Below, piece by piece: positions 1-20,000 of a stretch of DNA of 20,000 nt. The DNA lies in the IMG/VR virus record IMGVR_UViG_2049941000_000100; one strand, 5' to 3'. Source of the DNA: an uncultured virus (IMG/VR IMGVR_UViG_2049941000_000100). Lineage: Duplodnaviria; Heunggongvirae; Uroviricota; Caudoviricetes. The notes below the pieces were generated by a model. The model ran no database searches. It saw nothing but the letters and a program-made list of their open reading frames with translations, and was not told the origin of the DNA. Both the position numbers and the translations under genes were made by a program. How positions within the stretch are numbered: position 1 is the stretch's first letter; the number at the start of each line of letters is the position of its first letter.

Positions 1-2
1 CA

Positions 3-89
3 ATAGATGATATACTAACTTCTGAGCAAATAGTTGAAACTATTTTTGGAAATGGAGAAATTTCTGAGCAGTCGGAGGAAGAAGAATGA
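3..89 (+). CDS. 3' end of upstream gene (partial), hypothetical protein
   Basis: Open frame IDDILTSEQIVETIFGNGEISEQSEEEE ends at TGA 87-89, overlapping the next ATG (ATGA). Confidence 0.6.
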   Translation: MDDILTSEQIVETIFGNGEISEQSEEEE

Positions 90-500
90 TTAGATTTACT
101 AAACGATAGGCCGAAAAATATCGAGCCTTAATGAATAAAGCGGCGAATAGTTTAGACGATTCTGATGCGGCTTATGCCCCGATGCTTTTTGAAAGATGGG
201 AAGAAGGAGTTTTATATGTAGTCGGCGCGCGAGTATGTTATGACGGTAAGCTTTATAAAGTTTTAATCGAGCATACTTCTTAGAGTGATTGGACGCCCGA
301 CGTATCTCCATCCTTATTTGCAGAGGTTCTTATTCCTGACCCAACCGTTATTCCTGAGTGGGTACAACCGAGTTCTACTAATCCATATATGATGGGTGAT
401 AAAGTTCGTCATAATAATAAAATATGGATTTCTATTGCGGACTATANNNNNNNNNNAACCCGGAGTTTACGGTTGGGATGAAGTTATAGAAAATAATTAA
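86..500 (+). CDS. Phage protein with CBM5/12-like carbohydrate-binding repeats (TAG=Gln; spans a 10-N gap)
   Basis: With TAG 107 and 281 read as Q: ...YDGKLYKVLIEHTSQSDWTPDVSPSLF...PEWVQPSSTNPYMMGDKVRHNNKIWIS...PGVYGWDEV. This is a familiar phage tail-region family with the HTSQxDWxP motif. GGAGG RBS upstream; ends at TAA. Confidence 0.8.
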
Positions 501-514
501 AGGGGTAAGTAATA

Positions 515-781
515 ATGTATTATATTGTTATTGAAATTTAGAAGTCATTAATAAACAACGAAGTTAATGTCGCTTAGATAACTACTGTACATCCTACTCG
601 TAGTGAAGCAGAACAAAAATACCATACAGTATTATCTTACGCCGCAGTTTCTGGCCTTTTATCTCATTCTGCGACAATGTTGGATGAGAAGGGCTATTAT
701 ATTAAGAGTGAATGCTATGTAACTAATCCGCCCGAGCCAGAACCGGAGCCAGAACCCGAAGTAAATAATGGAAAAGAATAA
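515..781 (+). CDS. Hypothetical phage protein, 88 aa (2 in-frame TAG), with a PE-repeat tail
   Basis: AGGGG RBS, then MYYIVIEIQKS...AEQKYHTVLSYAAVS...PPEPEPEPEPEV, ending at TAA. Confidence 0.75.
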
Positions 782-784
782 AAT

Positions 785-817
785 AAAAGACTACGTATTA
801 AATACGTAGTCTTTTTT
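785..817. terminator. Bidirectional rho-independent terminator
   Basis: AAAAGACTACGTAT-TAA-ATACGTAGTCTTTTTT lies between convergent genes. Confidence 0.85.
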
Positions 818-818
818 A

Positions 819-1359
819 TTAATTATTATATTTTTTATCTTTCATAAACTCTCGTGCCTAAGCTTCTAACTATTCTAATGTTCCATTATTTGCAATAACC
901 ATATCGTATAAATCTGGATTAAAATTCTCATATTTATCCGCACTATTATCTAAACTTTCTTGCGACGCGCGCTAGATAAGTATAGCTTGTGCATTAAAAG
1001 CAGTACGGAACTTTTCTATCTCAGAAGGTTCCCTTACATCAATAAAGAAAATTAATCTATCACTATCATAATCTCTCATGTCCATCCAACGACAAATAGT
1101 TCTTATATAGTTACTTACATCTTTAAATGGATAATTATTATAGTCTATTAAAAGCTATTTTAAATCCGCTAAAAACTTGCGGTCTTTCNNNNNNNNNNTC
1201 TTTGTTTCCATCCCATCCACACTACTTTGCGATTTTTTTAACTCCGTCAATAGAAGAATAAATTCTTACATAAACGGGATTTAGCGCAAAGCAGTAGTTC
1301 TCAAAAGTAGTTTTACCACTTCCAAGTTAAGGAAGGCCATTAATTATATAGACCTTCAT
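819..1359 (-). CDS. P-loop nucleotide kinase (dNMP-kinase-like), interrupted by an in-frame TAA at codon 11
   Basis: MKVYIINGLP*LGSGKTTF...VKKIAKQCGWDGNK..KDRKFLADLKQ...FIDVREPSEIEKF...YDMVIANNGTLEQL (TAG=Q). AGGTGATG RBS upstream. Spans a 10-N gap. Confidence 0.7.
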
Positions 1360-2448
1360 TTATCATCACCTACCTTAGATATTCTAAATTTAATTTATTA
1401 TAATCAGTATATTTAATTTCTATTAAAGGAATATTATTTAACTAACAATATTCTTTTTTTAATAAATCTCTTTTGTGTAATTCTTGTAATTCTAAATCAT
1501 TGTACCATGGCGCGAGGTGCATTTTTTTATACTCATCAAAATAATGTTGTTCACCCTAATATTCTATTAAACCAATTAATTTATTTTCTGTATCAAAAAT
1601 AGCAAAATCAAAATATAATGGCAATGGAGAATCTTTAGAATAGTCTCTTAAATTAGTAAAAGAAAATTGAGTTTTAAAATTACATTTAAGCTCTTGTAAA
1701 ATGCTCTATATTTTCTATTCACCTTTCGACTTTAAACACCCACATGATTGACATAATCCACTACGTAGTGATTTAGAAGTAGTTATTTTTAAATTACCGC
1801 AATCGCATTGGCATAACCACAAAAATCTATTATCAGAGTTTTTTCCAACATAAGAAAGAACTGTTAATTTACCATATTTGTTTCCAGTTTCATCTACAAA
1901 ATTATTTTCTATCTTTTTCTATTTTGCNNNNNNNNNNNNNNNNNNNNNNNNNNNNNNNNNNNNNNNNNNNNNNNNNNNNNNNNNNNNNNNNNNNNNNNNN
2001 NNNNNNNNNNNNNNNNNNNNNNNNNNNNNNNNNNNNNNNNNNNNNNNNNNNNNNNNNNNNNNNNNNNNNNNNNNNNNNNNNNNNNNNNNNNNNNNNNNNN
2101 NNNNNNNNNNNNNNNNNNNNNNNNNNNNNNNNNNNNNNNNNNNNNNNNNNNNNNNNNGTTGTAGATAAATATATTATATTCCCACATTTACAAATACATT
2201 TCCAAATTCTTGATTTTTTCCCATCTTTTTTATTATCTTCTTTAAATAAAGAATCTATATATAAATTACCAATTTGTTGTCCAGCTAAATCTCCACCAGC
2301 GCGCGTAATATTAGACTCTTTAGCGCGTTCTCTCTACAAACATCCACATGATTTTGTATTGCCGTTGCGTAATGAAGTCCCAGAAACATCAACTTCATTA
2401 CCACAATCACATCTACAATGCCAATATGCTTGCCCTTTACGACTTTCT
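1340..2448 (-). CDS. Putative homing endonuclease with Cys-rich repeats and a C-terminal Vsr/DUF559-like nuclease domain (start uncertain, gapped)
   Basis: Repeats WHCRCDCG...SCGC and WLCQCDCG...SCGC, then SKGEQKIQSIL...FDFAIF...IEYQGEQHY...RDLLKKEYCQLNNIPLIEIKY. The frame is open only if TAG is a sense codon. Confidence 0.8.
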
Positions 2449-2520
2449 NNNNNNNNNNTATTATAAATGGGTATACTAAAATGGATACCATTTATCATAT
2501 TTTATTTTCCTGGGAGGCCA

Positions 2521-2745
2521 TTAATCAGGTATATTCTCACGTATTTCCTCCTTTTTTAAATGGACATCAAGTCTTAAAATTTCTTCGGTTTCTGCATCCC
2601 TTTCATAATCAACGCGATAGATTGTCCATTTTTTACTAAGTAATTCTAAAATTTTCTCATTTTGGATTTCTATTTCTGTAATAGTATCTTTTGGAAGATA
2701 AGTAGTATAATATAAAGTATGCCCTTTAGTTCCATTTTTCATCAT
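2521..2745 (-). CDS. Hypothetical protein, 74 aa
   Basis: ORF with GGAG RBS, packed within the - strand operon. Confidence 0.65.
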   Translation of the reverse strand: MMKNGTKGHTLYYTTYLPKDTITEIEIQNEKILELLSKKWTIYRVDYERDAETEEILRLDVHLKKEEIRENIPD

Positions 2746-2752
2746 TATATAT

Positions 2753-2980
2753 TTATCTCCTAAGTTCTACTAATTGTATACTATCTAATTTTTGTTTTAA
2801 GTGATGCGCGGCTTCTTCGTTCCAAGCATTATAGGATTCTATTGTCATTAGAGCTTCGGTTAAATCGGCTATAAGTTTATCCTAGCACTTAGGGTATAGG
2901 CGCGCCTAGTATGGACAATTATCGCAAGGCTAGTTATTATCTGTACATCGTAAACCTATATCAATTAACTTCTCATACAT
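2753..2980 (-). CDS. Small Cys-rich hypothetical protein, 75 aa (3 in-frame TAG)
   Basis: MYEKLIDIGLRCTDNNQPCDNCPYQARLYPKCQDKLIADL... fills the space between its neighbours and overlaps the RNase H 3' end. Confidence 0.7.
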
Positions 2981-3441
2981 TCGGCGGCACCTCGTTTTGC
3001 GAGTTTATCTACTAATTCATTTTGTTCAATTCCTTGATGACCGGCGCATTTAATAAACATAATATCGAAGTCGTCGAAATATGGAATTAAAATTTCCCAT
3101 AAATCTTTATTAGCAACGGGCTTTTTACTACTATTTACCCATCCGTTATTCTTCCAATTTTTATACCAGCCTTCATTATAGCAGTTTATAAGATATGCGC
3201 TGTCGCTAATTATATGAATACATTTCGTTTTTCCGTAGAAGGCGCGCGCCGCTTCAATTCCTTTAATAGCGGCCATAAGTTCCATTCGATTATTAGTAGT
3301 TCCGGCTTCTCCACCATAACCACTCACAACGGCACCTTCTAAATCAAGAAACATATAGGCCCATCCACCGCGCGCCTTAGATGTCCCATTTGCGCTCGTC
3401 GCACCATCAGTATAAACTTCAATAAAATCTTTCTTACTCAT
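2965..3441 (-). CDS. rnhA: Ribonuclease HI
   Basis: Motifs VYTDGA, GGWAY, TTNNRMELMA, SDSAY, WKNNGW...KPVANKDLW, AGH and NELVDKLAK. Confidence 0.95.
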   Translation of the reverse strand: MSKKDFIEVYTDGATSANGTSKARGGWAYMFLDLEGAVVSGYGGEAGTTNNRMELMAAIKGIEAARAFYGKTKCIHIISDSAYLINCYNEGWYKNWKNNGWVNSSKKPVANKDLWEILIPYFDDFDIMFIKCAGHQGIEQNELVDKLAKRGAAECMRS

Positions 3442-3768
3442 TTATATATTCCCAAACTTCTTTCCAAATTTCGTGCGGCGCGCCCTGTGCGTCTGATATA
3501 TCATCTAACCACTCATTTACATGACGACCACTTTCATTATTACGCATACGACCAAATAATTTATTTTTAAATAAAGAGTTATATTCTCTTAAAATATGAA
3601 TATATTGCCATAACCCACAATCTAATACTACTTTGGTTTGATGCATCTGACTTACTGTAATTGCCATTTTTATACATATCTTAGACTCAATATTATCTGC
3701 GACACCTGTAATATAAATATTATTATTATGCCGCTGCGCTTCTCCCCACATATTAATATATAATATAT
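3434..3768 (-). CDS. Hypothetical protein (5' end in or near a gap)
   Basis: Open frame ending ...EIWKEVWEYINE, overlapping the rnhA start. The part of the listed ORF beyond the gap is antisense to the lysin. Confidence 0.55.
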
Positions 3769-3779
3769 NNNNNNNNNNT

Positions 3780-4730
3780 GGGCCAGACGTTTTATATATA
3801 AAAAAGTAGTTATTCGCGCTTGGGATGTACGACAGTAAAATAAAACGCATTATAAGTAATAAATTTCGTGTAGATAGTGTAAATGCTACTAAAAATTTTT
3901 AGAATACTTATGATAGTATAAATGAAGGTCCTTTAGAAGTTACTGGGACTATATATGAAGCGTGCTGGGATGCGATTGAAGCCGCGGTAAGAGGCGAAAT
4001 AAAACCAAAAGATGACCCGACACCGTCTCCAGAGCCAACTCCAGAACCGACTCCTACTCCTACTCCTACGCCTAGTGGTCTTTTAGATTCTTATACTTGG
4101 ATTACTCCTTCTAAGCGAAAAGTAATAGAATAGGACTTACTAGAAACTTGTGAAATGCGGCGTAATATATGTCTTGAAATACTTAAATATGCGTTTGACC
4201 CAGATTTACGTGCTGGGAATGATGTAAGAGCTTTATATATGTGGGGCGGCAATTTATATAATACCGATTTAAAACTTAATATTGCGACTAAAGCTAAGAT
4301 AGAAGTTGGTGCGAAGCGCTATCCAGACAAATATAATGGCGGGCGAAAAGAATGGATGTTAAGTGAGGTAGAAAAAAATCCAAATTTAGCTGCTTCTGAT
4401 TGTAGTGGAATGGAAGTAGGTTGGCTTCGTAAGTTTAAATTAACTAGTAATAAATTTGACTAGAACGCAAATAGCTTGGGTAGTACTTAGTTTTCAGCTA
4501 AATGTAGTAAAGAGGAAGCTTAGCCAGGTACATTCGCGCATAGAGACGGCCATTTAGGGACTTACGTCGGCGGCGGATATATTGTTGAGTTCGTGGGCGG
4601 CGCATATGGATGTTAGTTAACTGCGCGCGACAAGCGTAAAGTATGGAATTTCGTTGAAGGTAGAACTTAGACGATGAGTGCGTGGCAAGATTATTGGAAT
4701 TTTAAGGAGCTTTTAAAGTATGACAGTTAA
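3780..4730 (+). CDS. Endolysin/peptidoglycan hydrolase: PG-binding domain, Pro/Thr linker, NlpC/P60 peptidase (start in gap; 8 in-frame TAG)
   Basis: GPDVLYIKKQLFALGMY (PG-binding-1-like), PTPSPEPTPEPTPTPTPTP linker, YMWGG, SDCSG (catalytic Cys), DGHLGTYVGGG (catalytic His). TAG at 3807, 3900, 4131, 4461, 4488, 4521, 4614 and 4668. Confidence 0.85.
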
Positions 4731-5073
4731 AGACGATTTCATTAAAAAAGTTTTAATTTGTATGTTTGTCTTTCTTACAATTTTTACTATCGGAATGATA
4801 ATTATTTTCCTTTAGACTGGAAGTACTCCTGATACTTTGATTGTAGCAGTTTTTGGTGCTTGCATGGGAGAATATTCTATCTGCGGTATTATTAAGAGGA
4901 CAAAAGAGAAAGAAAAGACTGAAAGGATGAAGGAAGGGTTTGTAGAAGACCCGGAGAAATACTTCGAAGATGAAGTAGAAGAAACTGATGTAGGCGGCAC
5001 AGTATTTGAGCCATTAAGTTCGTACTTAAGTACTGCGCATGAAGAAGATATAGAATAGGAGGCTATTGATTAA
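4720..5073 (+). CDS. Two-TM membrane protein, holin-like (2 in-frame TAG)
   Basis: AAGGAG RBS; MTVKDDFIKKVLICMFVFLTIFTIGMIIIFLQTGSTPDTLIVAVFGACMGEY.... Read-through ends at a TAA overlapping the next ATG (TAATG). Confidence 0.7.
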
Positions 5074-5501
5074 TGGATACTGAATTTTTGTATGATTTAT
5101 TTGTACAGTTTGCTCCTCAGATTATTGAACTTATAATTCTTGTAGTTGGTATTTTAATTGTAAATGGACTTCGTAAACAAGGTGCAAATAAAGAACAAAT
5201 TGCTTTAGTGGAGGAAGCTTATGCGATTCTTTCGAGGGCGGCGCGCACAACTAACCAAGTATGGGTAGAGGCCATTAAAGAGGCCGGCGGGAAACTTTCT
5301 GAAGAGGAGGCAGCTAAGGCCAGAGCAGATACAATTAGGGTATTTAAAGAAATGATTACTGAATCTATGGTATTTGCTATTGAGAAGCTTTATGGGTCCG
5401 TTGATAAGTGGATTGAACTGAACCTTGAGAGCGCGGTTAATGAAGTTAAAGATGTTTTTCTTGTAGCGGAAGACTATGAGATAGAAGAAGAGGGAGAATA
5501 A
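5073..5501 (+). CDS. Putative holin (one N-terminal TM plus a helical soluble domain, LL-H-like)
   Basis: AGGAGG RBS; TM segment IIELIILVVGILIV; C-terminal IELNLESAVNEVK; adjacent to the lysin. Confidence 0.65.
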   Translation: MDTEFLYDLFVQFAPQIIELIILVVGILIVNGLRKQGANKEQIALVEEAYAILSRAARTTNQVWVEAIKEAGGKLSEEEAAKARADTIRVFKEMITESMVFAIEKLYGSVDKWIELNLESAVNEVKDVFLVAEDYEIEEEGE

Positions 5502-5643
5502 ATTTTAAGGTTTTTAAAACTTGAAAATTTTATAAAATTATAGTATTTGCGTGCGGGCGCGCGTATATTNNNNNNNNNNAAAGTTAGATTTTAACTTTCT
5601 CTTTTTTTATCTTAAATCAAATTTTAAAAATTTATTTTTAATT

Positions 5644-5672
5644 TTGAAAAGCTTTAAAATTTATGCTATAAT
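5644..5672 (+). promoter_or_regulatory. Sigma-A/70 promoter with extended -10
   Basis: TTGAAA-N17-TATAAT with TGn. Confidence 0.8.
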
Positions 5673-5688
5673 TATTATAGAATAAAAA

Positions 5689-5734
5689 AAGATATTTACG
5701 GCAAATATTTATGGCGCAAATAAAAAATATCTTG
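5689..5734 (+). promoter_or_regulatory. 5' leader element of the CAGCAAAU-helix family (copy A)
   Basis: AAGATATTT-ACGGCAAAT...AAATATCTT-G, ending just before the AAGGAG RBS of the Ro60-like gene. Confidence 0.6.
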
Positions 5735-5748
5735 TAGAAGGAGAATTT

Positions 5749-7236
5749 ATGAATAAGTTTACGAATGCGATTAAAGAAACTACTTCCCAGAAGCTGACGG
5801 AGAATGGAGCCTTTGCGTATAATACTACGGAAAGTGACCTTTTGGATTTGTTTGCGGAGATTGGTGCGTTGCGCCCGAGAACTGAGGCGGAAATTACTGA
5901 AAAGTTCGAGAGAGCTTTTAAGGAAGATGCGACTCTCGCTATGCGTATGGCTTTCTATGCGCGTGACGTAAGATTCGGCGGACTCGGTGAGCGCCGGACG
6001 TTCCGTATTATCCTTAAGTGGATTTGCGAAAATTATCCGGAACTTGCTACGGCTAATATTCCGAATATTACTACTTTCGGTCGTTTCGATGACCTCTATA
6101 CTTATGTTGGTACAGAGGCAGAAGAGGCTATGTGGAAGTATATGTATACGACTCTTACAAATGACTATGAGCGTATGCTTGAGGGTAAGCCGATTTCTCT
6201 TCTTGCTAAGTGGCTGAAGTCCATTAATACCTCTAGCCGTGAATCTCGTAAGCTCGCTCGCCTTACGCTTAAGAACCTCGGCTTCCATAACGAACGCCAT
6301 TATCGTAAGGTTTTGGCTCGTATGAGGGATTACCTTAATGTAGTTGAAAATCGTATGAGCGCGCAGGAGTGGGATAAGATTAACTATTCTCAGGTTCCGG
6401 CTTATGCGATTAAGAACTATGGTAGCGCTTTTGCAAAGCATGATTACGAGCGGTGGAACCAGTACCTTAAGGACTTGCAGAAGGGTACTACTAAGGTTAA
6501 TGCGAGTACTTTGTATCCGTATGATTTGGTTCACCAGTATATGGATAAGTACTATGGTGATAGCTATGGTCCTAATACTCTTACCGAAGCCCAGTGGAAG
6601 GCTCTACCGGATTATGTGGGTGATGGTGCTAATGTAATGGTTATGGCTGATGTTAGCGGTTCGATGATGGGGCGTCCGATGGAAACTTCGATTGGTCTTG
6701 CGGCGTACTTCGCGCAGCGTAACCATGGTCCGTTTGCGGGTCTTTTCCTTACGTTTACCGACATTCCTCGGTACATCCATGTGCGGAGTGATGATAAGCT
6801 CTATACTATGATTAATAAGATTCGTCAGAACGTCGGTTATAATACCAATTTGGATAAGGCTTTTAATCTTATTTTGGATACGGCTCTTAATAATCACGTT
6901 CCTCAAGAGGACTTACCTCGCGCGCTTGTAGTTGTCTCTGATATGGAGATTGACTCCTATGTGAGATACCATGGGTTAGATTTCGTTAAGACTTGGAGAG
7001 AGCGGTTTAAGGCGTATGGGTATGAGCTTCCTCAGCTTGTACTCTGGAATGTGGAGGCGCGCAACGATACGTTCCTTACGAAGATGGCGACTAAGGGAGT
7101 TACTTTCCTTTCTGGTCAGAGTGCATCTACGTTCAGAAGCCTTATCGATACGTTGAACTGTAAGAGTGCGTATGAGGCAATGGTGAAGGTTCTTATGAAC
7201 CCCGCCTATGACGTAGTAGTTACTAAGGTAGCATAA
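5749..7236 (+). CDS. Ro60/TROVE-like RNA-binding protein (DUF2828 family with C-terminal vWA domain)
   Basis: N-terminal TENGAFAY..LLDLF, FYARDVRFGGLGER, FGRFDDL, SLLAKWL, LYPYDLV; vWA MIDAS MADVSGSM...NTN...SDMEID, LVLWNV. No TAG codons. Confidence 0.85.
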   Translation: MNKFTNAIKETTSQKLTENGAFAYNTTESDLLDLFAEIGALRPRTEAEITEKFERAFKEDATLAMRMAFYARDVRFGGLGERRTFRIILKWICENYPELATANIPNITTFGRFDDLYTYVGTEAEEAMWKYMYTTLTNDYERMLEGKPISLLAKWLKSINTSSRESRKLARLTLKNLGFHNERHYRKVLARMRDYLNVVENRMSAQEWDKINYSQVPAYAIKNYGSAFAKHDYERWNQYLKDLQKGTTKVNASTLYPYDLVHQYMDKYYGDSYGPNTLTEAQWKALPDYVGDGANVMVMADVSGSMMGRPMETSIGLAAYFAQRNHGPFAGLFLTFTDIPRYIHVRSDDKLYTMINKIRQNVGYNTNLDKAFNLILDTALNNHVPQEDLPRALVVVSDMEIDSYVRYHGLDFVKTWRERFKAYGYELPQLVLWNVEARNDTFLTKMATKGVTFLSGQSASTFRSLIDTLNCKSAYEAMVKVLMNPAYDVVVTKVA

Positions 7237-7241
7237 GTTAT

Positions 7242-7439
7242 ATGAAAAATCTTATTGTTCTCCATGAAGATTTTGGTAAAGAGGAGCCAATAACTTTATA
7301 TATTGACCCCTCTTTTGTAACTTATGTAAGAAAGGCTATTTTAAACGATAATACTTATATTCATTTTTCGGATGGCCATTCAATAACAGTAACGGAAAAT
7401 ATTAATTACGTTTATCAAAAAATTTGGGAAATTAATTAA
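7242..7439 (+). CDS. Small protein resembling the FlbD family
   Basis: LYIDPSFVTYVR...TYIHFSDGHSITVTENINYVYQKI resembles the FlbD pattern, by eye only. Confidence 0.55.
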   Translation: MKNLIVLHEDFGKEEPITLYIDPSFVTYVRKAILNDNTYIHFSDGHSITVTENINYVYQKIWEIN

Positions 7440-7440
7440 T

Positions 7441-7605
7441 ATGGAAGATAAGTCTTATACTTTTTCTAATTGGGAACGAAAATTTATTAGAGATATGGTT
7501 AATTATTTAAGGAAAAATGGAGTCCTTATTTATGACGAAAGTAATCGATATAGGGGCGCGGAGGCTATTTTGGCGGAAGTGCGCGCGAAATTTGAAAATT
7601 CTTAA
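7441..7605 (+). CDS. Hypothetical protein, 54 aa
   Basis: MEDKSYTFSNWERKFIRDMVNYLRKNGVLIY...KFENS starts 1 nt after the previous stop. Confidence 0.55.
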   Translation: MEDKSYTFSNWERKFIRDMVNYLRKNGVLIYDESNRYRGAEAILAEVRAKFENS

Positions 7606-7627
7606 ATTTTATGATANNNNNNNNNNT

Positions 7628-7900
7628 AGTTTCGATGGATTGTCCCTTGCGGAGCAGGATAGACTTTATAGAGTCCTTGGAAGTGTTCTTTCCCAGGATT
7701 TGAAAGACCATATGAATATTAAGGTTACGGATTTGATTGGTGGCATGCATGATATTTTTTCTAATAAAGGTGTGCGGCCAGATGGTATTATTTGTGATAA
7801 TTGTCCGTATGTAGATTGCGCGGACTGTAAACTTTGGAAGAAAGTAGTAGAACTAAATAAAGAGAAAGAAGAGAAGGAGAAGAATAGTTCTAATGGATAA
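7628..7900 (+). CDS. Hypothetical Cys-motif protein (start in gap)
   Basis: Post-gap frame contains CDNCPYVDCADC and overlaps the next start. Confidence 0.6.
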   Translation, partial: SFDGLSLAEQDRLYRVLGSVLSQDLKDHMNIKVTDLIGGMHDIFSNKGVRPDGIICDNCPYVDCADCKLWKKVVELNKEKEEKEKNSSNG

Positions 7901-8399
7901 TAGTTCTTATCGTTATAATGTTGACCCTGAGAAGGGTGTTACGGCTTGTATCGTAAAGCATAGAGACTTTGAAGAACTCGTTGAGGATTATGCGCTAAAT
8001 AAGGTTTTTCGTATTATTGCGAATAATAAGGCGCGCCGTATTGGTTTGAATAACTTGGCACATAGTGTACTTAATAATTATGTTAAGCCTGCTATTGAGA
8101 AGGCCATTGGTGGCGGTGACGCGCATACTCTTGCTCGTTGCAATTATGAGAAGGAAGAGGTTTTTGATGAAGAGTATGGTATGCTGTTGGCGGCCCGTCG
8201 TATGGATTTGCTGGTTGCTCGGACGGCATTGAGCGTACTGGATACGTGGCTTCAGGATATTGAGTTTATTGAAACCGCTATTGGTGAGCGTGGATATAAT
8301 ATTGAGAATTATATGTTCGCGCTGAAGCGAGATTTGAAGGAACTTACTATGGACCCCGTAGAAGAAGAAGTTTCTGATTGCGGAAGTTGTGAGATTTAA
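7893..8399 (+). CDS. Hypothetical phage protein, 168 aa
   Basis: Long ORF with AAGGAG RBS; contains ARC...FDEEYGMLLA, a motif seen in phage proteins. Confidence 0.8.
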   Translation: MDNSSYRYNVDPEKGVTACIVKHRDFEELVEDYALNKVFRIIANNKARRIGLNNLAHSVLNNYVKPAIEKAIGGGDAHTLARCNYEKEEVFDEEYGMLLAARRMDLLVARTALSVLDTWLQDIEFIETAIGERGYNIENYMFALKRDLKELTMDPVEEEVSDCGSCEI

Positions 8400-8442
8400 A
8401 TAAAATTTTAGAGCGGCCGCCCTCTAAGTAGGCGGCATATAT

Positions 8443-8577
8443 GGGGGCGTGGTGGAATCGGCAGACACAACGGACTTAACGGTATGAGGCAAACCGTAGT
8501 AGGGTTATCACCTACCATATCGACCAAATCCGTTTTGCTTTACGCGAGTGTGGGTTCAAGTCCCACCGCCCCTACCA
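8443..8577 (+). tRNA. tRNA-Leu(TAA) with a 47-nt insert in the anticodon loop
   Basis: Acceptor GGGGGCG/CGCCCCT-A-CCA, stem ACGGA/TCCGT, long variable arm, GTTCAA T-loop. Removing 8480-8526 (or 8479-8525) restores the loop CT-TAA-AA. Confidence 0.85.
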
Positions 8578-8778
8578 TTTAATTTGGATACGCATAGGCT
8601 TGGGTAAGAGGACCCTATAAGTAGTTGATAGTGGAACAATAACCTATACGTAATATCACTAGTTCGAATTTTAAAATTCGTACCATTTTTTTATATTCGT
8701 ATTATAATTAATTTACNNNNNNNNNNNNNNNNNNNNNNNNNNNNNNNNNNNNNNNNNNNNNNNNNNNNNNNNNNNNAA

Positions 8779-9669
8779 TCTCATAGAAATAAACCATTTA
8801 ACTAGAATAGTAAAGATTATGACTCTCTTTTTTATAGGGCAATTCGTAAATATGGGTTAGAAAATTTTGACTTTGAAATAATAGAAGAATGTAAAAAAGA
8901 AGAATTAAATGAAAAAGAAAGATATTGGATAAAATTTTATCATACCTATGCTGGTGATATTGATAATAACGGTTACAATTTAACTTTGGGTGGAGAAACA
9001 AATGCAGTAACGCAGCAATAGATAGATAATGCAGAAGAAATAAAACAATTATTATTAACTACTCAAATAACTTAGGTAGAAATAGGTAAAAAATTTGGCT
9101 TAAGTCATGCTTCAGTTAGTTATATTAATAATGGAAGAGCTTGGCATGATGATAATTTAATTTATCCATTGAGAGAGCCCGTTGGAGTTACTCCTAAGGA
9201 AATTAGAGAAAAAGAATGTTTTTGTGTTGATTGTGGAAAATAGATAACTAATAAAGCTAAACGTTGTTATGAATGTAATTTATTATATTTAAAAGAAAAG
9301 AACCGAAAATAGCCTCCGGTCACAAGGGATGAATTAGAAAAACTTCTTTTACAAAATAATGGTAATTTTGTAGAAGTAGGTAAAGTTTTTAATTTAACAG
9401 ATAATGCTATTCGTAAATGGTGTGACAAGTTCGGTCTATCAAGACATTCTAATGATTATAAAGAGAAAAAAGAAAAACCTAAGAAATCTTTTGAAATTAA
9501 ANNNNNNNNNNATATTAACACCGGAGAAGAGTTAAAAGAATTTGCTAATTCAGAATAGGCAGGCGCGTATCTAGGAAAAACTTCTGGCACGCATATTCGA
9601 GAAGCGGCCGCAGGAAAAAGAAAAACTGCATATGGATATAAATGGAAATTTAAAAATGTGGCGGAGTAA
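8779..9669 (+). CDS. GIY-YIG homing endonuclease with Zn-finger/HTH/NUMOD1-like tail (N-terminus in gap)
   Basis: FYRAIRKYGLENFDFEIIEEC...LNEKERYWI...NGYNLTLGGE, CVDC..CYEC, RKTAYGYKWKF. Several TAG=Q. The stop lies inside tRNA-Val. Confidence 0.85.
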
Positions 9670-9734
9670 CTCAAAAGGAGAGTGCCATCTTTACACGGTG
9701 GAAGTTGAGATTGCAAAATTCTCCTCCGCTACCA
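9660..9734 (+). tRNA. tRNA-Val(TAC)
   Basis: GGCGGAG/CTCCGCT-A-CCA; CCATC-TT-TAC-AC-GGTGG; atypical T-loop. Confidence 0.8.
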
Positions 9735-9827
9735 GGGGAGCGAGAGAAGCTAGCTTATTAGTACCATATGCTACGATAAGTTGGTGAAACAATAGTCTAG
9801 ATGATATCTCGTAAGAACTCCCTACCA
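9735..9827 (+). ncRNA. Unclassified structured RNA ending in ACCA
   Basis: GGGGAG/CTCCCT terminal helix plus ACCA; CGAGA/TCTCG; GCTAGCTTAT/ATAAGTTGGT. Confidence 0.5.
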
Positions 9828-9828
9828 A

Positions 9829-9902
9829 TGGGACCTAGTATAAAGGTAGTACTTCTGTCTCCAAAACAGAAAGTCTCCGTTCGAGTCGGAGGGTTCCGGC
9901 CA
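9829..9902 (+). tRNA. tRNA-Trp(CCA)
   Basis: TCTGT-CT-CCA-AA-ACAGA; CTCCG-TTCGAGT-CGGAG; G-CCA end. Confidence 0.9.
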
Positions 9903-9910
9903 TTAATTTT

Positions 9911-10020
9911 TAGACGCGTGAACAGCGAATTTAGGATGAATAGCTTAACGGTTTAAGCATCTATTATTTAATAGAAGACTGTCGGTTCAAATCCGGCTTT
10001 ACCCGCACATTTGCGTCTAG
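9911..10020 (+). ncRNA. Y-like RNA, copy B (tRNA mimic inside a closing helix)
   Basis: TAGACGC..ACAGCGAAT-[D arm, 4-nt-loop hairpin, T arm GTCGG-TTCAAAT-CCGGC]-GCGTCTAG. Confidence 0.7.
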
Positions 10021-10037
10021 TATATAAGGAGAATTCT

Positions 10038-10214
10038 ATGGAAAGTAATAATATAGAATTTGTAAATTTAAATCTTTATTACGAAAAACTTAAAGAGTGC
10101 GAGTAGTGCGCGCTCTTTTATTTAGAATGTAGAGGGCCTACGGTTATAGAACCATTTTGCCCTAAACAGAATGGATTTATTCCTATATAGGGAGTAATAG
10201 AATAGGGATTTTAA
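10038..10214 (+). CDS. Small Cys-containing hypothetical protein, 58 aa (3 TAG)
   Basis: AAGGAG RBS; CEQC motif; ends at TAA. Confidence 0.6.
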
Positions 10215-10233
10215 AATTTAGGATTTTTAAATC

Positions 10234-10262
10234 TTGAAATTTTTTTAAAATTCTGATATAAT
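10234..10262 (+). promoter_or_regulatory. Sigma-A/70 promoter
   Basis: TTGAAA-N17-TATAAT with TGn. Confidence 0.8.
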
Positions 10263-10290
10263 ATTTATAGAAAGTTAAGAGAAAAACTTT

Positions 10291-10499
10291 TTGAGCTGGC
10301 CAGCACCGCGCTGCAGAAAGCTCGTTAAACACGGGGCTGCGGTAAAGCGTTAACACGAGGTTTTATGGTTTGAACTAGGGTATTTTACCCCATGCGGAAA
10401 ACGCTATAGAAAGAAGCGAAGGGAAACCATAAACTGGATACAGACCCAGTATAAAAAGGTGTCGCGCTAATAGACCGCAAGTTCGCAATAGTCTATTAC
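10291..10499 (+). ncRNA. Unclassified structured RNA or leader
   Basis: No ORF; helices GAGCT/AGCTC, ACCGC/GCGGT (crossing), TTTATGGTTT/AAACCATAAA and TAATAGAC/GTCTATTA. Confidence 0.45.
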
Positions 10500-10501
10500 T
10501 T

Positions 10502-10664
10502 GGGAATGTAGCTCAGCCCGGTAGAGCCCGCGCCTGTAGTAAATTGGTGTAATAGCGCACATTGGGGCCGGTGATTCGTTCACAGTCCCGAAGGAACAAG
10601 TGCAATTCTTGTATTTACTTCCATAAGCGCGTTGTCGTAGGATCGAAGCCTACCGTTCCCGCCA
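10502..10664 (+). tRNA. tRNA-CAT (Met or Ile2) with an 86-nt tRNA-shaped insert after U33
   Basis: GGGAATG/CGTTCCC-G-CCA; CGCGC-CT-[10536-10621]-CAT-AA-GCGCG. Confidence 0.8.
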
Positions 10665-10732
10665 TAGGGCGCTCGCATTTATTGGTCTCTTTGATTTGCG
10701 CCCATTCATAAAAGAGCAAATGTAGACCACAA

Positions 10733-10857
10733 TAGATACGTACAGCAAATATATTCATTCGATCTGCAAAATCGCGTGTCGTGGGTTCAAATCCCATCGG
10801 AACTTTCGAGTTCTGTAACTCAGTCTGGTAGAGTAGTATATGAAAAAACGTATCTAG
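10733..10857 (+). ncRNA. Y-like RNA, copy C (circularly permuted tRNA, YrlA-like)
   Basis: TAGATACGT-ACAGCAAAT...anticodon-like arm, T arm, UUCG-capped acceptor stem, D arm...ACGTATCTAG. Confidence 0.8.
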
Positions 10858-10991
10858 AAAATTTTATAGGGAGTAGAGTAACGGCACCCCTAATTAATAG
10901 ACTTATCACCTATTTAATTAAAGGCTCTAATATTATAAGTAGTATGGAGTGATAACCAGAACAATGTAATATTATCCATACCGTGAAACCT

Positions 10992-11069
10992 CGGGATGTA
11001 GGGTAAGAGGCAACCCGCCTGTTTTGGGGACAGGAGATTTTGCTACTTCGAGTGTAGTCGTCCCGACCA
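10992..11069 (+). tRNA. tRNA-Pro(TGG)
   Basis: CGGGATG/CGTCCCG-A-CCA; CCTGT-TT-TGG-GG-ACAGG. Confidence 0.9.
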
Positions 11070-11133
11070 ATTTGGAACCCAAGACTATAATTATGACTAA
11101 ATTATTATAGTCTATTTTATTANNNNNNNNNNA

Positions 11134-11610
11134 AGATTACATTGTAACGAGTGTGGATACGAATGGGAAACGAGGCCGACTTAGGTGATTTATCCAGATT
11201 ATGAACACTCTTGTCCTAATTGCAAGTTTGAAAGTACTGGGATAATAGTAACTTGTGCTTATTGTGGAAAAGAAATAAGAAGAACTAACCACGCAATAAA
11301 TAAAAATTAGAGCGGTTATTATTATTGTAGTCGTGAATGTGGTAATCGACATAAAAATATGCTTCGTAAGCAAAGTGGTGAATGGGACCAGTCTTTAAAT
11401 TATCGACTACGCGCATTTGAAAATTTAGAACACAGGTGCGTTGTTTGTGGATGGGATGAGGATGAAAGAATTTTGGAAGTCCATCATAAAGATGAGGATA
11501 GAGCTAATAATGATTTATCTAATTTAGTAATTTTATGTCCGACCTGTCATAGAAAAATTACTTTAGGTTATTATTTGTTAACTGAAGATTATCAGTTAAT
11601 AGAGAAATAA
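11134..11610 (+). CDS. HNH endonuclease with N-terminal Zn ribbons (start in gap; 2 TAG)
   Basis: CNECGYEW..CPNC..CAYCG..YCSREC, then CVVCGW..LEVHHKDEDRANNDLSNLVILCPTCH. Confidence 0.85.
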
Positions 11611-11622
11611 AGGATAAAATTT

Positions 11623-12069
11623 ATGCCTCAATCAAAAATAAATGTTAAAGAACTTAGAAAATTAAAAGGAACTAAATGTTGTAATTGTGGTGATGAATGC
11701 GGTGATAATATTATTTTTCATCATATTATACCTATAAGTATAGGTGGGAATGATATTGAAAGTAATATTGTACCATTATGTACTTTATGCCATAATTTAT
11801 TACATGGAATTAGCAAAGATGGAAAAATTTCTCATTCAGAATTAACCAAAAGAGGAATTGAACGTGCAAGAGCCGAAGGAAAACAGATTGGTGGCGTTAA
11901 GGGTTCAACTTATAATGTGAAGAAAAAGGAAAAAGCTATAGAAATAATTAAAAAATATTCTATTACTTTTGGTGGTCCTTTAAATAATTTAGAATGTATG
12001 CAAATGGCAGACATTTCTAACGGAACTTTTTATAAATATCTTAGAGAATTAAAAAAGGATTAGAAATAA
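11623..12069 (+). CDS. HNH endonuclease with a C-terminal resolvase-like helix/HTH
   Basis: CCNCG..FHHIIPISIGGNDIESNIVPLCTLCHNLLH; TKRGIERARAEGKQIG; ISNGTFYKY. Under code 15 it ends at TAA 12067-12069. Confidence 0.85.
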
Positions 12070-12129
12070 TCGTACTAAAAACTCCTAAACCTTTGCGGGT
12101 AGTATAGGCTAAATCCGCCTCCTTTTTAT

Positions 12130-12205
12130 GCGCCCGTAGCTCAGTGGATAGAGCAAGGGCCTTCTAAGCCCTGTGTCGTGCGTTCGAGTCGCACCGGGCG
12201 TGCCA
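12130..12205 (+). tRNA. tRNA-Arg(TCT)
   Basis: Canonical cloverleaf; AGGGC-CT-TCT-AA-GCCCT; CCA end. Confidence 0.95.
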
Positions 12206-12237
12206 ACGTATTAAAAGAAAGGATATAGGATATTTAT

Positions 12238-12324
12238 GGGTAGATATGCCTAGTAGCGAGGGCCCGTGACTGTAAATCACGTACACAAGAAACATCGATG
12301 GTGCAATTCCATCTCTGCCCACCA
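12238..12324 (+). tRNA. tRNA-Tyr(GTA)
   Basis: CGTGA-CT-GTA-AA-TCACG; long variable arm; A-CCA end. Confidence 0.9.
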
Positions 12325-12393
12325 TTAGTAAATAGTAAACTAAAAAGTGTCTGAACAAAAGCCAAATAGAGTGAGGTTTATTATTTACTCTTT

Positions 12394-12465
12394 CCGCTAT
12401 TCGTATAACAGTAGTACGTCAGGCCTCCAACCTGAGAGCGCGAGGGCGGCACTCGCATGGCGGTC
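12394..12465 (+). tRNA. tRNA-Gly(TCC), atypical, no encoded CCA
   Basis: CCGCTAT/ATGGCGG-T; TCAGG-CC-TCC-AA-CCTGA; T arm GCGAG-GGCGGCA-CTCGC. Confidence 0.7.
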
Positions 12466-12515
12466 GGTTACAAGAACCAGCCTTCTCGTGGCGTAACTGT
12501 TTTAACTAATGGTTC
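12466..12515 (+). ncRNA. Minimal HDV-like (theta) self-cleaving ribozyme
   Basis: P1 GGTTAC/GTAACT with G1-U wobble, P2 GAACCA/TGGTTC, P3 GCC/GGC, L3 TTCTCGT, J4/2 CTAA. It abuts the tRNA 3' end. Confidence 0.85.
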
Positions 12516-12573
12516 AAATTTTTAAAAATGGTCCAAATTTTTATACTCTTTTTATTANNNNNNNNNNTTTTTT

Positions 12574-13292
12574 ATGATAGGAATTTATAAAATAGAGAAC
12601 TTAGTAAATCATAAATTATATGTTGGGCAAAGTATTGACATAGAAGAAAGATATAAATAGCATATTTATAAAGCTTTTAATAATAATGAACGAGCATACA
12701 ATTCAGCAATTCACCAAGCTTTTAGAAAATATGGAATCGAAAATTTTAAATTAGAAGTGATTGAATAGTGTAATATTGATGAATTAGATGAAAAAGAGAT
12801 ATATTGGATTAAATAGTTAGATACTATTTCTCCTAATGGATATAATATATCATTAGGCGGCCAATTTAATAAAGCTTCTAATAAAAGATTTTGTCCCTTA
12901 TGCGGTGAAGTTATGACTAAAGGAGCAGATTTGTGCTTAAATTGCTATTTAAAAGAAAAGTCTAAACATCTACCAAGCGCTGAAGAATTAAAAGAAAAAT
13001 TAATAGAATATAATGGTAATTTTACTCAAGTTGGTAAATTATATGGCGTAATAGATAATTCAGTTAGAAAGTGGTGTAAAAAATACGGTATGCCGTATCA
13101 TAGTAGCGATTATAAAGTAAAGCCACAAAAAAAACCAAATAAAATTCCAGTAGATTAGTTAGATCCAAATACCGGAGATATAATCCAAACTTTTGAAAGT
13201 GCTAATGCTGCTGCGCACTCTTTGGGGAAAAACCGTGGTAGTCATATAACAGAAGCATGTCAAGGAAAATTTAATATTATTTATGGATATAG
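12574..13292 (+). CDS. GIY-YIG homing endonuclease (3' end in gap; 4 TAG)
   Basis: MIGIYKIENLVNHKLYVGQSIDIEERYKQH...RKYGIENF...NGYN, CPLC..CLNC, HTH and NUMOD1-like tail. Paralogous to 8779-9669. Confidence 0.9.
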
Positions 13293-13307
13293 NNNNNNNN
13301 NNTAATT

Positions 13308-13336
13308 TTGACTTTTTCTTAAATTTTTGGTATAAT
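13308..13336 (+). promoter_or_regulatory. Sigma-A/70 promoter
   Basis: TTGACT-N17-TATAAT with TGn. Confidence 0.8.
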
Positions 13337-13369
13337 ATATATAGAAAATGAGAAAGGGATAAAAAAAAT

Positions 13370-13558
13370 ATGGCTAAAAGATTTCCTGAAGTTGGCGATG
13401 CAATCCATATTTATCATATGTTCGGAGAGTCTGAATATAATGATACAGAAGGTGTTGTAACTCGTATCGATGATATGGGACAAATTCACGGGACTTGGGG
13501 CGGTCTTGCTCTTGTACCTGGTGATGATTACGAAATCATCGAAGAAGATGAACTATAA
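13370..13558 (+). CDS. DUF4314-like small protein
   Basis: GVVTRIDDMGQIHGTWGGLALVPGDD matches the DUF4314 pattern as I recall it. Confidence 0.75.
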   Translation: MAKRFPEVGDAIHIYHMFGESEYNDTEGVVTRIDDMGQIHGTWGGLALVPGDDYEIIEEDEL

Positions 13559-13595
13559 TATATATATAGAAAGTTAAGAGAAAGGGAAAAGTAAT

Positions 13596-13829
13596 ATGAG
13601 TCATTACTATACTAAAGAGAAGTCTTACGAAGAAGAACTCGAATGGTATCGTAGTCGCATAGAGTTTTATCGTGCGCGGTGGGATAAGTGTTGTAGGCTC
13701 GATAAAGAGTATTGTAACTATCTTGAGCGCTGGTTTAGTAATGATAGGTGTGATGGTGCGCCGGACTACGAAACAAGAGTTTTGTGGAAGCGTTTGCCGA
13801 TGGCTTATAATACTTATTGCTTTGAATAA
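13596..13829 (+). CDS. Hypothetical protein, 77 aa
   Basis: ORF with a purine-rich leader similar to that of the preceding gene. Confidence 0.65.
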   Translation: MSHYYTKEKSYEEELEWYRSRIEFYRARWDKCCRLDKEYCNYLERWFSNDRCDGAPDYETRVLWKRLPMAYNTYCFE

Positions 13830-13833
13830 TTTT

Positions 13834-13922
13834 GGCTTCGTGGCTGAGAGGTCGATAGCGGCGCCCTGCTAAGGCGTTGAAGGCTTTGCTTTCCGGTAGT
13901 TCGAATCTACCCGAAGTCGCCA
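13834..13922 (+). tRNA. tRNA-Ser(GCT)
   Basis: GCGCC-CT-GCT-AA-GGCGT; long variable arm; G-CCA end. Confidence 0.92.
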
Positions 13923-13924
13923 AT

Positions 13925-13999
13925 GGTCCCTTCGTCTAATGGCAAGGACGCAAGATTTTCATTCTTGCAATATGGGTTCGACTCCCGTAGGGGCTACCA
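13925..13999 (+). tRNA. tRNA-Glu(TTC)
   Basis: CAAGA-TT-TTC-AT-TCTTG; GTTCGA T-loop; CCA end. Confidence 0.92.
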
Positions 14000-14007
14000 T
14001 AATTTAT

Positions 14008-14083
14008 GCCAAAGTAGCTCAGTTGGTAGAGCAGCGCACTTGTAATGCGCAGGTCAAGAGTCCGAGTCTCTTCTTTGGCTCCA
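14008..14083 (+). tRNA. tRNA-Thr(TGT)
   Basis: GCCAAAG/CTTTGGC-T-CCA; GCGCA-CT-TGT-AA-TGCGC. Confidence 0.95.
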
Positions 14084-14084
14084 A

Positions 14085-14470
14085 AGTCTGCGGGACTATA
14101 AGCCGCTACCAGGACTATAAGAAATTATAGGTTGGTACTTCCTTAGATAAGATAATAAACTAAGGCGGTCGCGTCGAAACAGCGTATAGTATGGGTGAGC
14201 TTATTTAACTATTTTGGGAACGATTAATAGTTAGAATTATCCGGCAAAACTACTTAGCCCATAATAAGTAGACCCGTTTAAAGAGAAAGGATAATTCCGT
14301 TTTGTACGCAGAGGATTTTATCGTATTAAACCAAGGAGTGGATAGGCGGTAAAAACGCGGTAAGGAGTGGCTGATAGACCAACTTATGGAAGTGTTGAGG
14401 TTTCAGAGGTAGGGAAGATTGGTAATTTCTTTCTGCGTAAAAAATGTATGTAAAGCGACAGGACGCTTTA
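14085..14470 (+). ncRNA. Candidate ~385-nt structured ncRNA
   Basis: No credible ORF; helices CCTTAG/CTAAGG, TAACTATT/AATAGTTA, GAATTATCC/GGATAATTC, TACGCAGA/TCTGCGTA and TAAAGCG/CGCTTTA. Confidence 0.5.
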
Positions 14471-14502
14471 TAATATATATTTATGGAGGATAGGAACTCT
14501 AT

Positions 14503-14826
14503 ATGAAGAAGTTGTATTGTAACTAGTATACGGATGAAATATTCGATACTGAAGAGAAGGCATTAGCTTCTGAGCAGAAGTATCTTGAAGCACAGGAAGC
14601 TAAGAAAAAGGCTGAAGCTGAGCGGAAGGCGGCGATTGAGAAGAAAAATTCTGAACGTGCGGCGAAGGCTAAGGAAGTCGAAGAGGCTCTCAAGGCGTAT
14701 AATGAAGCGCGCAAGAATTACCAGCAGAAACTCGGTGAGTTTTGCCGGACATATGGTGCTTTTCATACTTCGATTAAGGACGTAAATCCTTTAGACTTAG
14801 TAGACGCTATGTTTGACCTTATGTAA
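14503..14826 (+). CDS. Coiled-coil hypothetical protein, 107 aa (1 TAG at codon 8)
   Basis: MKKLYCNQYTDEIFDTEEKALASEQK...EFCRTYGAFHTSI.... Missing from the ORF track because of the TAG. Confidence 0.8.
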
Positions 14827-14835
14827 TCTGTATAC

Positions 14836-15010
14836 GGGCGATAGGCAAGGATTAAAAGCCGCGAAGAAAATAATGCGCAGGAAGGGAACACGAGGAGGAC
14901 CAACTCCGTGGCCAGGAATTTCGAAGTAGAATAAGTTGGAACTGGCTCTATGAAATAAGGTTGTGAAATCCTGATGCGATGCGGGAGATTGAAACGGCTC
15001 CCTCGCCCAA
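14836..15010 (+). ncRNA. tRNA-like RNA with a large internal domain
   Basis: GGGCGA/TCGCCC terminal helix, D-like arm GGC/GCC, T-like arm GGGAG/CTCCC, internal multi-hairpin domain. Confidence 0.5.
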
Positions 15011-15046
15011 TTCTAAATTTTATAGTTAAAATTTAAATTCTAAATT

Positions 15047-15075
15047 TTGACTTTTTTTAAAATCTATGATATAAT
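15047..15075 (+). promoter_or_regulatory. Sigma-A/70 promoter
   Basis: TTGACT-N17-TATAAT with TGn. Confidence 0.8.
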
Positions 15076-15433
15076 ATATATAGAAGATAAGAAAAGAGAA
15101 ANNNNNNNNNNNNNNNNNNNNNNNNNNNNNNNNNNNNNNNNNNNNNNNNNNNNNNNNNNNNNNNNNNNNNNNNNNNNNNNNNNNNNNNNNNNNNNNNNNN
15201 NNNNNNNNNNNNNNNNNNNNNNNNNNNNNNNNNNNNNNNNNNNNNNNNNNNNNNNNNNNNNNNNNNNNNNNNNNNNNNNNNNNNNNNNNNNNNNNNNNNN
15301 NNNNNNNNNNNNNNNNNNNNNNNNNNNNNNNNNNNNNAAATCCTCATAAAACAAGTTGAGGTTGGTACGGATTATGACGCGCAAAATCCCGTTTAAAAAA
15401 TCTCTCACCCTTAAATTTTAAGGCTTTAAAAAA

Positions 15434-15462
15434 TTGAAAGTTTCTAAAATTTATGGTATAAT
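15434..15462 (+). promoter_or_regulatory. Sigma-A/70 promoter driving the long non-coding region
   Basis: TTGAAA-N17-TATAAT with TGn. Confidence 0.8.
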
Positions 15463-15469
15463 ATTTATA

Positions 15470-16634
15470 GAGAGTGAGAGAGAAAGTAAAAACTTTATTC
15501 CTTTCAATTTACTTTCTCTCTCGAAGCTCAAAGCTTAATACAGGTAGATAAGCAAGCAAGGTGCGGCTATCTACACGGTCCCAACTCCGTAAAGGTTAGA
15601 GTGACAACTAATCGAAGTAGAGGGAGCTTAAAGAGCCAGAGCAACGGCTAGGCAAGATACCATTGGCCAAGGTTGAGCCTTATGACGACCGCCCAAATCC
15701 GAGGTAGCTACTCGGCTGAACATATCGGGAATAGAATTGTGGGTCCCGTCTAAATCTTTTAAGTAGAATGGAAAAAGTTTACTACTAGAATCCAGCTTCT
15801 CCATAGGAACTGCAATAGATTCCTTAAAGGATTGGAGTAAGTAGAGTAGATTACTAAGGAATCGGACTATGCACTTTAGTAGTTGAATTAGAATTAGTCG
15901 TAGTTAGGTATTAACTAGAGTTAGCCTTACTTCTATTGCTAAAATAACTTAGCGGCCCGCTCCGTCAATGCGGCGCGCCCTGTGCGATAAATAGGGTGAC
16001 TAGGGTTCAAATAGTAAACACCCGCGTTTTAAGTAGGGAATTAGCGTATAAGAAATAAACCTACCGCTTGCCCATGGCGAAGCACGGGCTGCGCAGGATG
16101 AAGGATGGCCTGTGAGTTTTAGAAACTTCGTATAATAAAGTTTCTCGTGAGCGTCGCCGCCTCACGTTAAAAAACCGACTAGAATAGGTGAGGGATGCCT
16201 ATNNNNNNNNNNTAGTAGGCAATTAACGTATAAGAAATAAACCTACCGCGTGCTCTTGGCGGAAGCAACGAGCTGCACAGGAGGAGGGATGGCCTGTGAG
16301 TTTTAGAAACTTTGTATAATAAAGTTTCTCGTGAGTGTCGCCGCCTCACGTTAAAAAACCGACTAGAATAGGTGAGGGATGCCTATTGACTTTCAAGGAT
16401 GTGGTACGCGTTAGTCCGAAGTTCAAGATGAACTTAGAGGCCGTTCTTCTTAGGACGACCTCAGATTATGGGTAAGTACTTCTATAAGGAATAGATAGTA
16501 TCTCGGAAGCTGGCCAGGGATGTGGCAATGTAAGTCTTCCCTCCAGGACTGCTGGATGACCCGAATAAGTTTGGGAAAGTTCTTTGATAAAAACTTTCTA
16601 CCTTTTAAGGACTTTGGGTTACATAAGTCCTTTT
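15470..16634 (+). ncRNA. Candidate ~1.1-kb structured ncRNA (or cluster of RNAs)
   Basis: Bounded by a promoter and a terminator-like hairpin, GC-richer than typical spacers, no long ORF in the track, many helices. Confidence 0.55.
16032..16386 (+). repeat. Imperfect tandem duplication of an ~170-nt structured unit
   Basis: Copies at 16032-16202 and 16214-16386, separated by a 10-N gap. Confidence 0.8.
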
Positions 16635-16720
16635 ATAATTGAATTAACCACCCTCCATCTCACTTTCCTTTCTTTTCCGGTCATTTACCTAACATATCGG
16701 TTAATTCAATTATAAAAGGA
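16628..16720. repeat. 22-bp perfect inverted repeat with a 49-nt pyrimidine-rich loop
   Basis: TCCTTTTATAATTGAATTAACC ... GGTTAATTCAATTATAAAAGGA. Confidence 0.85.
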
Positions 16721-16745
16721 TTTAGGAATCCTTTAAGGAGATTAT

Positions 16746-17933
16746 ATGGCAGGTACTATTTCAAGAGGCATTAAAGCCCCAATTATTCGAGAAGGCGACA
16801 ACATAGCAGAAATTGTAGTTAATTCGGTTTTGAAGGCTATGGAAGAAGATAATTTCCAGTTGCATGAAAGAGATATTATAGCAGTTACGGAATCCGTAGT
16901 TGCGCGCGCAGATGGAAATTATTGCACGGTAGACGATATAGCAAAAGATATAAGATTTAAGTTTGGAGATAACGCAACTATTGGAGTTTTATTTCCTATT
17001 CTTAGTCGAAATAGGTTTGCTATTTGTTTGAAGGGTATAGCGCGCGGCGCAAAAAAGGTAGTAGTTCAGCTATCGTGCCCTGCAGATGAGGTTGGTAATC
17101 ATCTTATAGATGAAGATTTATTTGAAAAGATGGTTCCAAATCCAACAGTTAATTTGTTCCATGAAGATACATTTGAGCAATTATTTGGTAAACCAGTTCA
17201 TCCTTTTACCGGCATAAATTATGTTGATTATTATAAGGAAATAATTGAGGCTGAGGGTGCCGAAGCGGAAATTATATTTGGTAATAGACCTACAGATATA
17301 ATTTGGTATGCGCCGGACGTCATTTGTTGTAGTATTCATAATAGGGATAGCGTCGTAGCAAAGCTTAAAGCAGGTGGCGCGCATAGGGCCCTTACTTTAT
17401 GCGATATTATGAATAACTCTCATTCTATGAATGGCGGCTGTAATGAGCAGTACGGTCTTTTAGGGAGTAATAAAGCGAGCGAAGAAAAGCTGAAGTTATT
17501 TCCTAGGAACGCGCAAGAAGTTGTCAATGAAATTCAAACTTTGTTTTGGATGAATACTGGAATAAAGATTGAAGCGATGGTCTATGGCGATGGCGCATTT
17601 AAAGACCCAGTTGGTAAGATTTGGGAACTTGCGGACCCCGTAGTAAGTCCTGCGTATACTAAAGGACTTGAGGGTTTACCGAATGAGGTTAAAATTAAGT
17701 ATCTGGCTGATAATGACTTTAAGGACCTTAATGGCGAAAAACTAAATGAAGCGATTCGCGCGAGTATACGTGAGAAAGATAAGGCTCTTAAAGGAAAAAT
17801 GGTTTCTGAAGGTACTACTCCGCGCCGATTAACGGATTTAATTGGGTCATTGTGTGACCTTACGAGCGGAAGCGGCGACAAGGGTACGCCCATAGTAGTA
17901 ATTCAAAACTATTTTAATAACTACGCCGATTAA
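16746..17933 (+). CDS. Coenzyme F420-0:gamma-glutamyl ligase (CofE)-like family protein, long Firmicutes type
   Basis: GTISRGIKAPIIREGD, AVTESVVARA, YGDGAFKDPVGKIWELADP, GTTPRRLTDLIGSLCDLTSGSGDKGTPIVVIQ; AAGGAG RBS; no TAG. Confidence 0.85.
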   Translation: MAGTISRGIKAPIIREGDNIAEIVVNSVLKAMEEDNFQLHERDIIAVTESVVARADGNYCTVDDIAKDIRFKFGDNATIGVLFPILSRNRFAICLKGIARGAKKVVVQLSCPADEVGNHLIDEDLFEKMVPNPTVNLFHEDTFEQLFGKPVHPFTGINYVDYYKEIIEAEGAEAEIIFGNRPTDIIWYAPDVICCSIHNRDSVVAKLKAGGAHRALTLCDIMNNSHSMNGGCNEQYGLLGSNKASEEKLKLFPRNAQEVVNEIQTLFWMNTGIKIEAMVYGDGAFKDPVGKIWELADPVVSPAYTKGLEGLPNEVKIKYLADNDFKDLNGEKLNEAIRASIREKDKALKGKMVSEGTTPRRLTDLIGSLCDLTSGSGDKGTPIVVIQNYFNNYAD

Positions 17934-17945
17934 TCGGCGTTATAT

Positions 17946-18036
17946 TGGGACATAGCTCAACAGGTTAGAGCCACGGCCTTATAAGCCGTAAGCCCTCACA
18001 AGGATTTTCCGAGTTCGACTCTCGGTGTCCCTACCA
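17946..18036 (+). tRNA. tRNA-Ile(TAT) with a long variable arm
   Basis: ACGGC-CT-TAT-AA-GCCGT; CCGAG-TTCGACT-CTCGG; A-CCA end. Confidence 0.85.
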
Positions 18037-18076
18037 GTTTATATCGCAGAGTAGAGCAACGATATACTAAAATTTT

Positions 18077-18150
18077 TAGACGCATACAGCAAATATAAGA
18101 TATAGACGAACATATTATTTTTTTCTTGTATCTTCAGCACTCGCGTCTAG
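18077..18150 (+). ncRNA. Y-like RNA, copy D
   Basis: TAGACGC-AT-ACAGCAAAT-[AAGATATAG/TTGTATCTT hairpin]-GCGTCTAG. Confidence 0.7.
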
Positions 18151-18160
18151 CAACTTATAC

Positions 18161-18250
18161 GGCAGCGTATCCTAATTGGTAAGGAGCCTGACTTGAAATC
18201 AGGTGATGGTCGGAAGGCCACTGCGCGTTCGAGTCGTGCCGCTGTCGCCA
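18161..18250 (+). tRNA. tRNA-Ser(TGA)
   Basis: CCTGA-CT-TGA-AA-TCAGG; long variable arm; G-CCA end. Confidence 0.93.
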
Positions 18251-18254
18251 TTAT

Positions 18255-18330
18255 GTCTCCGTAGCTCAGCAGGTAGAGCATCTGACTTTTAATCAGGTGG
18301 CCATGCGTTCAAGTCGCATCGGGGACACCA
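18255..18330 (+). tRNA. tRNA-Lys(TTT)
   Basis: TCTGA-CT-TTT-AA-TCAGG; A-CCA end. Confidence 0.95.
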
Positions 18331-18355
18331 GTTTATTCTAAGGAGAAATATAACT

Positions 18356-18490
18356 ATGACTAAGGAAATGGTACTGACTGGGCTTTATGCTCGGCGCAAT
18401 AAACTTTATAGGAATGGTCGTAACGTAAAGTCGCCGGGAGTTCTTAGGAAAATCGACCGAAAAATCCGACAGCTTCAAGCCGCAGAATAA
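18356..18490 (+). CDS. Small basic protein, 44 aa
   Basis: AAGGAG RBS; MTKEMVLTGLYARRNKLYRNGRNVKSPGVLRKIDRKIRQLQAAE. Confidence 0.7.
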   Translation: MTKEMVLTGLYARRNKLYRNGRNVKSPGVLRKIDRKIRQLQAAE

Positions 18491-18497
18491 AAACTAA

Positions 18498-18574
18498 TGC
18501 GGCGTAGCCAAGAGGTTGAAGGCATTGGACTTTGACTCCAATATTCGTAGGTCCGAATCCTACCGCCGCAGCCA
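18498..18574 (+). tRNA. tRNA-Gln(TTG)
   Basis: TGCGGCG/CGCCGCA-G-CCA; TTGGA-CT-TTG-AC-TCCAA. Confidence 0.93.
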
Positions 18575-18586
18575 TTTAAATTTATT

Positions 18587-18874
18587 ATGAAAGAAATAAA
18601 AGAATTTATAAAACGGCGTTTCCCACGAGATAATATATGGATGAATGGAAATTGCTATTGGTTCGCAAGAATATTAGTAGATAGATTTCCTTAGTTAGAT
18701 ATATACTATCTGCCTATACGTGGTCATTTTGTGGCGGGCGATGGAAAAATTTATTATGATTGGGTCGGCGCGCATACATAGTATAGTTTAGAAGAAGAAC
18801 CTATAAAATTATCGGTTATACGAACTATTGATCCTTTATGGTATGATAGGTTGGTTAGAGATTGTATTAATTAA
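18587..18874 (+). CDS. Hypothetical protein, 95 aa (2 TAG), possible Cys-His-Asp triad
   Basis: NGNCYWFARIL...RGHFVAG...YYDWVG; ends at TAA. Confidence 0.7.
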
Positions 18875-18883
18875 ATTAAATTA

Positions 18884-18955
18884 TAGGCTTGCGCAGCAAA
18901 TATAACTCACAGTGCATTTAGTTATTATTGTCCAGACTGTACGGACAGAGCCTTG
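18884..18955 (+). ncRNA. Y-like RNA, copy E
   Basis: TAGGCTT-GC-GCAGCAAAT-[two hairpins]-GAGCCTTG. Confidence 0.65.
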
Positions 18956-18974
18956 GGAATTTTAAAGTTTTATA

Positions 18975-19038
18975 TAAGACCCACCCAGCAAAGATTAAAA
19001 GAATTCTGTATTGGTAACTGAACTCATGAAGGGTCTTG
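18975..19038 (+). ncRNA. Y-like RNA, copy F
   Basis: TAAGACCC-AC-CCAGCAAA...GGGTCTTG. Confidence 0.65.
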
Positions 19039-19047
19039 AAAAGTTTA

Positions 19048-19150
19048 TAAGGCGCATCCAGCAAATTTTTATTGCAAATAGGTTAATAATTTCATTTCTG
19101 ATCGAAATTTAGCGGTTCAAGTCCGCATTATAAATTAATGCCGCGCCTTG
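19048..19150 (+). ncRNA. Y-like RNA, copy G (contains a T arm)
   Basis: TAAGGCGC-AT-CCAGCAAAT...GCGG-TTCAAGT-CCGC...GCGCCTTG. Confidence 0.7.
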
Positions 19151-19156
19151 GAAGTT

Positions 19157-19184
19157 TAGACTACGAAAGTAGTCTATTTTTTTT
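19157..19184 (+). terminator. Rho-independent terminator closing the RNA cluster
   Basis: TAGACTAC-GAAA-GTAGTCTA followed by a T8 run. Confidence 0.9.
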
Positions 19185-19355
19185 ATTTAAAAAATTTTAG
19201 AATTGGTACGAAAATTTTATAATGGGATTTATTTACTCCTACTTATATTTAGAAAATTAAATCCCAAGCACAGGTTCTACCCTTTTGCTTGTTATTATAT
19301 ACCATAGGGTGGCTCACAAGGCCGCCCTAATTTTTTAGGTATAGAGGAGAGTTAT

Positions 19356-20000
19356 ATGGCAGTAGGAGTTGGTAGTTTAGTAACTTTAGATGGCTTAATT
19401 GGCGTCCGAGACGAAAGCCAACAAATAATTTTAGATATTGAAAATCAAATACAATCATTAATAGGTAGTAATAATACTCTTGATGCTACTATTAAAAGAT
19501 TAGAAGATTATTTAGTTAGTACTTATAAACAAGAACAATATATAAAAAATATCTTTGGTGTTAATTCTATTTAGGAATTACAAGATAAGTTTTCTGATTT
19601 TTATGATAAATNNNNNNNNNNCTTTTGTCCGCCATACTGACAAAAGCAAAAAAGAATTTTATGATAAATTAACAAAAATTGAAAAACAAGTTAATGCTAT
19701 GGTCCCAAAAGTTGTAAATAGAAATTTAGGCTCAGAGGCTGGCCAAAAAGCAATTTTTGATGTCGCTTTAGCAATATTTAATACTGAATTTGGGACTGGG
19801 GCCCGTTTGGGGAAGCATGCTGTAAGATCTACAAAAGGTTTTAATTTTGATTTTGATAAAGGTTTTTTTACCATGATTGGTAGAGATTTAAGTGAAGTTG
19901 AAAAGAAAATAATTATAAATCATAAAATAGAAGATTTTAATATTAATTTTGAAGTAGAAGGTAATTCTGTATATAACACTTTTGATATTTATAATATTTT
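19356..20000 (+). CDS. Large hypothetical protein (partial, runs off the window)
   Basis: GAGGAG RBS; the frame continues past TAG 19572, and an open frame resumes after the 10-N gap. Confidence 0.7.

Follow-up and report, generated by a model that had tools for sequence, protein, structure and literature searches.

Bacterial Ro60 (Rsr) and its RNAs YrlA and YrlB (Chen et al. 2014, PMC4201824; Rfam RF02553) are among the closest known counterparts of the locus analysed here, which likewise pairs a protein of Ro60 fold with RNAs that are closed by a terminal helix, carry a short conserved motif on its 5' side, in some cases contain a tRNA-like domain (T, acceptor-like and D parts in the RNA at position 10732 of our sequence) and often adjoin the protein gene. 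The core of the RNAs differs, being RCAGCAA here and GNCGAAN0-1G in YrlA, and the protein, unlike Rsr, belongs to DUF2828/DUF7788. Autoregulation is not mentioned in the available text of that report, and none of the 22 phages in its Table S2 is among the DUF2828 phages examined here. A phage-encoded Ro60 fold is also found in the Thermus phage phiLo, whose Ro60 binds RNAs (Yrl1/Yrl2) encoded upstream of its gene (Hu et al. 2025, PMC12135203). Unlike the RNAs considered here, those of phiLo carry a CGAA motif and figure in the available text as RNAs acting in trans to scaffold PNPase; its main text, as available, uses neither 'autoregul' nor 'translation', and the phiLo protein is 17% identical to the one in our sequence. 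In the felixounavirus Bas63, the Ro60-like protein gp130 is encoded beside a tRNA cluster and is reported to counter the Ppl defence system, and its authors suspect Y RNAs there; the available part of the report describes no RNA motif or leader (bioRxiv 10.1101/2024.10.10.617714). Felixounavirus homologues are 33% identical to our protein, gp130 itself lying outside the comparison, and their leader holds a degenerate copy of the element described below at most. Judged from the papers listed, and with supplementary motif catalogues outside its scope, the literature searched offered nothing on a DUF2828 RNA partner, on such an RNA family or on Ro60 autoregulation, and the term 'DUF2828' led to unrelated papers only.

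Translational autorepression by RNA mimicry is familiar from the ribosomal-protein operons (L1, S8, S15, L20) and from E. coli threonyl-tRNA synthetase, where the leader imitates the main RNA ligand at lower affinity and blocks initiation once that ligand is saturated. The system considered here would differ from ribosomal-protein feedback in that a Ro60-family ring would be the regulator and predicted phage or bacterial tRNA-mimic RNAs the ligands, with a mechanism that we infer. By analogy with both kinds of system, it would most likely work as a Ro60-Y RNA pair to which ribosomal-protein-style feedback has been added.

The stretch of DNA that was analysed, hereafter the window, is 20,000 nt long and resembles part of a tRNA-rich phage genome, with 11 tRNA genes called by ARAGORN, HNH genes, an RNase H and a holin-like gene. 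Several of its other features deserve a record. At 8443-8574, a tRNA-like gene that ARAGORN did not call (44 bits in Rfam) is interrupted in its anticodon region by a long insertion, and at 10501-10660 tRNA-like 5' and 3' halves (the start of a D-arm and the end of a T-arm) are separated by a long insert, with no call from ARAGORN or Rfam. Two related endonuclease-like frames, at 8800-9650 and 12570-13290, are broken by TAG codons; in-frame TAG occurs in other frames of the window too. These may be broken genes or reflect stop-codon recoding. A tandem duplication of about 180 nt (16032-16202 and 16214-16386, 90-95% identical), possibly a structured RNA, lies in a gene-poor stretch downstream of a promoter at 15434, and a gene of the F420-0:gamma-glutamyl ligase family (16746-17933), preceded by an inverted repeat at 16617-16731, stands within the tRNA cluster.

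The gene of interest (5749..7236, + strand) encodes a 495-aa protein whose Pfam matches are DUF2828, DUF7788 and VWA_2 only, with no sequence match to TROVE, and which falls in PHROG 850, annotated 'RNA-binding protein'. A sequence search of the PDB with the DUF2828 protein found no solved Ro60 at E<=1. An AlphaFold2 model built from 42 homologues (pLDDT 82) shows a HEAT-repeat ring closed by a vWA domain, and every Foldseek match listed for it with E<=0.001 is a Ro60 structure (TM 0.43-0.60), headed by the phiLo Ro60 (phiRo60; 9kop, E 6e-8). The name 'Ro60-like', given to the gene in an earlier note made from the sequence, is therefore borne out by the fold. The MIDAS residues D301, S303 and S305 of the vWA domain are invariant in the 42 homologues, as is D398. 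Of 50,697 named phage records, 709 contain homologues of this protein; one homologue of 408 aa (P0018) has an extra PF01541 domain, possibly a homing-endonuclease insertion.

Upstream of this gene lies a sigma-70-type promoter (5644..5672, + strand; TTGAAA-17-TG-TATAAT), which matches the consensus at 11 of 12 positions and from which transcription would start near 5679-5680. It is one of five such sites in the window, the near-identical extended -10 promoters at 5644, 10234, 13308, 15047 and 15434, which have a downstream word ATAGAA or ATAGAG in common. The earlier note had placed a helix with an adjacent core between this promoter and the Shine-Dalgarno (SD) sequence AAGGAG, arranged as in six free-standing RNAs, and our analysis confirms it: a 47-nt element (5688..5734, + strand) has a 9-bp helix (5689-5697 with 5725-5733, all nine pairs Watson-Crick), a core ACGGCAA at 5698-5704 (A5698 followed by CGGCAAA, 5699-5705) and a terminal UG at 5733-5734. 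The SD (5738..5743, + strand) begins 3 nt past the terminal G5734, and the ATG start codon is at 5749. The SD takes no part in the helix, which stops 3 nt short of it, and no SD-pairing hairpin follows the element in the window. A second loop word, GGCGCAA (5714..5720, + strand), is common to the two closest viral relatives that retain the leader (L002 and L003); the window and L002 could also form an alternative local hairpin over 5690-5709, which L003 does not keep.

Against shuffled sequences, the folding of the leader is unremarkable (z -0.86 for the leader, -1.72 for the bare element), and a loose element scanner found 9 elements on the + strand of the real window against 1-6 per shuffled window; the leader stands above chance because of its position and its covariation in homologues, not because of its own folding. 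Its helix is the weakest in the window, at -6.7 kcal/mol compared with -10.2 to -11.9 for the five free copies that were scored, with computed pairing probabilities of 0.42-0.70, and the leader copy is the only one in the window with CGGCAA and has no T-arm. The outer pairs of the helix lie at -24 to -16, which, for a ribosome footprint of the usual size, reaches into the footprint; opening the footprint to -18 costs about 2.2 kcal/mol more than opening it to -12. Such marginal computed pairing is as expected of a switch that would be tipped by a protein.

Within the 20,000 nt of the window, to which the count applies, six free-standing copies built on the same helix, core and 3' UG or AG lie 4.2-13.3 kb from the start codon, all on the + strand. 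One (9910..10020) encloses a tRNA-like domain (9934-10006) in the order D, anticodon, T; another (10732..10857) has a T-arm, a closed acceptor-like stem and a D-like arm, which is the YrlA-type order, and gives a weak match to RF02553 at 10773-10842 (36.5 bits, the gathering threshold being 69). A third, at 18076..18150, stands amid tRNA genes and has no T-arm, and the remaining three are in tandem: about 18885..18955, which the scanners did not score and which we placed from sequence and fold, 18975..19038, and 19048..19150, which has a T-arm-like hairpin and is followed by a terminator-like hairpin at 19157-19176. A T-arm is thus present in three of the six free copies and absent from the leader copy. 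One trait of Y RNAs in the broad sense, that each genome has at least one RNA with a tRNA-like domain, is therefore present in the window. The YrlA motif GNCGAAN0-1G occurs in 0/91 leader copies and 0/7 window copies; Rfam has no family that covers the element, either in the window or in 7 further loci, where it returned tRNA matches only, and its YrlA model does not match the leader copy. The leader copy measures 47 nt, discrete Y RNAs being 80-130 nt long; the contigs of the small share of public RNA runs that was searched did not cover it. The term 'Y-like' used in the earlier note holds for resemblance and fails for the YrlA motif, and from its sequence the element is best called Y-like, not YrlA. 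One further structure, at 14234-14297, has an 8-9 bp helix with CGGCAA directly 3' of its 5' arm, an inner hairpin and a fold z of -3.5; we excluded it from the family since it has neither the 3' UG nor the usual register.

Leaders of homologous genes were collected in two sets. The near set comprised 160 loci, the best 80 of 372 viral and the best 80 of 199 cellular ones; once the window was included, a start was called in 159, upstream DNA was sufficient and the protein nearly complete in 156, and filtering at <85% identity left 92 loci. The distant set, drawn from named phage records (23) and from two additional viral scans, comprised 182 loci, of which 175 were usable and 105 non-redundant. 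With a first scanner for helix plus core, an element ends <=40 nt from the start codon in 44/92 near loci, compared with 2/92 reverse complements, 11/920 shuffled leaders and 8/481 other SD-bearing ORFs of the same loci. With a second scanner, broadened after the distant leaders had been seen, 50/92 near and 41/105 distant loci have an element ending -12 to 50 nt from the start codon, against 10/504 and 2/110 other SD-bearing ORFs, respectively. The earlier note had proposed looking for a conserved helix and core in the leaders of DUF2828 homologues, and over both sets the second scanner finds them in 91/197 non-redundant loci and before 12/614 other genes. A regulon of other genes bearing the element is rejected on the same ORF counts, which are near the shuffle rate. 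Two other measures were discarded: the bare core word turns up so often across whole phage genomes that it carries no information, and a Fitch count (41 leader changes on 197 tips) was left unused, being inflated by scanner misses.

Leader copies are present in the named phages phiM12 (Sinorhizobium), XaC1 (Xanthomonas), BF (Serratia), 7t3 (Salmonella), Fnu1 (Fusobacterium), LAh_6 (Aeromonas), CP30A (Campylobacter), and V09 and 1.081.O (Vibrio), whose proteins are about 30-35% identical to that of the window. A leader copy was not scored in the remaining 106/197 loci, some of which are scanner misses. Among these, EFDG1, two Staphylococcus phages, Mycobacterium phage Calm and Klebsiella phi1 have copies elsewhere, and in EFDG1 the gene has its own promoter after a terminator; Cronobacter S13, Aeh1, Milchi and two Ounavirinae also gave no score, and the last copy stops 74 nt upstream in LMSP-25 and 87 nt upstream in PJN02. 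In a 65%-identical homologue (L001), another reading frame (9700-10001) stops just before the SD and no leader copy lies within 1 kb; an insertion may have displaced the leader there. RNA ligase genes occur near the homologue in Listeria phage LMSP-25 (L162:6850-8061) and Serratia phage BF (L171:319-1578), an arrangement that resembles RNA-repair neighbourhoods.

The helix is preserved by covariation. When 16 promoter-proximal viral leaders, picked by hand, were aligned without regard to structure, both arms fell into register in 15/16; 96.7% of cells are paired, and two-sided changes occur in 6/8 pairs. The pairing score was reached by 0/500 shuffles, controls slid along the alignment pair in 32-54% of cells, and RNAalifold gave the same leader helix unaided. 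The homologous leaders are related, and therefore these counts are not independent events. Over the 91 leader copies, the consensus has a 5' arm of about 11 nt, the core CAGCAA in 63/91 and a 3' UG in 78/91, or else AG.

The geometry of the leader copies was compared with that of other copies. The distance from the terminal G to the SD is -2 to +5 nt in 30/40 distant and -3 to +5 nt in 22/50 near leaders, while only 3/19 and 16/56 spacers between tandem elements and 8/37 tRNA-to-SD gaps are <=5 nt, and copies outside the leader are followed by another SD and ORF in 4/150 and 2/79 cases. In the distant phages, the leader copy is shorter than copies at the same locus in 28/32, its helix is weaker in 17/22, and its core departs from the consensus in 17/41 as against 15/103 of the others. 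In the near set it is neither shorter (19/39) nor weaker (20/38), its core is no more degenerate than the others (11/50 vs 35/133) and a T-arm is found in 11/50 leader copies; the length, strength and core of the near-set copies rule out that the leader copy is specialised everywhere. Solitary leader copies number 37/91, of which 23 are <=50 nt. Among the distant loci, a leader copy is present in 40/63 that have an SD and in 1/42 that have none. A clade of 42 tips (support 0.98), 40 of them with SD-less leaders, has no leader copy, and it is to be counted as one evolutionary event; SD-less leaders, which from their promoters we take to be of Bacteroidota type, have a non-coding copy within the 3 kb fetched in 16/42 distant loci, downstream of the gene in 15.

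In some phages the element takes in the start of the gene itself. In the KVP40-like Vibrio phages V09 and 1.081.O, the region of the start codon itself forms the 3' arm (GACATT pairs with AATGTC) and the loop contains the SD, and such a copy therefore could not be excised without destroying the start of the gene; the pair yields no covariation because the phages are close relatives (77% protein identity) with identical arms. In Vibrio phage D479, a helix predicted by eye and unscored ends between SD and start codon. A second hairpin that pairs with the SD follows the element in 8/35 longer-gap leaders, mostly of one viral clade plus Fnu1; in that clade (L006, L008, L010, L015, L018, L019, L021, L030) the hairpin is clade-specific, varies in sequence and pairs with the 5' part of the SD. 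A general SD-pairing hairpin is rejected, being absent from 27/35 longer-gap leaders.

The best reading of these sequences, and a probable one, is that the leader mimics the RNA partners of the protein and so mediates translational autorepression. The DUF2828 Ro60-like protein would bind a helix closed by the 3' UG together with the adjacent single-stranded RCAGCAA core, and the free-standing, tRNA-mimicking RNAs, with strong sites, would take it up before anything else. Its own 5' leader would be a stripped and weaker copy of these RNAs with its 3' end at the edge of the ribosome landing site. Left unbound, the A-U-rich leader helix would breathe and translation would start; with the protein in excess over its RNA partners, it would be bound and stabilised, 30S loading would be blocked, and protein output would thus track the RNA pool. 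Binding, the ranking of affinities and repression are steps that we infer. Autoregulation had been the conclusion drawn in the earlier note from the window's own leader, and it gains from the occurrence of the element in homologous leaders far above controls and from a ligand-like site, conserved in homologues, within the gene's own translation initiation region, with features that fit a cis-acting site: solitary, promoter-proximal, short, weak, and abutting or enclosing the SD or the start codon. It loses from the loci in which no leader copy was scored and from the Firmicute arrays, where the last copy is ordinary. The 'Ro-like' protein of cluster L (LeBron gp53) is cytotoxic when overexpressed, according to the available text of PMC13148394, and this toxicity would be a possible reason to cap free protein.

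The leader copy could instead be one more co-transcribed Y-like RNA gene, released by processing and giving no feedback, in which case its closeness to the SD would reflect compact operons; tRNAs, too, sometimes stand <=5 nt from an SD (8/37). We consider this unlikely overall, though a serious candidate, since in M. smegmatis a single precursor encoded upstream of rsr gives rise to both YrlA and YrlB (PMC4201824, available text), the phiLo Yrl1/Yrl2 are also upstream of their gene (PMC12135203, available text), and most cellular loci are tandem arrays that run up to the gene and end in a full-sized last copy, often with a T-arm. In the Firmicute arrays, whose last copy is neither shorter nor weaker, a plain co-transcribed RNA explains the data equally well. 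It fails, however, on the pairing of the start codon or SD region in V09, 1.081.O and D479, on the shorter, weaker and degenerate leader copies of the distant phages, and on a solitary copy of 34-47 nt that is kept while full RNAs lie kilobases off, characterised Y RNAs being 80-130 nt long in the available text of PMC4201824. Autorepression and processing may both be valid, in different lineages: an ancestral array may have had a last member that doubled as operator, and reduction may have left nothing but an operator in lineages whose RNAs moved to the tRNA cluster.

The leader might also act in cis without being a repressor, by protecting the mRNA 5' end, recruiting a nuclease or handing newly made protein over to RNA of the same transcript. 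The element does start about 15 nt past the -10 box in the window, that is at the mRNA 5' end, and 10-15 nt past it in 9/25 near-set viral leaders, and Ro60-Y RNA complexes engage PNPase (PMC4201824 and PMC12135203, available texts). We hold such a role to be improbable, however, since stability calls for neither a fixed gap of -2 to +5 nt to the SD nor pairing with the start codon, and the leader copy of an array does not stand at the 5' end. That the inverted repeat works as DNA, as a repressor operator, or as a transcription terminator or attenuator would suit its place just downstream of a strong promoter, but is very improbable indeed: the spacing of the arms ranges from about 8 to >100 nt, G-U pairs and compensatory changes preserve the helix, the core is specific to one strand (the 2/92 on the reverse strand given above), and no terminator-like site was called at the leader.

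Returning to autorepression, we consider the chances slightly better than even that DUF2828 is a large Ro60 subfamily with its own, hitherto undescribed family of Y-like tRNA-mimic RNAs and a gene kept in balance by a degenerate leader site. The proposed RNA family, defined by the helix, RCAGCAA and the 3' UG, would be found in gut Firmicute genomes as well as in phages of Firmicutes, Proteobacteria and Fusobacteria. With the motif, the likely RNA partners and a minimal putative binding site of 34-47 nt can be named. If the leader is an operator, free protein could be measured and the RNAs ranked with a simple reporter, which could also be used to test titration by damaged tRNAs or other RNAs. 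If this reading is true, it would provide the first autoregulated Ro60 together with a ready-made in vivo read-out of free protein, and would make the role of phage Ro60-Y RNA particles directly testable.

Follow-up and report, generated by a model that had tools for sequence, protein, structure and literature searches.

A tRNA-shaped insert with mature tRNA ends in the anticodon loop of a phage tRNA-Asn gene: a candidate intron

Two interrupted tRNA genes in a phage tRNA cluster

The DNA analysed here (the window) is a stretch of 20,000 nucleotides from an uncultured virus of the Caudoviricetes (IMG/VR IMGVR_UViG_2049941000_000100) and belongs to a phage tRNA cluster. Its nearest virus record is G001 (73,498 bp, 53% complete), which contains it at positions 31137-51136. 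On the plus strand, a sigma-70-like promoter (10234..10262; 11/12, extended -10, a consensus match only) lies upstream of a cassette that includes an interrupted tRNA-Asn(GUU) gene (10502-10664). On the same strand are two free-standing HNH endonuclease genes (11185..12069), candidates for a link to the inserts, and a free-standing GIY-YIG homing endonuclease gene (12574..13290), a candidate insert mobiliser. The GIY-YIG and HNH genes are open only if TAG is read as Gln. Beyond the window, G001 carries a tRNA with a CUA anticodon (L361, 7577-7665), which is likely to be the suppressor for the TAG = Gln code.

The anticodon loop of the tRNA-Asn gene has an excess of 86 nt, located between positions 35 and 36. 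The 5′ exon (10502..10537, plus strand, positions 1-35, ending in C32 U33 G34 U35) agrees with insert-free tRNA-Asn alleles as far as the junction. The insert (10538..10623, plus strand) is tRNA-shaped and runs exactly from +1 to CCA. The 3′ exon (10624..10664, plus strand), delimited by the insert-free alleles, comprises U36 A37 A38, the anticodon stem, the T arm, the acceptor strand, G73 (10661) and CCA. Within the insert, the acceptor stem (10538-10544/10613-10619) pairs 7/7, and is accompanied by a D arm (10547-10560), a T arm (10596-10612), U73 (10620) and CCA (10621-10623). The anticodon arm (10562-10591, 30 nt) contains an inner GTGA/TCAC hairpin (10571-10583) and is without a 7-nt loop. 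A sequence-only reading of this DNA had proposed a tRNA nested in the anticodon loop of another tRNA, and had assigned the same acceptor, D arm, T arm, CCA and inner hairpin; the nesting and every one of these assignments are borne out. The cloverleaf fold has a z score of -2.4 (5/200 shuffles equally good), and the acceptor and T stems fell at their exact places in 11 of 1,000,000 shuffles, or in none of 1,000,000 when CCA was required too. In ViennaRNA the nested fold lies 2.1 kcal/mol above the predicted minimum, with a pairing probability of 0.05 for the inner acceptor.

Misassembly, which the sequence-only reading had considered fatal to its claim, is ruled out as the source of the insert because a contig of the independent run X19 covers 10501-10686 with 0 differing letters and metagenome contig L374 carries the same 86 nt (86/86 identical). 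ARAGORN called 11 tRNAs in the window, the gene at 10502-10664 not being among them, and an Rfam search of this interval gave no match at E 1. The inner RNA has neither a 7-nt anticodon loop with U33 nor a D-loop GG, its T loop (TGCAATT) is non-canonical, and it is thus not a decoding tRNA. It starts with A1-U72, which is atypical, as the sole A+1 of 70 nested genes among the matches listed. The insert is also too short for a group I or group II intron, as had been remarked earlier. A group I intron needs more than 200 nt, a catalytic core and a terminal G, and a group II intron needs six domains including domain V; the insert has 86 nt, a terminal A and no Rfam match at E 1. Judged by its sequence, it presents the features expected of an RNase P and RNase Z substrate, namely a 7-bp acceptor, a 5-bp T stem, N73, CCA and U at -1.

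The window holds a second element of the same class. The tRNA-Leu(UAA) gene (8443..8577, plus strand; Rfam tRNA match of 132 nt) is interrupted between positions 36 and 37 by a minimal element of 47 nt (8480..8526, plus strand) with an acceptor paired 7/7, a T arm paired 5/5, A73 and CCA. This element came from the window itself and from no pattern scan, and 0/1,000,000 shuffles were as good. No intronless Asn or Leu(UAA) gene was called in the 73-kb of G001, a record 53% complete. Three further tRNA genes of the window were overlooked by ARAGORN: Val(UAC) at 9660-9731 and Tyr(GUA) at 12238-12321, both found with Rfam, and an atypical Gly-like gene at about 12385-12465, found by eye. The Tyr(GUA) gene has the same TGCAATT T loop as the insert.

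Register of the insert and its boundaries across phage tRNA genes

Removal of 86 nt from the tRNA-Asn gene can leave CAT, GAT, GTT or GTA, depending on the register chosen. The insert-free alleles L378 and L379 read GT|TAA at the joint; they differ from the filled allele L374 by 2/77 exon letters and by the 86-nt insert, and have the downstream flank in common with it. X19 contains the same empty joint, with 10537 joined to 10633 by way of 9 letters. In a comparison with 862 intronless tRNAs in which the loop was masked, the three closest were all Asn, and the best Met scored 32.5 against 53.5. The outer tRNA carries G73, a discriminator that is an Asn identity element, whereas A73 is expected in tRNA-Met/Ile2 (CAU). 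Once rejoined, it has a 7-nt loop, U33, the anticodon GUU and a purine at 37, as in tRNA-Asn(GUU). Because the empty alleles read GT|TAA and the nearest relatives are Asn, we assign the insert to 10538-10623 and, on comparison of alleles, the outer gene to tRNA-Asn(GUU) with a predicted splice joint GT|TAA; tRNA-Met/Ile2 (CAU) is rejected on the anticodon of the empty alleles, the discriminator and the nearest relatives. The sequence-only reading had placed the insert after U33 of a tRNA-CAT, which is 2 nt out of register. The final CA of the inner CCA, which it had taken for C34-A35 of the outer anticodon, belongs to the insert, and the joint CT|CAT that it predicted gives way to the one seen in the empty alleles. 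Nor need the two products be mutually exclusive as it had supposed, since in the corrected register one transcript can give a spliced tRNA and a free inner RNA.

Filled and empty alleles coexist, with L374 filled, L378 and L379 empty, and X19 containing both forms. The window and L374 have identical inserts, yet differ in 9/77 exon letters, and these differences include three compensatory pairs spanning the insert (5-68, 27-43 and 28-42). An identical insert between diverged exons implies that the rejoined fold is under selection or that the insert passed recently from one working allele to another, and on either reading a removable element is favoured.

Viral contigs and species genomes were scanned and then parsed for tRNA halves around an insert. 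At least 85 distinct candidate interrupted genes were obtained, 70 with a CCA-ended inner unit and 15 of other kinds, among the matches listed; most scans required the inner T loop and CCA, and all left the 5′ end free, so the share of CCA ends is not a free result. The 5′ cut was derived from a 3′ cut after CCA and a 7-nt loop, and the inner +1 was placed independently from acceptor pairing. The two coincided (offset 0) in 70/70 distinct genes among the matches listed, with a mean acceptor pairing of 6.96 of 7 at offset 0 compared to 2.4-3.1 at eight other offsets. Among the matches listed, these nested genes represent 51 lineages and 11 anticodons; the insertion sites are 34/35 (n=29), 35/36 (n=29) and 36/37 (n=12), and the inserts measure 44-135 nt. 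Loop-masked comparison with the nearest intronless tRNA agrees with the proposed register in 47/70 of them and with the U33|34 register in 16/70. Two exceptions were noted: L248 would leave a 6-nt loop, and the insert L123:9844 ends in CTA. Exons of the nested genes retain full stems and identity elements, a property for which the parser selected, and an additional, intronless gene for the same anticodon was present in 1/43 loci (both counts again among the matches listed).

Across the inserts, the acceptor and T stems persist, formed by many kinds of base pair (T stem 5/5 in 44/51 lineages among the matches listed), and the D and anticodon arms decay. The inserts thus form a series from intact tRNAs (Gly, Phe, Asp, Thr, Lys) down to 44 nt of acceptor, T arm and CCA, the degenerate elements keeping only the acceptor, the T arm and the 3′ end. 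Kindred inserts occupy different tRNAs (Gln in L170, Ile in L189). U is found at -1 in 61/70 genes among the matches listed, a count confounded by U-rich anticodons. The interrupted anticodons in the same set are mostly of U34 types, Lys(UUU) leading, a tendency without a control set and with U34 tRNAs common in phages anyway. ARAGORN called 13/70 of these inserts. As tRNA finders overlook nested genes or misassign the anticodon, phage tRNA inventories are undercounted.

A scan blind to the nature of the insert gave at least 120 loci, 71 of them without a reconstitutable outer tRNA. Among the matches listed there were 44 interrupted genes, of which 25 start like the Ile(UAU) introns of eukaryote viruses; in 8 of the other 19 the acceptor and T stems at the junction are clean, and of these 4 end in NCCA, 3 at N73 and 1 at N73+1. 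Other kinds of insert were also found, Lak-like in L166 and group I-like in L305 and L316. One viral-contig scan gave 10/27 nested loci, the remainder being tandem tRNA pairs. In a scan of one genome per species, 5/15 matches were nested, all on MAG contigs of 2-5 kb (Acutalibacteraceae, Clostridium, Kiritimatiellae) that are probably binned phage DNA; no chromosomal nested case was present among the 15. A phage GenBank search with distant matching returned short tRNA-arm matches only. In the tRNA-Ile(UAU) inserts of L297, L314 and L316, ARAGORN reads an inner CUA anticodon, and these elements are possibly amber suppressors nested in another tRNA. At L219, L230, L190 and other loci, the 3′ half of a second tRNA directly follows an intact tRNA-CCA, and the 130 nt upstream contain no 5′ half; such loci are possibly relics of nested genes.

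Proposed splicing route and rival explanations

The insert of tRNA-Asn is an intron-like tRNA mimic, and would represent a new intron class were the reaction demonstrated. It likely acts as an intron, and we hold it probable that splicing takes place by one route or another. The specific route that we propose, at a probability of roughly 0.6, is that these inserts form a widespread class of introns, themselves tRNAs or tRNA mimics, which host RNase P and RNase Z cut out and a phage ligase completes the splice; a captured tRNA would thus serve as a self-removing mobile intron, and one gene could give two tRNAs. At the tRNA-Asn gene, RNase P would cut at the insert +1 (10537|10538), RNase Z would cut just after the insert CCA (10623|10624), and the exons would be sealed, U35 to U36, by the ATP-dependent ligase of Rnl5 type that the phage encodes.

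RNase P leaves a 5′-phosphate on tRNA. Its recognition surface is formed by the acceptor and T domain, with U preferred at -1, according to the accessible text of PMC12630138. As described in the available part of PMC7479834, RNase Z leaves a 3′-OH and cuts after N73 when the precursor is without CCA; on CCA-bearing precursors it cuts mainly right after CCA (70-90% of clones), and the B. subtilis enzyme is slowed 1520-fold by CCA in Mg2+. Both types of insert 3′ end, N73 and CCA, match this specificity. From this established enzymology we infer the cutting nucleases and the exon ends: given the groups that the two enzymes leave, the exons would bear 3′-OH and 5′-P, and would therefore fit ATP-dependent ligases and not RtcB. 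The earlier suggestion of host tRNA-processing nucleases thus keeps its place as the best candidate, the insert ends being predicted cut sites for RNase P and RNase Z. Both nucleases are probably supplied by the host, because EndA (PF01974) was found in 0/50 phage records and RNase Z-like folds in 0/32 carriers. An intron of EndA/TSEN type is disfavoured by the same EndA count and by the sites, which span 34/35-36/37 and are not the canonical 37/38. The 18 RNA runs each hold small shares only, and 3 were compared with the gene. A spliced GT|TAA joint was present in none of these 3 (contigs only, depth 0-3 over the gene), and the sole RNA contig over the tRNA-Asn gene (X1, depth 3) is unspliced; with contigs only and such low cover, the missing joint weighs weakly against splicing.

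Nine kb beyond the window, G001 encodes a 403-aa protein (60499-61707) that we assign from its sequence to the Rnl5-type ligases, with predicted sealing activity. It combines an N-terminal PHA02142 domain and a nucleotidyltransferase domain with KxDG, without a C-terminal appendage. Its best solved relative is NgrRnl (E 2.5e-20), and it scores below the TIGR02306 curated cut-off (98.3 bits vs 151.15). Near it lie a PNK-like kinase, a nucleotidyltransferase and a metallophosphoesterase-like ORF. ATP-dependent RNA ligases (E 0.001 or better) were found in 24/24 carriers of nested genes at least 90% complete compared to 10/21 controls (Fisher p 3.5e-5), a p value that is uncorrected for kinship and overstates the contrast, as the carriers include kin and the controls were screened only at the fetched locus. 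The first batch alone gave 18/18 v 5/7 (p 0.07, not significant). Records less than 90% complete, G061 (which has another insert type), G092, L390 and L421 were omitted from the count; with G061 taken as a control, the controls become 11/22 (p 5.3e-5). G092, the record of the 6-nt loop of L248, has an Rnl5-type ligase, and no ligase was found in the five incomplete carriers G006, G018, G024, G052 and G054. Phage RNA ligases also serve in tRNA repair, which limits the weight of this co-occurrence.

The carrier ligases comprise 16 of Rnl5 type, 7 Rnl1 and, in one carrier, only a short PF09414 protein. The Rnl5-type and Rnl1 enzymes are complementary, none of the 23 carriers tested for both having the two together; G060, 88% complete, has both. 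The Rnl5-type ligases of G001, L340, L341, L347 and L348 share a basic Trp/Arg-rich insertion, absent in the control ligases L336 and L337, which may be an RNA-binding adaptation. RtcB was found in 0/36 carrier records. According to the accessible text of PMC4408790, RtcB joins 3′-PO4 to 5′-OH, the opposite of RNase P and RNase Z ends, and NgrRnl is a duplex-nick ligase that is feeble on single strands; the anticodon loop is single-stranded, unlike the duplex nicks that NgrRnl favours. Of the two kinds of enzyme that the sequence-only reading had named as worth searching for, RtcB and Rnl ligases, the Rnl kind is thus represented in G001 and RtcB is missing from the carriers, and rejoining by an RtcB-type enzyme is abandoned in favour of the ATP-dependent 3′-OH/5′-P ligases that are present. 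The complete earlier scheme, with removal after U33, CT|CAT joined by RtcB and mutually exclusive products, does yield a 7-nt CAT loop on paper; opposed by the GUU of the empty alleles, by G73 and Asn relatives and by this RtcB count, it can be practically discounted.

A harder competitor uses the same two sites with other chemistry. RNase P would make the 5′ cut, and the 3′ step would be taken by another host or phage nuclease or by a one-step attack of the exon 3′-OH on the bond after CCA; alternatively, a host ligase would seal the exons after remodelling of the ends. The boundary and conservation evidence fits it equally, and the effect of CCA on B. subtilis RNase Z, the preference of Rnl5 enzymes for duplex nicks and the presence of the PNK-like kinase and metallophosphoesterase-like ORF in the phage all lean its way. 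We nevertheless consider it unlikely, in view of the match of both kinds of 3′ end to RNase Z, the 24/24 co-occurrence of ligases, and the neighbours of 44 loci (5 kb each side, among the matches listed), which have no nuclease family in common besides homing endonucleases. The gene could also be an unspliced fossil, in which a tRNA captured in a cut loop was copied into DNA, the inner RNA alone or nothing is released, the outer gene is dead and the host tRNA is used. Exact insert ends are expected here too, because capture would involve a mature tRNA (5′-P, 3′-OH); moreover, some inner elements are the intact tRNAs listed above, and the spliced joint is missing from the three low-cover RNA runs. 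What makes such a fossil improbable is that ends stay exact in inserts decayed to 44-60 nt, that the N73-ended versions are not mature tRNAs, and that, with an inner RNA unable to decode, the window gene would retain no useful product. The intact exons and the rarity of spare copies, read with the limits given above, point the same way.

It has further to be asked whether the unspliced double tRNA, or a released inner RNA, is itself the product, acting as a decoy or reserve against host tRNA-cleaving defences. The lead of Lys(UUU) among interrupted anticodons would suit such a role, as PARIS AriB targets tRNA-Lys and PARIS is counteracted by phage tRNAs (PMC11464382, in its accessible part), and so would the 86/86 identity of the insert between phages with differing exons. 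A decoy, however, needs no precise 7-nt loop after removal, and 70/70 genes among the matches listed have one; the inner anticodon arms are not conserved, and U34 types are frequent among phage tRNAs in any case. We regard it as very improbable in place of splicing, with which it is compatible as a possible added role.

As to the origin of the inserts, it is likely that an anticodon loop was cut, that a whole tRNA was ligated into the break and became established at the DNA level, that the captured tRNA then decayed to the part read by processing enzymes, and that the insert spread between alleles by recombination or homing. Homing-type spread is suggested by the free-standing HNH and GIY-YIG neighbours and the coexisting filled and empty alleles. 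Neighbour clustering covered 674 ORFs of 44 loci (5 kb each side), the groups being named by likeness to annotated window proteins. Among the matches listed and without a control set, the groups were HNH-like (17 loci), GIY-YIG-like (14), second endonuclease-like (11) and DUF2828 protein (9), and no dedicated partner gene of the inserts was found among these neighbours. No nested tRNA gene was parsed in 2 relatives of the DUF2828 protein.

Known systems and neighbouring elements

Group I introns occur in the anticodon loops of bacterial and phage tRNAs, are self-splicing, exceed 200 nt and end in G. They share with the present inserts the interruption of the anticodon loop and the association with homing endonucleases, and L305 and L316 are examples; the window insert differs by its 86 nt, its terminal A and the lack of an Rfam intron match at E 1. 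Archaeal and eukaryotic tRNA introns are removed by EndA/TSEN with RtcB or Trl1, at a canonical 37/38 and with cyclic-phosphate ends. These introns are likewise short, located in the anticodon loop and spliced by proteins, as proposed here, whereas our sites are at 34/35-36/37 and the phages gave the null EndA and RtcB counts reported above. In tRNA punctuation and mascRNA processing, RNase P and RNase Z excise a tRNA or tRNA-like unit at +1 and at its 3′ end. In those systems each flank becomes a product of its own, whereas in the route proposed here the two flanks would be joined to make a second tRNA. T4 Pnk/Rnl1 repairs anticodon-loop breaks (cited in the part of PMC4408790 that was available). 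With it and the Rnl5 enzymes (NgrRnl, DraRnl) the proposed route shares ATP-dependent 3′-OH/5′-P sealing, by Rnl1 in 7 and Rnl5-type ligases in 16 of 24 carriers. The T4 system mends a break made by the host, whereas the removal of an encoded insert is proposed here.

The closest precedent is found in Lak megaphages, where a tRNA is possibly encoded within the intron of tRNA-Thr(UGU) (Devoto et al. 2019, accessible text of PMC6784885), an observation repeated for recoded jumbo phages (available part of PMC13037316). The available text indicates that Lak introns resemble the present ones as anticodon-loop inserts in phage tRNAs, with tRNA-like content, filled and empty alleles, strong sequence conservation and TAG recoding. 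As we interpret the accessible Table S6, they have about 30 extra nt with a hairpin before the tRNA-like part, and no CCA. The window insert shares the tRNA-like fold and has neither the extra 5′ hairpin nor the lack of CCA: it is the tRNA-shaped unit alone, at offset 0 and with CCA, in a class that runs from +1 to CCA or N73. For Lak-type introns, neither a boundary rule nor a mechanism was found in the accessible text of PMC6784885, including Table S6, or of PMC13037316, and no mention of introns was found in the available part of PMC7162821. Likewise, the literature searched, in which few subscription papers were covered, contained no inserts bounded by mature-tRNA ends and no mechanism for them. 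Within that literature, tRNA-like phage introns are known from Lak, and the exact mature-tRNA boundary rule and the proposed mechanism are new. The 'enigmatic introns' of phage tRNAs can thereby be treated as a defined reaction that is open to test, in which three enzymes are named and a single junction is predicted. If the proposal is true, viruses of bacteria splice tRNAs without a ribozyme or EndA, tRNA maturation enzymes gain the role of splicing nucleases, and a first candidate substrate is provided for Rnl5 ligases. The birth of introns through RNA capture would then be visible as a series, from an intact tRNA to a 44-nt mimic.

Several other elements of the window were noted. A non-coding block of 215 nt (10284-10498) separates the promoter from tRNA-Asn, without an Rfam match and with a fold z of -0.9; one relative omits it, and in L374, L378 and L379 it occupies another position. 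Many RNA-library contigs match parts of it, most of them contigs of other sequences. Three elements (9913-10020, 10735-10845 and 18078-18152) begin with the motif GA(C/T)RCRY..ACAGC(A/G)A; one of them wraps a tRNA-like unit and one has a sub-threshold YrlA match (E 7.9e-5). A gene for a DUF2828/vWA RNA-binding protein (5749-7236) lies near these elements. We take this protein family to be linked to Ro60, and the pair looks like a Ro60-like protein with Y-RNA-like partners. Finally, two tandem, near-identical structured non-coding units (16012-16200 and 16225-16385) occupy a long ORF-poor region.
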